The notes: a model not told the origin generated them from the letters alone. A stretch of DNA of 64,000 nucleotides from an uncultured Chthonomonadaceae bacterium (GCA_963817895.1 CAWFQB010000014.1:704001-768000), one strand, 5' to 3'. Shown: positions 1-64,000, counted from the stretch's first letter. Numbers and translations are program-made.

Positions 1-780
1 GTCGCCATTGTGGGCCGTCCCAATGTCGGCAAATCGTCCCTGCTCAACGCGCTTTTGCGGCAGGAACGCGCCATTGTCACGCCGATTGCAGGCACAACGC
101 GCGATCTGGTTGAGGAATCCGCCAACATCGGCGGCGTACCCGTCGTGTTTGTGGATACGGCGGGTATCCGCTCAACCGACGATGTTGTGGAAAGCATCGG
201 GGTGGAACGAGCGCGTAAAGCCGCCGGTCATGCCGACATTATCCTGTGGGTTCTGGACGCGACAACAGAATTTACGAGTGAAGACGAGGAGATTGGCATC
301 TGGCTCGGAAACGAGACGGAAACTCCTGTCATTATTGTGGTGAACAAGTGCGACATGGCTTCCGGCGAGAATTACGTTGATAATGCGGCGGTTGGTCGGT
401 TGGGAGCGTTGTCCTCTACCCGAATTCGCTATGCGTATCTTTCCGCTAAAACAGGAGAAGGGCTGGACACGCTGGAAGCGAATTTAGTTGCCCGCGCTTC
501 CAAAAATCTTTCTTCCGATGCGGAACAGGCCGCGAATTCGATCCACAACCATGAAACCGTTGACGCCGTTGTTGTCGCCAATGCGCGGCACAAGCAGGCG
601 TTAGCCGCCGCCTATGCCAGTTTGCAGGAGGCGGAAGCCACCACACGGCTGTTGTTGCCCGGTGACTTCATCGCCATTGACGCGCGGGGCGCGTTGGACG
701 CGCTCGGCCAGATTACGGGCGAAACCGTCACCGAAGACATTATTCATCGCATTTTTCGGGATTTTTGCGTTGGAAAATAG
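1..780 (+). CDS. mnmE: tRNA modification GTPase MnmE/TrmE (5'-partial)
   Basis: GRPNVGKSS P-loop, GTTRD, DTAG, NKCD and C-terminal FCVGK motifs. Confidence 0.97.
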   Translation, partial: VAIVGRPNVGKSSLLNALLRQERAIVTPIAGTTRDLVEESANIGGVPVVFVDTAGIRSTDDVVESIGVERARKAAGHADIILWVLDATTEFTSEDEEIGIWLGNETETPVIIVVNKCDMASGENYVDNAAVGRLGALSSTRIRYAYLSAKTGEGLDTLEANLVARASKNLSSDAEQAANSIHNHETVDAVVVANARHKQALAAAYASLQEAEATTRLLLPGDFIAIDARGALDALGQITGETVTEDIIHRIFRDFCVGK

Positions 781-1373
781 GGGAGATCAAATTGACAACT
801 ACTGCCGCGCAGCAGGCGCAAAGCGGGCTTACCGGGGGCGTGACGCGGGAAACGCTTCCCAACGGCCTGACGGTCTTGATTAAAGCGAACCATGCCGCCC
901 CGGTTGCCGCCGTGCTGGTGTCCATCAAGGCCGGGTACTTTCAGGAAGAGGATCGCGTCAACGGGATCGCGCATGTCATTGAACATATGCTGTTCAAAGG
1001 CACGACAAAGCGGCCCGAAGATGAGCAGATTGCCCGCGAAGTGCGCGAGTTGGGCGGCTATATAAACGCGGGAACCTATTACGAGGAGACTACTTACTAT
1101 TTGACGGTTCCCTCGCGGCATGTCCTTGCGGCAATGGATATACTCGCGGACGCCTGCCAGAACTCGCTTTTCGACGGGGAGGAACTGGCGAAAGAGATCG
1201 AAGTGATTGTACAGGAGAGCCTGCAAAAGCGGGACAATCCCAACGCCATGCTGCTCGAATCGCTGTACGCCCTTGCCTTTGACGCGCACCGTATCCGCCG
1301 ATGGCGTATCGGACACCCGGAAACGCTACGGGCGTTCCGTTCCGACGATTTGAAACAGTTCGCAGCCGATAAC

Positions 1374-2628
1374 GGTAGCACCGCATTAAACGGTGAAAAG
1401 TAGGGTTGCGGCGCAACAGGGTGGGTGAATGCGCAAGTGGGTTCGGCTGCTTCGTAGAGTTGGTTACCACACCAAAACTCACGGAGGTCGCCATGAACCC
1501 ACAACCCCTATTCTGCCTTAATCTGGCCTGTTCGTCAAGAGGCTTGCAAAATGCAGGCAACATCATCGTTCACGACAGTCTGCGCGACCGCTTTCGCTGC
1601 AAGACCTGCGGACACACCTTTAGCGCCAGCAAAGGAACCCTGTTCTACCGGCTGCGCACCGACCCCAAGATCGTCATCTGTGTGCTGACACTTCTCGCCT
1701 GTGGGTGTCCGCTTCCTGCCATTGTCCGCGCTTTCGGCTTTGACGAGCGAACCGTCACGAACTGGCAGCACAAAGCGGGGCAACATTGTGAAGCCGTCCA
1801 CACGCATCTGGTGACAGGACACGCGCGCGACTTGCAGCAGGTGCAAGCCGATGAGGTTCGCGTCAAGCTGCAAGCGCGTCTGGTGATCTGGATGGCGATG
1901 GCAATCTGCGTTCCCTCGCGCTTGTGGCTGGGCGGGGTTCTCTCGCCGCACCGAGACAAACGCCTGATTGTCCGTCTGGTCGCTGTGGTCAAAGCCTGTG
2001 CGCAACACGCGCCCTTGCTGCTGATGAGCGATGGCTTGAGCAGTTATGTTCCGGCCTGGTGCCACGCCTTCCGCGAGGCGGTTCGTACCGGCAAGGTAGG
2101 TCGCCCGCGTTTACAGACGTGGCCGCATCTGGTAATCGGGCAAGTGGTCAAGCAGTACGAACGTGGGCGCGTGATTGGCGTCGCGCAACGTCTGATACAC
2201 GGCACGGTGGATCAACTGCAAGGCTTGCAGCCCGACGAACACAAACTCAACACGGCCTATATCGAACGGCTCAATGCGACCTTCCGGCAACGGCTGTGTT
2301 GCTTGACACGGCGCGGTCGGTGTTTAGTTCGCCACGAAGCCACATTGCAGGCGGGCATGTACTTGCTCGGTTGCGTGTACAACTTCTGTACGTTTCACAA
2401 GAGCCTGCGCCAGGAGCAGGGCAAAGGTTCGGGCAAGTGGCAACAGCGTACTCCGGCGATGGCCGCGGGGATCACGCAAGAGTGCTGGAGCGTGACCGAT
2501 TTGTTCGCCTACCGAGTACCGCCTGCGCCGTTTGTTGCCAGAAAGCGGCGGGGCCGCCCACCGGGAAGCGGCAAGAAAACGGCGCAAACGAGCGCACAAG
2601 CATAATCACACTTAACTGTGGGGCTACC
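1374..2628 (+). mobile_element. Insertion sequence, IS1-family-like, 1255 bp
   Basis: Imperfect terminal IRs (GGTAGCACCGCATTAAACGGTGA at left; reverse complement of right end GGTAGCCCCACAGTTAAGTGTGA). 9-bp direct repeat GCCGATAAC at 1365-1373 and 2629-2637. Confidence 0.93.
1493..2605 (+). CDS. IS1-family-like DDE transposase (Zn ribbon, HTH, DDE)
   Basis: CxxxxC...CxxC zinc ribbon, HTH, QADE, SDG and NTAYIERLNATFR motifs; GGAGG RBS. Confidence 0.9.
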   Translation: MNPQPLFCLNLACSSRGLQNAGNIIVHDSLRDRFRCKTCGHTFSASKGTLFYRLRTDPKIVICVLTLLACGCPLPAIVRAFGFDERTVTNWQHKAGQHCEAVHTHLVTGHARDLQQVQADEVRVKLQARLVIWMAMAICVPSRLWLGGVLSPHRDKRLIVRLVAVVKACAQHAPLLLMSDGLSSYVPAWCHAFREAVRTGKVGRPRLQTWPHLVIGQVVKQYERGRVIGVAQRLIHGTVDQLQGLQPDEHKLNTAYIERLNATFRQRLCCLTRRGRCLVRHEATLQAGMYLLGCVYNFCTFHKSLRQEQGKGSGKWQQRTPAMAAGITQECWSVTDLFAYRVPPAPFVARKRRGRPPGSGKKTAQTSAQA

Positions 2629-4740
2629 GCCGATAACTACCGCCCCGACAATATGGTTTTAACGATTGTGGGGGATGTGGATGTGGCGCAAGTGTTGGAT
2701 ACGGCGCGAAATTTGTGGGGAAACGTGCCGCAAAATGATAAACCGCGCGAACTGTCGCCGATGGATGCCGCGCATGAGGGCTTTCGCTATCAGCGCATCA
2801 ACGGCGAAACCAAACAACGCTTATTGCTGTTTGCCATGCCCGCCCCCGATACGCTGCACCCGGACGCCGCGCCGCTGATGGTGTTAAGTTCCCTGCTGAG
2901 TGACGGACGCTCGGCGCGTTTGTACCGGCGGCTGAAAGAGGAACTAAATCTCGTCAACAGCGCGTGGGCCGGTTACGAGAGTTTCGAGCAGATGGGGATT
3001 TTTACGCTTGGCGCGGAAGTGGTTGGCGACAATCCGCTTCCGGCTGAACGCGCCCTTTGGGACGAAGTTCGCCGCGTCCAAAACGAGACAGTTGATCCCG
3101 CCGATCTGGAACGCATCAAAACCCGTATCCAAACTCGCCGCCTGTTCGCGCAGGAGGAGGTGATGGGCATGGCGCGTAACCTGTCTCACTACCAGCAGTT
3201 AGGCGATTACCACCTTGCCGATACGCTTGTCGAGCGTTTACGCGCCGTCACTCCCGAAGATGTGCAGCGCGTTGCGCAAACCTACATACAGGTATCATTG
3301 TCTTCGCTGATGGAGTACCTTCCGGTTGACAGCGCGGCCCCCGCCCCTCTTTCCGCTGCGGAACTCGCCGAAACCCTCGAGAAACAACATGTTGTGTCCG
3401 CGCCCGATGAAGCCGACATGACAGAGGATGAGGTTCCCGGCAGCCTGACAATCCTCGTCCGTTCGCAAATCGGCGACACGCAGGAGATCGAACTCCCTGA
3501 GGGCGGCAAACTGCTGTACAAAGAGCGGCGCGACCTGCCGATTATCGCCTTCAACGCCCTGTTTCGCGGCGGCAAAAAGCGCGAAACGCGCCTTACTGCC
3601 GGCCTGACCAGCCTGATGCTGAAAACCTCGCTGAAAGGCACACACGGCACTGGCGTTTTGGATGCCCTTTCCGCCGAGGAGATCGCCAACCGCGTGGAGA
3701 GTCTGGGAACGGGGATTGGCCTATCCGTCGGCATGGAATACTTCGGTTGGGGCCTAAAAAGCAGCCGGGACGTGTTTCGGGAAGCGTTCGACATTTTTGC
3801 CGCCGTTGTTTCCGCGCCCGCCTTTGAGAGCGCGGAAATGGAGAAAGAGCGGCAATCCATTTACGCCGAAATCCGCCGCCAGCAGGACCACAACTATTCC
3901 CTTGCCAACGACCTGTTTGCCGCCGCCCGCTTCGGCGACGAACACCCCTACGGCCTGCCTTCCAGCGGTCTTGCGGAAGCGGTGGAACGGCTGTATCCAT
4001 TGGATTTGCGGAACTGGTATGCCGCGCAGGTGCAGCCGGAAAATCTCATCGTGTCCTGCGTCGGCGACATAGATGCGCAGGAAGCCGTTGATTTATTCGG
4101 AAGGTTAATTCAAGAAAGATGGAAGCCGGAAGAGAAAGAAGTAATCCCACCTAATACCCAATACCCAACACCCAACACCCGTATTCTCCAACGTCAAAAG
4201 CAGCAGACAGCCGCCATGATGGGTTTTGACGGGGCGGACATGTTCAGCCCGGATCGGTACGCGCTGGATGTGCTGAATGAGATCACGTCGGGCATGGGCG
4301 GGCGGCTGTTTCGGGCGGTCAGGGGTGAAAACTCGCTGGCGTATCAGGTGACGAGCGCGCACCGTTCCCGCGTGGATGTAGGCAGTTTCATCACGTACAC
4401 GTCTACCGCGCCCGAAAACGAGGAACGCGCCCGCGACCTGATTCTGAACGCACTGCGCGAATTGCAGCGCGAACACGTCACCGGGGAAGAGTTGCGCATG
4501 GCGAAAGCCTCCCTTGTGGGCGAACACGTCATCAACATGCAAACCTTCGCGGCACAGGCGGGTGAACTGGCAGTCATTGGCGTCTACGGCCTGCCGCTCG
4601 ACGAGTCGGAACGCTACTTGCAGGAAGTTCAAAAAGTTACGACGGAACAAATACGGGATGTTGCCATGCGCTACCTGAACACCGACAAATATTGGCTCGG
4701 CGTGGTACGGGGCGGCAAAACAGAGGAGGCTTGATTGCAG

Positions 4741-5020
4741 ATGGAAGCGACTAAAATGAGTATGAAAGAAGTGGCGCGGCGAAGCGTTGTACGCGCAGAA
4801 TATTCGCGCAAAGGTCGAAACAGAGGAGAACATCGGCAAGGTGTTGGTGATTGACGTAGAAACAGGCGAGTACGCCATTGACGATATGGGATTGATGGAT
4901 CACGACTTCTTCACGCCAAACGTCCTGACGCGCCCCTGTACGGCATCCGTATTGGCTATCGGGCGATGGAAACGTTTGGCGTAATGAGGGTACGAATCGC
5001 TTCATGCTGACCGGCTACAT
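4741..5020 (+). pseudogene. Frameshifted small protein homologous to 62830-63156, followed by a truncated start (MLTGYI) of a probable aspartic protease partner
   Basis: Reconstructed EVARR..LYAQNIRAKVE...VLVIDVETGEYAID...LYGIRIG parallels EIARMGEVIYEKLKPKLE...ITIHVDNEDYAIG...LYCRKIG. Confidence 0.6.
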
Positions 5021-5280
5021 CCTCTAAAATTTCGGCAAGAGTTTGCGCGTTTTCAATTTGCGCTTCGATGTAAGCCAATTCTCCCTTCTCCGCTGTCGAG
5101 CGGCGGCTCGCCGGATGGTTTGAACATTTGCCCTCTGCTGCCATACCTACCAGACCGGACGGCAAAACGCCTACAGTCGTCATTAATTTTCTCCCCTGCC
5201 GACAATCTGACACTCATAGCCTCGATCTACGTTATAACATACATTTTCAGTATACTCCCCATGAACCACGTTCACCTGCA

Positions 5281-5431
5281 TACTTCGTCAGGGTAGAAGA
5301 ATTAGTAGGGGCGTTGCTTGCTGCGCCCTGCTTTGCGGCATTACATCCATTTTAGAGAAGGGTTAACTTAGAGGAGGGTTCAGCAAGCAGAACCCCTACA
5401 AAGCACCCTAAAATTCTACTTTGACGGAGTA
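5281..5431. repeat. GTAG-type REP doublet nested in an outer imperfect inverted repeat
   Basis: GTAGGGGCGTTGCTTGCTGCGCCC (5305-5328) and inverted GGGTTCAGCAAGCAGAACCCCTAC (5376-5399). Outer IR TACTTCGTCAGGGTAGAA / TTCTACTTTGACGGAGTA. Same REP at 46498. Confidence 0.85.
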
Positions 5432-5498
5432 ATAGATATGAAAATTCCCTCTCCTGGCGGAATGAAGCGCGGACAGGAGAGGGTTGGAGTGAGGTGTT

Positions 5499-7362
5499 TC
5501 AGCGCGTCTCGAACGCCTGCACCATTGGAGTGATAATGTCGAAGCCGGGAAGCGGCGTGTTGATGAGCAGCGCGGCGTCGTGCCCGTCCGTGAAATGGAT
5601 GACGCCCGTGGTTTCGCCCTGCTGCGGGGTCGAGCCGTTAATCAGCGCGCCATTGTGATGGTAATAACGCCCGTACTTGCCATCGTAGGGATACCAGCCC
5701 ATGCCCTCCGTGAACATCATGTCCGTAGTCTGCTGCGAGAGAACCACATTGCCGCGCACGCCGACCATGAACTTCAGCAGTTCGCCGCGCCGAAGCCACC
5801 CACCCACCGGGGGCCACGAAACGGAACGCTCCCCAATACTGCCCCGGCTGTGTGTCGGCAAGCCCGGAATACGTCAGGGCGGAGGTATCCACCGGGTCGG
5901 GCGTGGCGTTAAACACGTTGGAGTTGATGCCCATCGGATTCAGGACGTTGATGCGCGCGTAATCCACGTAACTCATGCCCGACAGATGTTCGATCACCGC
6001 CTGTATAATCGTATAGTTGGTGTTGGAGTACAATTCCGTCACGCCGGGCGTACCGACCACAAGGTTGGGCTGATTCAGGTAATTCGTCAGGAACGGCCAC
6101 AGGTCGCCATCCAGTGTGCCGTCGCCCACCATGCCGCTTTTCATCGTCAGCAGATTTTTCAGCGTGATCGTCGGCATTTTCGGGTTTGTGTTGGGATTTA
6201 CGCCCGGTAGTTGGCCTTTTATGATCGGATAGAACGGACTGTCAACCGTGATGTTCTGCGCCTTGATGTTCGGTTGCTCCAACAGGTGCAGGAGAACTAC
6301 AGCAGTAATGGGCTTGGACACGCTGGCAAGGTGGAAGCGGGTGTCCGGCGTCCATGCCTGAGAAGGGTTGTGCGCCTCATGCGAGGATCGCGCCAGATTC
6401 AGGTTTCCTGTTGGCCCGTTTCCGAATTGCGCGGTGGCGAAGGCGTATCCCTCCACTTTCGCGCCCAACTGCGCCTGAAACGACTGCGCCCATTTGGGCG
6501 GAGAGGCCAGATCAATGCTCTGATACTGCTCGATGTGCTTCAGCCGATACCCCGACGCGGACAGCGTGTTCCATTTGCTGACGAAACTGCTCCAATCCAG
6601 ATTGTAGACAAACTCGTGTTTGGCCTGAGTTTCGCGCCACACGCCGATGCAGGTTCTTGCGCCGTTCAGGTCCACCACCTGAAAATCCACCAGTTCCATC
6701 GTGGCAGCGTAGCCCTGGTATGTTTGAATGAAACTGTTCCAATCCGTCGTGTTATACAGAGCGTAGCCGCCACTGCCCGGCTCGAACACGCCCGTATAAT
6801 GGAGATCGTTGCCAACCGGATACGCCTGTATGCGCGTCAGGCGCATACCGTGATGCGTGGACAGTTCCGTCCACTGCTGAACGAAGTTGTTCCAGGTGAG
6901 ATTGGAAACCAGTTGCTGGCCGTTCGGCGCTCCGAGCCACACGCCCGTATACCACAGCGCCCCATTCTCCATCTTGAAATCCAGGTCTATCAGGCGCAGT
7001 TTGCTCTGATTGTCCTGATAGAACTTGTTGAACGTGTTCCAATCCGACGCGCGCCACAGAGCGTATCCATTCGTACCCTGCACATACACGCCGTTGTAGT
7101 AAATGATGCCGCTCTGCGTATACGTGTCAATGTCCACCAGCCGAAGGTTGGCTTTGCTGAGTTCGGTCCATTTGGCGGTGAAGTTGTTCCAGTCAGTCAC
7201 GCTCCACAAGTAGTAGTCGCCGCTCCCGGCCTCGTACAGTCCCGCGTAAAGCGGCGTAGACGGAGTGAGGGTGGACGCGGTGAACTGACCGCCACGCGCG
7301 GCATGGGCCAGATATAGAGTGTTCGCGTCAATTACGTTGAGCTGTTTGTTCGCATCCATCAT
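5499..7362 (-). CDS. Serine hydrolase (beta-lactamase class C-like) with five N-terminal ~50-aa tandem repeats (BTRD1-like); frameshift near 5800
   Basis: SVSK (SxxK), YSN (YxN) and HNG motifs; repeats of the form W..F...W.ELS..G.RL..I..Y. Confidence 0.85.
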
Positions 7363-7649
7363 TTCATTTCTCCAGGGTGTTCAAAAAAGATACTTGCTTA
7401 AAGCCTGTTCCGCTTATTGGCGGGCAACCCGGTCCTCTATCCACGAGGCGGCTGACCTGGCAGCAAAGAGTCTGCCAGGGAGTAGAAACGTTTGCGACGC
7501 ATCATCGCGTCTTCTTCAAGCAGAGTATTATTCACTTCATTGTGCTAATTGGATGGAATTAGTCTAATCTAAAATTACAATTTTTGCTATTACTATATAC
7601 ATAGAATTCCTGTGAAATAAAGCACAGTATTTGTACTGGCGCGTCGGTT

Positions 7650-7785
7650 CCAGGGATTGAAAATCCCTGCCTGTACAAAGCAAGTCCTTCGAATGCAGAC
7701 ACAACAAGTTGTGTCCCTACGCTTCAACAATGTTCTGCGTCCGAAGGACGCTTGCGCTTTCCTGCCGGGGATTTTCAATACCCGG
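7650..7785. repeat. Palindromic MITE/REP-like element, copy 1
   Basis: Terminal hairpins CAGGGATTGAAAATCCCTG and CCGGGGATTTTCAATACCCGG; inner arm GCGTCCGAAGGACGCTTG shared with 26313-26444. Confidence 0.75.
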
Positions 7786-7936
7786 CCCTGCGTATAGCCG
7801 CAGGCACATATTTTGCTCTGGATTGTGCATTTTTGCACAGACGCGCAACGCGCCCGATACCGGCGCGTATATAGAAATAAGCAGTCCTGTTACAGCGTAT
7901 GATTGTTTTGCGTGAGCAGAGGGAGGGTAGTGAGTC

Positions 7937-9314
7937 ATGAACGACAGCAAGGTTTCTGTTCCGCGCGTGGTGATTGTGGGGGGCGGGTTTGGCGGATTGT
8001 ACGCCGCTCGAACGCTTGGCAACGCGCCCGTCGAAGTGACGCTGATTGACAAGACCAATCATCACGTTTTTCAGCCCCTGCTGTATCAGGTGGCGACGGC
8101 GAGTTTGTCGCCCGCGCAGATCACGGCTCCCCTGCGCAGCGTGGTGCGCAACGCCCGCAATACCGAAGTGATGATGAGCGAAGTGACGGGCGTGGACACG
8201 GCAAAGCAGTTGGTACTCACGGACACGAAGCCGGTTCCCTACGACTATCTGATTCTGGCAATGGGATCGCGGCACAGCTACTTCTGGGCATCCCGAATGG
8301 GAAAAGTTCGCGCCCGGTTTGAAGGCTGTCACGGACGCCACAAACGTTCGGCGCAACATCCTGATGGCGTTTGAAGCGGCGGAAATAGAGGACAATGAGG
8401 CGAAGCGGCGCGCCCTGATGACCTTCGTGATGGTGGGCGGCGGGCCGACGGGCGTGGAAATGGCCGGACAAATCGCGGAAATCGCGCATCGCGCCCTGAC
8501 CACAGATTTCCGCCATATCAACCCGAATTGGGCGCGTATTCTGCTGGTGGAAGCCGGCCCGCGCATTCTGGCCGGTTTCGACGAAGCGCTGGCGGCGAAA
8601 TCTCAAAAGTATCTGGAGGGCATGGGCGTCGAGGTACGAACGAGTTCCCGTGTGGAAATGGTGGACGCGCATAGCGTTACCGTCAACGGCGAACGTATCG
8701 GCTGCGGCTCCATTTTGTGGGCGGCGGGCAATATGGCGTCCCCGGCAGGCAAGTGGGTGGGCGCGGAACTCAGCAAATCGGGGCAGGCCAAAATCGGGCC
8801 AAAATGCAATGTGCCGGGACTGGAAAACGTCTTCGTCATCGGCGACTCGGCGTACTTCGAGCAGGACGGGCATCCCCTTCCTGCTGTTGCGCAGCCCGCC
8901 ATTCAGATGGGCAAGTACGTCGCCATACGCATCAAAAATATCACAACCGGCAAGCCCGACCTGCCGCCCTTCCGCTATTTCGACAAGGGGAACATGGCGA
9001 CGATTGGCCGCCGTTTCGCCATTTACGACCTTGCCGAGTTGAAAACTCCGTCCGGCAAGCGCATTACCGGGCCAATCCGTTTCGCCGGATTCTTCGCGTG
9101 GCTGATGTGGCTGGCAATCCACATTACCTATCTCATCGGCTTCGGCAACCGCCTGATGGTGATGCTCAACTGGGCCGGCTCCTATCTGACCTTTTCGCGC
9201 GGCGCGCGCCTCATCACGCCCGACGCGGGGGCCAACACGCCGGAACCGGCTGCCATTATCAACAGCATCCCGGCGCAAACCGCTGTTCCTGAACGGGAGT
9301 TGGCGCGGCGCTGA
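7937..9314 (+). CDS. ndh: Type II NADH dehydrogenase (FAD-dependent); frameshift near 8290
   Basis: GGGFGG, FQPLLYQVAT, VGGGPTGVEMAG, FVIGD and AQPAIQ motifs. Confidence 0.92.
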
Positions 9315-10442
9315 TTACGAACAAACCGGCTGCGTTTGAAACAGTTTCATCAGTTCCACTTCCTCAAGCGTGTATTCCTCATGGTGGCGGCGGATGACAC
9401 GCTTTGCTTCCGGGCGGAAATCCTGTAGGGTAATCCCCTGACTGTACCGCTCGAATACGACGGGATGGATGTAACTTTCGCGGCAAACGGTGGGGGTGTT
9501 GCCAAGCCGGTCCGCCACGATTTTCGCCGCTTCGATGATGTTCTTTTTAATCTCTTTCTCGCTGTTCGGCTTGCCCATTTCGGCAAGGGCAATCGCGGCC
9601 TGCAGGGTTCCGCCCCACGTCCGAAAGTCTTTGGCGGAAAACGCGCTGCCCATTGCCGTTTTGATATAATGGTTGACATCGGCAGGCGTGATGGCATGAG
9701 GATTGCCCTGCCCGTCCAGATAGTTGAACAGACGCGCGTCCCCGATGGCTTTGATCTCGCTCATCAATGTGACCAGTTCCCCATCTACCAGTATGCGCCG
9801 CTGGTGAATATGGTGTTTGCCCGTAAATTGGAACAGCAGGTGCGATTCGTCCAATTCATGCAGATGGTAGTTGCGCAGGGACGTGATGCCGAACGTCTTG
9901 TACCGCTCCACGCTGCCTTCCGAGCCGAGCCGGAAATACAGGTCGTTAATCAGCCGCGTCACTACCGCCAGAACCCGCTCCTTGCCCAACCCCTCTTGGG
10001 CAATATGCTGATTGCTGACATGGCGCAGTTTCGGCAGGTGTTCCCCAAAGTGTTCAATCTTTTCAAACTTTTTCCGCGCCTGACACTCTGCGTAAACGTC
10101 GCCATACCGATACTGAATACGCCCGCTCGTGTCCACGGCAATGGCCTGCAAATTACTGCGGGAGGTGGGCGCGACCCGCACATCCGTATAGCCGGGAGGA
10201 ATGGCGAGATGCGCAATCCGCTCAAGCTCCTGTTCATTCGTAACGCGATGGCCTTTCGCGTCCTCGTACCAGAAGCCCTCTTCCTTCGTGCCGCGCCGAT
10301 GCCACCACTGCGCCCGCGCCCCGCGCTCCATTACGCGCCGCAAACGCTCGGCAATCTCCTGCCCCGGAATGGACGTATTTCGACTGGATTGTGAGATCAA
10401 TTCTACTGCTGTCATAAGGCTTTGCTGACTTCCTGTTTTCAA
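9315..10442 (-). CDS. DNA topoisomerase IB (bacterial, poxvirus-like)
   Basis: GRIQYRY, FRLGSE, FTGK, SAKDFRTWGGT and LGNTPTVCRESYIHP with the catalytic Tyr. Confidence 0.93.
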   Translation of the reverse strand: MKTGSQQSLMTAVELISQSSRNTSIPGQEIAERLRRVMERGARAQWWHRRGTKEEGFWYEDAKGHRVTNEQELERIAHLAIPPGYTDVRVAPTSRSNLQAIAVDTSGRIQYRYGDVYAECQARKKFEKIEHFGEHLPKLRHVSNQHIAQEGLGKERVLAVVTRLINDLYFRLGSEGSVERYKTFGITSLRNYHLHELDESHLLFQFTGKHHIHQRRILVDGELVTLMSEIKAIGDARLFNYLDGQGNPHAITPADVNHYIKTAMGSAFSAKDFRTWGGTLQAAIALAEMGKPNSEKEIKKNIIEAAKIVADRLGNTPTVCRESYIHPVVFERYSQGITLQDFRPEAKRVIRRHHEEYTLEEVELMKLFQTQPVCS

Positions 10443-10684
10443 TGGGTTGATTTCAGGTGGTCTTCCCTGAAATTAATACCCGCCTGCGCTGTGTCGTTTC
10501 ATGCAGGCAAAAGACTGCAAATCAAACAGGCAGGTTCCGGCACTTGCGCGTTTCACAATCAAACCCGCGCCTCATCCCTGTTTGCCGAAACCAATTCATA
10601 GAACGAGCGTATTCACAGGGAGAATATCCACGTGTATTATGTTTTTGACGCGCATCAAAAGCAATCGGGAAAGATCAGCAAACT

Positions 10685-11744
10685 ATGCTGCTGCACGAAG
10701 AACAAGCCCCATCGGAATACGCTCCTTCCAGCAGGCGCGTCACTCCCCGGGAATTGGCGGAAGCCGTCGCCGCTCTTGAAGCCCGCAAAGAAACCGAACG
10801 CGCGCGGGAAGCCGAAACCGTTTCAATCGGGGATGCTCTGAATCACCTTGGGCTGAATACGTCGGAAGTAGAAGTTCTCTCCGAAGTGGAAACATTGCGC
10901 AAGCGCAACGCGCAGAAAGCGCAGCAGGAACAGATTGCACGAACCACCCGCCGCCTGTTTTTCGGAATGTTTGTCGTTAGTACGGTTCTGGTTATCGCCA
11001 CGCTCGGCATGATGAACTTCCGCCTCAGTCACGCGCTGAAAAACGCAACCCTTCCCTTCACACCGCTGCCGACGATGCTGCTGTCGCAGGTTCCCGACGG
11101 ACGCATCGTACATTGCGACAGCGCGACGCTCAGACAATTAGCCGACGGCTGGGTACTGCCTGACAAAGGTTCTGTAAGATGCCCGCCCATTCACACCTGA
11201 TGCAGCCGCCGAACAGCAGTTTCTGAATGAGTGGACGATTACCCGTAGCAACGGTCAGTTTGTAGTCACAGCATGGGCCAGCGTAGATCAGGCGCTTGCC
11301 GTCAAAAATGACCTACCGGCGGGTGTCTTTTCCAATCGTCCGCCCTGGCTTCCGACTTCCAACGTCGCGCCGGTTCAACTGCCGGTCTATCGCTTTGCAG
11401 ACAGTAATCAGGTTGATTATCTGGCAAACGGCACAGTGTCCAAAGAGGGTTCCGGCATGGTACAGGCTTTGTCTGTACTTCCGAACAACACCGCCCTGGA
11501 AACGCTCGTGAAACATCATATAGATGCTGCTGAAAATGCCCGTCACAAAGATGGGCAGCCTGATGACGCTTACTTTACGCACTATGAAGTAAAATCCGAT
11601 GGGCTTCATTTGGCGGAAAATTCAGTAGGAGATGCAGATTACAAGCAACGCGCCACGCGGCTTGCAGAGGAAGCGCTTCAGCGCGTCAATGTTCGTATGC
11701 CTGTCATCAACGATATGAAACTGACTTCGTCACAAACGCAGTAA
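10685..11744 (+). CDS. Hypothetical single-pass membrane protein; frameshift near 11170; paralog of 11770-12564
   Basis: N-terminal TPRELAEAVAALEARKE coiled coil and one TM helix; similarity to the neighbour continues after the frameshift (WTITRSNGQFVVTAW). Confidence 0.65.
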
Positions 11745-11769
11745 TGGCGATGAACACCGGGATACAAGA

Positions 11770-12564
11770 ATGTTAAAACACGAACAACAGCCGGAAGCAA
11801 CCGCCTTCACGATAAAGGGAGTGGATATCGCTTCACACACGCCCATTACGCCGCAGGAAATCGCGCAGGCGATTACAGCTGTGGAAGCGCGGAAGGAAGC
11901 CGAAGCGCAGAAACAGGCAGAAGCCGCTTCGTTGGCGAATACCATTCAGCATTTCGGCCTTGATGTCACCCCGGAGGAACTGCTTGCCGCTGTACAATCC
12001 CAAAGACAAGAGCGGATTAAGCAGCAGAAACTGCAACAGTTCAAAAAAGACGAGTTTCGAATTACTTCACTCGTCTTAACACTAGGTGTACTTTTCCTTT
12101 CAGGGTTATACTTTATCGTGTCACATTCACATGCTCACAGGAGGCTTGTGGCTCAAGCCGTCCAATCTAGCACTATAACCTCATCGCTGCTTCCCCTTGA
12201 TATAGTCGCCGAAGGGCAACCCGTTTACGTCACTTTCAGCGACATTGTTTCCCTTGCAAATGGCAAATCAGCGCAAGAGGTATTGACTGCGCCCACTGTT
12301 ACCTCAACGGCTTCCGGCGCGCGGCAGTGGACAATCCTGAAATTTCGCGGTCACTATTTTGTGCGCGGGTGGCGCTATCGTACCGATGGCGACTACAAAG
12401 AGTATGCTGACTGGCTCTCCTCCGTACCTCTCAACGAAGCTGCCGAAGAAACGGGTGAAACACCCGTAGAGCGCTTCAAGGTCATCAACAACCCGCCCTC
12501 CATTTCCGATGATAGCGCACAGCAGGGCGAGCAAATCAAATTGCCTGATCTCAACTCCAAATAA
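11770..12564 (+). CDS. Hypothetical single-pass membrane protein
   Basis: 264-aa ORF, TPQEIAQAITAVEARKE N-terminus, one TM helix. Confidence 0.75.
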   Translation: MLKHEQQPEATAFTIKGVDIASHTPITPQEIAQAITAVEARKEAEAQKQAEAASLANTIQHFGLDVTPEELLAAVQSQRQERIKQQKLQQFKKDEFRITSLVLTLGVLFLSGLYFIVSHSHAHRRLVAQAVQSSTITSSLLPLDIVAEGQPVYVTFSDIVSLANGKSAQEVLTAPTVTSTASGARQWTILKFRGHYFVRGWRYRTDGDYKEYADWLSSVPLNEAAEETGETPVERFKVINNPPSISDDSAQQGEQIKLPDLNSK

Positions 12565-12609
12565 TCTCCTCTACTGCCTGTACTATGCAAAAACCGGGTT
12601 TATGTCCGC

Positions 12610-12638
12610 TTGACAAAACCGCCCGTTTGCATCACAAT
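12610..12638 (+). promoter_or_regulatory. Sigma70-type promoter upstream of rpoZ
   Basis: TTGACA-17 nt-CACAAT. Confidence 0.6.
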
Positions 12639-12804
12639 GTAAGGTCAATCCGCGCTCGTATGCGCTTTTCCCACGAGTTCGTCAACAATGATTGTAGTAT
12701 GATAAAAGCAAGGCTGCCGAGTCGCGGCCTTGCTTTTGGCGAGATACGCTGATTTGAGCTTGTTCTGTTACGCGCAGCCAGGCGTTACCCGGAGAATTTA
12801 CAAC

Positions 12805-13289
12805 ATGAGCATTTATCCCTCCCCCGATAAACTCGACGCGCAGGAAAGCAAATACGCGCTCGTGATTCTGGCCGCCAAACGCGCCCGCCAGATCAAGGAC
12901 GGCGCGCGCGCCCTTGTTCCCAACCGCTCCACCAATCCGCTTACGGGCGCGTTGGAAGAGATTGCCGAAGGGGCTATAATTGCCCGCGTCGTAGAAGATT
13001 CCGCCGCCGCCGCGCAGAAAGCCGCGCTCCGGCCCACCACGCCAACGCTGGAAGACATCATTGCCGCCGGCCCGGTTATTTCTCTGGAACCCGATCCCGA
13101 CAGCCCCGCCGGTCAGATCGCCGCGCTCCGCGCCGCTGACTCTGATGACGACGATGAGATCTCGTGGAAGATGACCGCGACGACGTGCTGACGCCCGTAG
13201 ACGTGTTCGCGCAGGACGCCCCCGGCCTGATGAGCGAAATGGACGAAGAAGACGACCTGATTCCCTCCATTGAAGATGAGGACGAGTAG
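12805..13289 (+). CDS. rpoZ: RNA polymerase omega subunit with long acidic C-terminal extension; frameshift near 13160
   Basis: SKYALVILAAKRARQI and ALEEIAEG motifs; GGAG RBS; Asp/Glu-rich tail continues in a shifted frame to TAG at 13287-13289. Confidence 0.88.
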
Positions 13290-13299
13290 AGGAAGATAG

Positions 13300-13368
13300 G
13301 AGATACAAGATACGAGATACGAGGTAGTAGAACAGTTGCATTTACTCGTATCTCGTATCTTGTATCTC
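13300..13368. repeat. Perfect 24-bp inverted repeat built from GATACGA/GATACAA heptamers
   Basis: GAGATACAAGATACGAGATACGAG (13300-13323) and its reverse complement (13345-13368). Confidence 0.9.
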
Positions 13369-13383
13369 TTCCCTGGATTTCTC

Positions 13384-14865
13384 ATGCCAAAAATCGTAGG
13401 AATTGATCTCGGCACGACCAACTCGGTCATTGCTGTTATGGAGGGCGCGGAGCCGGTCGTGATTTCCCTTGCCGAAGGGACGCGGCTTTGCCCTTCTGTC
13501 GTCGGCTTCACCCGTACGGGGGAACGCTTGGTCGGGCCGCTTGCCAAACGGCAGGCATTGGCTGCGCCGGAACGCACTATTCGCAGCATCAAGCGTCACA
13601 TGGGTACGGATTACACGGTGGAAATTGACAATCGGCGCATTGACGCCGCAGGAGATTTCCGCCCTGATTTTGCAAAAACTAAAAGCGGACGCGGAAAGCT
13701 ATCTCGGCGAACCCGTTGAAAAGGCCGTGATTACGGTTCCCGCCTATTTTTCGGACGCGCAGCGGCAGGCCACCAAGGACGCGGGTACGATTGCCGGGCT
13801 GGACGTGGTTCGCATACTCAATGAGCCGACGGCTGCCGCGCTCGCATACGGAGCCAATCAAGAGGATGTGCAAAACGTTCTGGTGTGGGATTTGGGCGGC
13901 GGCACGTTCGACGTGTCCCTGCTGGAAGCGGGCGACGGCCTGTTCCATGTCCGCGCGACGAATGGCGATACCGAGTTAGGCGGCGACGATTGGGATTCGC
14001 GCCTGATGGAGTGGCTTGCCGATCAGTTCGCGAAGACGACAAGCCTCAATGTGCGCGGGGATCGCGCCGCCATGCAGCGATTGAAGGAAGCGGCGGAAAA
14101 AGCCAAAATTGAACTGAGCGCCCTGACGCAAACCAATATCAATCTGCCCTTTTTGTCGGTTGGCGCGGACGGCCCGCAGCATCTCGACATAGACCTTACG
14201 CGGGCGCAGATGGAAAAAATTTGCTCTGACCTGCTGGATCGCCTGATTGCGCCCTCCAAACAGGCGCTTGCCGACGCCAAAATGCAGGCCAGAGACATTG
14301 ACCGTATCCTGCTTGTCGGCGGTTCCACGCGAATGCCCGCCGTGCAGGAACTTGCGCGCCGAATGTTCGGTAAAGAACCCTACAAAGGCTTGAATCCCGA
14401 AGAGGCCATCGCGCTTGGCGCAGCCTTGCAGGGCGGCGTTCTGAATGAAGAGGTCACGGATTTACTGCTGCTGGACGTGACCCCGCTTTCGCTTGGCATC
14501 GAAACACTGGGCGGCGAAATCACGCACATCATCAGCCGCAACACTACCGTTCCCACGCAGAGCCGAAAAGTGTTTACAACCGCCAATGACGGGCAAACGA
14601 CGGTCGAGATCAAAGTGTATCAGGGCGAACACCGATTGGCGCGTTACAATAAGTTTCTCGCCAATTTTCAACTGACGGACATTCCCCGTTTGGGACGCGG
14701 CCTGCCCAAAATCGAAGTGGTCTTCGACATAGACGTGAACGGCATCGTCCACGTCACCGCCGTAGAACAAACTACGGGGCGACAGCAGCATATTCAGATC
14801 AACCATGCCATCGGCCTAGCGCGGAAGAGATCGCCCGGTTAAGTCAGGTCGTACAGCAGAAGTGA
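13384..14865 (+). CDS. dnaK: Hsp70/DnaK-family chaperone lacking the C-terminal lid; frameshifts near 13635 and 14820
   Basis: [45 protein letters not shown] and [11 protein letters not shown] motifs. Confidence 0.9.
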
Positions 14866-14972
14866 GGTTTTAGGGTTCTAGGGTTTTAGGGTTACAGGGT
14901 GTTGCTGGTATCAAACTCTACTTCCCTTTCTGAAATCCAGATTCCTTAAAACCCTAGAACCCTAAAACCCTA
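14866..14972. repeat. Inverted arrays of 9-mer GGGTTYTAG-type repeats between dnaK and dnaJ
   Basis: GGTTTTAGGGTTCTAGGGTTTTAGGG and the inverted AAACCCTAGAACCCTAAAACCCTA. Confidence 0.8.
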
Positions 14973-14988
14973 CGTTTTGAGGAGCAAC

Positions 14989-16131
14989 ATGGCGACGGAA
15001 TCGCGTGACTATTACGAAGTGCTGGGAGTATCTCGCAGCGCCAGCCCGGAAGAGCTGAAGCGCGCCTACCGCAACCTTGCCAAAAAGTTCCACCCGGACA
15101 TCAACAAGGCCCCGGATGCGGCGGAAAAGTTCAAGGAGATACAGTCCGCATACGACGTGTTAAGCGACGAGGGCAAGCGCCGCCAGTTTGACCGCTTTGG
15201 CGTGGAGGGCTTGAACGGCGCGAGTGGCGGTGGCTTCGGCGGCGACTTTGGCGGCGGGGGCGCGGCTCCGTTCGGCGACATTTTTGATATTCTGTTCAAT
15301 CAGGCGGGGGGCGGGGCTACCAACCGTCCGGCGGAACCGGCGCGGGGCGACAACCTGCGCGAAGATCTGGAATTGTCGCTGGAAGAGGTGGCGACCGGCG
15401 TTGAAAAAACCATCAAGTACGCCCGCATGGAAACCTGCGAAACCTGTCACGGCGAGGGAGCGAAACCCGGAACCACGACGGAAACCTGCCCGCAGTGTCA
15501 CGGTCAGGGCCAGATACGCTTTTCGCAAAACACCCTGCTCGGCACGTTTCATACCAGCCAGCCGTGCAACAAATGCCGGGGAACGGGCAAAGTGATCCCC
15601 TCCCCCTGCCAGACGTGCAGCGGGGCCGGACGGGTCCGCAAAACAACGGAACGGACGCTGAAAATACCCGCAGGTATCGAATCGGGCAAGCATCTGCGCG
15701 TTGTGGGCATGGGCGATGTGGGCGAACGCGACGGACGCGCGGGCGATCTGTACGTGGTCATTTATGTGCGCGATCATGAGGTTTTCGAGCGGCAGGGTAA
15801 CGATATTTACTGCGAAATCAAGATTTCCATCGCGCGCGCCGCATTGGGCGGCCCTATCGAAATCCCTGTTCTCGGCGGCAAAGATGAATTGAAGCTGAAT
15901 GAGGGTACACAGCCCGCGCAGGTGTATACCCTGCGCGGCAAGGGGCTGCCCGATATGAACGGCAGGGGCAAGGGCGACCAACACATCGTCGTCAAGGTGG
16001 AAGTGCCAACCCGTCTTACCGGCGAACAGCGCGAACTCCTGCGCCAGTTCGCCGCCACAACCGGCGAAAAACTAAACGAACATAAACACGACGGCCCGAA
16101 CATACTGGGCCGTATTTTAGGAAAACATTAA
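14989..16131 (+). CDS. dnaJ: Chaperone DnaJ
   Basis: J-domain HPD, G/F-rich region, four CxxCxGxG repeats. Confidence 0.97.
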
Positions 16132-17006
16132 TGCGTTGGGCGCAAATGACGGTGCAGTGCGCGCCGGAAGCGACGGAAGCGGTCAGTTACGCTTTTTTGC
16201 AGGCGGGCTGTGGCGGCGTGATGATGCGCGGGAGCGATCCGGTTTCCGTGCAGGGCAGCCTCCCCGTTTCGGATGAACTGTCCGCCCGATTGACGGATTT
16301 GAAGGCGCATCTGGAGCGTTTGCCGGAATTCGGCTTGCCGCCGCTTGTGGACGGCCTGACCATTCAGTACGCGGAAGACGAGGATTGGGCCAACGCCTGG
16401 AAGCAGTATTTCAAGCCGTCCAGAGTAGGCGAACGGCTTGTCATTGTGCCGTCGTGGGAAGACTACGCGCCCGAAGCCACAGACCTCATCCTCAAACTAG
16501 ATCCCGGCATGGCGTTCGGCACGGGCGGGCATCCCACCACGCGCCTGTGCATGGAGGTTCTGGAAACAACCGTTACGGCAGGCATGAGAGTGGCAGATGT
16601 GGGAACGGGCAGCGGCATCCTTGCCATTGCCGCCGCCCGATTGGGCGCAGAACAGGTTTGGGCAACCGACATTGACCCGCTCGCCTGCCGGATTGCTGCG
16701 GAGAATGTCGCCATCAATGAACTGGCGGATACAGTTCATGTTCTGGATTTGCCCGCGTGGGACAGGCAGGCGCAGGATTGCGATTTGATTGTCGCCAACA
16801 TCTTAGCGGGAACCATCATTGAACTCGCGCCCGGTCTCGCGCCGCGCTTGAAGCCCAACGGCATTTTCATCGCGTCCGGCATTGTGGAAGAGTATCGCGC
16901 GGATGTTGTGAACGCGCTTGCCGCTGTCGGGCTGCGCCACGTTTCCACGCGCAATGAGGATATATGGGTCTGCCTTGTAGCTGAAATGGGGTCAGGCTCG
17001 GAATAG
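16131..17006 (+). CDS. prmA: Ribosomal protein L11 methyltransferase
   Basis: DPGMAFGTGGHPTT, DVGTGSGILAI and VANIL motifs; lies after dnaJ. Confidence 0.95.
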   Translation: MRWAQMTVQCAPEATEAVSYAFLQAGCGGVMMRGSDPVSVQGSLPVSDELSARLTDLKAHLERLPEFGLPPLVDGLTIQYAEDEDWANAWKQYFKPSRVGERLVIVPSWEDYAPEATDLILKLDPGMAFGTGGHPTTRLCMEVLETTVTAGMRVADVGTGSGILAIAAARLGAEQVWATDIDPLACRIAAENVAINELADTVHVLDLPAWDRQAQDCDLIVANILAGTIIELAPGLAPRLKPNGIFIASGIVEEYRADVVNALAAVGLRHVSTRNEDIWVCLVAEMGSGSE

Positions 17007-17019
17007 AGGATTGCCGGGG

Positions 17020-18045
17020 ATGATCCTGTATGAGTATGTGGAAGACACGCTTGACTGGCTGACCGCTGTTGGCGGCGGAACCGGACGCGAAAACGCGCCT
17101 CGCGCCCTACGCGCCGCCATTCGCCATCTCGACAGCCCGCTTCCCGCCCGCCGCTCTCATGCCGAAGCGCAATTACGCCGCGCGCCCCTGCGCCATGCGA
17201 CTCCCCTGCTTCACCGCGCCGCCCGTTCTCGTGTTCCGCTGCGCGCCGTCCGCGCCGCCGTGCTGCTGTCGCAAATGGGCGATCAGGCGGGCAATGAACT
17301 GCTGCACCACCTTGTTTCCGAACCTCTATTTCGGGAGGGGCAGGAGCGCGAAAGCCTGCGCCATGCCGCCCGCTTGCTTCTTGCGCCCGAAACCTATATT
17401 CGTCAGGCCACAGCCGCGCTTGCGCAGGTGGAGCAGCGCGCGGACAGTTGCCGCGCTATCGCCCGCTTTCGGCAGGCGACGGAAATCCTGCGGTTTTTAC
17501 ATGCGCCCCTTCCGTTTCAACTTCTGGATCGCGCGCTTGTCACGCGCGCGGTTGGCGGCGAGAACCTGAGTCTGGCGCGGCAGGTCTTGCGCGGATCGCA
17601 GGGCGTGGATGTGGAACATGTTTGCCTTGTCCGTATGCAGGCCGTTCTGATGCTCCTTCAGGCGCAGGATCACTCGTCTGCCCTGCGGAAGTTGATGCAA
17701 ACGGTCACGTATCCCAATCCTGCCGTGCAGATTACCGCTCTGTATGGTTTGGAGATACTGCGCGATACCCGCGCCATTAATGCGCTGTTGCCCATCGCGC
17801 AGGACGAGCGCAGTCCCATACGGGAGGATGCGCGGGAACTGGTTGCGCTGCTCGGCACAAAGGGTTCCGGCGCGCTGACCCTGCTGCGCGCGTCGGGGCG
17901 TCACGAGGACGCGACTGATGAGTTGTTGCGTCCCCTGCGCCCCCGTAACGATGAGCCGCAAACCCTGATGCGCTCGATTTCCCCACCCTCCTTTATCGGC
18001 AATGAGCAAATCGCGCAGGAGATTGATAGCCGCGCAGGTGAATAG
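17020..18045 (+). CDS. HEAT/PBS-lyase-like helical repeat protein
   Basis: Ala/Leu/Arg-rich helical repeats, PNPAVQITALYGL; paralogous to the next gene. Confidence 0.65.
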   Translation: MILYEYVEDTLDWLTAVGGGTGRENAPRALRAAIRHLDSPLPARRSHAEAQLRRAPLRHATPLLHRAARSRVPLRAVRAAVLLSQMGDQAGNELLHHLVSEPLFREGQERESLRHAARLLLAPETYIRQATAALAQVEQRADSCRAIARFRQATEILRFLHAPLPFQLLDRALVTRAVGGENLSLARQVLRGSQGVDVEHVCLVRMQAVLMLLQAQDHSSALRKLMQTVTYPNPAVQITALYGLEILRDTRAINALLPIAQDERSPIREDARELVALLGTKGSGALTLLRASGRHEDATDELLRPLRPRNDEPQTLMRSISPPSFIGNEQIAQEIDSRAGE

Positions 18046-18051
18046 TCCCTC

Positions 18052-19012
18052 ATGTTATCCCAACCCATCGGCAGGCTTTACGCCCGTTATGCAATTTACC
18101 GCGCCATTCGCCTCCTGAACGATCCTCGCCCGGACGTTCGCAAAGCGGCGGCGGTTCAGCTGCGGGGCGCGCAATCCCTGAGCGTGAAACCGCTGCGGCA
18201 GGTGGCGTTTCGGCAGCGTTCCCTGCTTGCCGTCCACGCGGCGGAACTGCTGGTGGAAATGGAGGACGCGCAGGGGTTGTACGCCCTGCTCGCGCAATAC
18301 TCCGACCGCTATTTATCCGTCTGGTACGGGCAGCATCTGCGCCTGATTCTGGCGCGAGTCGGCAGCGAGCGCATTTTGCGCGTTCTGGAAGCCGCCTTAG
18401 ATTGGATGGAAACTTCTCCCCTGTTGCGCGAACACTGGTGCCTGTCGCTGTCGGTTTATTCCCTTCACGCGCTGGAAGCCCTCCGCGCCCCTGTTCCCAT
18501 TGCGCTGTGGCGGCGCGCGCTGGCCGCGTACGCGCCCGGTTTCGAAGACCTGCGCGTATGCAGAACCGTTGTCACAACGCAGGATAACGTGGGCGGCACT
18601 GCCTCCACCTTCGACGATAACTGGCGGGTCGGTTCCACGCTGGCCGCCGTGCGCCGCGTGGCTGTGGATGCCCTGCTCACGCTGGATCGCGCGCGCGCTT
18701 TCGACCTGCTGCGCGACGCCCTTGCCCACCCTTCACCGGAAGTTCAGATTACCGCGATGTACGGCATGGCGCATCTTCAAGATCTCCCGAGCCTACGTGC
18801 TGCTACAACCCATTGCCGCCGACCGCCGCCATCCCCTATCCAAAGACGCCCGCCGCGTGATCGAGTCGTTCGGTTCGCGTCAGCCCGACGCCCTGACCCT
18901 CGTTCGCGCTGCGGTTCCACAAGAAGCCGCGCCCGATGAACTGCTGCGCCCCTCCGTACCGCTTGAAGACGCCGACCCCGACACGCTGTTAAGAGTTGTC
19001 GGCAGCCCGTAA
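18052..19012 (+). CDS. HEAT/PBS-lyase-like helical repeat protein; frameshift near 18790
   Basis: LNDPRPDVRKAAA, HPSPEVQITAMYGM; C-terminus in a shifted frame matches the upstream paralog. Confidence 0.65.
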
Positions 19013-19024
19013 AAGGAGATTTAT

Positions 19025-19843
19025 TTGTCTGAATTGCCCTACCATTTGTGCGCGGTTGATATGGACGATACGCTGCTCGATCCAAACCATGAGATTACGC
19101 CTGTAAGCGCCGTCGCCGTGCAGAAAGTTCGGGATTTGGGAGTTACCGTTGTCGTGGCGTCGGGGAGGATGCATGCCGCTACACGACGCTATACGCGGCA
19201 ACTGAATCTGGATACGCCCGTAATCTCCTATAACGGCGCAATGGTGAAGAACGCGGCAACCGGGGAGGTGTGGCTGGAAGAGCATGTCAGCGCGGAACTG
19301 GCCGCCACAATTCGGCAATACGCGCGGGAAAACAACCTGCAACTGAACTACTACCTGCATGATATGCTGTATTCCGCCGCGCAAACGCAGTGGCTGGACT
19401 TGTATCAGGGGCGCACGGGCGCGCCCATTGAGATACTGCCCGATTTTGAGGAGAAACTGCGCGGCACGACGCCTACCAAACTGGTCTTTGTGGATTCGCC
19501 GGAGCGTATTGCCGGATTGCTTAAACCGATGCAGGAGCGGTTCGGAAAGCAGGCGTATGTCACGCGCAGCAACGACGAGTATCTGGAATTCATGCCGCCC
19601 GATGCCGACAAAGGCAAGGCGCTGGCATTAGTCGCCGCAAAGTTAAACATACCCGCCGCGCAAATCATCGCCTTTGGAGATAGCTGGAACGATATTCCCA
19701 TGCTGAAATGGGCCGGACATAGCTGCGCCATGTCCAACGCCAAGCCCGAAGTATGCAGCGTTGCCACTGAAGTTATTGGCAGCAACGCGGAAGATGGCGT
19801 AGCCCACGCATTGGCGAATATTTACGGCTTTACGCTTGACTAA
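19025..19843 (+). CDS. Cof-type HAD-IIB hydrolase
   Basis: DMDDTLL, ASGR, YNGA and AFGDSWNDIPML motifs. Confidence 0.93.
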   Translation: MSELPYHLCAVDMDDTLLDPNHEITPVSAVAVQKVRDLGVTVVVASGRMHAATRRYTRQLNLDTPVISYNGAMVKNAATGEVWLEEHVSAELAATIRQYARENNLQLNYYLHDMLYSAAQTQWLDLYQGRTGAPIEILPDFEEKLRGTTPTKLVFVDSPERIAGLLKPMQERFGKQAYVTRSNDEYLEFMPPDADKGKALALVAAKLNIPAAQIIAFGDSWNDIPMLKWAGHSCAMSNAKPEVCSVATEVIGSNAEDGVAHALANIYGFTLD

Positions 19844-19855
19844 GAGCCTATACTG

Positions 19856-19909
19856 AGTAGCCCTCAACCCCTGACCCCTTCTCCCAAAAAGGCTTGGGAG
19901 AAGGGGAAC
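19856..19909. repeat. Palindromic CCCTCAACCCC...GGGAGAAGGGG REP-like repeat, copy 1
   Basis: Near-identical 54-bp copy at 60877-60930; related inverted copy near 45158-45199. Confidence 0.85.
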
Positions 19910-19953
19910 CTATTGGCATAGACTGATTTAAACGCCTTGCAGGAGAAAATTTT

Positions 19954-20784
19954 ATGTCACTCTTGAAACCGCTCGACGGCAGTAAGAAGGTTCAGCTTTC
20001 CAAAATTGACCCGTCCGATACGGGCAAGATGAATCATGACGACGCAAGGAAGCAGGAGGACGATCTGAAGACGGAGTTGGCAGAACTGCAAACGCTGCTG
20101 TACGCCGCGCAGCAAACGCCCCTGCTGATTGTGCTACAGGGCATGGATACGGCGGGTAAAGATGGCGCGATTCGCGGATTGTCCGGCGCGATGAATCCGC
20201 AAAGCTGCCGGGTCGCCACCTTCAAAGTGCCGACGCCTGCCGAGGCCTCTCACGATTTTCTCTGGCGCGTCCATGCCGAAACACCCGGCAAAGGCAACGT
20301 CACTATTTTCAACCGTTCGCACTATGAGGATGTGCTGGTCGTTCGCGTCCACAATCTGATTCCCAAAGCGGATTGGGAAAAGCGGTACGACCATATCAAC
20401 AACTTCGAGCGCCTGCTGACGGATTCGGGTACGATTGTGCGTAAATTCTTCCTGCACATCAGCAAGGACGAGCAGGAACAGCGGCTCCTGGCGCGGGAAC
20501 AGGACCCCACAAAATCGTGGAAGTTGTCGCCACAGGACTGGAAAGAGCGAGAACTGTGGGACGACTATCAGACCGCCTATGAGGACGCGCTCAACCGCTG
20601 CGCCACGCCCGACGCGCCCTGGTATATTGTTCCCGCCGACCACAAATGGTTCCGCGACATCGCCATTGCTCAAACGCTGGTAGATACGCTCAAGCCCCTG
20701 CGCAACGATTGGATGCAACTGCTGAAATCGAGAGGCGCGGAAGAACTGAAACAACTCCGCGCCATGCGCCAGCAGCACTCATAG
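19954..20784 (+). CDS. ppk2: Polyphosphate kinase 2 family protein
   Basis: QGMDTAGKDG Walker A, HDFLWR, FNRSHYEDVL and APWYIVPADHKW motifs. Confidence 0.94.
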   Translation: MSLLKPLDGSKKVQLSKIDPSDTGKMNHDDARKQEDDLKTELAELQTLLYAAQQTPLLIVLQGMDTAGKDGAIRGLSGAMNPQSCRVATFKVPTPAEASHDFLWRVHAETPGKGNVTIFNRSHYEDVLVVRVHNLIPKADWEKRYDHINNFERLLTDSGTIVRKFFLHISKDEQEQRLLAREQDPTKSWKLSPQDWKERELWDDYQTAYEDALNRCATPDAPWYIVPADHKWFRDIAIAQTLVDTLKPLRNDWMQLLKSRGAEELKQLRAMRQQHS

Positions 20785-21231
20785 GCTGTCCTGTAACAAC
20801 TGTATCGTTTGCAGCGCGTCGGGGCGGGGAACCTGACGGATTTCAAAGCCGTCCGCAAAATAGATCGCGCGGCTGTCATGCAGATGGAAGTTTGCCCACT
20901 GCGCGGCGGACAGGCCGAAATGATCCTGTATGTGGACGTTCGCGCCATGCGCCAACAAGAGGCGAACCACATTCGGGCGCGCGTTTCGGGCCGCCGCCAT
21001 CAGGGGCGTATCGCCGAACCGATCCTGCGCGTTGATGTTCGCGCCCCTGCCAAGCCAGTACGCCGCTTCCTGCGCCTGCCCCTCGTCGGCAGCCTGCGCC
21101 AAACGCGCGCTCACATAGGCCACGCAGCAGGCGCGTTCAACCGTCTGCCCCGCAAAACCTCCTGCCGCAAACGCGAACATCGCCAGAGCGGTTCGCAGCG
21201 GCAGCGACATTTTAATGCCAATTGTTACCAT
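20779..21231 (-). CDS. Small ankyrin-repeat protein with N-terminal hydrophobic segment
   Basis: GANINAQDRFGDTPLMAAA...VVRLLLAHGANV. Confidence 0.85.
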   Translation of the reverse strand: MVTIGIKMSLPLRTALAMFAFAAGGFAGQTVERACCVAYVSARLAQAADEGQAQEAAYWLGRGANINAQDRFGDTPLMAAARNARPNVVRLLLAHGANVHIQDHFGLSAAQWANFHLHDSRAIYFADGFEIRQVPRPDALQTIQLLQDSL

Positions 21232-21316
21232 AGCGCTTTGTTCTCCATAAAGGGGTATTGCTCATGCCCGAACAGGCGCATTTCGGAGACGCGCCTGGGA
21301 TACTGGCGAAAAGTAG

Positions 21317-22135
21317 TCAGCGCCCCATGTAGGGACTATCATCCCATAACGCCAATTGACTTGATGTACCCGGCAGGCTCACATTGCCTTGTTTGTCTAA
21401 CTTATGCTGGTCTGCTATCGCTCCGAACCATTTGCACAGGAGGTCTGCATCCATAACAACACGCCCATAGTGATTCCGCTGAACGCTTAACAATTCTTCA
21501 ATCTCAATGTTACGCCGGTGGTGCAGAATGTACCGGGTGAGCAACGGCCCCATCGTAAAATTAAGGCGTGATGTTGTTAGCAAAGAGCGAACAATGCACA
21601 AAGCGGGGTAAGGATTCGCCTCCAAGTTGATTTCGACAGTCTGATTGAGAAAAGCCTCGAAGAAACCATGAGAGTAGATTGTTCGCTTCCGTTTTTTACC
21701 GCCCAGTTCAACGGCAATGGCTTCGACATTCAAAAAGGTGGTTTGGGGCAGGTCAGCAAAATCAGCATGTCGAACATGGCTTTCTCGGAAAGCCCAGGTA
21801 TCGTTCAGCGTCCACATGTCGAATAGCCAACCTTGATGTTCCATGTGCAAACCGCCAAACCGCGTATCTCGTATGAAGTGCCTTTTCATAGTTTTGCGCA
21901 TGTCGCAAGTGGAAACACCGCCAATGACTACATCCACATCGCGCACTTGCGCTTTCAAACCATTACTCAGCAGATCACGCGCGACGCCGCCGAATATATA
22001 TGCCGACCATTGATTTTCGTAGATGTGACCAAGCACAGACTGCATCGGCTTACGCCTGCGCGTCTCTTTAGTCAGAAAGTCACTGATTCTATGGCGGAGA
22101 ATTTGCTCCTGTTGTTCAATCTTTGCGTCAGCCAT
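21317..22135 (-). CDS. Pol-beta superfamily nucleotidyltransferase (CCA/poly(A) polymerase head-like; candidate HalB-like)
   Basis: YIFGGVARD, RDVDVV (DxD), RFGG, FDMW (third Asp), TTFLNVEAIA and C-terminal QRNHYG; start overlaps the dGTPase stop (ATGGCTGA). Confidence 0.85.
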   Translation of the reverse strand: MADAKIEQQEQILRHRISDFLTKETRRRKPMQSVLGHIYENQWSAYIFGGVARDLLSNGLKAQVRDVDVVIGGVSTCDMRKTMKRHFIRDTRFGGLHMEHQGWLFDMWTLNDTWAFRESHVRHADFADLPQTTFLNVEAIAVELGGKKRKRTIYSHGFFEAFLNQTVEINLEANPYPALCIVRSLLTTSRLNFTMGPLLTRYILHHRRNIEIEELLSVQRNHYGRVVMDADLLCKWFGAIADQHKLDKQGNVSLPGTSSQLALWDDSPYMGR

Positions 22136-23498
22136 TTTTTAGTTGTTTGTGCAATGTACAGGCGAATGTATCCGTCATGCCGCAAACATAATCGGTGAGC
22201 AGCTGCCGTTGACAGTAGATTTTGGGCAGCCCCTCTTTAAGCGCCTCATTGTAAACTTTACGGTAGTTGTTAGACATCATATTGTGAATTTTGCCGGGAA
22301 ATGTTTTCACGCCCCGCCCACCTTCAGCATCTGACGCTCCCTCCCAGAAAATGTCCATCAAATCGTGTATAACCTCCCTGCCCATCACTTCAAGCCGAAG
22401 CGTTTCCTTAGATGTATATACATGCTTCTTCGCAAATTCCTTACAAGCCTCGACAAAGCGAGCGGCCTCACAGTAAGGATCACTAATGAGTTCTTTATGA
22501 TACTCGCCACGCATGATCGTCTCGTAGTAATGCTTGAACGCTTCAATAACGGCAACAACCATCGCGCCTATGCCATTGACGCGGAAATACTGAACGTTTA
22601 CTTCATCATCATTTCCCTTATCCGAAGCAGCCAAACATTTATTTATCATAGGACAGTTATATTGCTTCAATTCCTCTTTGATTGTATTCCAACGTACCAC
22701 ACCTTTCTTGACAGCATCCTCTATATCTACGACAGAGTAGACAATATCATCGCTTGCTTCAACGAGGTAAGTAATCGGGTTACGCGCTTCGCCAGTTCCG
22801 GTTGCGGCACGAATCTCTTCAATTACCCTGTTTTCCGAGGCAAAGTAGCCCGGCTTTTTCTTTTCCTGCTCGGCTGTGATTTTATCCGAAGCGGCAATAT
22901 ACTTGCACACAGCAGAGAGTGTGCCATACGTAAGGTTCAGGCCGAAATAATCCTCCAGAATTTGCAGACGAGCAATTAGGCGCAACGTTTGCGCGTTGCC
23001 TTCAAAATTCCAGAAATCGTTCGCAAGCTGTTCTGAACGATATGTTGCTACAGACGCATTGAATGAGTGTGCAAAATCTCGAACAGGATCAAGACTGAGC
23101 GGATACAATTTATGGAACCAACTGCTAATTGCCTGTTCGCCAGCGTGACCAAAAGGCGGGTTGCCAAGATCATGAAGTAAGCCGCAAGTAGCGGCAATAA
23201 TTGGAATTTCTTTCGCCTGTGATAAAGGTAAACCCTCTTTCTGCATAATCCACTCTGCCGCTTTACCTGACAAATCGCGGGCGACAGTGGACACTTCAAG
23301 CGAATGGGTAAGACGAGTTCTCACGGCATCGTGTGGCTCCAAAGGAAACACCTGCGCTTTGTCTTGTAAGCGACGTACAGGCGTGGAGAAAACAGAACGA
23401 TCATAGTCTCGCTCGAACTCAGACCTGAATTCTCCACTTCGCTTTTGTGTTCCGCGTCGGCGTTCGCTATTTAGAAGTTGGTTCCACTGCATTCTCAT
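22128..23498 (-). CDS. dgt: Deoxyguanosinetriphosphate triphosphohydrolase (HD-domain dNTPase)
   Basis: FERDYDR, RRLQDKAQVF, RTRLTHSLEV, HDLGNPPFGHAGE, FEGNAQTLR, EASDDIVY and DYVCGMTD motifs; GGAG RBS. Confidence 0.95.
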   Translation of the reverse strand: MRMQWNQLLNSERRRGTQKRSGEFRSEFERDYDRSVFSTPVRRLQDKAQVFPLEPHDAVRTRLTHSLEVSTVARDLSGKAAEWIMQKEGLPLSQAKEIPIIAATCGLLHDLGNPPFGHAGEQAISSWFHKLYPLSLDPVRDFAHSFNASVATYRSEQLANDFWNFEGNAQTLRLIARLQILEDYFGLNLTYGTLSAVCKYIAASDKITAEQEKKKPGYFASENRVIEEIRAATGTGEARNPITYLVEASDDIVYSVVDIEDAVKKGVVRWNTIKEELKQYNCPMINKCLAASDKGNDDEVNVQYFRVNGIGAMVVAVIEAFKHYYETIMRGEYHKELISDPYCEAARFVEACKEFAKKHVYTSKETLRLEVMGREVIHDLMDIFWEGASDAEGGRGVKTFPGKIHNMMSNNYRKVYNEALKEGLPKIYCQRQLLTDYVCGMTDTFACTLHKQLKNG

Positions 23499-23594
23499 TG
23501 GCTATTCTCCATCCACAAAGTTACCAAAGCATTATACTTCATTCAGGATACAAGAATGGTTAATTTACTACGCCTTGCTTTACGCCCATAAGCA

Positions 23595-24422
23595 CTAACT
23601 GCCGGTCGAGCGATAGTGGCGGACGCCGAAGTTCCAGAGGCGGAAGGAGAGCAACAGGAACAGGACGCCGACAAATGGGGACAGCCACGCGATTACAATG
23701 GCAGATGAATCCGGTTTCATGCCCGCATGATGCAGCAGGACTCGCGACGGCAGGTAGTTGATGCAGGCGAGGGGAATGACGTACGTAAAGAATTTCTGCA
23801 TCCATTGCGGATAGATTTCGAGGGGGTACTGCGCGGTTTCCGTGCCGCCATACGTGACCGTGTTCATGATTTCCAGACCCTCTACCGTCCAAAACGAAAG
23901 GGTTGCCTGTAGTACCTGTAGCCCGTAAAACAGACACGTTCCCCCCACAATGGAGAGCGCGATGAGCAGCAGGCTTGCAGACGTTTGCGCGGAAGGCAAT
24001 TGCATGATGGCCCACGTCAGCACAACCGACGCCTGCAACAATCGCCCGAACCGCATCAACTGCAACTCCTGCGCGGCTACCTGAAAAGCCGTGCTGCGCG
24101 GACGCAACAGCAGCCGGTCGAAATCTCCCGCCTTGACCACATTGCCGAACGTATCAAACCCCCGCCCTGCCGCTTCCGCGATGGCAAAGGCGATGCCAAC
24201 CATGCCATAGAACAGCGCGATTTCCGACAACTGCCAGCCCCGCAGACTGCCGAAGCGGGCAAACAGCGCCCATATTCCCACAAATTCAATGAGGGTCGCA
24301 AACAGGTTCCCGAACGCCAGCATCAGGAAGGAAGCGCGGTACTGCAATTGTCCGCGTATCGAAATCGCCGCATATCGCCAGTACAGTCGCCATGTATCTT
24401 GCAGGGATTTTTGAATAACCAT
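23595..24422 (-). CDS. ABC-2 family (DUF990-like) transporter permease
   Basis: QYRASF, GDFDRLLLRP and YPLEIYP motifs; multiple TM helices. Confidence 0.88.
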   Translation of the reverse strand: MVIQKSLQDTWRLYWRYAAISIRGQLQYRASFLMLAFGNLFATLIEFVGIWALFARFGSLRGWQLSEIALFYGMVGIAFAIAEAAGRGFDTFGNVVKAGDFDRLLLRPRSTAFQVAAQELQLMRFGRLLQASVVLTWAIMQLPSAQTSASLLLIALSIVGGTCLFYGLQVLQATLSFWTVEGLEIMNTVTYGGTETAQYPLEIYPQWMQKFFTYVIPLACINYLPSRVLLHHAGMKPDSSAIVIAWLSPFVGVLFLLLSFRLWNFGVRHYRSTGS

Positions 24423-24426
24423 AATT

Positions 24427-25230
24427 TTACCCTCCCTGAACAACGAGGCGGCGCGTGGCGTTGCGCAGCAGCAGGCGGCCAAGCATGACGAGTATCAGCG
24501 TCCACAAGGTTTGATGCAACAGCGTAGCGGGCAATTGCGCTATGGGAATGTTACCCGTATACAGGCGGAACGGCGTGTCCATCATGGCGCGGAACGGCAG
24601 AAAGTTGACGACGGGCTGCGCCCATGCGGGCATTAGCGGCACAGGGATGAGCAGGCCGGAAAACGTGTACATGACCGTCGGCGCGAGGCGCGTGATGCCG
24701 TCACCCGCAAGCGTGTACAGCAGCGTAATCGTCAGCAGGGTGGAAAACGCGGCGGCAAGGGCAAACGCTCCACAGGTTGCCGCTATCCACGCGACAAAAG
24801 CCGCAAACGTCGGCGGCAGGCGCAGGCCGAAAAACAGACCGGCAACCACAAACATCGGAATGGCGCGAAGCAGGGTTGGCGCGACGCGGGCGGCAAGGGC
24901 GCGGCTGTACCACAGGCCGTATAAATCCAGTGGACGCAGCATCTCATACGCCACGGTTCCCGTCCGTATCATGCTCCGAACATCGGTATCCACGTTCCAC
25001 ATGGCAAGCGCGAACATCGCCTGCGCCAGCCATAAATAACTCACCATATCTTCAAGCGCAATCGGTTGAGGCCGCGTGGTGGACTTGTAGAACGCGGTAA
25101 AGATGGCGACGCGCAGCAGGCCCCAGAACAACTGCGTTCCAAAGCCCGCAATCGCCGCCGCGCGATATTGCAGCAGGGCGCGAAACCGGGCGGCGGCAAC
25201 GGATATGTAGGGGCGCAGGGCGGCAGACAT
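24427..25230 (-). CDS. ABC-2 family (DUF990-like) transporter permease
   Basis: LQYRAA, IRTGTVAYEMLRP and SGLLIPV motifs. Confidence 0.88.
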   Translation of the reverse strand: MSAALRPYISVAAARFRALLQYRAAAIAGFGTQLFWGLLRVAIFTAFYKSTTRPQPIALEDMVSYLWLAQAMFALAMWNVDTDVRSMIRTGTVAYEMLRPLDLYGLWYSRALAARVAPTLLRAIPMFVVAGLFFGLRLPPTFAAFVAWIAATCGAFALAAAFSTLLTITLLYTLAGDGITRLAPTVMYTFSGLLIPVPLMPAWAQPVVNFLPFRAMMDTPFRLYTGNIPIAQLPATLLHQTLWTLILVMLGRLLLRNATRRLVVQGG

Positions 25231-25231
25231 A

Positions 25232-26221
25232 TCAGGCTTTCCCCTCACTGCTCTTATACAACCGCGCAATGATTTCTTCTATCGGCGGGTTTTGCACGAA
25301 CAAGTCTTTTACATTGTAAGCAGCGGTAATGCGGGCGATAAGGGCAGCGGTGGACACACATTCGGGATCGAAGCGCAGGCGGAATTGGCGTCCCTCCTGT
25401 TTGTCAACGGTCGCGTCCGGGTCGTGAACAATCCCCTGCTCGTCTTCCAGATCAACGATTAGCCAGCGTTCCCGCGTGACGCGCTGCCGCAGATGTTCCA
25501 GGCTGCCGTCGGAGAGTATCTGCCCGCCCCCGATGACAATGACGCGCTTGCACAGAGCTTCGATGTCGTCCATGTCGTGCGTCGTCAAAATCACGGTGAC
25601 GCCGCGTTCCCGGTTCAGAACCTTGATGAAATCGCGCACGGCCAGTTTGGAAACCGCGTCCAGTCCAATCGTCGGCTCGTCCAGAAACAGCAGCGGGGGC
25701 GCGTGAATCAGGGCGGCGGCAAGGTCGCAACGCATCCGCTGCCCTAAACTCAGTTGACGGACGGGCGTATCCAGAAACGACGCGAGCGACAGCAGTTCAA
25801 TCAGTTCGTCGCGCGTTTTTCGGTACTGTTCGGCGGGAACCCGGTAAATATCGCGCAGCAAATCAAAGGACTCGACAACGGGCAAGTCCCACCACAATTG
25901 CGTCCTCTGCCCGAAAACAACGCCGATATGCGCCACATAATCGCGCCGGTCACGCCAGGGCACATACCCTAAAACTTCGCACCGCCCCCCATCCGGCACG
26001 AGGATACCCGACAGGGCTTTGACCGTCGTGCTTTTGCCCGCGCCGTTCGGCCCGATATAGCCGACCAGTTCGCCCGCGTCCAATTGGAAGGAGATGTCGT
26101 TCAGCGCGGTCACAGTCCGGTACTTGCGCGTCGCCAGTCCCCGTATCGCGCCCCACATTCCCGCCTGCCGCTCCGCAATCTGAAACGTTTTGCGCAAGTT
26201 TTCGACAATTATTTGTGGCAT
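25232..26221 (-). CDS. ABC transporter ATP-binding protein
   Basis: GPNGAGKST, LSLGQRMR, FLDEPTIGLD and TTHD motifs. Confidence 0.95.
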   Translation of the reverse strand: MPQIIVENLRKTFQIAERQAGMWGAIRGLATRKYRTVTALNDISFQLDAGELVGYIGPNGAGKSTTVKALSGILVPDGGRCEVLGYVPWRDRRDYVAHIGVVFGQRTQLWWDLPVVESFDLLRDIYRVPAEQYRKTRDELIELLSLASFLDTPVRQLSLGQRMRCDLAAALIHAPPLLFLDEPTIGLDAVSKLAVRDFIKVLNRERGVTVILTTHDMDDIEALCKRVIVIGGGQILSDGSLEHLRQRVTRERWLIVDLEDEQGIVHDPDATVDKQEGRQFRLRFDPECVSTAALIARITAAYNVKDLFVQNPPIEEIIARLYKSSEGKA

Positions 26222-26312
26222 CAAAACTCCCGAAGAGATACGAGATACAAGAAGAGGAGAATAGACAGGATTTTCAGGAGGGAACAGGATTTCACTACCG
26301 CGCGCCTTGTTT

Positions 26313-26444
26313 CCGGGCATTGAAAATACCCGTCTGAGTGGCGTTCCGTCAAGCGTCCTTCGGACGCGATTCACTGGAAAATAAGCATTTGCGTCCGAAG
26401 GACGCTTGGCCGTAGGCCGTGTAGACAGGGGTTTTCAACCCCTG
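26313..26444. repeat. Palindromic MITE/REP-like element, copy 2
   Basis: CGGGCATTGAAAATACCCG ... CAAGCGTCCTTCGGACGC / GCGTCCGAAGGACGCTTG ... CAGGGGTTTTCAACCCCTG. Confidence 0.75.
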
Positions 26445-26613
26445 CAAGAATGTGTCCGGTAGTGAGAACAGAATTAGCATCGGTATCTATAACTAACGCG
26501 CAACAAGGCACAGGACGCGCCACTTGTCCTGTGCCTGCAAGCCTTATTTCAGGTACGGTTGTACCAGGCGAGAATATTCTCTGACGACGTTACAATCTCC
26601 TGCTGAATTTTTC

Positions 26614-27141
26614 TTATCGAGATAATTTTTCCAGAATTCTGCGTTCAAAGGCGAGGAGCGTTTGCTTGCGGGAAAGGCCACCACTGTAACCGGTCAGTTT
26701 ACCGTTGGCTCCGACGACACGATGGCATGGCACGACAATGGAAACGGGATTCTGGCCGTTGGCAAGCCCCACAGCGCGGCAGGCTTTCGGGTTGCCGATG
26801 CGCCGCGCCAGTTCGCCATAAGAGATTGTGGCGCCGTAGGGAAGTTTGCGCAGTTCTGCCCACACCTGTTGCTGAAACGACGTGCCTTTGAGATTGAGCG
26901 GCAAATTGAACGTGGTTTGCCCGCCCGATAGATAGGCTTCAAGCTGCTGTTTCACTTCGGCAAAGGGCGCGGCGTTCTCATCGCTTACCCATTCCGCCGA
27001 CGCAGCCGCCTTTTGCTGTATTTCCGCCTGCGCCCGTTCTGACAGGTACAACCCGGTGAGCGCGTCACCATCCGAGGTTAAGAGAACGGGCTGATTCGGC
27101 TGGTCTATGGTGGCATAGATGGTTGTGTAATATGTGGTCAT
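26614..27141 (-). CDS. ogt: Methylated-DNA-protein-cysteine methyltransferase
   Basis: GTSFQQQVW, RAVGLAN and PCHRV active-site motif. Confidence 0.95.
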   Translation of the reverse strand: MTTYYTTIYATIDQPNQPVLLTSDGDALTGLYLSERAQAEIQQKAAASAEWVSDENAAPFAEVKQQLEAYLSGGQTTFNLPLNLKGTSFQQQVWAELRKLPYGATISYGELARRIGNPKACRAVGLANGQNPVSIVVPCHRVVGANGKLTGYSGGLSRKQTLLAFERRILEKLSR

Positions 27142-28703
27142 GCGGGTTCCTCCAATGACTTCCACAGGTGCATGGTGGCATACGCGCGCCAGGGACGCCA
27201 CGCTTCCGAAAGAGCCAGCACCCGCTTCGGGTTCGTCTCGCCCAGCGCCTTATAAATGCCCAGGTCTGTATGCGGAAAAGCGTCCGGCCAAGCGAGGACG
27301 CGCATGGCAATATATTGCGCCGTCCAGTCGCCGATACCCGGAATGGATTTCAATTGTATCAGGGTTGGTTCAATGTCCACGCCGGGCGTCAGCGCCAGTT
27401 TGCCTTCCGCCACCATTCGGGCAAGCGCGAGAATGGAATTGGCCCGCGTGGTGATAATGCCAGGCGCGATTAGCTCCGCCGCGTTCGCCTGCGCAACCCG
27501 CTCGGCTGTGGGCGGCAGATGCGTCAGACAGGCAAACGGCGTTGCTACCGGTTCGCCGAACGCGGCTGCAAACCGCCCGGAGATTGTAGTCGCCGCCCGA
27601 ACGCTGATCTGCTGTCCCAAAATGGCGCGTGTCGCCATTTCAAAGCCGTCGAACGCGCCGGGAACGCGCAGGCCGGGGCGGGCTTGCGCCAGTTCGCCCA
27701 GATGTGCGGCAATGTGCAGCGGCGACGCTTCCAGATCGAACAACCGCTTTACTCGCGCAAGCGTGGGCAGGATAACCGGGGCCAGCGAAGCCGACAGTTC
27801 TACGCGCAGCGCGGGTTTATCGGGAATGGGGTCAACGGCAATCCAGCCCCGATGTTCACCGATACCGACCACGCGCAGATAACGCCCCTCATCCACCGTT
27901 TCCACGCCGCTCGAAGACCGCCCGACCAGAAACGCCAGCAACGCCTCCCAATCCAGCGGCGGACGGTACGCCAATTCAAACGTCAAAGCAAAGGAGGAAG
28001 GAGGAAGGAGGAAGGAGGAATCTTCTCCTCCTCGTATTTCGTATCTCGTATCTTGTATCTTCCCTGTTCCCTGCCCTTGCATCTCCCTTTCTCCTTTTCT
28101 CCTCTTCTCCTCTTCTCCTTGTCTTCCCCGGCGCAGTTGGGTCGGGTTCAGGCGATAGCGTTCCTTGAACAGCGCGTTGAAACGACGCAGGCTGGAAAAT
28201 CCACTGGCGGCAGCCACTTCGCTGACAGCCATGTTCGTGTCGGTGAGCAGGCGTTTGGCGAGCAGCAGGCGTTGTGTTTGCGCCAGAGCGACGGGCGATA
28301 CGCCGAATTCCGTTTCAACGACGCGCCGCAGATGGCGGGAACTGATGCCGGTGTCCGCAGCCAGATCTTCCACGCTGCCTTCCGTCAACGCGCCATCTTC
28401 GATGCGTCCGGCAATTTGGGCGGCAAGACGGCTTGTAGCGTCAACACCCGCGTTTCCCGGCGCGCGTTCCGGGCGGCAGCGCAGGCAGGGGCGAAAACCG
28501 GCGCGTTCCGCCGCTGCCGCGCTCGGATAAAAGGCGCAGTTTTCCCGGCGCGGCGTTCGGGCGGGGCAAACCGTACGGCAGTAAATTCCGGTTGTGGCAA
28601 CGCCGACGAAGAAAACGCCGTCGAAACGCGCGTCATGCGTGAGCAGAGCCTGATAGCAAGCGTCTTTATCCAGTGTTCTGGTTACTGCCATGTTGCTTTT
28701 CAT
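27138..28703 (-). CDS. alkA: Ada metal-binding/AraC HTH-AlkA DNA-3-methyladenine glycosylase fusion
   Basis: TTGIYCRTVC...PCLRCRP, AraC HTH (GFSSLRRFN), ILGQQIS, PGIGDWTAQY and WRPWRAYA; in-frame repeat-derived linker. Confidence 0.93.
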   Translation of the reverse strand: MKSNMAVTRTLDKDACYQALLTHDARFDGVFFVGVATTGIYCRTVCPARTPRRENCAFYPSAAAAERAGFRPCLRCRPERAPGNAGVDATSRLAAQIAGRIEDGALTEGSVEDLAADTGISSRHLRRVVETEFGVSPVALAQTQRLLLAKRLLTDTNMAVSEVAAASGFSSLRRFNALFKERYRLNPTQLRRGRQGEEEKRRKGEREMQGQGTGKIQDTRYEIRGGEDSSFLLPPSSFALTFELAYRPPLDWEALLAFLVGRSSSGVETVDEGRYLRVVGIGEHRGWIAVDPIPDKPALRVELSASLAPVILPTLARVKRLFDLEASPLHIAAHLGELAQARPGLRVPGAFDGFEMATRAILGQQISVRAATTISGRFAAAFGEPVATPFACLTHLPPTAERVAQANAAELIAPGIITTRANSILALARMVAEGKLALTPGVDIEPTLIQLKSIPGIGDWTAQYIAMRVLAWPDAFPHTDLGIYKALGETNPKRVLALSEAWRPWRAYATMHLWKSLEEPA

Positions 28704-28858
28704 GCCGACAGTATACAGGTTTACGCGCGTGTTGTCTCGCCATTTTCGGACATCGGAATCAAATTCGGGTATTCTCTATGTTACATCTGGAGTTTAGCCG
28801 CGAAAATACGCGAATACACGCGAATAGGCGAGACTTCTTTCAATGAAGGAACATCTGA

Positions 28859-30604
28859 ATGAACCGTTATCGGCGCTTTGCGCTTCCTATTCGATTGCTT
28901 GTTTCGTTTGGCTTGTGCGTTGTTCAGGGCGGCGCGTGTCCGGCGCAGACATTTTCGGCGGTCCAGCCTGTTCGGTCGGCGCATGGCATGGTGGCGTCGG
29001 CAAGCGGATTGGCGTCACAGGCGGGCGTGGAAATACTAAAACGGGGCGGAAATGCTGTGGATGCGGCCTGCGCAACCGCGTTCGCGCTTGCCGTGACGTA
29101 CCCGGTCGCGGGCAATCTGGGCGGCGGCGGGTTCATGCTGATACGGCTTGGCGGATGGCCGCGCGGTTGCCATTGATTACCGCGAAACGGCCCCGGCAGC
29201 GGCGACAAGCGGGATGTATCAGGACAAGGCGGGCAACATCATTCCCAATGCGTCGCTTGTCGGCTATCGGGCGTCGGGCGTACCCGGAACCGTTGCCGGG
29301 TTGGAACTGGCGCAGCGCAAGTACGGCAAACTGAAATGGCGGGAGGTGATTGAACCGGCGCGGCGTCTGGCGTCAGAAGGTTTTCCGGTCAGCGCGGCAA
29401 TGGCGTCCGGCCTGCGGGGTGAAAAATCTCTGGCGCAGTTTCCCGAAAGCCGCCGCGTTTTTCTGAAGCAGGGCGCATTTTACCAGAGCCGGGGAAACGT
29501 TCCGGCAGCCGGAACTGGCGGCGACACTGGCGCGTTTGCAGCAGATACGGCGCAAAAGACTTTTACGAGGGACACACGGCGGAACTCATCGCAAAGGCGA
29601 TGCAGCGCGAACGACGGCCTGATTACCCGCGAGGATTTACGACATTACAAAGCGGTCGAGCGCGAACCATTGCGGGGAACCTATCGGGGTTATGAGGTTC
29701 TCACCATGCCGCCGCCGAGTTCGGGCGGCATCGCCCTGCTGGAAATGCTCAACATTCTGGAACCCCATGATCTGGCGAAATGGGGGCATGACGCGCCCGA
29801 AACCAACCACCTGCTGATTGAAGCCATGCGCCGCGCGTTTGCGGACCGGGCGGAGTTTTTGGGCGACCCGGATTTTGTCCGCGTCCCCGCCAAAGCCCTG
29901 ATTGCCAAACCGTATGCGGCGGAAGTTGCCCGCAGCATTGATCGCCGAACACGCCACGCCGAGCGCAGAAATCAAGCACGGTCAGCCTGCCGGTTACGAG
30001 TCGCCGCAAACCACGCATTTTTCGGTTGTGGATGCGGAAGGCAATGCGGTTTCCAACACGTACACGCTCAACATGGCGTATGGCAGCGGCGTGACCGTAA
30101 AGGGCGCGGGCTTTCTGCTCAACGACGAAATGGACGATTTCACCAGCAAGCCGGGCGTTCCCAACGGCTTCGGCTTGATTCAGGGCGCGGCGAACGCGAT
30201 TGCGCCCACATAAGCGCCCTCTCTCCTCCATGACGCCCACCATTCTGGTCAAGAACGGCAAACTGTTTCTGGTAATCGGCAGTCCCGGCGGCCCGACGAT
30301 CATCAACACGGTGTTGCAGGTGATTGTCAACGTCGTGGACCACAACATGAACATCGCGCAGGCCATCGCCGCGCCCCGCCTGCACCACCAATGGCTGCCG
30401 GATCAAGTCCGAGTGGAAACCAACGGCCTGACGCCCGAAACCCGCCGCAAACTGGAACAAATGGGACACGTCTTCGCCAAACGCGCCGGACTGCCCAACG
30501 AGCATTGGGGCGACGCGGAAGGCATACTGGTTGATCCTCTCACCGGCAAGCGCTATGGCGCGTCCGACCCACGTTCCCGCGACGCGGCGGCCGTTGGTTA
30601 TTAA
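28859..30604 (+). CDS. ggt: Gamma-glutamyltransferase; several frameshifts
   Basis: [53 protein letters not shown] and GSPGG spread over several frames. Confidence 0.92.
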
Positions 30605-31125
30605 AGGTTTGTGTTCCCGCACTCGCGGGAAGCCTGTCCTGTTCAACCTGTTCAACCCGGGGCGCGTTGGATAAAAGGGAGAAATATGTAGAGACAGCGT
30701 CGAAATCTTGGCAATGCAGCGCTTCCAGCCCGGTGTCTCGTTGTGTCAGATTTTTTCTAAGGAGGCGTCGTGGCCTCGGAATGGTTACGGTGAACGAGAA
30801 GTATATACAGGCATCTTCTTGCACCTCCCTTCCAGGTTAGATTGTTGAAGAGTGGAGAGTTGATAGCAACTCCGAACTTTCAACATCCCGCCGCCTGGCT
30901 AGTTCGCTCACACTGTTTAGTAGACGTGTGTGCGAAATTGGACGATGCAGATACAGCGAAGTTTCATTTTTGCTGCTGATTACGTAGATATTTTTCTAGT
31001 TTTTTGTGTCTGATTTCTGGCACTGGCAACCAGTAGAACAAATCGGAGCAATATGGGGGCGAACGCCCCACGACAGGATAGTGTTGAGCATTTCAGATGT
31101 GCCAGCCCCGGTGCCTGACAAATTC

Positions 31126-31154
31126 TTGACGCCCTCTCGAAAGCGGCGTACAAT
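31126..31154 (+). promoter_or_regulatory. Sigma70-type promoter of the LexA-like HTH gene
   Basis: TTGACG-17 nt-TACAAT. Confidence 0.65.
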
Positions 31155-31177
31155 AATTTATTATGAGAAGCAAAGGC

Positions 31178-31489
31178 ATGATCGCCAAACAAGAAGCCAT
31201 CCTGCGCTACATCCGCGTGTGTACTCAGTAGAATGAATTGCCGCCTACGTTTAATCAGATGATGCAGACGTTCGACCTCGCATCCACGCAGAGCGTTACG
31301 CAGCATCTGGACGCTCTGGAGCGTCGGGAGATGCTTTTGCGCACTCACAAGGCGCGACGCGGATTAAAGGTTACGGAGGCGGGCAAGCGGGCGATAGGCG
31401 AGTACCCGGAGATGCCCGGAACCTTCGCCTACTTCCTCTATGACGAAACGGCGAGGTGTATGGAACCGCTGGAGCGCAAGGCAGTCTGA
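31178..31489 (+). pseudogene. LexA-type winged-HTH DNA-binding domain only, with in-frame TAG at 31229-31231
   Basis: KQEAILRYI...*..LPPTFNQMMQTFDLASTQSVTQHLDALERREML...RGLKV matches the LexA N-domain pattern; no peptidase domain. Confidence 0.75.
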
Positions 31490-31512
31490 GTTCCACCGCC
31501 CTCTTTTGACTT

Positions 31513-31555
31513 GCAAGCCGCCTTTTTCTTCACAGAAGAGGCGGCTTGCTGTTTC
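31513..31555 (+). terminator. Intrinsic terminator-like hairpin
   Basis: GCAAGCCGCCT...AGGCGGCTTGC followed by TGTTT. Confidence 0.55.
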
Positions 31556-31906
31556 AGCGCCCTGTTTGCCGCCCAACGTCCGGGCGCGTTCCGGGCAGAC
31601 ATTGCGGAAGACTACGCTTTTCAGAAAGTCTTAACCGCCTGTGTGACGTAGTGAAAGTGGAACACCTGTCAGGGCGCGTTCTGCCCGATTTGCGCAACTC
31701 GGAGTAGGACACGGACGCGAAACGCAAACATGTCAACCATGCCGCGCAGAACTTTGCCGCCCGTTGGCTGGAGTCAGAACTGCGCAAACGCAACTGCTAA
31801 CCTGCCCACTGCCTGCCCGTCTTTGAAGCCGACGGGCAGGCAGTGGGCAGGAATGCAAATAACTTATGACGACTTCAAGCGTTTAGTTGACATAGAAGGA
31901 GTGTTC

Positions 31907-32440
31907 CTACGCCAGCAATTGTTCATGTTCATCAATATGAAGAATTAATTTTGTTTCGCTGGATAGCTGTTGGTACAAAATTTCAATATTGCTATGTGCT
32001 TCATTCTCCCAGTTGTAGAAAAAATTGCGGCATGCTGTATTAAATTTAATGGTAAGTTCGCATATATTCTTGCTCAGAAGCCATTCATTGATAGCACAAT
32101 GAGTGGCAATGTCATTTGAAAGTAATAAAAAATCTTTGTGGCACTGATGCTGATATGCGATTTTGCTCTGGTTGTTCGGCTGATTGTCTAATATAGACAC
32201 GTACTTGAACACGTTGCCTGCGATTACCAAGAGTTCTTTTGCAACCTTGAAGCGTTCTGGGTATATAGTTTTGTAAAAATCCAATTGTCGGGCTTCTCTG
32301 GCAACTTCAATTTCCCGTTCTTTGAGGCGGCTATTCCATTTGTAGTTCAGGTACGGAGCCAGAACTCCACCAATCAAGCCGCCCGTAATCGTTCCCGCAA
32401 TCGTGAAAACGCAGTCCAAACGTCGGGAGGAATTGCCATT
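31907..32440 (-). CDS. Hypothetical AT-rich protein with N-terminal TM anchor (start uncertain, possible frameshift)
   Basis: TIAGTITGGLIGGVLAPYL TM segment followed by a helical region; atypical codon composition. Confidence 0.6.
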   Translation of the reverse strand, partial: NGNSSRRLDCVFTIAGTITGGLIGGVLAPYLNYKWNSRLKEREIEVAREARQLDFYKTIYPERFKVAKELLVIAGNVFKYVSILDNQPNNQSKIAYQHQCHKDFLLLSNDIATHCAINEWLLSKNICELTIKFNTACRNFFYNWENEAHSNIEILYQQLSSETKLILHIDEHEQLLA

Positions 32441-32713
32441 GTTGAATCTCCTGTCAGGATGTAGCAAACGTTGTGAACATCGTACCCCTTCCTGAACAAA
32501 GAGACGAACGAAAGAGTAAGCAGGATACCATAAACAGGCAGGCTAAGAAAGCAAGTACAAAGTCTGGTCCAGTGTGGCGGGCGTCCGGTTCCTGCCCTGA
32601 ACAAGCCACCTGTATATGGCGCGTGGGAAGTGATACCGCGCCGAAAAGTCCACAGGGCTACGAAAAGTACCTGATTTTAAGTTGTTACTAGATTCCAATG
32701 AATATATCTGATA

Positions 32714-32767
32714 TACTTACAGGCAGGTGAACCTAGCAAATTTGCTGAGTTCACCTGCCTGTAAGTA
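32714..32767 (+). promoter_or_regulatory. Long hairpin abutting the RBS of a small peptide gene
   Basis: Perfect 19-bp stem TACTTACAGGCAGGTGAAC / GTTCACCTGCCTGTAAGTA. Confidence 0.7.
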
Positions 32768-32775
32768 AGGGGGTG

Positions 32776-32877
32776 ATGAAGTTGTCCACCCTGGTTAATG
32801 TGATAGCCGTTGTCTCTGGAATTGTGACGGTTATCGCGTTCCTCATGGATCGGTACGACAAGCGTAAGCGCAAGTAA
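32776..32877 (+). CDS. 33-aa hydrophobic peptide, type I toxin/holin-like candidate (not in the ORF track)
   Basis: MKLSTLVNVIAVVSGIVTVIAFLMDRYDKRKRK; RBS AAGGGGGTG; downstream hairpin TTCCCCCGAAGTG...CACTTTGGGGGAA plus T-run. Confidence 0.6.
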   Translation: MKLSTLVNVIAVVSGIVTVIAFLMDRYDKRKRK

Positions 32878-32957
32878 CGGCGCATACGTAAAGTCTAACC
32901 GCTCCGTCTCATTCCCCCGAAGTGCTACCAACACTTTGGGGGAACATCTTTTTATCA

Positions 32958-32993
32958 CTCACTTTTCTGAGTGAGGAAATAATTTATAGATAC
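32958..32993 (+). CRISPR. Solitary CRISPR-repeat-like unit A (36 nt)
   Basis: CTCACTTTTCTGAGTGAGGAAATAATTTATAGATAC: 5' hairpin CTCACT/AGTGAG and 3' end resembling the ATGGAAAC/ATTGAAAC handle; single copy. Confidence 0.4.
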
Positions 32994-33052
32994 CTGCTTG
33001 CAAACTACGTAGTTTGCAATGGATACAGGCCCAAAAAAGAGGGTTCAACCCT

Positions 33053-33089
33053 GTTTCAATCCTCGTGATAGGTTTTCAAACGATGCAAT
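33053..33089 (-). CRISPR. Solitary CRISPR-repeat-like unit B (37 nt)
   Basis: Minus strand ATTGCATCGTTTGAAAACCTATCACGAGGATTGAAAC: canonical length, ATTGAAAC 3' handle, short CCT/AGG stem; single copy. Confidence 0.55.
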
Positions 33090-33619
33090 CGGGTTATCGG
33101 CACTATTGGCCGATTGCTAGTCGGTAAGCAGGCCGACGTTTGGCACGTTACGTAACGTGCGTCAAGGTCTTTGAATAAAGTATACACCAAAAAAGGAATT
33201 ATGGGTGTTTTTCCCAGTAACTTTAGGGGTTTCGGAACTTTTTTAAGTATTTTTGCTATGTTTCCGGTATTGCCTACAGACCAACGAAACCGCTAAAAAA
33301 GGGGAAGAGCACAATACCACGCCCTCAACTGCCTGCTTCTGCAAAGATGCGGGTTTTATATCAGCAGGCGTTTGTGAACAAGTCCGGTATTGAAGAACGC
33401 TACCTCCATATCATCAACGGAGTGGGCTACAATGTACAATCATCCGGCTTGCAGTATTTTGGCATGTTCCGCTATTTGCCCACCACTCAAAACTACTTTA
33501 CCTACTTTCACTTCAATGTAGGTGGAATACAGCGCGTTGCCGCCCGCAGGAAGTTTCCTGCGGGCGGCGTTTTATCAACAATCAACCTTGCTTTGTGGCA
33601 TAACCTGCTCAGGCCGGAT

Positions 33620-34491
33620 TTAGAAGGGGCTTGAGCGTTTCGGTTGCCCATTGCTGTAGGGTTGTGGGCGTGGTGGTTTCCGGGGTGCGCGGTTCGGCGG
33701 CATAGATGCCCTGCTCGAAGGCAGTGAGCATCTGCACGTAGTTGTGCGGCCATATCGGGTGAGGCTCCCATTTGCAGGAACGTTTGCTGTATCTGCTCTG
33801 CGGGAATCTGTACGTACTGAATGGTTTTGCCGGTCGCCTCGCTGATGATTTGCGCGGCTTGATTGGGCGTTACATCCGCCGCGCCCTGTACCGCCAGCGT
33901 GAGTTTGCCCTGCCAAGAGCGATCCAGCAGTTTGTGGGCGGCGACGTGGGCAATGTCACGAGTGGCGACCATCGGCATGGGCAGGTCGGGGCGGTTCAGG
34001 CTGTAAAACGCGCCCTGATCGCGCAGGGTGGGCAGATACATCAGAAAATTTTCCATAAAGAAGCCACAGCGCAAACTCAGCACGTTCGCGTTTGTGGCGT
34101 TGAGCGCGTCTTCGATGCGGTACGTTTCCGATACCAGACCCGCGTTCCGACTGCCGCCCCCGACGCTGGAAATAAACACGACGTGGGGAATGTTGTTGGC
34201 CTGCACCGCGCCCACTGCCGCATCGCTTAAACTCTGGTAATAGGCGCGAATATCGGGCGCGGCGAAATTGGGCGGAGGGAGAAAGAACAGCGCTTCCGCG
34301 CCTGCCGTCGCCTGCTGCACAAAATCCGCGTTCTGCAATTCGCCCTGCGCCACGCGGACGCGGCTGCGAACGTCGCTGTCCAGTTTGTCCGGGTTGCGGA
34401 CGAGCAGAGTCAGGTCGGCATTGGCGGCAAGCAGATGGTGTACAAGGTGGCTGCCGATGTTGCCGGTCGGCGCGGTAATTGCAATAGTCAT
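33620..34491 (-). CDS. NmrA-like NAD(P)H-binding protein; frameshift near 33745
   Basis: TAPTGNIGS Rossmann motif, LRCGFFMEN, VATRDIA; terminator hairpin at about 33539-33570. Confidence 0.88.
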
Positions 34492-34685
34492 GATTTGGGT
34501 TCCTTTTCCATGCCGCTTGTGCAGGGCATGTTGGCGTTCATCCGTATACGCGCGAATGATACTGTTCTTACGCTCCGGCTTCTGGACAAATTCTGCTCAA
34601 TACGCCGTAACATCGCTAATCATCCACAGCAGGTCCGACCTACTCTTTTGCTCTGGTTGAGGTTCCGTGTGGTACACTAAAACAA

Positions 34686-35099
34686 ATGGCGGAAACGAAC
34701 GCGGAAAAAGCAAAGCGTTGGCGGGAAGCAGCCCTTGTCACGTTGAACACGGCGAAACAGCTTCGGAATCAAGCGGACGCGCGTTCCTGCGTCAGCCGCG
34801 CCTACTACGCTGTTTTCCAAATGGTCACTTCCGTATGTATCGCGCATGGCGACTCTACGCAGTTTCCGTCGGGTTGGAACAATCCTTCACATGAACAGTT
34901 GCCTGAGTTGATTTTCAAGAATGGGAACTACTCAATGTCTACCCGACGAACTGTTCGAAGGATACTGAAGGAGATGCGAGTCTTGCGTGAAGACGCGGAT
35001 TATCGCGTCGGGCGAACGGTAGACGCTCAATCTGCCCAAACCGCTTTACAGATGGCTCACGCTATTTTTGAGCGACTGGAGAACCCACATGATTTCTGA
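34686..35099 (+). CDS. HEPN domain protein
   Basis: SRAYYAVF, H in SHEQL, and REDADY motif typical of DUF86/UPF0332-like HEPN proteins. Confidence 0.85.
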   Translation: MAETNAEKAKRWREAALVTLNTAKQLRNQADARSCVSRAYYAVFQMVTSVCIAHGDSTQFPSGWNNPSHEQLPELIFKNGNYSMSTRRTVRRILKEMRVLREDADYRVGRTVDAQSAQTALQMAHAIFERLENPHDF

Positions 35100-35358
35100 A
35101 ACCATGACTCCGCAGGAAGTGGCGGATCGGGTACGCCCGTATGTTGCCAACAAGAGAGTGGGAACAATCGCGCTTTCCATAGACGAAGCGCGGATTCAAC
35201 TGCGAAACGGTTACTGGCGCGTTCCCGTGCGTCCTGCCGTGGAACCGAAGCCCCTTTTCGCGTACTATGAGGCGCTTGCCGAGATTGATGACGAGATTCA
35301 GGATGGGGAAGATATTAAGGTCACTATTTCGTCAGGCGATCCCCTGAGCGAAGAATAG
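35089..35358 (+). CDS. Small acidic hypothetical protein, putative HEPN partner
   Basis: Overlaps the HEPN stop, GGAG RBS, 89 aa. Confidence 0.7.
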   Translation: MISETMTPQEVADRVRPYVANKRVGTIALSIDEARIQLRNGYWRVPVRPAVEPKPLFAYYEALAEIDDEIQDGEDIKVTISSGDPLSEE

Positions 35359-35386
35359 ACAATCTGAAGCCGCCAACGTTTTTGAT

Positions 35387-35438
35387 AAAAAGCCCAAAGG
35401 GAAGGATTCTGTTTTTAGAATCCCTCCCTTCGGGCTTT
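35387..35438. terminator. Bidirectional intrinsic terminator
   Basis: AAAAAGCCCAAAGGGAAGGATTCT...AGAATCCCTCCCTTCGGGCTTT between convergent genes. Confidence 0.7.
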
Positions 35439-35450
35439 GGTTTGCAAGCG

Positions 35451-36098
35451 TTACACAGGAACGGCCTGAACGTACTGCCGCGCGGCTTCCACTTCAGCGG
35501 CAGTGAGCGCGTGTCCTCCTGTATGCCAGTGCAGAGTTACGTTTGCGCCTGACGCTTCCAGCAGTTGCGCCAATTGCATCGTGTCGGCGGGAGGAACAAT
35601 GGGGTCATTTTGCCCCGCGCCGATGAAGATAGATTTGCCGCGCAGGTCGGGCAGGATTTCCGGCATGAACGGCGTCATGGGGTGCAACAAAATCGCGCCC
35701 GCCAATGTTTCCGGCAGTCGCAGCAGCAGGCTTGCCGCGATATTGGCCCCGTTGGAGAAGCCCACAGCGATTACGCGCTTCGGGTCGAATCCGTATTCCC
35801 CCGCGCTTTGTTCGATGTATTCCGCCAATTCCCGTGTTCGGAGCCGCAAATCCTCCTGATCGAACACGCCCTCCGCGAGCCGTCGGAAAAAGCGCGGCAT
35901 CCCCCGTTCCAGAACTTTGCCGCGCGGACTGAGCAGGTTCGCGCCCGGAAGCAGTTGCTGTCCGAGCGGAAGCAGGTCGCGCTCGTTGCCGCCCGTGCCG
36001 TGCAGCAGGAGCAGTGTGGGCGCAGTCGAAACACTCTGCGCGGGAACCCACTCATGCGTAAACGCAAGCGTATTTGTAGTTGTTGCAGTCATAATCAT
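35451..36098 (-). CDS. Alpha/beta hydrolase (phospholipase/carboxylesterase, MhqD-like)
   Basis: LLHGTGG, GFSNGA nucleophile motif, DPI and GGH. Confidence 0.9.
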   Translation of the reverse strand: MIMTATTTNTLAFTHEWVPAQSVSTAPTLLLLHGTGGNERDLLPLGQQLLPGANLLSPRGKVLERGMPRFFRRLAEGVFDQEDLRLRTRELAEYIEQSAGEYGFDPKRVIAVGFSNGANIAASLLLRLPETLAGAILLHPMTPFMPEILPDLRGKSIFIGAGQNDPIVPPADTMQLAQLLEASGANVTLHWHTGGHALTAAEVEAARQYVQAVPV

Positions 36099-37054
36099 GC
36101 CTCCTGAAGCGTTTTCGGCAGGGTGATGGTCGGCAACCCCTTCTGTATCTGCGCCCTCTCCGGTTCCAGCCATTCCGGCAGGCGCAGGGTGGTTCCCAAC
36201 GTTTCCAATGGCTCATCGGCTGTGAAACCCGGATGGTCGGTGGCGATCTCGAACAACACGCCGCCCGGTTCGCGGAAATAGATGGAGTGGAAATACTGCC
36301 TGTCCATCACGGGAGAAACCGCAAACCGCTGCTGCGTCAATTGCGCCTGCCACTGCTCCTGCTGCGCGTCCGTAGCCGTTCGCCATGCCACATGATGTAC
36401 GTCGCCCACACCCGATGCGCTTTGCGGCAGTTCCGGCAGGGTGAGCAGGTCTACACGTCGGGCCGTTCCCTGCTCACCGGCGACATAGCGTACGCGGTTC
36501 CCCTCTTCTCCCGCCTGCTGAAATCCCATTGTTTCCGTCAGCAATCTGGCGGTTCGCGTCGGGGACGCAAGCGCGAGGGTGACGCTGTGAAAGCCCCGCG
36601 TGGCGTAATCGAGTGGAATCCCGCCGCCCTGCCAGCCTGCGTTTTTCCCTGCCTGCACATCTGTGACCAGTTCCAGCGGCAGGCCATCGGGATCGGCAAA
36701 CGCCAGAACCTCCTCATCCCACCGCGTAATCGGCTTCTCATAACGAACGTTGCGCCGCGCAAACCTGTCCTGCCAGTATCCCAGACTCTCCGGGGGAACG
36801 GCAAATGATGTGACAGCCACTTGCCCCGTTCCCTGCCGTCCCTTGCGTCCGTCGGGCCACGCGAAAAAGGTCAGAATCGAGCCGGGGCTGCCCGCCTCGT
36901 CGCCGTAATAAAAGTGATAGGAACCCGGATCGTCGTAGTTTATCGTGATTTTGACCAGACGCAACCCCAATACCTGCGTGTAGAAGTTGACGTTTTGCTG
37001 CGCGTCGCCCGCAATCGCGGTGACATGGTGAATACCCGAAATTCGCTTTTCCAT
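36095..37054 (-). CDS. Ring-cleaving dioxygenase (VOC family, MhqO-like)
   Basis: GIHHVTAI, YHFYYGD, VHHVAWR and DRQYFHSIYFREPGGVLFEIATD motifs. Confidence 0.93.
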   Translation of the reverse strand: MEKRISGIHHVTAIAGDAQQNVNFYTQVLGLRLVKITINYDDPGSYHFYYGDEAGSPGSILTFFAWPDGRKGRQGTGQVAVTSFAVPPESLGYWQDRFARRNVRYEKPITRWDEEVLAFADPDGLPLELVTDVQAGKNAGWQGGGIPLDYATRGFHSVTLALASPTRTARLLTETMGFQQAGEEGNRVRYVAGEQGTARRVDLLTLPELPQSASGVGDVHHVAWRTATDAQQEQWQAQLTQQRFAVSPVMDRQYFHSIYFREPGGVLFEIATDHPGFTADEPLETLGTTLRLPEWLEPERAQIQKGLPTITLPKTLQEA

Positions 37055-37512
37055 GTTGTTTAATCCCGTCCTGATGCGCTGATGCGTATAACTTTCTGAT
37101 TATCCGTGAGAATGGTCTCTGCCAACGAAAGTTATTTGTTCCTATCAACGATCCGCCACTGGTTTTTGCTGCATGAGTGCGGTATAATGGCATGGCTTCG
37201 CTTCCACTGCTCGTACCGCCAGGCATTGTCGGGCCTGTTGGGAAGCGCCAGGATAGAGGAAATGTCTACCGATTGCAGTGCCAGTACCTACGGTCGTCGC
37301 GGCAGCGCAGAAGATGCAGACTTGCCCCGGCAGGACCGCCCCTAGCCTTTCTCCCCGGAGCGCGGCAGGGCTTTCCTGCGCGTTCAAGTCTCTGATTCAT
37401 CCTCCGTTTGCCATGACGATATCCTGAACCGTTTGACGCCCCACTTGTCGGCGTGATTTATTCTGTCACGTCCGGCGAAATGCGTCTGCATCCCATCCGG
37501 GGAGATTTCGCC

Positions 37513-38790
37513 ATGCTCAACCCACCGTTGCGGCAGCGCTTCGCGTCGAGTCGCCTGTTCGTGTTCCTCAGCATCCTGGGGCCGGGTATCATTGCCGCCA
37601 ACGCGGACAATGACGCCAGTGGCATCTATGGCTATTCGCTGGCGGGCGCGCAATATCGTTACGCCATGTTGTGGGTGCTGGTGCTGTCTACCATCTCGCT
37701 CGGCGTGGCGCAGGAGATTTGCGCCCGCATGGGAGCCGTGACCGGCAAAGGGCTGGCCGATCTCATCCGCGAAGAGTACGGCGTCAAAATTACCCTGTTC
37801 GCCATGCTCGCGCTCCTTGCCGCCAACTTTGCCACAACGGTTTCCGAGTTCGCGGGCATTCTGGCTGCGGCGCAATTGTTTGCCGGTCCGAACGCGCGTT
37901 TCTGGGTGTTGCCCCTGGTTGCGGGCGTGGTGTGGATGCTGGTAGCGAAAGGTTCCTACAAGCGGCTGGAACGTATTCTGCTTGGCGCGTCGCTGGTGTA
38001 TCTGCTTTATATCGTGTCCGCGTTTCTGGCGCATCCTCAGTGGGGGCAGGTGGCGAAAGAGACGTTCGTTCCCGACTTCAAAGGCATTTCGCCGTTCAAA
38101 GACTACGTGTTTATGATTATCAACGTGGTCGGCACAACCATCACGCCCTGGGGACAGTTCTACATCCAATCTTCTGTGCGCGACAAGGGTATACGGGCAA
38201 GCAACTACGCGCATACGCGCATTGACGTGCTGTTCGGGGCGTTTTTCACCAACTTAATCGCCTTCTTTATTATCGTCTGCTGCGGCGCCACTCTGTTCGC
38301 GGCGGGCATTCATCAGGTGGAGGATGCCGGACAGGTTGCCAGAGCGCTGACGCCGCTTGCCGGCTCGCTGGCAACGGTTTTGTTCGCCATCGGCCTGTTC
38401 AACGCTTCGTGCTTTGGCGCTATCGCGGTTCCACTTTCTACGGCATACGCCATTACGGAATCGCTTGGTTCTGAAAGCGCGTTGGGGATGCGGACGAAAG
38501 AGGCTCCGCTGTTCATCGGCACGTTCACGTTTCTGATTGTGGCTTCGGCTCTGCTCGTCATGTTTTTCCCTTCCCATCTGACGATGCTCATTCTGCTGCC
38601 CAACATCATCGGCGCGGCGCTGCTGCCCATTATTCTTGTCCTGATGCTGCTGCTTGTCAACAACAAGCGGCTCATGGGGGAGTACACCAACAGCCGCATC
38701 TACAACGCCATTGCCTGGACAACAACTGTAGTTCTCACTATTTTATCGCTGATACTGTTCATAACCAACGTATTTCCGGTGGGACGCTGA
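37513..38790 (+). CDS. NRAMP-family transporter of the Mg2+-transporting NRMT type
   Basis: GPG...DNDASG instead of DPGN; GTTITPW instead of MPH; QEICARMGAVTGKGL. Confidence 0.88.
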   Translation: MLNPPLRQRFASSRLFVFLSILGPGIIAANADNDASGIYGYSLAGAQYRYAMLWVLVLSTISLGVAQEICARMGAVTGKGLADLIREEYGVKITLFAMLALLAANFATTVSEFAGILAAAQLFAGPNARFWVLPLVAGVVWMLVAKGSYKRLERILLGASLVYLLYIVSAFLAHPQWGQVAKETFVPDFKGISPFKDYVFMIINVVGTTITPWGQFYIQSSVRDKGIRASNYAHTRIDVLFGAFFTNLIAFFIIVCCGATLFAAGIHQVEDAGQVARALTPLAGSLATVLFAIGLFNASCFGAIAVPLSTAYAITESLGSESALGMRTKEAPLFIGTFTFLIVASALLVMFFPSHLTMLILLPNIIGAALLPIILVLMLLLVNNKRLMGEYTNSRIYNAIAWTTTVVLTILSLILFITNVFPVGR

Positions 38791-38806
38791 AAGGAGATTT
38801 ACCAAT

Positions 38807-40243
38807 ATGATTTGGAAATTTCGCTTTACAGGCAGGCGGCTTGCGCGGTTTGTCACTACAGCATCCCTGCTGTTCACGTTGTGCCAACTCTCCCATAGCG
38901 CGTCTGCGCAGGGCGAACCGACGCCTTCGAGCGGCAATCCGCAAAAGCCGACGCAGCCCGAATCTCCCACCCTGCCGCCCCGCGCCCTGCTTCCTTATGA
39001 ACTCGGCTTACAGGCAACCCTCATAGATCAGCAGTTGTTCAAGTTTCACAGCCCGTATTCGGGGCCGCTCAGTCTGCGTTCCCGCAACGAAAACGAGAAA
39101 TCCGATACCTATACGTTGTATCTCGGCGTACAGTTGACGCCGGGATTGGAAGCGTTTCTGAACCCGGAAATGGCGCGGGGCAACGGGCTGAGTACCGCAA
39201 CCGGGCTGGCGGGGTTCACGAATGGCGACGTGATTCGTAACCCCACGCTCGGACAGCAACCCTATCTCGGACGCTATCTGCTGCGCGGCACAATCCCCGT
39301 CGGCAAAGGGGAAGAAGAGATTCAACCGGGTGAAAACCAGATCGCCGGCACGAAACGCCCCCTGCATCGGGTCGTGGTCACACTGGGCAAATTGGGAACC
39401 AACGACATATTTGACACCAACGCTTACGCCAACAGCACCCGGACGCAATTTATGAACTGGTCGCTCATCAACAACGGCGCATTCGACTATGCGGCGGACA
39501 CGCGGGGATATTCGCAGGGATTGGCGGCGGAATGGATCAACCCCAATTGGGCGTTCCGCATCGGCGCGTTTCAAATGCCCACCGAAGCCAACGGCATCAA
39601 CCTTTCCGGCGATCTTATCCACAGCCGGGGCGATCAGGCCGAGGCAGAACTGCATCCGCATCTGTTGCCACATAAAAATCCGCTTGTCCTGCGGCTGTTG
39701 GGCTATCGTAACTTCGCCCGCATGGGCGACTATCGGCTGGCGGTTGCGCAGGCGCAGCAGGCGGGAACAACGCCGGATATTACCACGACGCGGAAGCGCG
39801 GAAATGTCAAATACGGCTTCGGCGTCAACTTCGAGCAGCCGCTTGCGGATGGCGGGAATACGGGCGTGTTCGGGCGCTACGGCTGGAACGACGGACGAAC
39901 GGAGAGTTTCGCGTATACGGAAGTAGACCGTACGCTCTCTCTTGGCGGGCAGCTTTCCGGCAGGCATTGGAAGCGCCCCGACGACCGATTGGCTCTTGCC
40001 CTTGTGCAGAACGACCTTTCGAGTCCGCACAAAGATTATCTCGCGGAAGGGGGGCAGGGCTTCCTGCTTGGGGATGGCAAACTTACCTACGGCCCGGAAC
40101 AGATTCTGGAAACGTACTACTCGTTTCAAGTGGCAAAACCATTGGCCCTATCGCTGGACTACCAATTTATCAACAATCCCGGCTACAACAAAGATCGCGG
40201 CCCGCTCTCCGTATTGTCGTTTCGAGCGCATTTAGAATTCTAA
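38807..40243 (+). CDS. OprB-family outer-membrane porin (MnoP-like metal porin)
   Basis: Signal peptide, FDTNAYA, FMNWSL, ETYY, DYQFINNPGYNKDRGP and C-terminal Phe. Confidence 0.85.
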   Translation: MIWKFRFTGRRLARFVTTASLLFTLCQLSHSASAQGEPTPSSGNPQKPTQPESPTLPPRALLPYELGLQATLIDQQLFKFHSPYSGPLSLRSRNENEKSDTYTLYLGVQLTPGLEAFLNPEMARGNGLSTATGLAGFTNGDVIRNPTLGQQPYLGRYLLRGTIPVGKGEEEIQPGENQIAGTKRPLHRVVVTLGKLGTNDIFDTNAYANSTRTQFMNWSLINNGAFDYAADTRGYSQGLAAEWINPNWAFRIGAFQMPTEANGINLSGDLIHSRGDQAEAELHPHLLPHKNPLVLRLLGYRNFARMGDYRLAVAQAQQAGTTPDITTTRKRGNVKYGFGVNFEQPLADGGNTGVFGRYGWNDGRTESFAYTEVDRTLSLGGQLSGRHWKRPDDRLALALVQNDLSSPHKDYLAEGGQGFLLGDGKLTYGPEQILETYYSFQVAKPLALSLDYQFINNPGYNKDRGPLSVLSFRAHLEF

Positions 40244-40369
40244 AATTACGCCGACACAATCAGGTTGAATACAGACACGCTTCGTTTCAGGCAAGCCGTC
40301 AACGAATTCGCGGCGAAAACGTAGATGAGTTTACTGCACAATAGTTAAGCCTTTTGGGAAGGACGCCCC

Positions 40370-41773
40370 TTGAAGAAAATAGACGAGCCGTTTTCAGAGC
40401 GGCAACGGCTGATGACCGTGCGGCAGGATGTGATGGAGGTAGCAAAGCAAATCCGCGCCAATCTTGCCCCGAACAGAGCGGCGGAACTGCGCGCGGTTCT
40501 GGAAACGTACCATCCCGCCGACCTTGCCGACGCCATGCTGTTTATGAGCGAGCAGGAGGATACCGCCGTTTTTCAGGCGCTCGGCACGGAAGAGGCCGCC
40601 GAAGTTCTGGACGAGGTAGACCCGGCGACGGAAGCCCGTCTGATCGGCGTCACCAACCCGGATCGTCTCGCGGATATGCTGGAATATCTTGCGCCTGACG
40701 AGGGCGCGGATGTTGTCGGCAGAATGGGACGCGAGGCCGCCGATCAGGTTTTAACTCTCACGGATACGGATACGGCGCGGGAAATCCGCTCGCTTCTCGC
40801 CTACCCGAAAGATACCGCAGGCGGCATCATGTCGCTGGGCTACGTGGATGTATTGGACACGGCAACGCAGGCGGACGCTATCGCCCGGTTCCGCGATAAG
40901 CAGGACGCCGAGCATATCTTTTATGTCTATGTCATAAACGCGAAGGGCGGGCTTGTGGGTTCGGTAGACTTGCGGACGCTGCTTGTCGCCGCCCCGACAA
41001 CACCCCTGCGTGATCTGATGTGCAGGGAGGTCGTGACCGTTACGCCGGATTGCGATCAGGAACAGGTTGCCCATGTTTTTGCCCGTTATGACCTGACCGC
41101 CCTGCCCGTCGTCAGCGCCCGCCCGGAACACAAACTTTTAGGCGTCATTACCTCCGACGACATCATTGACGTAATTCAGGAAGAGGCGGCGGAGGACGTG
41201 GCGCACATGTCCGGTTCCGACGCGCAGGAACTGGAAAACAAATCCCCTGTACAGGTGGCGAAACTGCGCCTGCCGTGGATCATGGCGACCCTGCTCATCG
41301 AACTGCTGGCGGGCTTCGTGATTCACTATTTCGACGTGACGCTCACGAAGTATATTCTGCTGGCCTCCTTCATGCCCATTATTTCCGCCATCTCCGGCAA
41401 CACGGGCCTGCAATCCGCCGCCATTATCATTCGAGGATTGTCCAGTGGGCATGTTCAGCTTGCCCACTGGAAACACGCGGTCATACGCCAGATGGCAACA
41501 ACATCTATTTTGGGCGGAGCCTGCGCGCTGACGTTAGGCATCATCGGAGCGGTGTGGGACAAACACTGGGCGTTCGGCCTAACGGTCTTCCTCGGTATGT
41601 TTATGGCGGTCAACATCGCGGGCGTGGTCGGCACGGTGGTTCCCCTGCTTTCCAAGCGGGCGGGTTTCGATCCAGCGCTCACGGCAGGCCCGTTCGAGAC
41701 GGCCTTTCAGGACGTTATCGGCATCAGCATTTTCCTGAGCCTCGCTTCCCTTCTGCTCCACTGGCTGCGGTAA
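40370..41773 (+). CDS. mgtE: Magnesium transporter MgtE
   Basis: HPADLAD, TAGGIM CBS pair, RLPW, GNTGLQS and DPALTAGPF...D motifs. Confidence 0.95.
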   Translation: MKKIDEPFSERQRLMTVRQDVMEVAKQIRANLAPNRAAELRAVLETYHPADLADAMLFMSEQEDTAVFQALGTEEAAEVLDEVDPATEARLIGVTNPDRLADMLEYLAPDEGADVVGRMGREAADQVLTLTDTDTAREIRSLLAYPKDTAGGIMSLGYVDVLDTATQADAIARFRDKQDAEHIFYVYVINAKGGLVGSVDLRTLLVAAPTTPLRDLMCREVVTVTPDCDQEQVAHVFARYDLTALPVVSARPEHKLLGVITSDDIIDVIQEEAAEDVAHMSGSDAQELENKSPVQVAKLRLPWIMATLLIELLAGFVIHYFDVTLTKYILLASFMPIISAISGNTGLQSAAIIIRGLSSGHVQLAHWKHAVIRQMATTSILGGACALTLGIIGAVWDKHWAFGLTVFLGMFMAVNIAGVVGTVVPLLSKRAGFDPALTAGPFETAFQDVIGISIFLSLASLLLHWLR

Positions 41774-41777
41774 AAGA

Positions 41778-43046
41778 ATGAAGCACGTTGTTCACGTCAA
41801 TGCCCACCCGGACGCGCGCCCGACGCCACTATGGGGGCGGGTTCCTCGCCATGAGTGGCCTCTGCTGTTCGCCATCTTCCTCGATCTGGCGGGCTTCGGG
41901 ATGCTGCTGCCGGATGTGCAGACCCGGCTGGAAGCGTTCGGGGCGCGGGGCTGGCAGATAGGCGGCGTGTTTACGGCTTATTTTCTGGTTCAGATGCTAT
42001 GTTCGCCTGCATGGGGACAGTTGAGTGACCGCATAGGCCGCAAGCCTATTCTTATCGCGTGTGGCCTGTTGTCGGCTGGTTCCATGCTGGTCTACGCTTT
42101 GGCGCATGGCATCGGTTGGGTGCTGGCAAGCCGTATTCTGGCAGGCTTTGGCGGCGCGAACGTCGTGGTGGCACAGGCGTACCTTGCCGACGCGACGGAC
42201 GAGCCGAACCGCGCAGCGGCGATGGGGCGTATGGGGGCCGCAACCACAGGGGGGCTGATCCTCGGCCCCGCGCTTGGCGGTTGGCTGGCGGCGCAGGGGA
42301 GTAATGTTCTGGTGGGCGGGGTTGCCGCAAGCGCGTCGGCGATTGGGGCCTTATGGATTTGGGTGAGCGTTCCGCGTGACGCGCGCCCGGAAAACAGAGT
42401 AAAGCCGCGCGGGAAGTTCTTCGACCTGTCTTTGCTGCGAGACACGCGTGCCCTCCGGCCTTTGTTTGTCGTGGCGGCTCTTGCGTTTTTTGTGCTGGCC
42501 TGTCTGGAAGGGACGTTCGGACGCCTGATTCGGCACAAGTTGGGATACGGCCCGAAAGAGTTCGGCTTGATCTTCGGGTACGAAGCGCTGTTGAGCGTTG
42601 TTGTTCAGGGTGTGCTGCTGGACAGGATTTCGCATCGGCTTGCGCCGTCCCTGCTGCTGCGGCTGGCCTATCTGCTGCAAGGCGTCGGTTTGGCGTTGAT
42701 GCCGTTCATGCCCAATTTGTTCGCGCTTTTCGGGGCCAGTACGCTGTTTGCTATTGGCACGGCCTGCGCCAATCCAACCCTCAACACCTTATGCAGCGAG
42801 GCCACGCCCCTGCCCCGTCAGGGCGAGATGTTCGGCCTGCTGCAATCCACACGCTCACTCGGTTTTTTGATTGGTCCCTTGCTTGGCGGCGCGCTGTTCG
42901 ACTGGCGTTCCGAAGCCCCCTACCTGCTGGCAGGCATTGTGTCTGTTGGCGTTGCCCTTGTCGCCGCCCGGAACGTCACAGGGAGAACAGAAAATACAGT
43001 CGTTCAGCCTCAGAGCCAACAGGAGGCGCAGGATGAACAACCGTGA
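41778..43046 (+). CDS. MFS transporter (TetA/DHA1-like)
   Basis: GQLSDRIGRKP motif A, AYLAD, GPALGG. Confidence 0.92.
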   Translation: MKHVVHVNAHPDARPTPLWGRVPRHEWPLLFAIFLDLAGFGMLLPDVQTRLEAFGARGWQIGGVFTAYFLVQMLCSPAWGQLSDRIGRKPILIACGLLSAGSMLVYALAHGIGWVLASRILAGFGGANVVVAQAYLADATDEPNRAAAMGRMGAATTGGLILGPALGGWLAAQGSNVLVGGVAASASAIGALWIWVSVPRDARPENRVKPRGKFFDLSLLRDTRALRPLFVVAALAFFVLACLEGTFGRLIRHKLGYGPKEFGLIFGYEALLSVVVQGVLLDRISHRLAPSLLLRLAYLLQGVGLALMPFMPNLFALFGASTLFAIGTACANPTLNTLCSEATPLPRQGEMFGLLQSTRSLGFLIGPLLGGALFDWRSEAPYLLAGIVSVGVALVAARNVTGRTENTVVQPQSQQEAQDEQP

Positions 43047-43090
43047 GGCGCTACGAGACGATGGCAAATATCCGAAGCGCCAATACTTAA

Positions 43091-43119
43091 TTCACGCTAG
43101 ACCTTGACTGTGGTAAAAT
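43091..43119 (+). promoter_or_regulatory. Sigma70-type promoter of the copper cluster leader
   Basis: TTCACG-17 nt-TAAAAT with extended -10 TG. Confidence 0.55.
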
Positions 43120-43160
43120 GAATTAGCAACATCCATCGTTCCACTTCCGTATAGGAACTT

Positions 43161-43601
43161 ATGATCGCAACGCGACACATAATTCGGCATCTGGCAATTT
43201 GGCTGCTACTGGCGTTTCCAACGCTGGCAGCCTGTACGCCTGCTCTTGCCTCCTGCAAGGACAAAGCCGAAACCGCCCCGATGGCGAAGGCGTGTTGCGT
43301 CACCCATCCTGCGGCCTGCGCCTGCCTTTCCCCGCGCGGCGATACTTCGCGCAGCGCGGCCCACTCCGGCAGTTGCCATGTAGGGGATTGTCCCTGCGCC
43401 GTTACGCCTGCGCCGGAGCAAACTCGTGTTCCGCAGGCGGTTGCTGTCGTGGCGTTTTCTCCGGTCATCCTCACTGCCGCGCCGGAGTTCGTGTTCCACT
43501 CGGTTTCGCGACAAAGGCTTCCTGCCACTGCCTTCAGCCAATTTTCACAGCGCATTGCGCGTTCTTCCGCCTCGCCTCGCGCCCCGCCTTTGCAGGGATG
43601 A
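43161..43601 (+). CDS. Cys/His-rich exported leader protein ending in RAPP (DUF2946/CruR/CutF-like)
   Basis: Signal peptide, CC/CxC clusters, C-terminal SPRAPPLQG; lies upstream of a multicopper oxidase. Confidence 0.7.
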   Translation: MIATRHIIRHLAIWLLLAFPTLAACTPALASCKDKAETAPMAKACCVTHPAACACLSPRGDTSRSAAHSGSCHVGDCPCAVTPAPEQTRVPQAVAVVAFSPVILTAAPEFVFHSVSRQRLPATAFSQFSQRIARSSASPRAPPLQG

Positions 43602-43823
43602 GTTTGACTCCGTCTGCCCCAAAGCAGCCCGGATACAGCGTCAACGCACCCCGAAAAAGGCATGTCTCCTTTTCCCCAATTTGTTATGTGTTTCGTTACG
43701 CCTTTTTGATGGCGTTGGCTTTTGTCGCCACGTTGTTTCTGCTTTCCCCTTTATAAGGAAAGCCGGAAACAGCCGTTGATGACATAGCGGCAACCGTACG
43801 CCTGCCGCCTTGCCATAAGGATT

Positions 43824-45143
43824 ATGAAGTTGAAAAATACGAATACGGAAGATACCAAACAGGTGGGACGCCGCAAGTTTTTGTCCCGGCTGGCAGGATT
43901 GGCGGGAGCCTTCGGCGTTGGCGCGGGATTGGACGCGCAGCCCGCGCAGGGACAGGCAGCGGTCGTCAATCCCGCCGCGCCCAAAACCGACACGACTGCC
44001 GTGCCTGTGGAAAACACGCGGCATAGCGGCTGGCCCTCGCAGTTGATTGTCAACGAAACCGCGCCCAAATGGAACCCGCGCGACATGCCCAAACCGGGTG
44101 ACAAGATCCATGAGTTCAACATCGAAGTCACCATCGAGAAAATCGAAATGTTGCCGCTGGAAGAGCACCACTTCTATACGTTCAACAAAACGCTGCCCGG
44201 TCCCGGAAATCCGGGTAACAGAGGGCGATTGGGTCAAGGTCAACCTGACCAACAAGACCCATGACTTTCACACCATCCACTGGCACGGCATGTATGTCCC
44301 GTGCGAAATGGACGGCGTGCCGTTGGGAACGCAATACCCGGTCGGCTACGGGCAGACGTTCACGTATCTGTGGAGAGCGCAGCCGGCGGGAACCCACTTC
44401 TACCACTGCCACAACATGACCAACATGCACATTCAGGCCGGACTGTACGGTTCGCTCATCATCGAGCCTGCGGAACGAGGACATTGTGCAGAAAACGTTT
44501 CCCTATGACCGCGAATACACGCTGGTATCTGAGCGAAGTGGATACGGACTTTCTGCGCGAACAGATGAACGAGATGCTGGCGATGGGCGCGACGATGGAC
44601 GCCATGAACGGCTCCACCAAACTGATGTCCAAAGATGAACGGGCACATGATGGGCTGGTTCGCGGACAAGGAGGAGTTCGTCAAGGCCACCAAAAGCGGC
44701 TGGGTGCCGCCCTACCACCGCGCCCGTACCGGGCAGGGCAATGCGGATCGAGCCGAACTTCTTCATGATCAACGGCAGGCCCTATCCGATGACCGAACAC
44801 CTGCACATCAAGCGCGGCGAGAATATCCGCGTCCGGCTCATCAATGCGGGCATGCTGCCCCACAACATGCACCTGCACGGCCACGACTTCTGGCATGTCT
44901 GCAGGACGGCTCGCCGCTTGCCTCGCCGGTTCGCATGAACACCGTGCCGGTCAACCCGGGCAGCACAGCCGATATTGTGATACAGGGAACCAATCCCGGC
45001 GCGCTGGCACTTCCACGACCACAGCGACATCAGCACTGATGAACAACGGCGTGTCGCCCGGCGGCATGATGACGATGCTGATGTACGAGGACGCCGAAGA
45101 AGCGGGCTTCAAGTTCAAGGAAATCATCGCGACAAACTCGTAA
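43824..45143 (+). CDS. Tat-exported two-domain multicopper oxidase; several frameshifts
   Basis: RRKFL Tat motif, HTIHWHG, HFYHCH, HNMHLHGH and WHFHDH. Confidence 0.88.
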
Positions 45144-45239
45144 GCCGACGTGAGGCCCGTTCTCTCCATCTTGGGAGAAGGGGCGAGGGGTTGAGGGCGA
45201 TTACCAACAGGCAAGATGACAAATACAAGGAGACAGGGC

Positions 45240-46471
45240 TTGAAGAAGAACCGACACGGAGCGGCGTTGCTGGCGCTTGCCGCCGCGCTCCTCCCCGGCA
45301 TGGCGCAGGGACAGGCGCAGCAGACGCCCATCCCGGAGCAGCCGAGCGTTGCCCCGCAGATCGAACTGGACGGCACGGGCATCGGCACACTGGAGTACCA
45401 TTCGCCGCGCATCACGCTTGCCCGGCGGCGCGCGTTCCAGCACCAGCCGGATCAATGTATCCGACTCGGCGCTGCTGTTGGGCATTTCGGAGCGGCTGGC
45501 GCGCAAGGGCGGCATCGGCAGTTTCGTGGTGGGCCTGACCTCCACGGAATCGAACCGCGCGCCCAGCGGCACGGATGCGTTTCTGCACCAGTTGTATCTG
45601 AACTACCAGACCAACAAACTGGAAGCCTATATCGGGCGCACGGATACAGGGACGCGGCTTGTGGATTTCCCGACTGTGCGCGGCGACGATCTGAACGAGT
45701 TCGTCAACGTGCTGGACCCGTTTTCCAACGGCAACAACATACAGGAGCATCGCTATACCAATCAGGCAACGGTCGTGCTGCATGGCAGTCTGCGCTCGTC
45801 GCTGAACTTTCATGCGCAAAACCTGATTACGTCCACGCCTTCCTCAGTCGGACAGGGAGGCATCAATTCTACGGCATCGCCTACCAGTATCAGGAACTGG
45901 CGGCGCTGGAAGCGCTGAAAAAGGTGCCGTTGTGGGGCGCGGGCTTTGAGCGGCAGGTCGCTCGGCAGGGGCGAGGGCGGCGCGTCGAACGTCTTTTACG
46001 GCGGCCTCGTTTACAACATCGCGCCCGATCCGGTAGACCGCATCGACCTGCGCGTTCAGGACTACTATGCGTTCGGCAACGATACGCGCGCCTTCGGCAG
46101 CGTGACGGATACCTTTCGGGGGGATGGCAACACGGTGGCGGTATCGCTGCGCTATCTGCATAGCCCGTTCGGGGTTCCCGGCTATCAGGTATCGCTCACG
46201 GCAGGCTATAAAACCTACAACAAGGTACGCGACGGCGAACACCTTCGGGCTGGCGCTCACGGGCGTGAAGCGACTGGGCAGCGGCTTCGATCTGGTCATG
46301 CAGTACCAGTACCAGAATCGGCAGTCGGCATATGCAAGCGCGTACAGCGGCGTGAGAGACGAACATTCCATGCAGGTCGGCTTTGTCTTCAACTTCAACA
46401 ACACGTTCAACAAGCATCTGGGGCCGCGCCGCTCCCTGTTGAACTTGCAGCATCAGTACATTCCGGATTAA
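45240..46471 (+). CDS. Putative outer-membrane beta-barrel protein; several frameshifts
   Basis: Signal peptide and amphipathic beta-strand pattern across frames; AGGAGA RBS. Confidence 0.65.
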
Positions 46472-46495
46472 GAACAACACTGTTCGAAGAAAACA

Positions 46496-46567
46496 TTGTA
46501 GGGGCGTTGCTTGCTGCGCCCAACATGGTATATGCGAGCGTGGGCGCAGCAAGCAGCGCCCCTACAA
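46496..46567. repeat. GTAG-type REP doublet
   Basis: TTGTAGGGGCGTTGCTTGCTGCGCCCA ... TGGGCGCAGCAAGCAGCGCCCCTACAA; first arm identical to 5305-5328. Confidence 0.88.
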
Positions 46568-46626
46568 CATTGTTATTGAGTGATGAGTCGGCTTGTTTGA
46601 ACGGACAGCGCGAAAGCGAGAAAACC

Positions 46627-47593
46627 ATGAACATGCAATACAGACACAAACCCATTCGCCATACGATGAGCGTAACAGCACTAGCGCTCGGCATGACGCT
46701 GCTCGTCGCCTTTGCGGGGGCGCAGGAGGTTGCGGGAGGAGCCGCGACAAAGGGGGATCGCGCCTACAAAGGGGCGATGCGGGAAATGCCGCGCCTCAAA
46801 GAGGCGGGCGTCGTAACCGTCAAGGGCGATGAGAACTGGGATGACATGCTCGGTTTCGGCAAAGATCCGATATGGCAGAGATGATGACGCTGATGATGGT
46901 GGGCGGTTCCGGCATGGAACACATGAAGATGGCGCCCATGCAGACCCGGCATGAAAATGGACATGAAGAGCATGCAGGGCATGAAGAGGGATAAGAGCAA
47001 GATGAAGGGCATGGCAATGGCGGATAAAACCATGAAGAACGTTCCCGGCGCGTCCGGGGAAAAGATGCCGGACACGTCAGCGCAGAACAAGCCGAAGCCC
47101 GACAACGCGCCGCAAAAACCGGATGCGCCTGCCGTAGCGTCAATCGCCCCTACTCCCGCCAAGCCAACCGTAGACGATAAAGCGCCTGCAAAAGCGGTGG
47201 ATACGGCAAAGGCAGCGGATACGGTCAAGGCGACACCCGCGCCGGATACCGCAAAGCCCGCCGGAGACAAAACGGCGACCGCGCAAACGCCGGGTTACAA
47301 AGTTGATGCTGAACACGGCTTCCAATGCCGTTAAAGTGGGCAAGAACATGCTGGACGTGACGGTTCTTGATCCCGACGGCAAACCTGTGACTGGCGCGAA
47401 GGTGACGGCTGCCGTAGAAATGACCAGTATGGACATGGGCGTGACGCGCCCGAAAGCGAAAGGGGACAAGGCCGGTCATTACCTTTCCGAAGTCACGTTC
47501 AGCATGAAAGGTCCGTGGCGCGTCACCATGACCGTCACGCCGCCCAAACAGAAGCCGTTCACCAAAGCGCTCGACTTCAACGTGCCGAAGTAG
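46627..47593 (+). CDS. Exported Met-rich protein with C-terminal FixH/YtkA-like domain; frameshifts
   Basis: Signal peptide, Met-rich tract, Ala/Pro/Lys linker, GKPVTGAKV...MTSMDMG...FSMKGPW. Confidence 0.75.
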
Positions 47594-47735
47594 CCGCACG
47601 GATGTGGCGAGTTCGCGGCGCGAAGGGAAATCAGTTCTGTTCGCGCCGCATACGACACGGAAAACAATGTCACAGCGAACGGCACAGGCCGTTTTGTTGA
47701 TAGTAAGAGGCGAAAATGTCTCGAAAGGAAGCAAC

Positions 47736-48032
47736 ATGAAACACTTGATTCTCACGCTCACCGCATTGACCGTTATCGCGGCGGCGGCGGTTGCCAGTCC
47801 CTATCAGGACAAAACTCCCAAGCCCGCCAAAACAAACACAAAGGTGACCAAAACCGCGCTGATCTGTCCCGTCACAGGCGAAAAGATCGCGTCGGCGAAA
47901 GAAGCCGTCGGCCACAGCGCGTATAAGGGCAAGACGTACTACTTCTGCTGCCCCATGTGCAAGCCGAAGTTCGACAAAGCCCCTGCCAAATATGTGAAGA
48001 ACGCGAAGATGGGCAAGTTCGAGAAGATGTAG
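47736..48032 (+). CDS. Exported YHS-domain metal-binding protein
   Basis: CPVTG...YKGKTYYFCCPMCKPKF; signal peptide. Confidence 0.9.
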   Translation: MKHLILTLTALTVIAAAAVASPYQDKTPKPAKTNTKVTKTALICPVTGEKIASAKEAVGHSAYKGKTYYFCCPMCKPKFDKAPAKYVKNAKMGKFEKM

Positions 48033-48056
48033 GCACAACAGCTACAGAATGACTGG

Positions 48057-48096
48057 CAACGCGGTGAGGGGAGATTTCCCTCACCGCGTTGTTTTT
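48057..48096 (+). terminator. Intrinsic terminator
   Basis: CAACGCGGTGAGGG-loop-CCCTCACCGCGTTG followed by TTTTT. Confidence 0.85.
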
Positions 48097-48232
48097 GTGG
48101 CACACAATGCTGCGCTGTATGCCGCCCTTTACGTCGGAATATAAGTGAAACACGGCAAGTTCTGGAGGTTACTCTATTGTCAGGGAGATTCATGGGAACT
48201 ATACTCTCCTGCCATGCGTCTGTTATATAGGC

Positions 48233-48251
48233 TATACCCCTATGGGGTATA
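48233..48251. promoter_or_regulatory. CsoR-type operator
   Basis: Palindrome TATACCCC-TAT-GGGGTATA directly upstream of csoR. Confidence 0.85.
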
Positions 48252-48266
48252 CAAGTAGGAGGATAC

Positions 48267-48548
48267 ATGGCCGTCAAAGAGGAGTCGAAAGAGGATGTGC
48301 TGCGCCGCCTGAACCGCATTGAGGGGCAGGTAAAGGGGCTAAAGCGGTTGGTAGAAGAGGATACCTACTGCGTGGACGTGATGACGCAGATTTCCGCCAT
48401 CCATGAAGCGCTGCGCGGGGCCGGCAAAATCCTGATGCGGAACCACTTGCAGCATTGCGTGACGGACGCGCTTCGTGACGGCGATGAGGACAAGGCCGAA
48501 AAGACCTATCAGGAAATGATGGACTTGATTTACAAGTTTGCGAAGTAG
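48267..48548 (+). CDS. csoR: Copper-sensing repressor CsoR
   Basis: [18 protein letters not shown] ligands; lies upstream of copA. Confidence 0.92.
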
Positions 48549-48583
48549 CCCTTTGTTGGGTTGTTTGGGAAAGTGAGCGAGAA

Positions 48584-51377
48584 ATGACTGTAGATACGAT
48601 TGCCGTATTGACAGGTGGGGTTGGCCTGATCGCGTTTCTGGCGTGGTTCTTCTTTGGGAAGCGGGAGAGCAAACGCGCCGAAACAAAGGCCGGGGTTCAG
48701 GAAATCACCATACGGGTAGAAGGAACCTATCAGCCCGATCACATACAGGTACAGGCCAGGGTTCCGGTACGCTTGAAGTTCGACCGTCAGGAAACAGTAG
48801 GATGTTCAGAGCGGGTCGTATTCCCTGATTTTCAGATCAACCGGGAACTGCCTGCCTTTCAAACCACAACCGTAGAGTTTACGCCGGACAAACCCGGCAC
48901 GTATGCGTTCGCCTGCGGTATGAACATGTACCGAGGCCAACTCATCGTAACTCCGGCGGCGCAGCCCGCCACAGTCAGCAACGGCAAGACGGATACGCCC
49001 ACTCCTGCCGTTCCTGCGGGTCAAACGCAACTGTTGCCTGAACGCTGCGACCTGACCATTACAGGGATGCATTGCGCCTCCTGCGTCGGGCGCGTGGAAA
49101 AGGCGATTCAACGAGTGCCGGGGGTTCACGATGTGACCGTGAACCTGCTGGCCGAACGCGCCGCCGTTACCTTCGACCGGAACCAAACTAGGCCGGAAGA
49201 CGTGATTACGGCTGTAAACGAGGCGGGCTACAACGCGAGCATGGCGCATCTGGATCATTTTGAACCGACTTCCGATACCGCGCCGACGCTGCTGACACAT
49301 CATTCGACCGAAGCGCAGGAACTCAGGCGTCGCTTCCTGATTGCGCTGGCGCTGACAATTCCCGTTCTGGTCATGGGAATGGGGCCGCACCTCGGATTGT
49401 TTCCGATGCGCTGGACAATGCAGTCCTGGTGGAACTGGGCGCAATTGATTCTGACAACTCCTGTTTTGTTTTGGGCAGGAAGCGGATTCTTTCGGGGCGC
49501 GTGGGCCGCGCTGAAACAGCGGGCAAGCGACATGAACACCCTGATCGTCGTCGGCACATTCGCCGCCTACGCCTATTCGCTGGCCGTCACGGTTGCGCCT
49601 CGCTTCTTTGCTGTGAAAGGCGTGAACAGCGGCGTGTATTTCGAGACGGCAGCCGTGATCATGACGCTGATTCTGATGGGGCGACTGCTGGAAGCGCGGG
49701 CGAAACGCGGCACGGGAACCGCCATTGAAAAACTGATCGGCTTGCAGCCCAAAACGGCGCGGGTTGTCACAAACGGGCAGGAAGCGGACGTGCCGCTTGC
49801 CGAAGTGCGAGTCGGCGATCGTTTGCTGGTGCGTCCCGGCGAGAAAGTGCCGGTTGACGGCGTACTGGTATCCGGGCAATCGTGGGTGGACGAGAGTATG
49901 CTGACGGGCGAAAGCCTGCCGGTGGAGAAGAAAGAGGGCGCGAACGTGACGGGCGCAACGCTCAATCAGCGCGGCGCGTTTACGATGGAAGCGCAAACGG
50001 GTCGGCAAGCGATACCGTTCTGGCGCAGATCGTGCGACTGGTCGAGCAGGCGCAGGGCAGCCGCGCGCCCATTCAGCGACTGGCGGATGTGATTACCGGT
50101 TATTTCGTTCCCGTCGTCCTGATGCTCGCCGTCGCTACCTTTGTCGGCTGGTATGCTATTGGGGCCGGAACCGAAGTTTTCTGCACGCGCTGCTGGCGTT
50201 TGTTGCCGTTCTGATTATCGCCTGCCCGTGCGCGTTGGGACTGGCAACGCCAACCGCGATTATGGTGGGAACCGGCAGGGGGGCGCAGATGGGCGTTCTC
50301 ATCAAGGACGCCGAAGCGCTGGAAACCCTGCACGGCGTCAAACCGTCGTCCTGGACAAGACCGGAACTATCACTGAAGGCAAGCCCGCGCTTACAGATAT
50401 AATTCCTGCGCCGGGAATTACGGAAACCGAACTGCTGCGATTGGCGGCATCAGTCGAGCGCGGCAGCGAACATCCGCTCGCAAGCGCGATTGTCGCCGCA
50501 GCGCAAAATCGGCACATTCAACTATCGGAAGCTACGTGGTTTCAGGCGATTGCCGGACGCGGCGTAGAAGCGCGGCTAGACGCCCATGACGTACTGATTG
50601 GCAACGTCGCGCTGTTGTGGGAGCGAAACATAGACGCTGCTTTGTTCGCGTCGGAAATGACGCGATTGTCCGGGGAAGGCAAAACGCCGGTGCTTATGGC
50701 GCTGGACGGCAAAGCAATTGGCGTACTTGCGGTTGCCGATCCGATTAAAGCCACAACGCCCGCCGCTATTGCGCGCCTGAAGGCAATGGGTATAAGGTCG
50801 TGATGCTGACGGGCGACAACAAGAACACGGCGGAAGCGGTTGCGCGGCAGGTCGGCATCGATCGCGTGTTGCCGGAAGTCACTGCCCGCGCGCAAGGCGG
50901 AAGAGATTAAGCGATTGCAGTCTGAGGGGCAAGTGGTGGCGATGGTGGGCGACGGCATCAATGACGCGCCCGCGCTGGCGCAGGCGAATGTCGGCATCGC
51001 TATCGGCACGGGAACGGATGTTGCGATTGAAGCGGCGGATGTGGCGCTGATGCGCGGCGACTTGAACGGCGTCGCGGACGCGATCGAACTGTCGCGGGCA
51101 ACCATGCGAAACATTCGGCAGAATCTTGGCTTCGCTTTCGGCTACAATATCGCTGGGCATTCCGATTGCGGCGGGCGTTTTGTACCCGTTCACCGGCTGG
51201 CTGCTGTCTCCCATGATCGCATCAGCGGCAATGGCGATGAGCAGCGTATCGGTCGTAACCAACGCGCTGCGCCTGCGCGGATTTACGCCTTCCGGTTCCA
51301 ATAATGGTCAGCCCATAGCCGCGCAATCTTCGACAACGAAACCGGTAAATACTCGTAAGGTCAAACAGGCGGCATAG
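48584..51377 (+). CDS. copA: Cu(I)-translocating P1B ATPase with fused N-terminal cupredoxin domain and HMA; several frameshifts
   Basis: C...FACGMNM cupredoxin, [34 protein letters not shown] and MxxSS. Confidence 0.92.
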
Positions 51378-51470
51378 CTCGCTTAACGAAGATGCCGCGC
51401 GATGCGTGAGGGCGCAAAGAGATTCATCTCGTTGCGTAAAGCCAATTTTTTGTTGCGAAAATTGAGAATT

Positions 51471-53083
51471 ATGGAAAAGAACACATCCCTGATCGCGGCC
51501 ATTGATATAGGAACGAACTCGATACGGCTGGCCGTCGTCCGTTCCGAGGGCGGACTGCAATTTACCACGCTCGCGCTGCACCGGGAAGTGGTACGTCTGG
51601 GCGAAGGCGAATTTGAAACCAATCAGATGACGCCCGAAGCGATTGCGCGGGGAACATTCGTATGCGCCAAATTCGCGCAGGTGGCGCGGGGGTTCGGGGC
51701 GCAGGAGATTGTCGCGTTTGCCACGTCGGCTGTGCGCGAAGCCGAAAACCGCGAGGAGTTTATCCGGCGCGTTCAGGAGGAAGCGGGCATCGAAGTGCGC
51801 GTGATTTCCGGCGTGGAAGAGGCCCGTTTAATCTGGCTTGGCGTGAGCAGCGGCATTGATTTAGGGGAGCGTAAAGCGGTTCTGATTGACATCGGCGGCG
51901 GCAGCACGGAAGTAATCGTAGGACGCGCAAGCAGGTTTGAAACCGCAGGCAGCGCGGCGGATTACGACGTGCTGGAAAGCATGAAACTCGGCTCTATCCG
52001 CATGTCCAACCATTTTCCCACCGACGAGGCCCGGTCAGCCCGGAAGCGTATGAACGGATGCAGGAACACGTTCGCGCCATTTCCACGCAGGTCGCGCGGA
52101 AAGCGCGGGCGGCAAATTTTGATCTGGCAATGGGCAGCGCGGGAACGATTGGCGCGTTGGCAGAAATCGTCGCCCGTTTCAGCCCGGACACAACAACCGT
52201 ACAGGGTCGGAACATCACCTTCCGCCTGAGCGACCTGCGCGAAGCGGTGAAAATGTTGTGCCGGTTGTCCCTCGAAGAGCGACGCAACGTTCCCGGCATG
52301 GACATCAACCGCGCCGACATCATCATTGGCGGCGCGGCGGTCCTGCAAACCGTGATGGAAGCGTTCGGCGCGGAACGCATGACAACCAGCGAACGCGGCC
52401 TGCGCGACGGCATACTGCTGGATTACCTGTTGCGCGAGGATGAGGCGCGGCAGCATTTTCAGGCTCATTCGGTACGCCGCCGCAGCATTTTGCAACTGGC
52501 CCGCGCCTGCAACTACGACGCGGAACACGCCGAGCATACGTCCTATTTGTGCCTGCGCCTGTTCGACGAACTGGCGCGATTGGGAGCGCATCCTTACGGG
52601 GAAGCGGAGCGCGAACTGCTCAACTACGCGGCCATCGTGCATGACATAGGGACGTTTTTGTCGCACTCCAACCATCAGAAACACGCCTATTATCTGACGC
52701 GAAATTCCGACCTGCTCGGCTTTGACAACACGGAAATCAACATCATCGCCAATGTCGCGCTATACCATCGCAAGGGTCTGCCCAAAAAGAAACACCTCAA
52801 CATGGCGGAACTTACCCGTGACGAGCGGCACATTGTCGGGGCATTGTCCGCCATTCTGCGCATCGCCGAAGGGCTGGACAGAAGCCATTTAAGTCTGGTG
52901 CAGGACATTCGCCTGGAACGCGCCCACAACCCGGAGCAATATGTGCTGACACTACTCTGCACCTCCGATTGCCAACTGGAAATATGGGGCGTACAAAACA
53001 GCCGTGATCTGTTTGAACTCGTGTTCGCCGCGCCGCTCATCGTCCGCTCTGAAATGCGCGATGCAGCGGCAGTCGCAATCTGA
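51471..53083 (+). CDS. ppx: Ppx/GppA exopolyphosphatase with C-terminal HD domain; frameshift near 52030
   Basis: IDIGTNS, ATSAVREA, EEAR, DIGGGSTE, RADII, GLRDG and HDIG motifs. Confidence 0.92.
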
Positions 53084-53187
53084 ACCATGATTTCACATGA
53101 TTTATGTGATTACCATGATTGAGGAAGCGGGTTCCTGCGGGTTCCTCATGTTAATCATCCTAATCATGCCTGATCATGGTTCAAGAC

Positions 53188-53228
53188 AAAAAAGAACCGG
53201 GCAGAGGATATATCCTCTGCCCGGTTCT
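53188..53228 (-). terminator. Intrinsic terminator of the RRM gene
   Basis: AGAACCGGGCAGAGGATA / TATCCTCTGCCCGGTTCT with adjacent A-run. Confidence 0.8.
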
Positions 53229-53264
53229 AATTTTCAGCGCGGCTTTATAACAAGCCGCAACTAA

Positions 53265-53627
53265 CTACCAGCGATTGCCGCCGCCGCCGCTGTCACGACC
53301 GCCGCCGCCACCACCGTAGCCGCCGCCACTGCTGCGACCGCCACCACCGCCGTAGCCACCGCCGCCACTGGAACGATCTTCACGCGGCTTGGCCTCGTTG
53401 ACCGTCAGGGTGCGGCCACCCATTTGCGTACCGTTCAGGCTGTTGATAGCCGCCTGAGATTCCGCGTCGGTAGACATTTCCACGAAGCCGAAGCCTTTGG
53501 CTTGGCCCGTGTACTTGTCCGTCACCAGCGTCACGGAAGAGACTGTGCCGGACGGGGTGAACAGGTTCTGCAAATCTTGTTCGGTCGCGCTGTAGGGCAG
53601 TCCGCCCACATAAATACGTGTTGCCAT
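53265..53627 (-). CDS. Glycine-rich RRM RNA-binding protein
   Basis: RNP2 IYVGGL, RNP1 KGFGFVEM and Gly-rich tail. Confidence 0.95.
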   Translation of the reverse strand: MATRIYVGGLPYSATEQDLQNLFTPSGTVSSVTLVTDKYTGQAKGFGFVEMSTDAESQAAINSLNGTQMGGRTLTVNEAKPREDRSSGGGGYGGGGGRSSGGGYGGGGGGRDSGGGGNRW

Positions 53628-54039
53628 TAGGGGTTATCCTGTTTCTCTTTCCCACAGAAATGCTCGGAGGGAAAATGTTTGGATGTCGCGCCAGACTAAA
53701 AGCCGGAGGACACCAGAATTGGGTGAAGCCTGTCAAGAAATCTTCACCATCTGAAACGAGCGCAAGAAAGAGAGAAGGAACCGGAAGAAAGTCAACAGAG
53801 GAACGGAGCGAAGAACCGTTGCGGGAGCGACATAGATCGGGATGCAATCAAAAATTCGTGTTTTCGTCGTTTAGACAAAGTTATTGTCGCACACGGTTTG
53901 CAATTTGTCAACAACTATTTTCACTTGTTTGCGACTATTTTTACCAGGACGCACAAATGCCGCAGAAAAGCGCGTATTTGCGTTTGCTCTTCTGCGGCGT
54001 GTTCGTTGGTGGCGCGACCTTCGCGTCCATCAGCCTGCA

Positions 54040-54231
54040 CTACTTCTTATCGTCAACCGCGTTCTTCACAGCCTCTTTTACTTTGCCGAAACCCTCTTGA
54101 ATCGCGCCCTCGGCCTGCTTCAGCTTGCCTTTGGCCTCGGTTGCGGGATCATCGGCAACCACGCCGACCACATTCTGCGCCTTGCCTTCTACCTGCTTCA
54201 CTTTACCCTCAACCACATCTTCGTTTGTCAT
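54040..54231 (-). CDS. CsbD-family stress protein
   Basis: EGKVKQVEGKAQ...EAKGKLKQAEGAIQEGFGKVKE. Confidence 0.9.
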   Translation of the reverse strand: MTNEDVVEGKVKQVEGKAQNVVGVVADDPATEAKGKLKQAEGAIQEGFGKVKEAVKNAVDDKK

Positions 54232-54452
54232 GTTCGTAGTTCCTTCCTGCCGCGCAAAACGGCAAATACCTGCGCGTAGGACTTAGGATATAGCGGTGTT
54301 TGTTCCCGAATGTGGGTTAGTTGGTGGTTGGTGGTTGGTGTTCTACCAACTGCTGGAAGGCTTGCAGGACGTTGGTAGGGTTTAGGCGAATAGTGGCAGA
54401 CATTTCCACTTTGTTGTAATCATTTTTAGACGCGCATACAAGGAGCTATAAA

Positions 54453-55250
54453 ATGCTTAATCGCCAATCATCAAATACCGAACACCGAACACCGAATACC
54501 GAATACCGCCCTACCCTCAACTCTCTTAATCAGCCTATCGGCTTTGCGGTTCCCGACTGGACGCCGCCGTCCCTGCCCTCGCGGGAACCAATGGAGGGAC
54601 GCTTTTGCCGCGTGGAAGCGCTGGAATCGGAGCGTCACGCGCGCTCGCTGTTCGACGCCAACGCGCTGGATGCGGAGGGGCGCAACTGGACATATCTATC
54701 CGTCGGGCCATTTGCGGATTTCAACGCCTACCATGCGTGGCTGACTTTCGTTGCGCCGGGAACCGATCCATTGTTTTATGCCGTTATTGACAAAGCGTTG
54801 AACAGGGCAGTGGGCATTGCAAGTTATCTGCGCATCGCGCCGTCTGCCGGTTCTATTGAGGTTGGACACATCAACTTTTCGCCTCTATTGCAGCAGAAAC
54901 CGGCGGCAACGGAAGCCATGTATCTGATGATGCAGCGGGCGTTTGATTTGGGGTATCGGCGTTACGAGTGGAAGTGCGACTCGCTCAACGCGCCTTCGCG
55001 CAGGGCGGCGCAACGGTTGGGGTTCTCGTATGAGGGGATTTTCCGGCAGGCGTTGGTGTACAAAGGCCGCAACCGGGACACGGCATGGTTCGCCATGCTG
55101 GATTGGGAATGGCCGCAATTGCAGGCGGCGTTTCAAACGTGGCTCGATCCCGCCAATTTCGACGCGGACGGCAGGCAGAAGGTCGCCTTGTCCACGCTGA
55201 CGGCCCCTATTCTGAAGACAAAGGATGATTTCGCTTCCCCAACGCCCTGA
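54453..55250 (+). CDS. RimJ/RimL-type GNAT acetyltransferase
   Basis: IEVGHI, LGYRRYEWKCDSLN, LGFSYEGIFRQ and RNRDTAWF; heptamer repeat at the N-terminus. Confidence 0.92.
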   Translation: MLNRQSSNTEHRTPNTEYRPTLNSLNQPIGFAVPDWTPPSLPSREPMEGRFCRVEALESERHARSLFDANALDAEGRNWTYLSVGPFADFNAYHAWLTFVAPGTDPLFYAVIDKALNRAVGIASYLRIAPSAGSIEVGHINFSPLLQQKPAATEAMYLMMQRAFDLGYRRYEWKCDSLNAPSRRAAQRLGFSYEGIFRQALVYKGRNRDTAWFAMLDWEWPQLQAAFQTWLDPANFDADGRQKVALSTLTAPILKTKDDFASPTP

Positions 55251-55315
55251 TTTATCCTATACCTGCCAACGGTTCGCTTGCATACTCATGCCGCAAAACA
55301 ATTACTGAAAGTGAA

Positions 55316-56014
55316 CTATTGTTCGATAAGCCGCACATTCCGCGATGTCGGATTGTTGCGCAAGGCTTCCACTTCCTCCCGCGTGATGAACCGCGCCCAC
55401 GCATAATCCGCGAACGCGCCGTGTTTGGGGCCGCTTAAATTCAGTTGGAGGCGCACATGGCTTTTGCCCCCGCGCTTCACGTTCGGATTCGGTTGTACAA
55501 CCGTAAACACGGTTTCCGCCGTATTGCGCGCGCCGGAATTGGCGACCCGATCCGCCGCCAGTTGTTCGGCATTGCCGGGAACGGGGATGCTGCCCCCGTT
55601 TGCAACATCGCGCACATTGGGCGCGGATTTGTCTCGGAACTCGAACACCTCCGCGTCCCAACTGGAACCGCCGTGAAAATGGTTGGCGCGGACGGCAAGA
55701 ACCGGGTAGCGATTCAGGTCTACGTCAAACTCTGTCCACACTCCCGCCCGATAGTGTCCAAACTCCTTGAAAAAGTGCGATGTGTTGCCAAGCGTCACCC
55801 GCAACGCGCCATTGGAAACGCTCATAATGTCCGTCGCGCCGGGCCGCGTCCACGGCTGCCAGTCGCCCGGCTCGTTGAACTCATCATGCCAGCCGACGAC
55901 AAGCGCGTGACGCTGCGCCCGATGGCGCGTTGTTGTCTGCGCCTGCATCCCTTGCAGGACACACGATATAGCCGAAACCGCAAGGCAAACCACAATCCCT
56001 TTTGATACCTTCAT
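55316..56014 (-). CDS. Hypothetical exported beta-rich protein
   Basis: Signal peptide, 232-aa ORF, GAGG RBS. Confidence 0.7.
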   Translation of the reverse strand: MKVSKGIVVCLAVSAISCVLQGMQAQTTTRHRAQRHALVVGWHDEFNEPGDWQPWTRPGATDIMSVSNGALRVTLGNTSHFFKEFGHYRAGVWTEFDVDLNRYPVLAVRANHFHGGSSWDAEVFEFRDKSAPNVRDVANGGSIPVPGNAEQLAADRVANSGARNTAETVFTVVQPNPNVKRGGKSHVRLQLNLSGPKHGAFADYAWARFITREEVEALRNNPTSRNVRLIEQ

Positions 56015-56099
56015 AACCGTCGTTCCTCATTATATACCAGAACATAGCCTACTTTTAGGAATGCCACTTCAATCCGGCGTAAGAGCGCTACAAATTACA

Positions 56100-57684
56100 T
56101 CACCTCGCGCCTTTGGTATAGAGACGCTCGTCGGCTAAATCTAAACGGTACATGATCTGGTTGTAGTCGTAGCGGGGTGTGGGCGGGGTGTCGGGATTGC
56201 CGGTGAACTGGTTGGTGTACGTACCCTCGAAGTAGATGATGCGCCCGCCCTGCTGGTCGAAAAACGGGTGCTGCGTGGGGTTGTAAAAGGTATAGCGGTC
56301 ATGGGTGACGATCTTTTTGGCGCCGCGCCACAGACCTTCGGGGGTTGGGGCTTCGGCGTACCAGATTTCGCCCAGATAGGAGGTTCCGCCTACCTGCCCG
56401 AAAATCATGATCCAGCGTTTGCGGTACTCGTTCCAGTAGACCGAACCGCCCTGCGCTTCCACCTCTTTGCCGGTGTCCAGATCATGCAGAGCGAACGGCG
56501 ACTCGTCCGGCTTGATTTTGCCCGCTTTGACAAGGGCGTTTTGCTGCGAGGGAGAAATGGGAGCCGTGTCGCGCTTCCATGCCCACACCAATTTGCCATT
56601 CGCGTCCCGCTCCAATTTGCTGTCCGCGCCCGCGTAACGGCTGCCCGCCACGAGGGGCGTATAGGCTTCATAACGCGCAAGCGTTTCCACGTCCGTCAGG
56701 GTTGCTTTCACGCGCAGGTTGGGATACGGCGCGGGAAAGTACAGGTAATCTATGCCATCAACGGCATGATGAAACGGATGCCCCTGCGGATACAATGGGT
56801 TCGCCAGATCGAATGGGGCCAGCCGCTCGAACGTTTGCGTGGCATCATTGAAGCGCATCAGGCCGCGTTCTAAGGGCGTTCCCAATCCTTTCAAACGCTC
56901 GTAGCGGCACAGCAAACGTTTCCTGTCCCGTCGCGTCGGTAACTGTCATCAGGGCATCAATCCAGACTACGCCGGGTTCGGACAGGGGAGCCATAGCGCG
57001 ACAAAAGCCTTCAGGATTGACAAAGTATGACAGGTCAATGCCGTTCGCCGGGTCAAGCCCGCCCTTACCCGGCGGCAGTGAAGTCGCGCCCGATGTGGCG
57101 AAATTGCCGAGCGGATAAGAAGGCCGACTCGTATCGCCCCAGAACCAGTACAGTTTGCCTTTATAGAGGATAGATTCTACGGTATCCTGCCCCGTCACCT
57201 GCCCGTTCAGCACAGGCTTTTCAATCGGTGATGGTTCGCCAAGCAAAACCGTGTCCCGGTAAATGCCCTCGCCCGTAATGCGGTACATGCGTTCCGCGAT
57301 GTTGACGCGCTGCGCTTCCAGGCGGACGCTTGCCCCGGACTTCACATGCAGTTTTGCGCCATGATAGCCGAAAGCATCGGCGGGAAACGTGTAGCCGTGA
57401 CTTTGCGCATGAAAGAACACGTCCGTATCCATCAAACCCGGTTCATAAAACGCGACCACGCCCCGGCTGTCGGTCACATAATGCACATTGGCGGTTGTGC
57501 GCAAATCCACGAGGGGTACGCCCCGCCCCGTCTGCTTGTCCACCACCGTTATTTTGAAATACCGCGTTACTTCGTCCTCAGTTCGGGCCGATGCTACCCT
57601 ATCAAAAATCGAAAAGGCGATCAACAGACAGATAAATAAAAAATTGCGCAGGCACATGAAAGCATCCTTGTACAGCATAAGCAA
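56100..57684 (-). CDS. Hypothetical exported protein (possible beta-propeller/glycosidase-like); frameshift near 56915
   Basis: Signal peptide; WFWGDT, WNEYRKRW and YDYNQIMYRLDL in two consecutive ORFs. Confidence 0.7.
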
Positions 57685-57706
57685 GTCAAGTTGAGAACAA
57701 TACCGC

Positions 57707-58603
57707 TTATTGTACCCGATGCGCCTTCATGCCTTTGGCGTTTGTGAGGGCTTCCTGCCAGCGCCGTTTCCACTCCTCATAATTCGTCAGGACGGTTTCC
57801 GGGTGTTGGCGGCTGCGAACTACGAAGTCGGGGTGAAACGGTCTGCCGGTGGGCTGTCCGGTCGGCTGAAAGCGCAGGTCTACGCTCCAACGGACGTGAT
57901 CGCTGTAGTTGGGCGTGGAACGGTGCGGCGTGTAGCGGTGCATGAACACGATGCCGCCCTTTGGCACAGGCACGGCGCGGGGTTCGGAGTGGGGCAACAG
58001 ATCGGGGCGTATTGTCGTGCCGCCCTCTGCCTGATGCGTTAAATACCCCTGTTTCCATACGTCCGGCATGACCTCCATGCAGCCGTTTTCTACCGTCGCG
58101 TCTACAAGCGGCAACCAGCAGGTCACAATATCGGAAGCGTCGGCCTCTTCCCACGTCACGCCCGCGTCCTGATGCCACGGGACGTTGTAAAACCCCGCGC
58201 CCTCCCCCGCGTATTTTGACGGCGGCTTGGCGCGGATGTGCTGAATGGGATTGCAGGTGATTTCCGGCCCGATAAGCGATTCAACCGCGTCCAGCAGATG
58301 CGGGTTGCGCAGGAACTCAAAGGTTGCCGGTCCAAGCACGGTCATTATGTCCATGCCGCTCAAAATATCCGGCGACTGCGCGTACAGCAGGGCAGTACGT
58401 TGCGCGAACGGCGCATTTTCATGTAAATCGGTAATCTTGCTTTCATCGAGAAGCCGTTGCGCCCGCGCGTCAATCCAATTCGCGTACTCCGCAATCACGG
58501 GCGTCAAATCCGCGTCGTTCAACACGCCCTCCGCCACCAATACGCCCTCCTCCCGAAACCGGCGAACCTGTTCCGCGCTCAACCCTGAGACGGTCGCTGT
58601 CAT
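57707..58603 (-). CDS. Phytanoyl-CoA dioxygenase family (Fe/2OG)
   Basis: PWHQD, WLPLVDATVENGC, HRS.PN and R.S.D.R motifs. Confidence 0.92.
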   Translation of the reverse strand: MTATVSGLSAEQVRRFREEGVLVAEGVLNDADLTPVIAEYANWIDARAQRLLDESKITDLHENAPFAQRTALLYAQSPDILSGMDIMTVLGPATFEFLRNPHLLDAVESLIGPEITCNPIQHIRAKPPSKYAGEGAGFYNVPWHQDAGVTWEEADASDIVTCWLPLVDATVENGCMEVMPDVWKQGYLTHQAEGGTTIRPDLLPHSEPRAVPVPKGGIVFMHRYTPHRSTPNYSDHVRWSVDLRFQPTGQPTGRPFHPDFVVRSRQHPETVLTNYEEWKRRWQEALTNAKGMKAHRVQ

Positions 58604-58688
58604 TCCTTACCTCCCGCGATGTTACAGATGATTTTAGCCGCGAATACACGCGAATTCACGCAAATAAATGCAGAAGAATATACGAGGG

Positions 58689-59975
58689 CTATTTAGCCTT
58701 TAGCGGAATTTCTGCCGCCAGTGGCCGCTGGCCGCGCAGCATTTTTGCGCCCTCGCCAACCAGACGCAAATACCAATCTGACGGCAGGTTTTCGTATCCG
58801 ACAAAATGCGCCTGCGTGGGCGGGTGACTCGTCACCTTATAGATCGCCGTACCCTCATCCACCTCATCGAACATGGCGACATAGGCGGAATGAACCCCCA
58901 TTTTCGCCAGTTCGTGAAACTGCTCCCACAAAAACTGCCCGCCGCGCCGCGCAATCAGCGTTGTTCCTGTTGGTTTGCGCTGTAGATTATCCCAACTGAA
59001 GCCGGGATAAATGACCGGCAGCCAGATTTCGCCGCGCTGTTCGCAGTCGCGCTTATCCTCGGCCCAATAGCCCGTACTCGCGTGTTGCGCGCCCGCCGCG
59101 TCTGTAGAGTAGTTGCCGACGTTCCACGGCGCGTAGGCGTCGAAACGGCGGACAAACTTTTGCCATTCGGGGTTGGGATTATGCCGCCAGTTCCAGTCGC
59201 CGCCCCCAAGCAGAAACGCCGCGTAACGCCCCGGCGTTTTGAAAAAGTCTATCAAACGGTTCGCCAGTTCGGGCGTCATGGCGTTGTTCGGGTCGTTCGG
59301 GAAGAAGCCCCAGATATTGACGACGGGTTTCCGGTTCTGATGCAGGTAGCGCCTATCACCTGTTACGCCCGTATCCACCATGCGTTTCCAGTCGGCAGTC
59401 AGCGCGTCGTAAATGCGGTCGTTGGGCATCCCGGCAATGTCGTAAGATAATGCCCACGCCCGCCCGGTTTGGATTGCCGCCGCCCGAACGTGGTTTAACA
59501 CCTTCAAGCGAGACGGGTAGCGAACCGCATCGCGTCCGCCGGGTAAATCCACCACAAAATGCTGCAGCCATGCGCCGTCAATGCCGTAATCGCGCATCCA
59601 CTCGAAATGCCGCAAAACGGTTCGGGCGTTGTCCGCGCTGTATAGTTCTGCGGGTTTGCCATCAGGATACGTGAAGCCGGGCGCGGCAAACCGTTCAGCC
59701 GGAGTGTATTCGCTGACATCGGGCCACATCTCAAACGTCAGGGTTTCCGGCGTGATCTGTTTTGAATCGCGACTCCAGTGTATCCAGCCCATATTGGCCG
59801 CGTCACCGGGACACCGAAACCAGCCCTGATAGCCGCACATCACCTTACCGTTCAAAGTATTCGCATCCACGACACTGGTCGTCTGACCATGAGCCTGATT
59901 GCCTGTCAGAGTCATCCAAACCGCCAGCAGCAGTATCAAGCGATGGCATGAGCGATAAGACGCGGTAGGTAACAA
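58689..59975 (-). CDS. Exported glycoside hydrolase (GH71/GH99-like)
   Basis: KVMCGYQGWF, HFEWMRDYGIDG, PGFSW and AMFDEVDEGT motifs. Confidence 0.8.
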   Translation of the reverse strand: MLPTASYRSCHRLILLLAVWMTLTGNQAHGQTTSVVDANTLNGKVMCGYQGWFRCPGDAANMGWIHWSRDSKQITPETLTFEMWPDVSEYTPAERFAAPGFTYPDGKPAELYSADNARTVLRHFEWMRDYGIDGAWLQHFVVDLPGGRDAVRYPSRLKVLNHVRAAAIQTGRAWALSYDIAGMPNDRIYDALTADWKRMVDTGVTGDRRYLHQNRKPVVNIWGFFPNDPNNAMTPELANRLIDFFKTPGRYAAFLLGGGDWNWRHNPNPEWQKFVRRFDAYAPWNVGNYSTDAAGAQHASTGYWAEDKRDCEQRGEIWLPVIYPGFSWDNLQRKPTGTTLIARRGGQFLWEQFHELAKMGVHSAYVAMFDEVDEGTAIYKVTSHPPTQAHFVGYENLPSDWYLRLVGEGAKMLRGQRPLAAEIPLKAK

Positions 59976-59990
59976 GATCGTACTCCGGGT

Positions 59991-60875
59991 TCAAAGGCAG
60001 AGAGTCAGCGTTGCATCCAACGACAAAGCGAGAACAGCAGCCGCGTTGCCGTCGCGAACGGCGATTTCCAGACGCCCGCTGCTGCCCCAGTACGCGAGGA
60101 GTTCACCGGGCGCGGCATCGGCAAATGTCCGCGCAATGCCCTGCCAACTCCGGCTGCCCGCCTGTATTCGCGCGTTCGCGTCTGCGGCTGCCATTTCAAC
60201 TTCGGCGGTGACAATGCCTTTATTCGCTGAAAAACTTTTTCGCCGTTCGCGCCAGAAGCCGCGTTCCAGATTGGTGATCAGGTTGCCGAAACGATCCGCG
60301 TACAGAACGCGCAGGCGCAGGCAGGCAGAACCGTTCGCGTCCTGCCCGCTTTCCGGCAGGGACAAAGGCAATCTCACCAGCGTGTCCGGCGCAATTGCCT
60401 CGCCCAACGCTTCCGGTTCCAGCCCGTTCGCCAGATGCGCGGCAATGGGCGCGAACACATCCCTGCCGTGAAAGGTCGCGCTGACGTTGGGAAGGCAATA
60501 CGTCTGCGCCTTTTCCGTCAGGCGAACGGCGCGAATCACCTTCGAGCGGCGCAGGGGCATTGTCAACACGCCATTATCCGGCGCGATAAACAACGCCTGG
60601 TCCGTTTCCACCACGCAGGCCGCCCGATTGCTGCCCACGCCGGGGTCTACCACAACCAGATGAACGGTTCCGGGCGGAAAGTAGTCTATCGCCGCTTCCA
60701 ATCGCGCGCTTGCTTCCAGTACGTTTTGGGGCGCAATGTCGTGCGTCAAATCCACAAGGCGCGCGTTCGGCGCAAGGGAGTAGAGTATGCCCTTCATCAC
60801 GCCGACATAGGTATCCATAAGCCCGAAGTCGGTTGTGAGCGTAATCAGGGGCGGCTGTAAATACGGATTTCTCAT
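59991..60875 (-). CDS. SAM hydroxide adenosyltransferase / chlorinase-fluorinase family (DUF62)
   Basis: TLTTDFG, VVDPGVGS, PDNG, TFHGRDVFAP and DRFGN motifs. Confidence 0.93.
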   Translation of the reverse strand: MRNPYLQPPLITLTTDFGLMDTYVGVMKGILYSLAPNARLVDLTHDIAPQNVLEASARLEAAIDYFPPGTVHLVVVDPGVGSNRAACVVETDQALFIAPDNGVLTMPLRRSKVIRAVRLTEKAQTYCLPNVSATFHGRDVFAPIAAHLANGLEPEALGEAIAPDTLVRLPLSLPESGQDANGSACLRLRVLYADRFGNLITNLERGFWRERRKSFSANKGIVTAEVEMAAADANARIQAGSRSWQGIARTFADAAPGELLAYWGSSGRLEIAVRDGNAAAVLALSLDATLTLCL

Positions 60876-60876
60876 T

Positions 60877-60930
60877 AGTAGCCCTCAACCCCTAACCCCT
60901 TCTCCCAAAAAAGCCTGGGAGAAGGGGAAC
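60877..60930. repeat. Palindromic CCCTCAACCCC...GGGAGAAGGGG REP-like repeat, copy 2
   Basis: Near-identical to 19856-19909. Confidence 0.85.
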
Positions 60931-61053
60931 AGTATCTTTGCACTTTTTGAAAAATGAGATAGAAAAGTAGTGTTGCCTGCCCGCTTGCTTGTGTCTCAAA
61001 AAGTGGAAAAGTGCAAAGATACTGGGGGAACTTATCAGAATAGGCTCTTAACA

Positions 61054-61650
61054 TTATGCGCTGTTGGCAATGGGCGCGTACTCGTATTTCGGTTCCCATC
61101 CGTTCGCGCCGTCTTGCAGCAGATCGAACAGGGGCCAGACGGCGCAGAAGTCGTCGCCCGGGCCTAAAGGCGAGGAGGCAATGCGATAGATACGCCCGTC
61201 TTCGTCCCGGTGAAAAGCGGTTATGCCCGGATATGTGCCATACTCCGCGCTTGCAACCCCCATGTCGCTTACAAAGGTCGTGTTCGCGCAGGATACCATC
61301 GGGAACTTCCAGCCACGCGACGCGGCAAATTCCGCCTGCGTATGCGGGTCATTGGGCGACACGACGATGAAGGCGGCGCGATCATTCAGGTGCGGAAACA
61401 GGCCATTGAAGCCGTCCGCCCACAATGTGCAGTAGGAACAGCCTTTGCCCATGTTGTGAATGACAAGCAGGTCGGATTTGCCGCCGAACAGTTCGGACAG
61501 GCGGACGTTTGTTCCGTTCGGTCCGCCAAACGCATAGTCGGATTCGACCTCCTGACGCGGCTGACGGCGGCGGGCAGCGGTCAACTGCTGCTTCAATTGA
61601 AGCAACTGAGTTTCCAATTCTTGAACTTCCGGCGCGGTTTCGCAATTCAT
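61054..61650 (-). CDS. DUF899 thioredoxin-like protein
   Basis: LSELFGGKSDL, CSYCTLWADG and RGWKFP motifs. Confidence 0.85.
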   Translation of the reverse strand: MNCETAPEVQELETQLLQLKQQLTAARRRQPRQEVESDYAFGGPNGTNVRLSELFGGKSDLLVIHNMGKGCSYCTLWADGFNGLFPHLNDRAAFIVVSPNDPHTQAEFAASRGWKFPMVSCANTTFVSDMGVASAEYGTYPGITAFHRDEDGRIYRIASSPLGPGDDFCAVWPLFDLLQDGANGWEPKYEYAPIANSA

Positions 61651-61906
61651 AGGGTTGTGCCTCCAGAGTGTAGAATGAGAGTGTGGAAATGGTATCCGCA
61701 GTATACCCGCCATTGTCAGGCCGAAGCTGCGCTTTTGGACTACTCCCGGCAGGCAGGCACAACCGGAAACAGGTTCGCGAAATTTCTGTAAAATCTCCCC
61801 GCCACCCCTGTGCTATAATGAGGGCAGAGAAAAATTGAGAGTGGAGAGTGAGAGTGAGAGTAAAGACAGATTTTCTTTCACTATCCACTCTCACTCTTCA
61901 CTTTAG

Positions 61907-62800
61907 ATGGAGAACGCGAACATGGTTTCTAAATTAAAAATAGGTATTCCGAAAGGGAGTTTGCAGGAAGCGACGTTTGCTCTGTTCAAAAAAGCGGGGT
62001 TTGAATTTCATACCAGCAGCAGCCGGTCATACCACCCTACTGTAGATGACCCGGAACTGGAACCTATTCTGCTGCGCCCGCAGGAGATACCGCGCTATGT
62101 GGAACACGGAATTCTGGACGCGGGCTTGACCGGCAAGGACTGGATCGAGGACAATGGCTCACAGGTCGAGGAGATCGCGGAATTGACCTATTCCAAAGTG
62201 ACGCGCACCCCCATTCGTATAGTGCTTGCCGTCCCCAATGACGCGCCCGTACAGTCGGCGCGGGACTTGCAGGGCAAGCGGATCGCAACCGAGTACGTGC
62301 GCCTGACCGAACGCTATCTGAAACAGCATGATGTAAGCGCCGATGTGGAATTTTCGTGGGGCGCGGACGAGGTAAAAGTTCCCGATCTGGTAGACGCCAT
62401 TGTGGTCAATACGGAAACGGGAAGCAGCCTGCGCGCTCATAACCTGCGCATTGTGGATACCCTTCTCACGTCCACCCCGCGCCTGATTGCCAACAAAACC
62501 TCATGGCAAAACGAGTGGAAACGCGCCAAACTGGAAAACATGGCGATGCTGCTGACGGGCGCGCTCCATGCCGAAGAGCTTGTGGGCCTGAAAATGAACG
62601 TGCCAAAGCAGGAATTAGACAAAATAACCGCGCTGCTGCCCGCCCTGAAAAATCCTACCATTTCTCCGCTCTCCTCGCCGGAGTGGGTCGCGCTGGAAAT
62701 CATCGTCGCCATCAACGCCGTGCGCGACTTATTGCCCAACCTCAAACGCGCCGGCGCGGAGGGAATCGTCGAATATCCGCTGAACAAGGTAGTCTACTAA
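61907..62800 (+). CDS. hisG: ATP phosphoribosyltransferase (long form)
   Basis: IPKGSL, RPQEIP, GLTGKDW, RIATEY, ETGSSLR and C-terminal PTISPL regulatory domain; extended -10 TGCTATAAT at 61811-61819. Confidence 0.96.
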   Translation: MENANMVSKLKIGIPKGSLQEATFALFKKAGFEFHTSSSRSYHPTVDDPELEPILLRPQEIPRYVEHGILDAGLTGKDWIEDNGSQVEEIAELTYSKVTRTPIRIVLAVPNDAPVQSARDLQGKRIATEYVRLTERYLKQHDVSADVEFSWGADEVKVPDLVDAIVVNTETGSSLRAHNLRIVDTLLTSTPRLIANKTSWQNEWKRAKLENMAMLLTGALHAEELVGLKMNVPKQELDKITALLPALKNPTISPLSSPEWVALEIIVAINAVRDLLPNLKRAGAEGIVEYPLNKVVY

Positions 62801-62829
62801 ACGCAGTCTGCTGAGAGGAGTAACTTGCC

Positions 62830-63156
62830 ATGTCCGAACCTACCGTACAAACAATGGAAGAGCGCTTTCCGCATGTTACGCAGGAGTATCTGGAAGAGAT
62901 TGCCCGAATGGGAGAAGTGATCTACGAAAAGCTGAAGCCTAAACTGGAACCCGTTTATAACAACCACTTTATTACGATTCATGTGGACAATGAGGATTAC
63001 GCTATCGGCAAGAACTCCTCAATGGCTACCCGCGCCATTCGCCAGCGCCAGCCGCTTGATGGGCGCCTCTACTGCCGCAAAATAGGCGATGAGCCGGACT
63101 ACGGGTTGGCTGTAGGCTATATGCTTTCCGATAAGAGAAAGGCGCGACAAAAATGA
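62830..63156 (+). CDS. Small hypothetical protein (DUF5678-like), partner of an aspartic protease
   Basis: GAGGAG RBS; overlaps the next gene; homolog remnant at 4741. Confidence 0.75.
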   Translation: MSEPTVQTMEERFPHVTQEYLEEIARMGEVIYEKLKPKLEPVYNNHFITIHVDNEDYAIGKNSSMATRAIRQRQPLDGRLYCRKIGDEPDYGLAVGYMLSDKRKARQK

Positions 63157-63515
63157 TGTTTGGTCATTTTCGCGATGGCTTTCCGCGCATCATGCTGACA
63201 TTGCCGGGACATTCCGGGCCAATAAATATCGAGTTTATTTTGGATACAGCCTTCGATGGCGAGTTGGCTGTACCGGGTCATGTGCTTACACAGTTACAGG
63301 TAGGTTTTCAGATGGATAAGCGATTTCGCTTTGCGGACGGCACGGAAGCCTACCAACCCACCTACGAAATACTGTTGGAATGGGATGGACAGGCGCGTCT
63401 CACCGAAGTGATACAACTGGAAAATGCGCCGTTGTTAGGCGTACAGCTAATGAACGGCAAATTCCTGCAAGCGGAAATGACGGACGGCGGCGAAGTGTCT
63501 CTCGACGATTTGTAA
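63153..63515 (+). CDS. Clan AA (retropepsin-like) aspartic protease
   Basis: FILDTAFDGEL (DTG-like), FADG and PLLG motifs. Confidence 0.82.
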   Translation: MMFGHFRDGFPRIMLTLPGHSGPINIEFILDTAFDGELAVPGHVLTQLQVGFQMDKRFRFADGTEAYQPTYEILLEWDGQARLTEVIQLENAPLLGVQLMNGKFLQAEMTDGGEVSLDDL

Positions 63516-63607
63516 ACAATTTTCATAACGAAACGCGCGGACACTCCGTTTTCTCCTCTCCGTGTCCTCCGTGTTCTCCGTGGTTTATCCGGTTTTTGGA
63601 GGCTAAT

Positions 63608-64000
63608 GTGATTGCGCAATTAACGGGTCTGATTGCCCGCGTGGAAGGCAACAGCATCATTGTGGATGTAGGCGGCGTCGGGTATCAGGTGTTTGTACCC
63701 GCGACCGTGCTATCGTTGCTACCGGAAGTGGGCGCGAAAGCAACCCTTGTCACGCATCTAATCGTGCGAGAAGACGAAATGACGCTGTACGGTTTCAGCG
63801 CACAGACGGAATTGCAGGCGTTTCGGATACTGCTCGGCGTATCGGGCGTCGGCCCGAAAGTTGCCCTTGCCCTGCTGTCCACGCTGGATGTCGGAGAATT
63901 GTCGCGCGCCCTGTCCACGTCCGATACCCGCGTGATTACCAAAGTGCCGGGGGTTGGGCCGAAACTGGCGCAGCGCATGTGCCTTGAGTTGGGCGACAAG
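63608..64000 (+). CDS. ruvA: Holliday junction branch migration protein RuvA (3'-partial; not in the ORF track)
   Basis: GTG start; IAQLTG...VDVGGVGYQV...VREDEMTLYGF...VSGVGPKVAL...VPGVGPKLAQR. Confidence 0.95.
   Translation, partial: MIAQLTGLIARVEGNSIIVDVGGVGYQVFVPATVLSLLPEVGAKATLVTHLIVREDEMTLYGFSAQTELQAFRILLGVSGVGPKVALALLSTLDVGELSRALSTSDTRVITKVPGVGPKLAQRMCLELGDK

What the first reader, a model, noticed from the sequence alone, without database searches (positions are those of the whole stretch)
21317..23498. dGTPase coupled to a Hailong HalB-like nucleotidyltransferase: candidate undescribed anti-phage system
Seen: two frameshift-free ORFs overlap by 8 nt (ATGGCTGA). They form a visibly AT-richer cassette inserted between unrelated ABC-exporter and ankyrin genes. 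Gene 1 is an HD dGTPase with all motifs intact. Gene 2 (272 aa) has a class II NTase head (GGxxRD, DxD at 66/68, third Asp in FDMW). It has TTFLNVEAIA where CCA enzymes have RRDFT, is much shorter than a CCA enzyme, and carries a C-terminal QRNHYG with Tyr223. Established: dGTPases defend against phage by depleting dGTP; E. coli Dgt is allosterically modulated by ssDNA; in Hailong, the NTase HalB makes tyrosine-primed oligo-dA that gates the HalA channel. Inference: the NTase makes an oligo(deoxy)nucleotide guard signal that restrains or triggers the dGTPase, giving a Hailong-like system with a nucleotide-depleting effector and no TM channel. The HalB resemblance rests on recalled motif architecture, not an alignment.
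Basis: partly seen in the sequence, partly recalled or inferred. Interest (0 to 1): 0.92.

Follow-up and report, generated by a model that had tools for sequence, protein, structure and literature searches.

The report
Divergent Clover anti-phage operon
These two genes are a distant member of Clover, an already published bacterial virus-defence system in which one enzyme destroys a DNA building block (dGTP) during infection and the other makes a small nucleotide brake that keeps it off in healthy cells.

Summary
In detail: two intact minus-strand genes, a 456-aa dGTPase and a 272-aa nucleotidyltransferase, overlap by ATGGCTGA in a low-GC patch. The system is not undescribed: it is Clover (CloA + CloB; Yamaguchi et al., PMC12265719; Nature 2026). 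The dGTPase's best solved relatives are the CloA structures by sequence and fold. The NTase family aligns full-length to an E. coli CloB, D66/D68 on D71/D73 (hhalign 99.6%). A dGTPase lies directly upstream in 132 of 140 homologous loci, and the genome has a separate housekeeping dgt. Catalytic residues are intact; 8 of 9 inhibitor-pocket and 7 of 8 activator-pocket residues are kept. Most likely, phage-raised dTTP activates dGTP depletion and CloB-made p3diT restrains it; untested here. Open point: this clade changes base-reading residues (N75T here), so its brake might not be p3diT. The scan noted Clover before in another genome (e1-110798).

The parts
22128..23498 (-). cloA: HD-domain dGTPase effector, 456 aa. 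Metal/catalytic H65, H109-D110, D250, H118/E121; inhibitor pocket R25, R30, D33, R34, F37, T71, N188, Q303, R306; activator pocket R43, D57, Q179, K264, S409, N411, T442, F445
   Evidence: families; CloA best by sequence and fold; residue map; tree
21317..22135 (-). cloB: class II-like Pol-beta nucleotidyltransferase, 272 aa. GGVARD 49-54, D66/D68/D106, TWAF 113-116, TTFLN 132-136, Y223
   Evidence: family; homology to E. coli CloB; fold
22128..22135 (-). 8-nt start/stop overlap ATGGCTGA, consistent with translational coupling
   Evidence: an 8-nt start-codon/stop overlap occurs in 111 of 132 adjacent homologous pairs
23507..23536 (-). Likely expression signals: TATAAT at 23531-23536 and GGAG 8 nt before the cloA start
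   Evidence: read directly; the consensus scan found no -35/-10 pair here, so this is a lead only
21254..21292 (.). Short dispersed repeat just downstream of cloB; host repeat near the cassette edge, probably not part of the system
   Evidence: 15 blastn hits in the genome including itself; also matches in both same-genus genomes

Best explanation
A Clover anti-phage operon from a divergent clade, acquired horizontally. CloB makes a 5'-triphosphorylated deoxy-dinucleotide, most likely p3diT (pppT-pT), in uninfected cells. It binds the arginine cage at the CloA dimer interface and keeps the dGTPase off. A phage that inflates the dNTP pool raises dTTP, which binds the neighbouring pocket, overcomes the brake and completes the active site; CloA then hydrolyses dGTP and phage DNA replication stalls. 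Shown here: gene content, homology of both genes, conserved pairing and coupling, intact catalytic and pocket residues, patchy distribution. Taken from the Salmonella and E. coli systems and inferred for this operon: dTTP activation, p3diT identity, toxicity without CloB, phage protection. Membership about 0.95; p3diT as the exact signal about 0.75.
For: CloA structures 9P8S-V are the top hits by sequence (E 4e-83; next family 1e-50) and fold (ranks 1-6, TM 0.85-0.89). E. coli locus L100 serves as reference: 471-aa dGTPase gap-free against CloA (920 bits), operon 2200 bp like the paper's E. coli H5 operon, partner with D71/D73 as in the paper's CloB mutant. Window NTase against it: BLASTP E 4e-14, hhalign 99.6% over 231 columns; against a second E. 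coli CloB E 7e-24. dGTPase adjacent upstream in 56 of 60 genome loci and 76 of 80 metagenome loci; 5 of the other 8 end too soon to tell. Tree: window groups with the reference CloA clade, support 0.991, apart from housekeeping and solo dGTPases. Inhibitor pocket 8 of 9 against 3-6 of 9 in eight control dGTPases. Pairwise identities of the two genes track each other (r 0.91, n 48, permutation maximum 0.29). No clear NTase match in 40 relatives; 2 of 300 phylum genomes match.
Against: No experiment on this operon. Identity to the reference is low (CloA 38%, CloB 20%). N75, which reads the second thymine, is T71 here and N in only 3 of 107 clade members. Y452 is F445; the switch residues N175/Q427 and octamer contacts H263/H292 are not kept, so regulation strength and oligomer may differ. 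The dTTP pocket does not discriminate: a Listeria housekeeping dGTPase has 7 of 8 too. The score is below the cut-offs of NCBIfam's anti-phage dGTPase models, which describe another clade. The window is not a defence island, and 7 of 17 homologous loci had no PADLOC hit nearby. The paper's list of about 650 CloB sequences was not in the held supplement, so inclusion of this clade in it is unchecked.
Confidence: 0.85

Rival explanations
1. Clover architecture and logic, but a different brake: this clade's CloB makes another 5'-triphosphate dinucleotide or short oligomer (not pppT-pT), read by a pocket whose base-reading residues have changed.
For: In the clade the phosphate cage is near-invariant (R29 104/104, R34 96/104, R38 104/104, N181 108/109, R314 113/122) while base readers vary (D37 70/104, N75 3/107, Q311 69/120). 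The CloB motif at the CCA templating position is TTFLN here, TTLMS in the E. coli CloBs.
Against: The window keeps D37, F41 and Q311; only N75 changes, to a hydroxyl residue. The paper found p3diT from a distant Xanthomonas CloB, and a Xanthomonas CloB here has TTFFD, closer to the window's motif, so the motif change alone need not alter the product.
Confidence: 0.18
2. One reading: the NTase primes on Tyr223 and makes oligo-dA that gates the dGTPase, which a phage exonuclease releases.
For: Y223 is conserved in 135 of 136 clade NTases; both systems use a constitutive inhibitory nucleotide.
Against: Both genes are homologous to Clover, whose product has a free 5'-triphosphate and thymine bases. 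The dGTPase keeps the triphosphate-binding arginines that p3diT needs. The tyrosine is missing in three CloB-like proteins that still pair with a CloA. No channel gene is present.
Confidence: 0.04
3. A housekeeping or decayed pair with no defence role: an extra dGTPase for dNTP balance next to an RNA-tailing enzyme.
For: Closest solved folds of the NTase are CCA-adding and poly(A) enzymes (Z 14.1, rmsd 3.7, 215 aligned). The window lacks other defence genes.
Against: A separate, shorter dgt exists in this genome and in 4 of 4 relatives. The NTase lacks the RRD motif and the body/tail length of CCA enzymes and scores far better to CloB. Patchy distribution, low GC and conserved coupling.
Confidence: 0.03

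Closest known systems
Clover (CloA dGTPase + CloB NTase; Yamaguchi et al., bioRxiv PMC12265719; Nature 2026, 652:978 as cited in PMC13434031)
   Same: Same two genes, order and size (about 2.2 kb); homology of both proteins along their length; HD and HE catalytic residues; D-x-D...D triad in register; 8 of 9 p3diT-site and 7 of 8 dTTP-site residues.
   Different: Sister clade to the tested proteobacterial systems (CloA 38%, CloB 20% identity to the E. coli reference). N75T, Y452F, Q127A; N175/Q427 and H263/H292 not kept; a short in-frame gap before the Q311 helix. Relatives come mostly from Planctomycetota, Verrucomicrobiota, Acidobacteriota, Myxococcota and Armatimonadota records; of these the paper names only Myxococcia, plus 'Other'.
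Hailong (HalA channel + HalB NTase; Tan et al. 2025, seen only through reviews PMC13434031 and PMC13276650)
   Same: Two-gene system in which a Pol-beta NTase constitutively makes a deoxynucleotide product that holds a toxic effector off.
   Different: Effector is a soluble dGTPase, not a membrane channel; the trigger in Clover is raised dTTP, not exonuclease cleavage; the product is a triphosphorylated T dinucleotide, not tyrosine-primed oligo-dA. HalB homology was not shown.
Stand-alone anti-phage dGTPase (Tal et al. 2022; SpdGTPase, PDB 9P8W; NF041026)
   Same: HD dGTPase that depletes dGTP.
   Different: Weak match (E 9e-24, N-terminal part only; 199 bits against a 400 cut-off); SpdGTPase is active alone in vitro and has no NTase partner.
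Class II CCA-adding enzymes / bacterial poly(A) polymerase
   Same: Head-and-neck fold (Z 12-14) and GGxxRD...DxD.
   Different: 272 aa, no RRD templating motif, no tRNA-binding body and tail; far below all family cut-offs.

Membership tests
Clover | Two-gene operon: dNTPase followed by NTase | tested here: met
   adjacent in 132 of 140 homologous loci
Clover | dNTPase homologous to CloA with HD motif and HE dyad | tested here: met
   13 of 14 catalytic/substrate residues; clade support 0.991
Clover | NTase homologous to CloB with [DE]h[DE]..h[DE]h site | tested here: met
   the reference is an E. coli CloB identified by its CloA partner, operon length and D71/D73, not the paper's own sequence
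Clover | p3diT pocket (R29, R34, D37, R38, F41, N75, N181, Q311, R314) | tested here: met
   8 of 9, N75 to T; controls 3-6 of 9. T25 lies in an unaligned loop and was not scored
Clover | dTTP activation pocket (R47, D61, Q172, K256, S418, N420, T449, Y452) | tested here: inconclusive
   7 of 8, Y452 to F as in two proteobacterial CloA-like proteins; but a Listeria housekeeping dGTPase also has 7 of 8
Clover | Octameric four-leaf assembly of CloA | not tested
   H263/H292 contacts are not kept, but they also vary among proteobacterial CloA; an octamer is too large for the complex tool
Clover | CloB synthesises p3diT; CloA is dTTP-activated and dGTP-specific; phage protection; toxicity without CloB | not testable with these tools
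   needs biochemistry and plaque assays
Hailong | Partner is a transmembrane ion channel (HalA) | tested here: not met
   the coupled partner is a soluble HD dGTPase; a dGTPase is adjacent in 132 of 140 homologous loci
Hailong | NTase homologous to HalB, with priming tyrosine in register | tested here: inconclusive
   no HalB sequence or structure was in hand to align; whether the libraries hold HalB is unknown
Hailong | Tyrosine-primed oligo-dA product | not testable with these tools
   the homologous CloB makes p3diT
CCA-adding enzyme / PcnB | Family model score above cut-off, RRD motif, about 400 aa | tested here: not met
   16.5 bits against 290 and 12 against 306; TTFLN in place of the RRD motif (motif recalled); 272 aa
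Housekeeping Dgt | Vertically inherited single copy shared with relatives | tested here: not met
   a second, shorter dGTPase on contig C4 has counterparts in 4 of 4 relatives; the window copy falls in the NTase-coupled clade

The most novel reading that the evidence does not exclude
This operon belongs to a large, untested Clover clade that has kept the triphosphate cage but rewired the base-reading residues, and so uses a new nucleotide brake other than p3diT; Clover would then diversify its signals as CBASS does, and the conserved CloB tyrosine (Y223), not mentioned in the preprint text, would have a role in priming or product length. A sister sub-lineage is the stronger candidate: CloB position 54 is Ser only where CloA has lost Q311 (28 of 28; one lineage, not independent events).
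Probability: 0.18. Interest if true: 0.6.

Novelty: new member of a known kind. Interest (0 to 1): 0.2.

Why it matters
As a discovery it matters little: Clover is published with structures and mechanism. Its modest value is as a divergent test case. It extends Clover into phyla the paper does not name, none of the family libraries searched recognises CloB, and the pocket comparison gives a sharp, cheap question: whether p3diT is universal or whether sub-clades make other signals, which would bear on how phages could evade or spoof the brake.

Tried and rejected
Single-protein scan of genome contigs found nothing; the profile scan worked. Viral contigs: 17 pattern matches, none confirmed. Xanthomonas operon DNA found no E. 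coli match; the Billgrantia operon did. HalB did not appear among 19 sequence hits, the Foldseek rows shown or the 50 VIA-align rows; since I cannot tell whether these libraries hold it, this is no evidence either way. A further VIA re-alignment could not be run. No NCBIfam model for CloB or HalB matched any of 116 family members. The ESM Atlas returned mostly unnamed clusters. Empty-site search failed because the flanks are not neighbours in the two same-genus genomes. Promoter, terminator and repeat scans were at chance level. A maximum-likelihood tree run died; FastTree was used. A 1258-aa ORF at L010 looked like a fusion but the dGTPase match covers only its last 480 or so codons; I read the rest as an open GC-rich frame. 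No complex prediction was sent: no protein-protein binding is claimed and a CloA dimer would pass by likeness to solved structures. The Nature version of Clover, the Hailong paper and Nicastro et al. 2023 were not held.

Full report
OBSERVATION. The window holds two intact minus-strand ORFs, 22128-23498 (456 aa) and 21317-22135 (272 aa), overlapping by ATGGCTGA. The stretch is 47.3% GC in a 56.8% genome; 36 of 3420 equal-sized windows are as low. Gene 1 passes TIGR01353 (323 bits, cut-off 152) and hits PADLOC's dGTPase model; gene 2 passes no Pfam, NCBIfam or PADLOC cut-off, with only weak PolyA_pol/CCA/PcnB scores. The neighbours are an ankyrin gene and an ABC-2 permease.

IT IS CLOVER. The first paper search returned Yamaguchi et al. 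(PMC12265719). I read parts 1-3 of 8 of its text (abstract, results, discussion, first methods), further passages and the one held supplement, which gave Extended Data figure labels only; Supplementary Table 1 with the CloB sequences was not in it and could settle whether this clade was already listed. The paper describes more than 650 dNTPase-NTase operons, shows protection against T5-like phages, dTTP-dependent dGTPase activity of CloA, toxicity when CloB is inactivated, and CloB's product p3diT as an allosteric inhibitor. A 2026 review cites the Nature version (PMC13434031, passages). The Nature paper, the Hailong paper and Nicastro et al. 2023 were not held and I have not seen them; Hailong facts come from review passages.

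GENE 1 IS A CloA. The four CloA entries 9P8S-V are the best of 17 PDB sequence hits (E 4e-83; next 1e-50) and ranks 1-6 in Foldseek for a model of pLDDT 91.8 (TM 0.85-0.89); E. coli Dgt follows with similar TM, so fold alone does not decide. A Listeria housekeeping dGTPase is about as similar in identity (37.7%), so I built a tree of 58 sequences and 454 columns. It left out 8 partial dGTPases and the loci where no full ORF was called. The window's protein and its clade group with the E. coli, Xanthomonas, Billgrantia and Phaeobacter NTase-coupled dGTPases at support 0.991; eight controls fall outside. Three Bacillus plasmid dGTPases that also have the NTase partner group with Listeria instead.

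GENE 2 IS A CloB. No CloB structure or model exists in the libraries, so I located a reference. E. coli locus L100 encodes a 471-aa dGTPase that aligns gap-free to CloA (920 bits), in an operon of 2200 bp, the length given for the paper's E. coli H5 operon; its partner carries D71 and D73, the residues mutated in the paper. It is a proxy, not the paper's own sequence. The window's NTase matches it at BLASTP E 4e-14 and a second E. coli CloB at 7e-24. A profile of 116 window-side homologues (116 of 151 sequences in hand) scores the reference 125 bits against at most 29 for solved CCA/poly(A) enzymes, and hhalign gives 99.6% over 231 columns with D66/D68/D106/Y223 on D71/D73/D113/Y228. The model (pLDDT 93.9) is closest to CCA-adding and poly(A) enzymes (Z 14.1, rmsd 3.7, 215 aligned), which places CloB as an offshoot of the class II head-and-neck fold (inference).

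THE PAIR IS A UNIT. A dGTPase lies directly upstream in 56 of 60 genome loci and 76 of 80 metagenome loci (the best 80 of 171 confirmed were kept). Of the other 8, 5 end too soon, 1 has the dGTPase split by an insertion sequence and 2 are solo NTases; one of the 56 is frameshifted. An 8-nt start/stop overlap recurs in 111 of 132 pairs. All 4 of the 8 plasmid hits that I opened show the pair. Identities of the two genes co-vary across 48 loci (r 0.91), which shows joint inheritance, not independent co-evolution. The NTase was not found in 40 relatives apart from one weak hit (E 2e-4, 523-aa frame, not examined) and in 2 of 300 phylum genomes, one with and one without the dGTPase. The genome has a separate shorter dGTPase on contig C4, with counterparts in 4 of 4 relatives.

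CONTEXT. Around 17 of the 33 homologous loci with full flanks, 14 of 127 ORFs hit PADLOC at E below 1e-10, in 10 loci, 7 of them strongly (pAgo with TIR partner, AbiL/PDC-M38, PDC-M68, RmrA, two methyltransferase or R-M loci, PDC-S68); 7 loci had none. In the window 2 of 54 ORFs hit, both housekeeping cross-matches. Plasmid copies lie by Hachiman, DUF262 and abortive-infection genes, and L100 by an integrase at tRNA-Sec. So the family leans to defence and mobile regions, but this copy stands alone. No empty site could be defined.

POCKETS. Mapping the paper's residue numbers through L100: catalytic and substrate residues 13 of 14 (Q127 is A); p3diT site 8 of 9 (N75 is T71) against 3-6 of 9 in eight controls (partner absence seen in annotation or ORF lists for six; two records are unannotated; C-terminal columns of distant controls are less reliable); dTTP site 7 of 8 (Y452 is F445, as in the Xanthomonas and Phaeobacter proteins), but Listeria also has 7 of 8. 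The arginines whose mutation abolished p3diT inhibition (R29, R34, R38) are all present. Across the clade the phosphate cage is near-invariant while base readers vary: D37 70 of 104, N75 3 of 107, Q311 69 of 120.

MECHANISM. Shown for the homologues and inferred here: CloB makes p3diT, which holds CloA off; phage-raised dTTP overcomes it; CloA removes dGTP and replication stalls. The tyrosine-primed oligo-dA detail fits poorly: p3diT has a free 5'-triphosphate, and the dGTPase keeps the cage that binds it. Y223 is nonetheless conserved (135 of 136), also in both E. coli CloBs, missing in three proteobacterial ones, and the word tyrosine does not occur in the preprint; its role is open.

VERDICT. 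New member of a known kind. Membership about 0.95, full mechanism with p3diT about 0.75, interest 0.2. The one live question is whether this clade's signal is p3diT (different signal about 0.18, interest 0.6 if so). The CCA 'RRD' motif and the comparison with CBASS signal diversity are recalled, not from a call.

Noticed in passing
L060:5962-7179: A CloB of 405 aa with an HD domain (Pfam E 1e-8, residues 75-169) inserted between the GGxxRD and DxD motifs, still downstream of a CloA. Single case; a real signal-making plus signal-degrading fusion or an assembly artefact.
   Followed up: partly
L014, L016, L020, L023, L025, L027, L028, L032, L037, L040, L041, L043, L044, L047, L048, L051, L054, L055 and metagenome kin: A sub-lineage in which CloB has Ser in place of the GGxxRD aspartate and CloA has lost Q311 (28 of 28 Ser cases are non-Q311); best candidate for a Clover with another signal.
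   Followed up: partly
L002, L004, L005 (Bacillus plasmids): Their NTase-coupled dGTPases group with Listeria and Enterococcus dGTPases rather than with CloA, with weaker p3diT pockets (4-7 of 9): CloB may have paired with dGTPases more than once.
   Followed up: partly
L035:1963-5989: CloA split by a two-gene insertion sequence, CloB left intact but short; L063 has both genes frameshifted; L008 and L057 carry CloB with no dGTPase.
   Followed up: partly
L096/L097 and L100 (E. coli): 116 of 5426 E. coli genomes match the L096 operon: 108 at 95% or more (the two opened lie between flhB and cheZ) and 8 at 60-80% (the one opened is next to an integrase at tRNA-Sec). CloB is annotated as hypothetical protein.
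   Followed up: partly
window 13336-14842, 28859-30604, 48584-51301: DnaK, gamma-glutamyltranspeptidase and a P-type ATPase are each split over two or three frames; probably assembly indels (genome 81% complete). The Clover genes are unaffected.
   Followed up: no
window 19855-19925: A short dispersed repeat with 167 blastn hits in this genome and many in G002; REP-like, not examined.
   Followed up: no
window 31907-32999: A second low-GC patch (43-47%) with a 186-aa ORF of no Pfam family; a lone HEPN-domain gene lies at 34686-35096.
   Followed up: no
L006:6864-10775: Directly downstream of a Clover pair: TIR-domain partner, short Argonaute and an HNH nuclease, a compact defence island.
   Followed up: no
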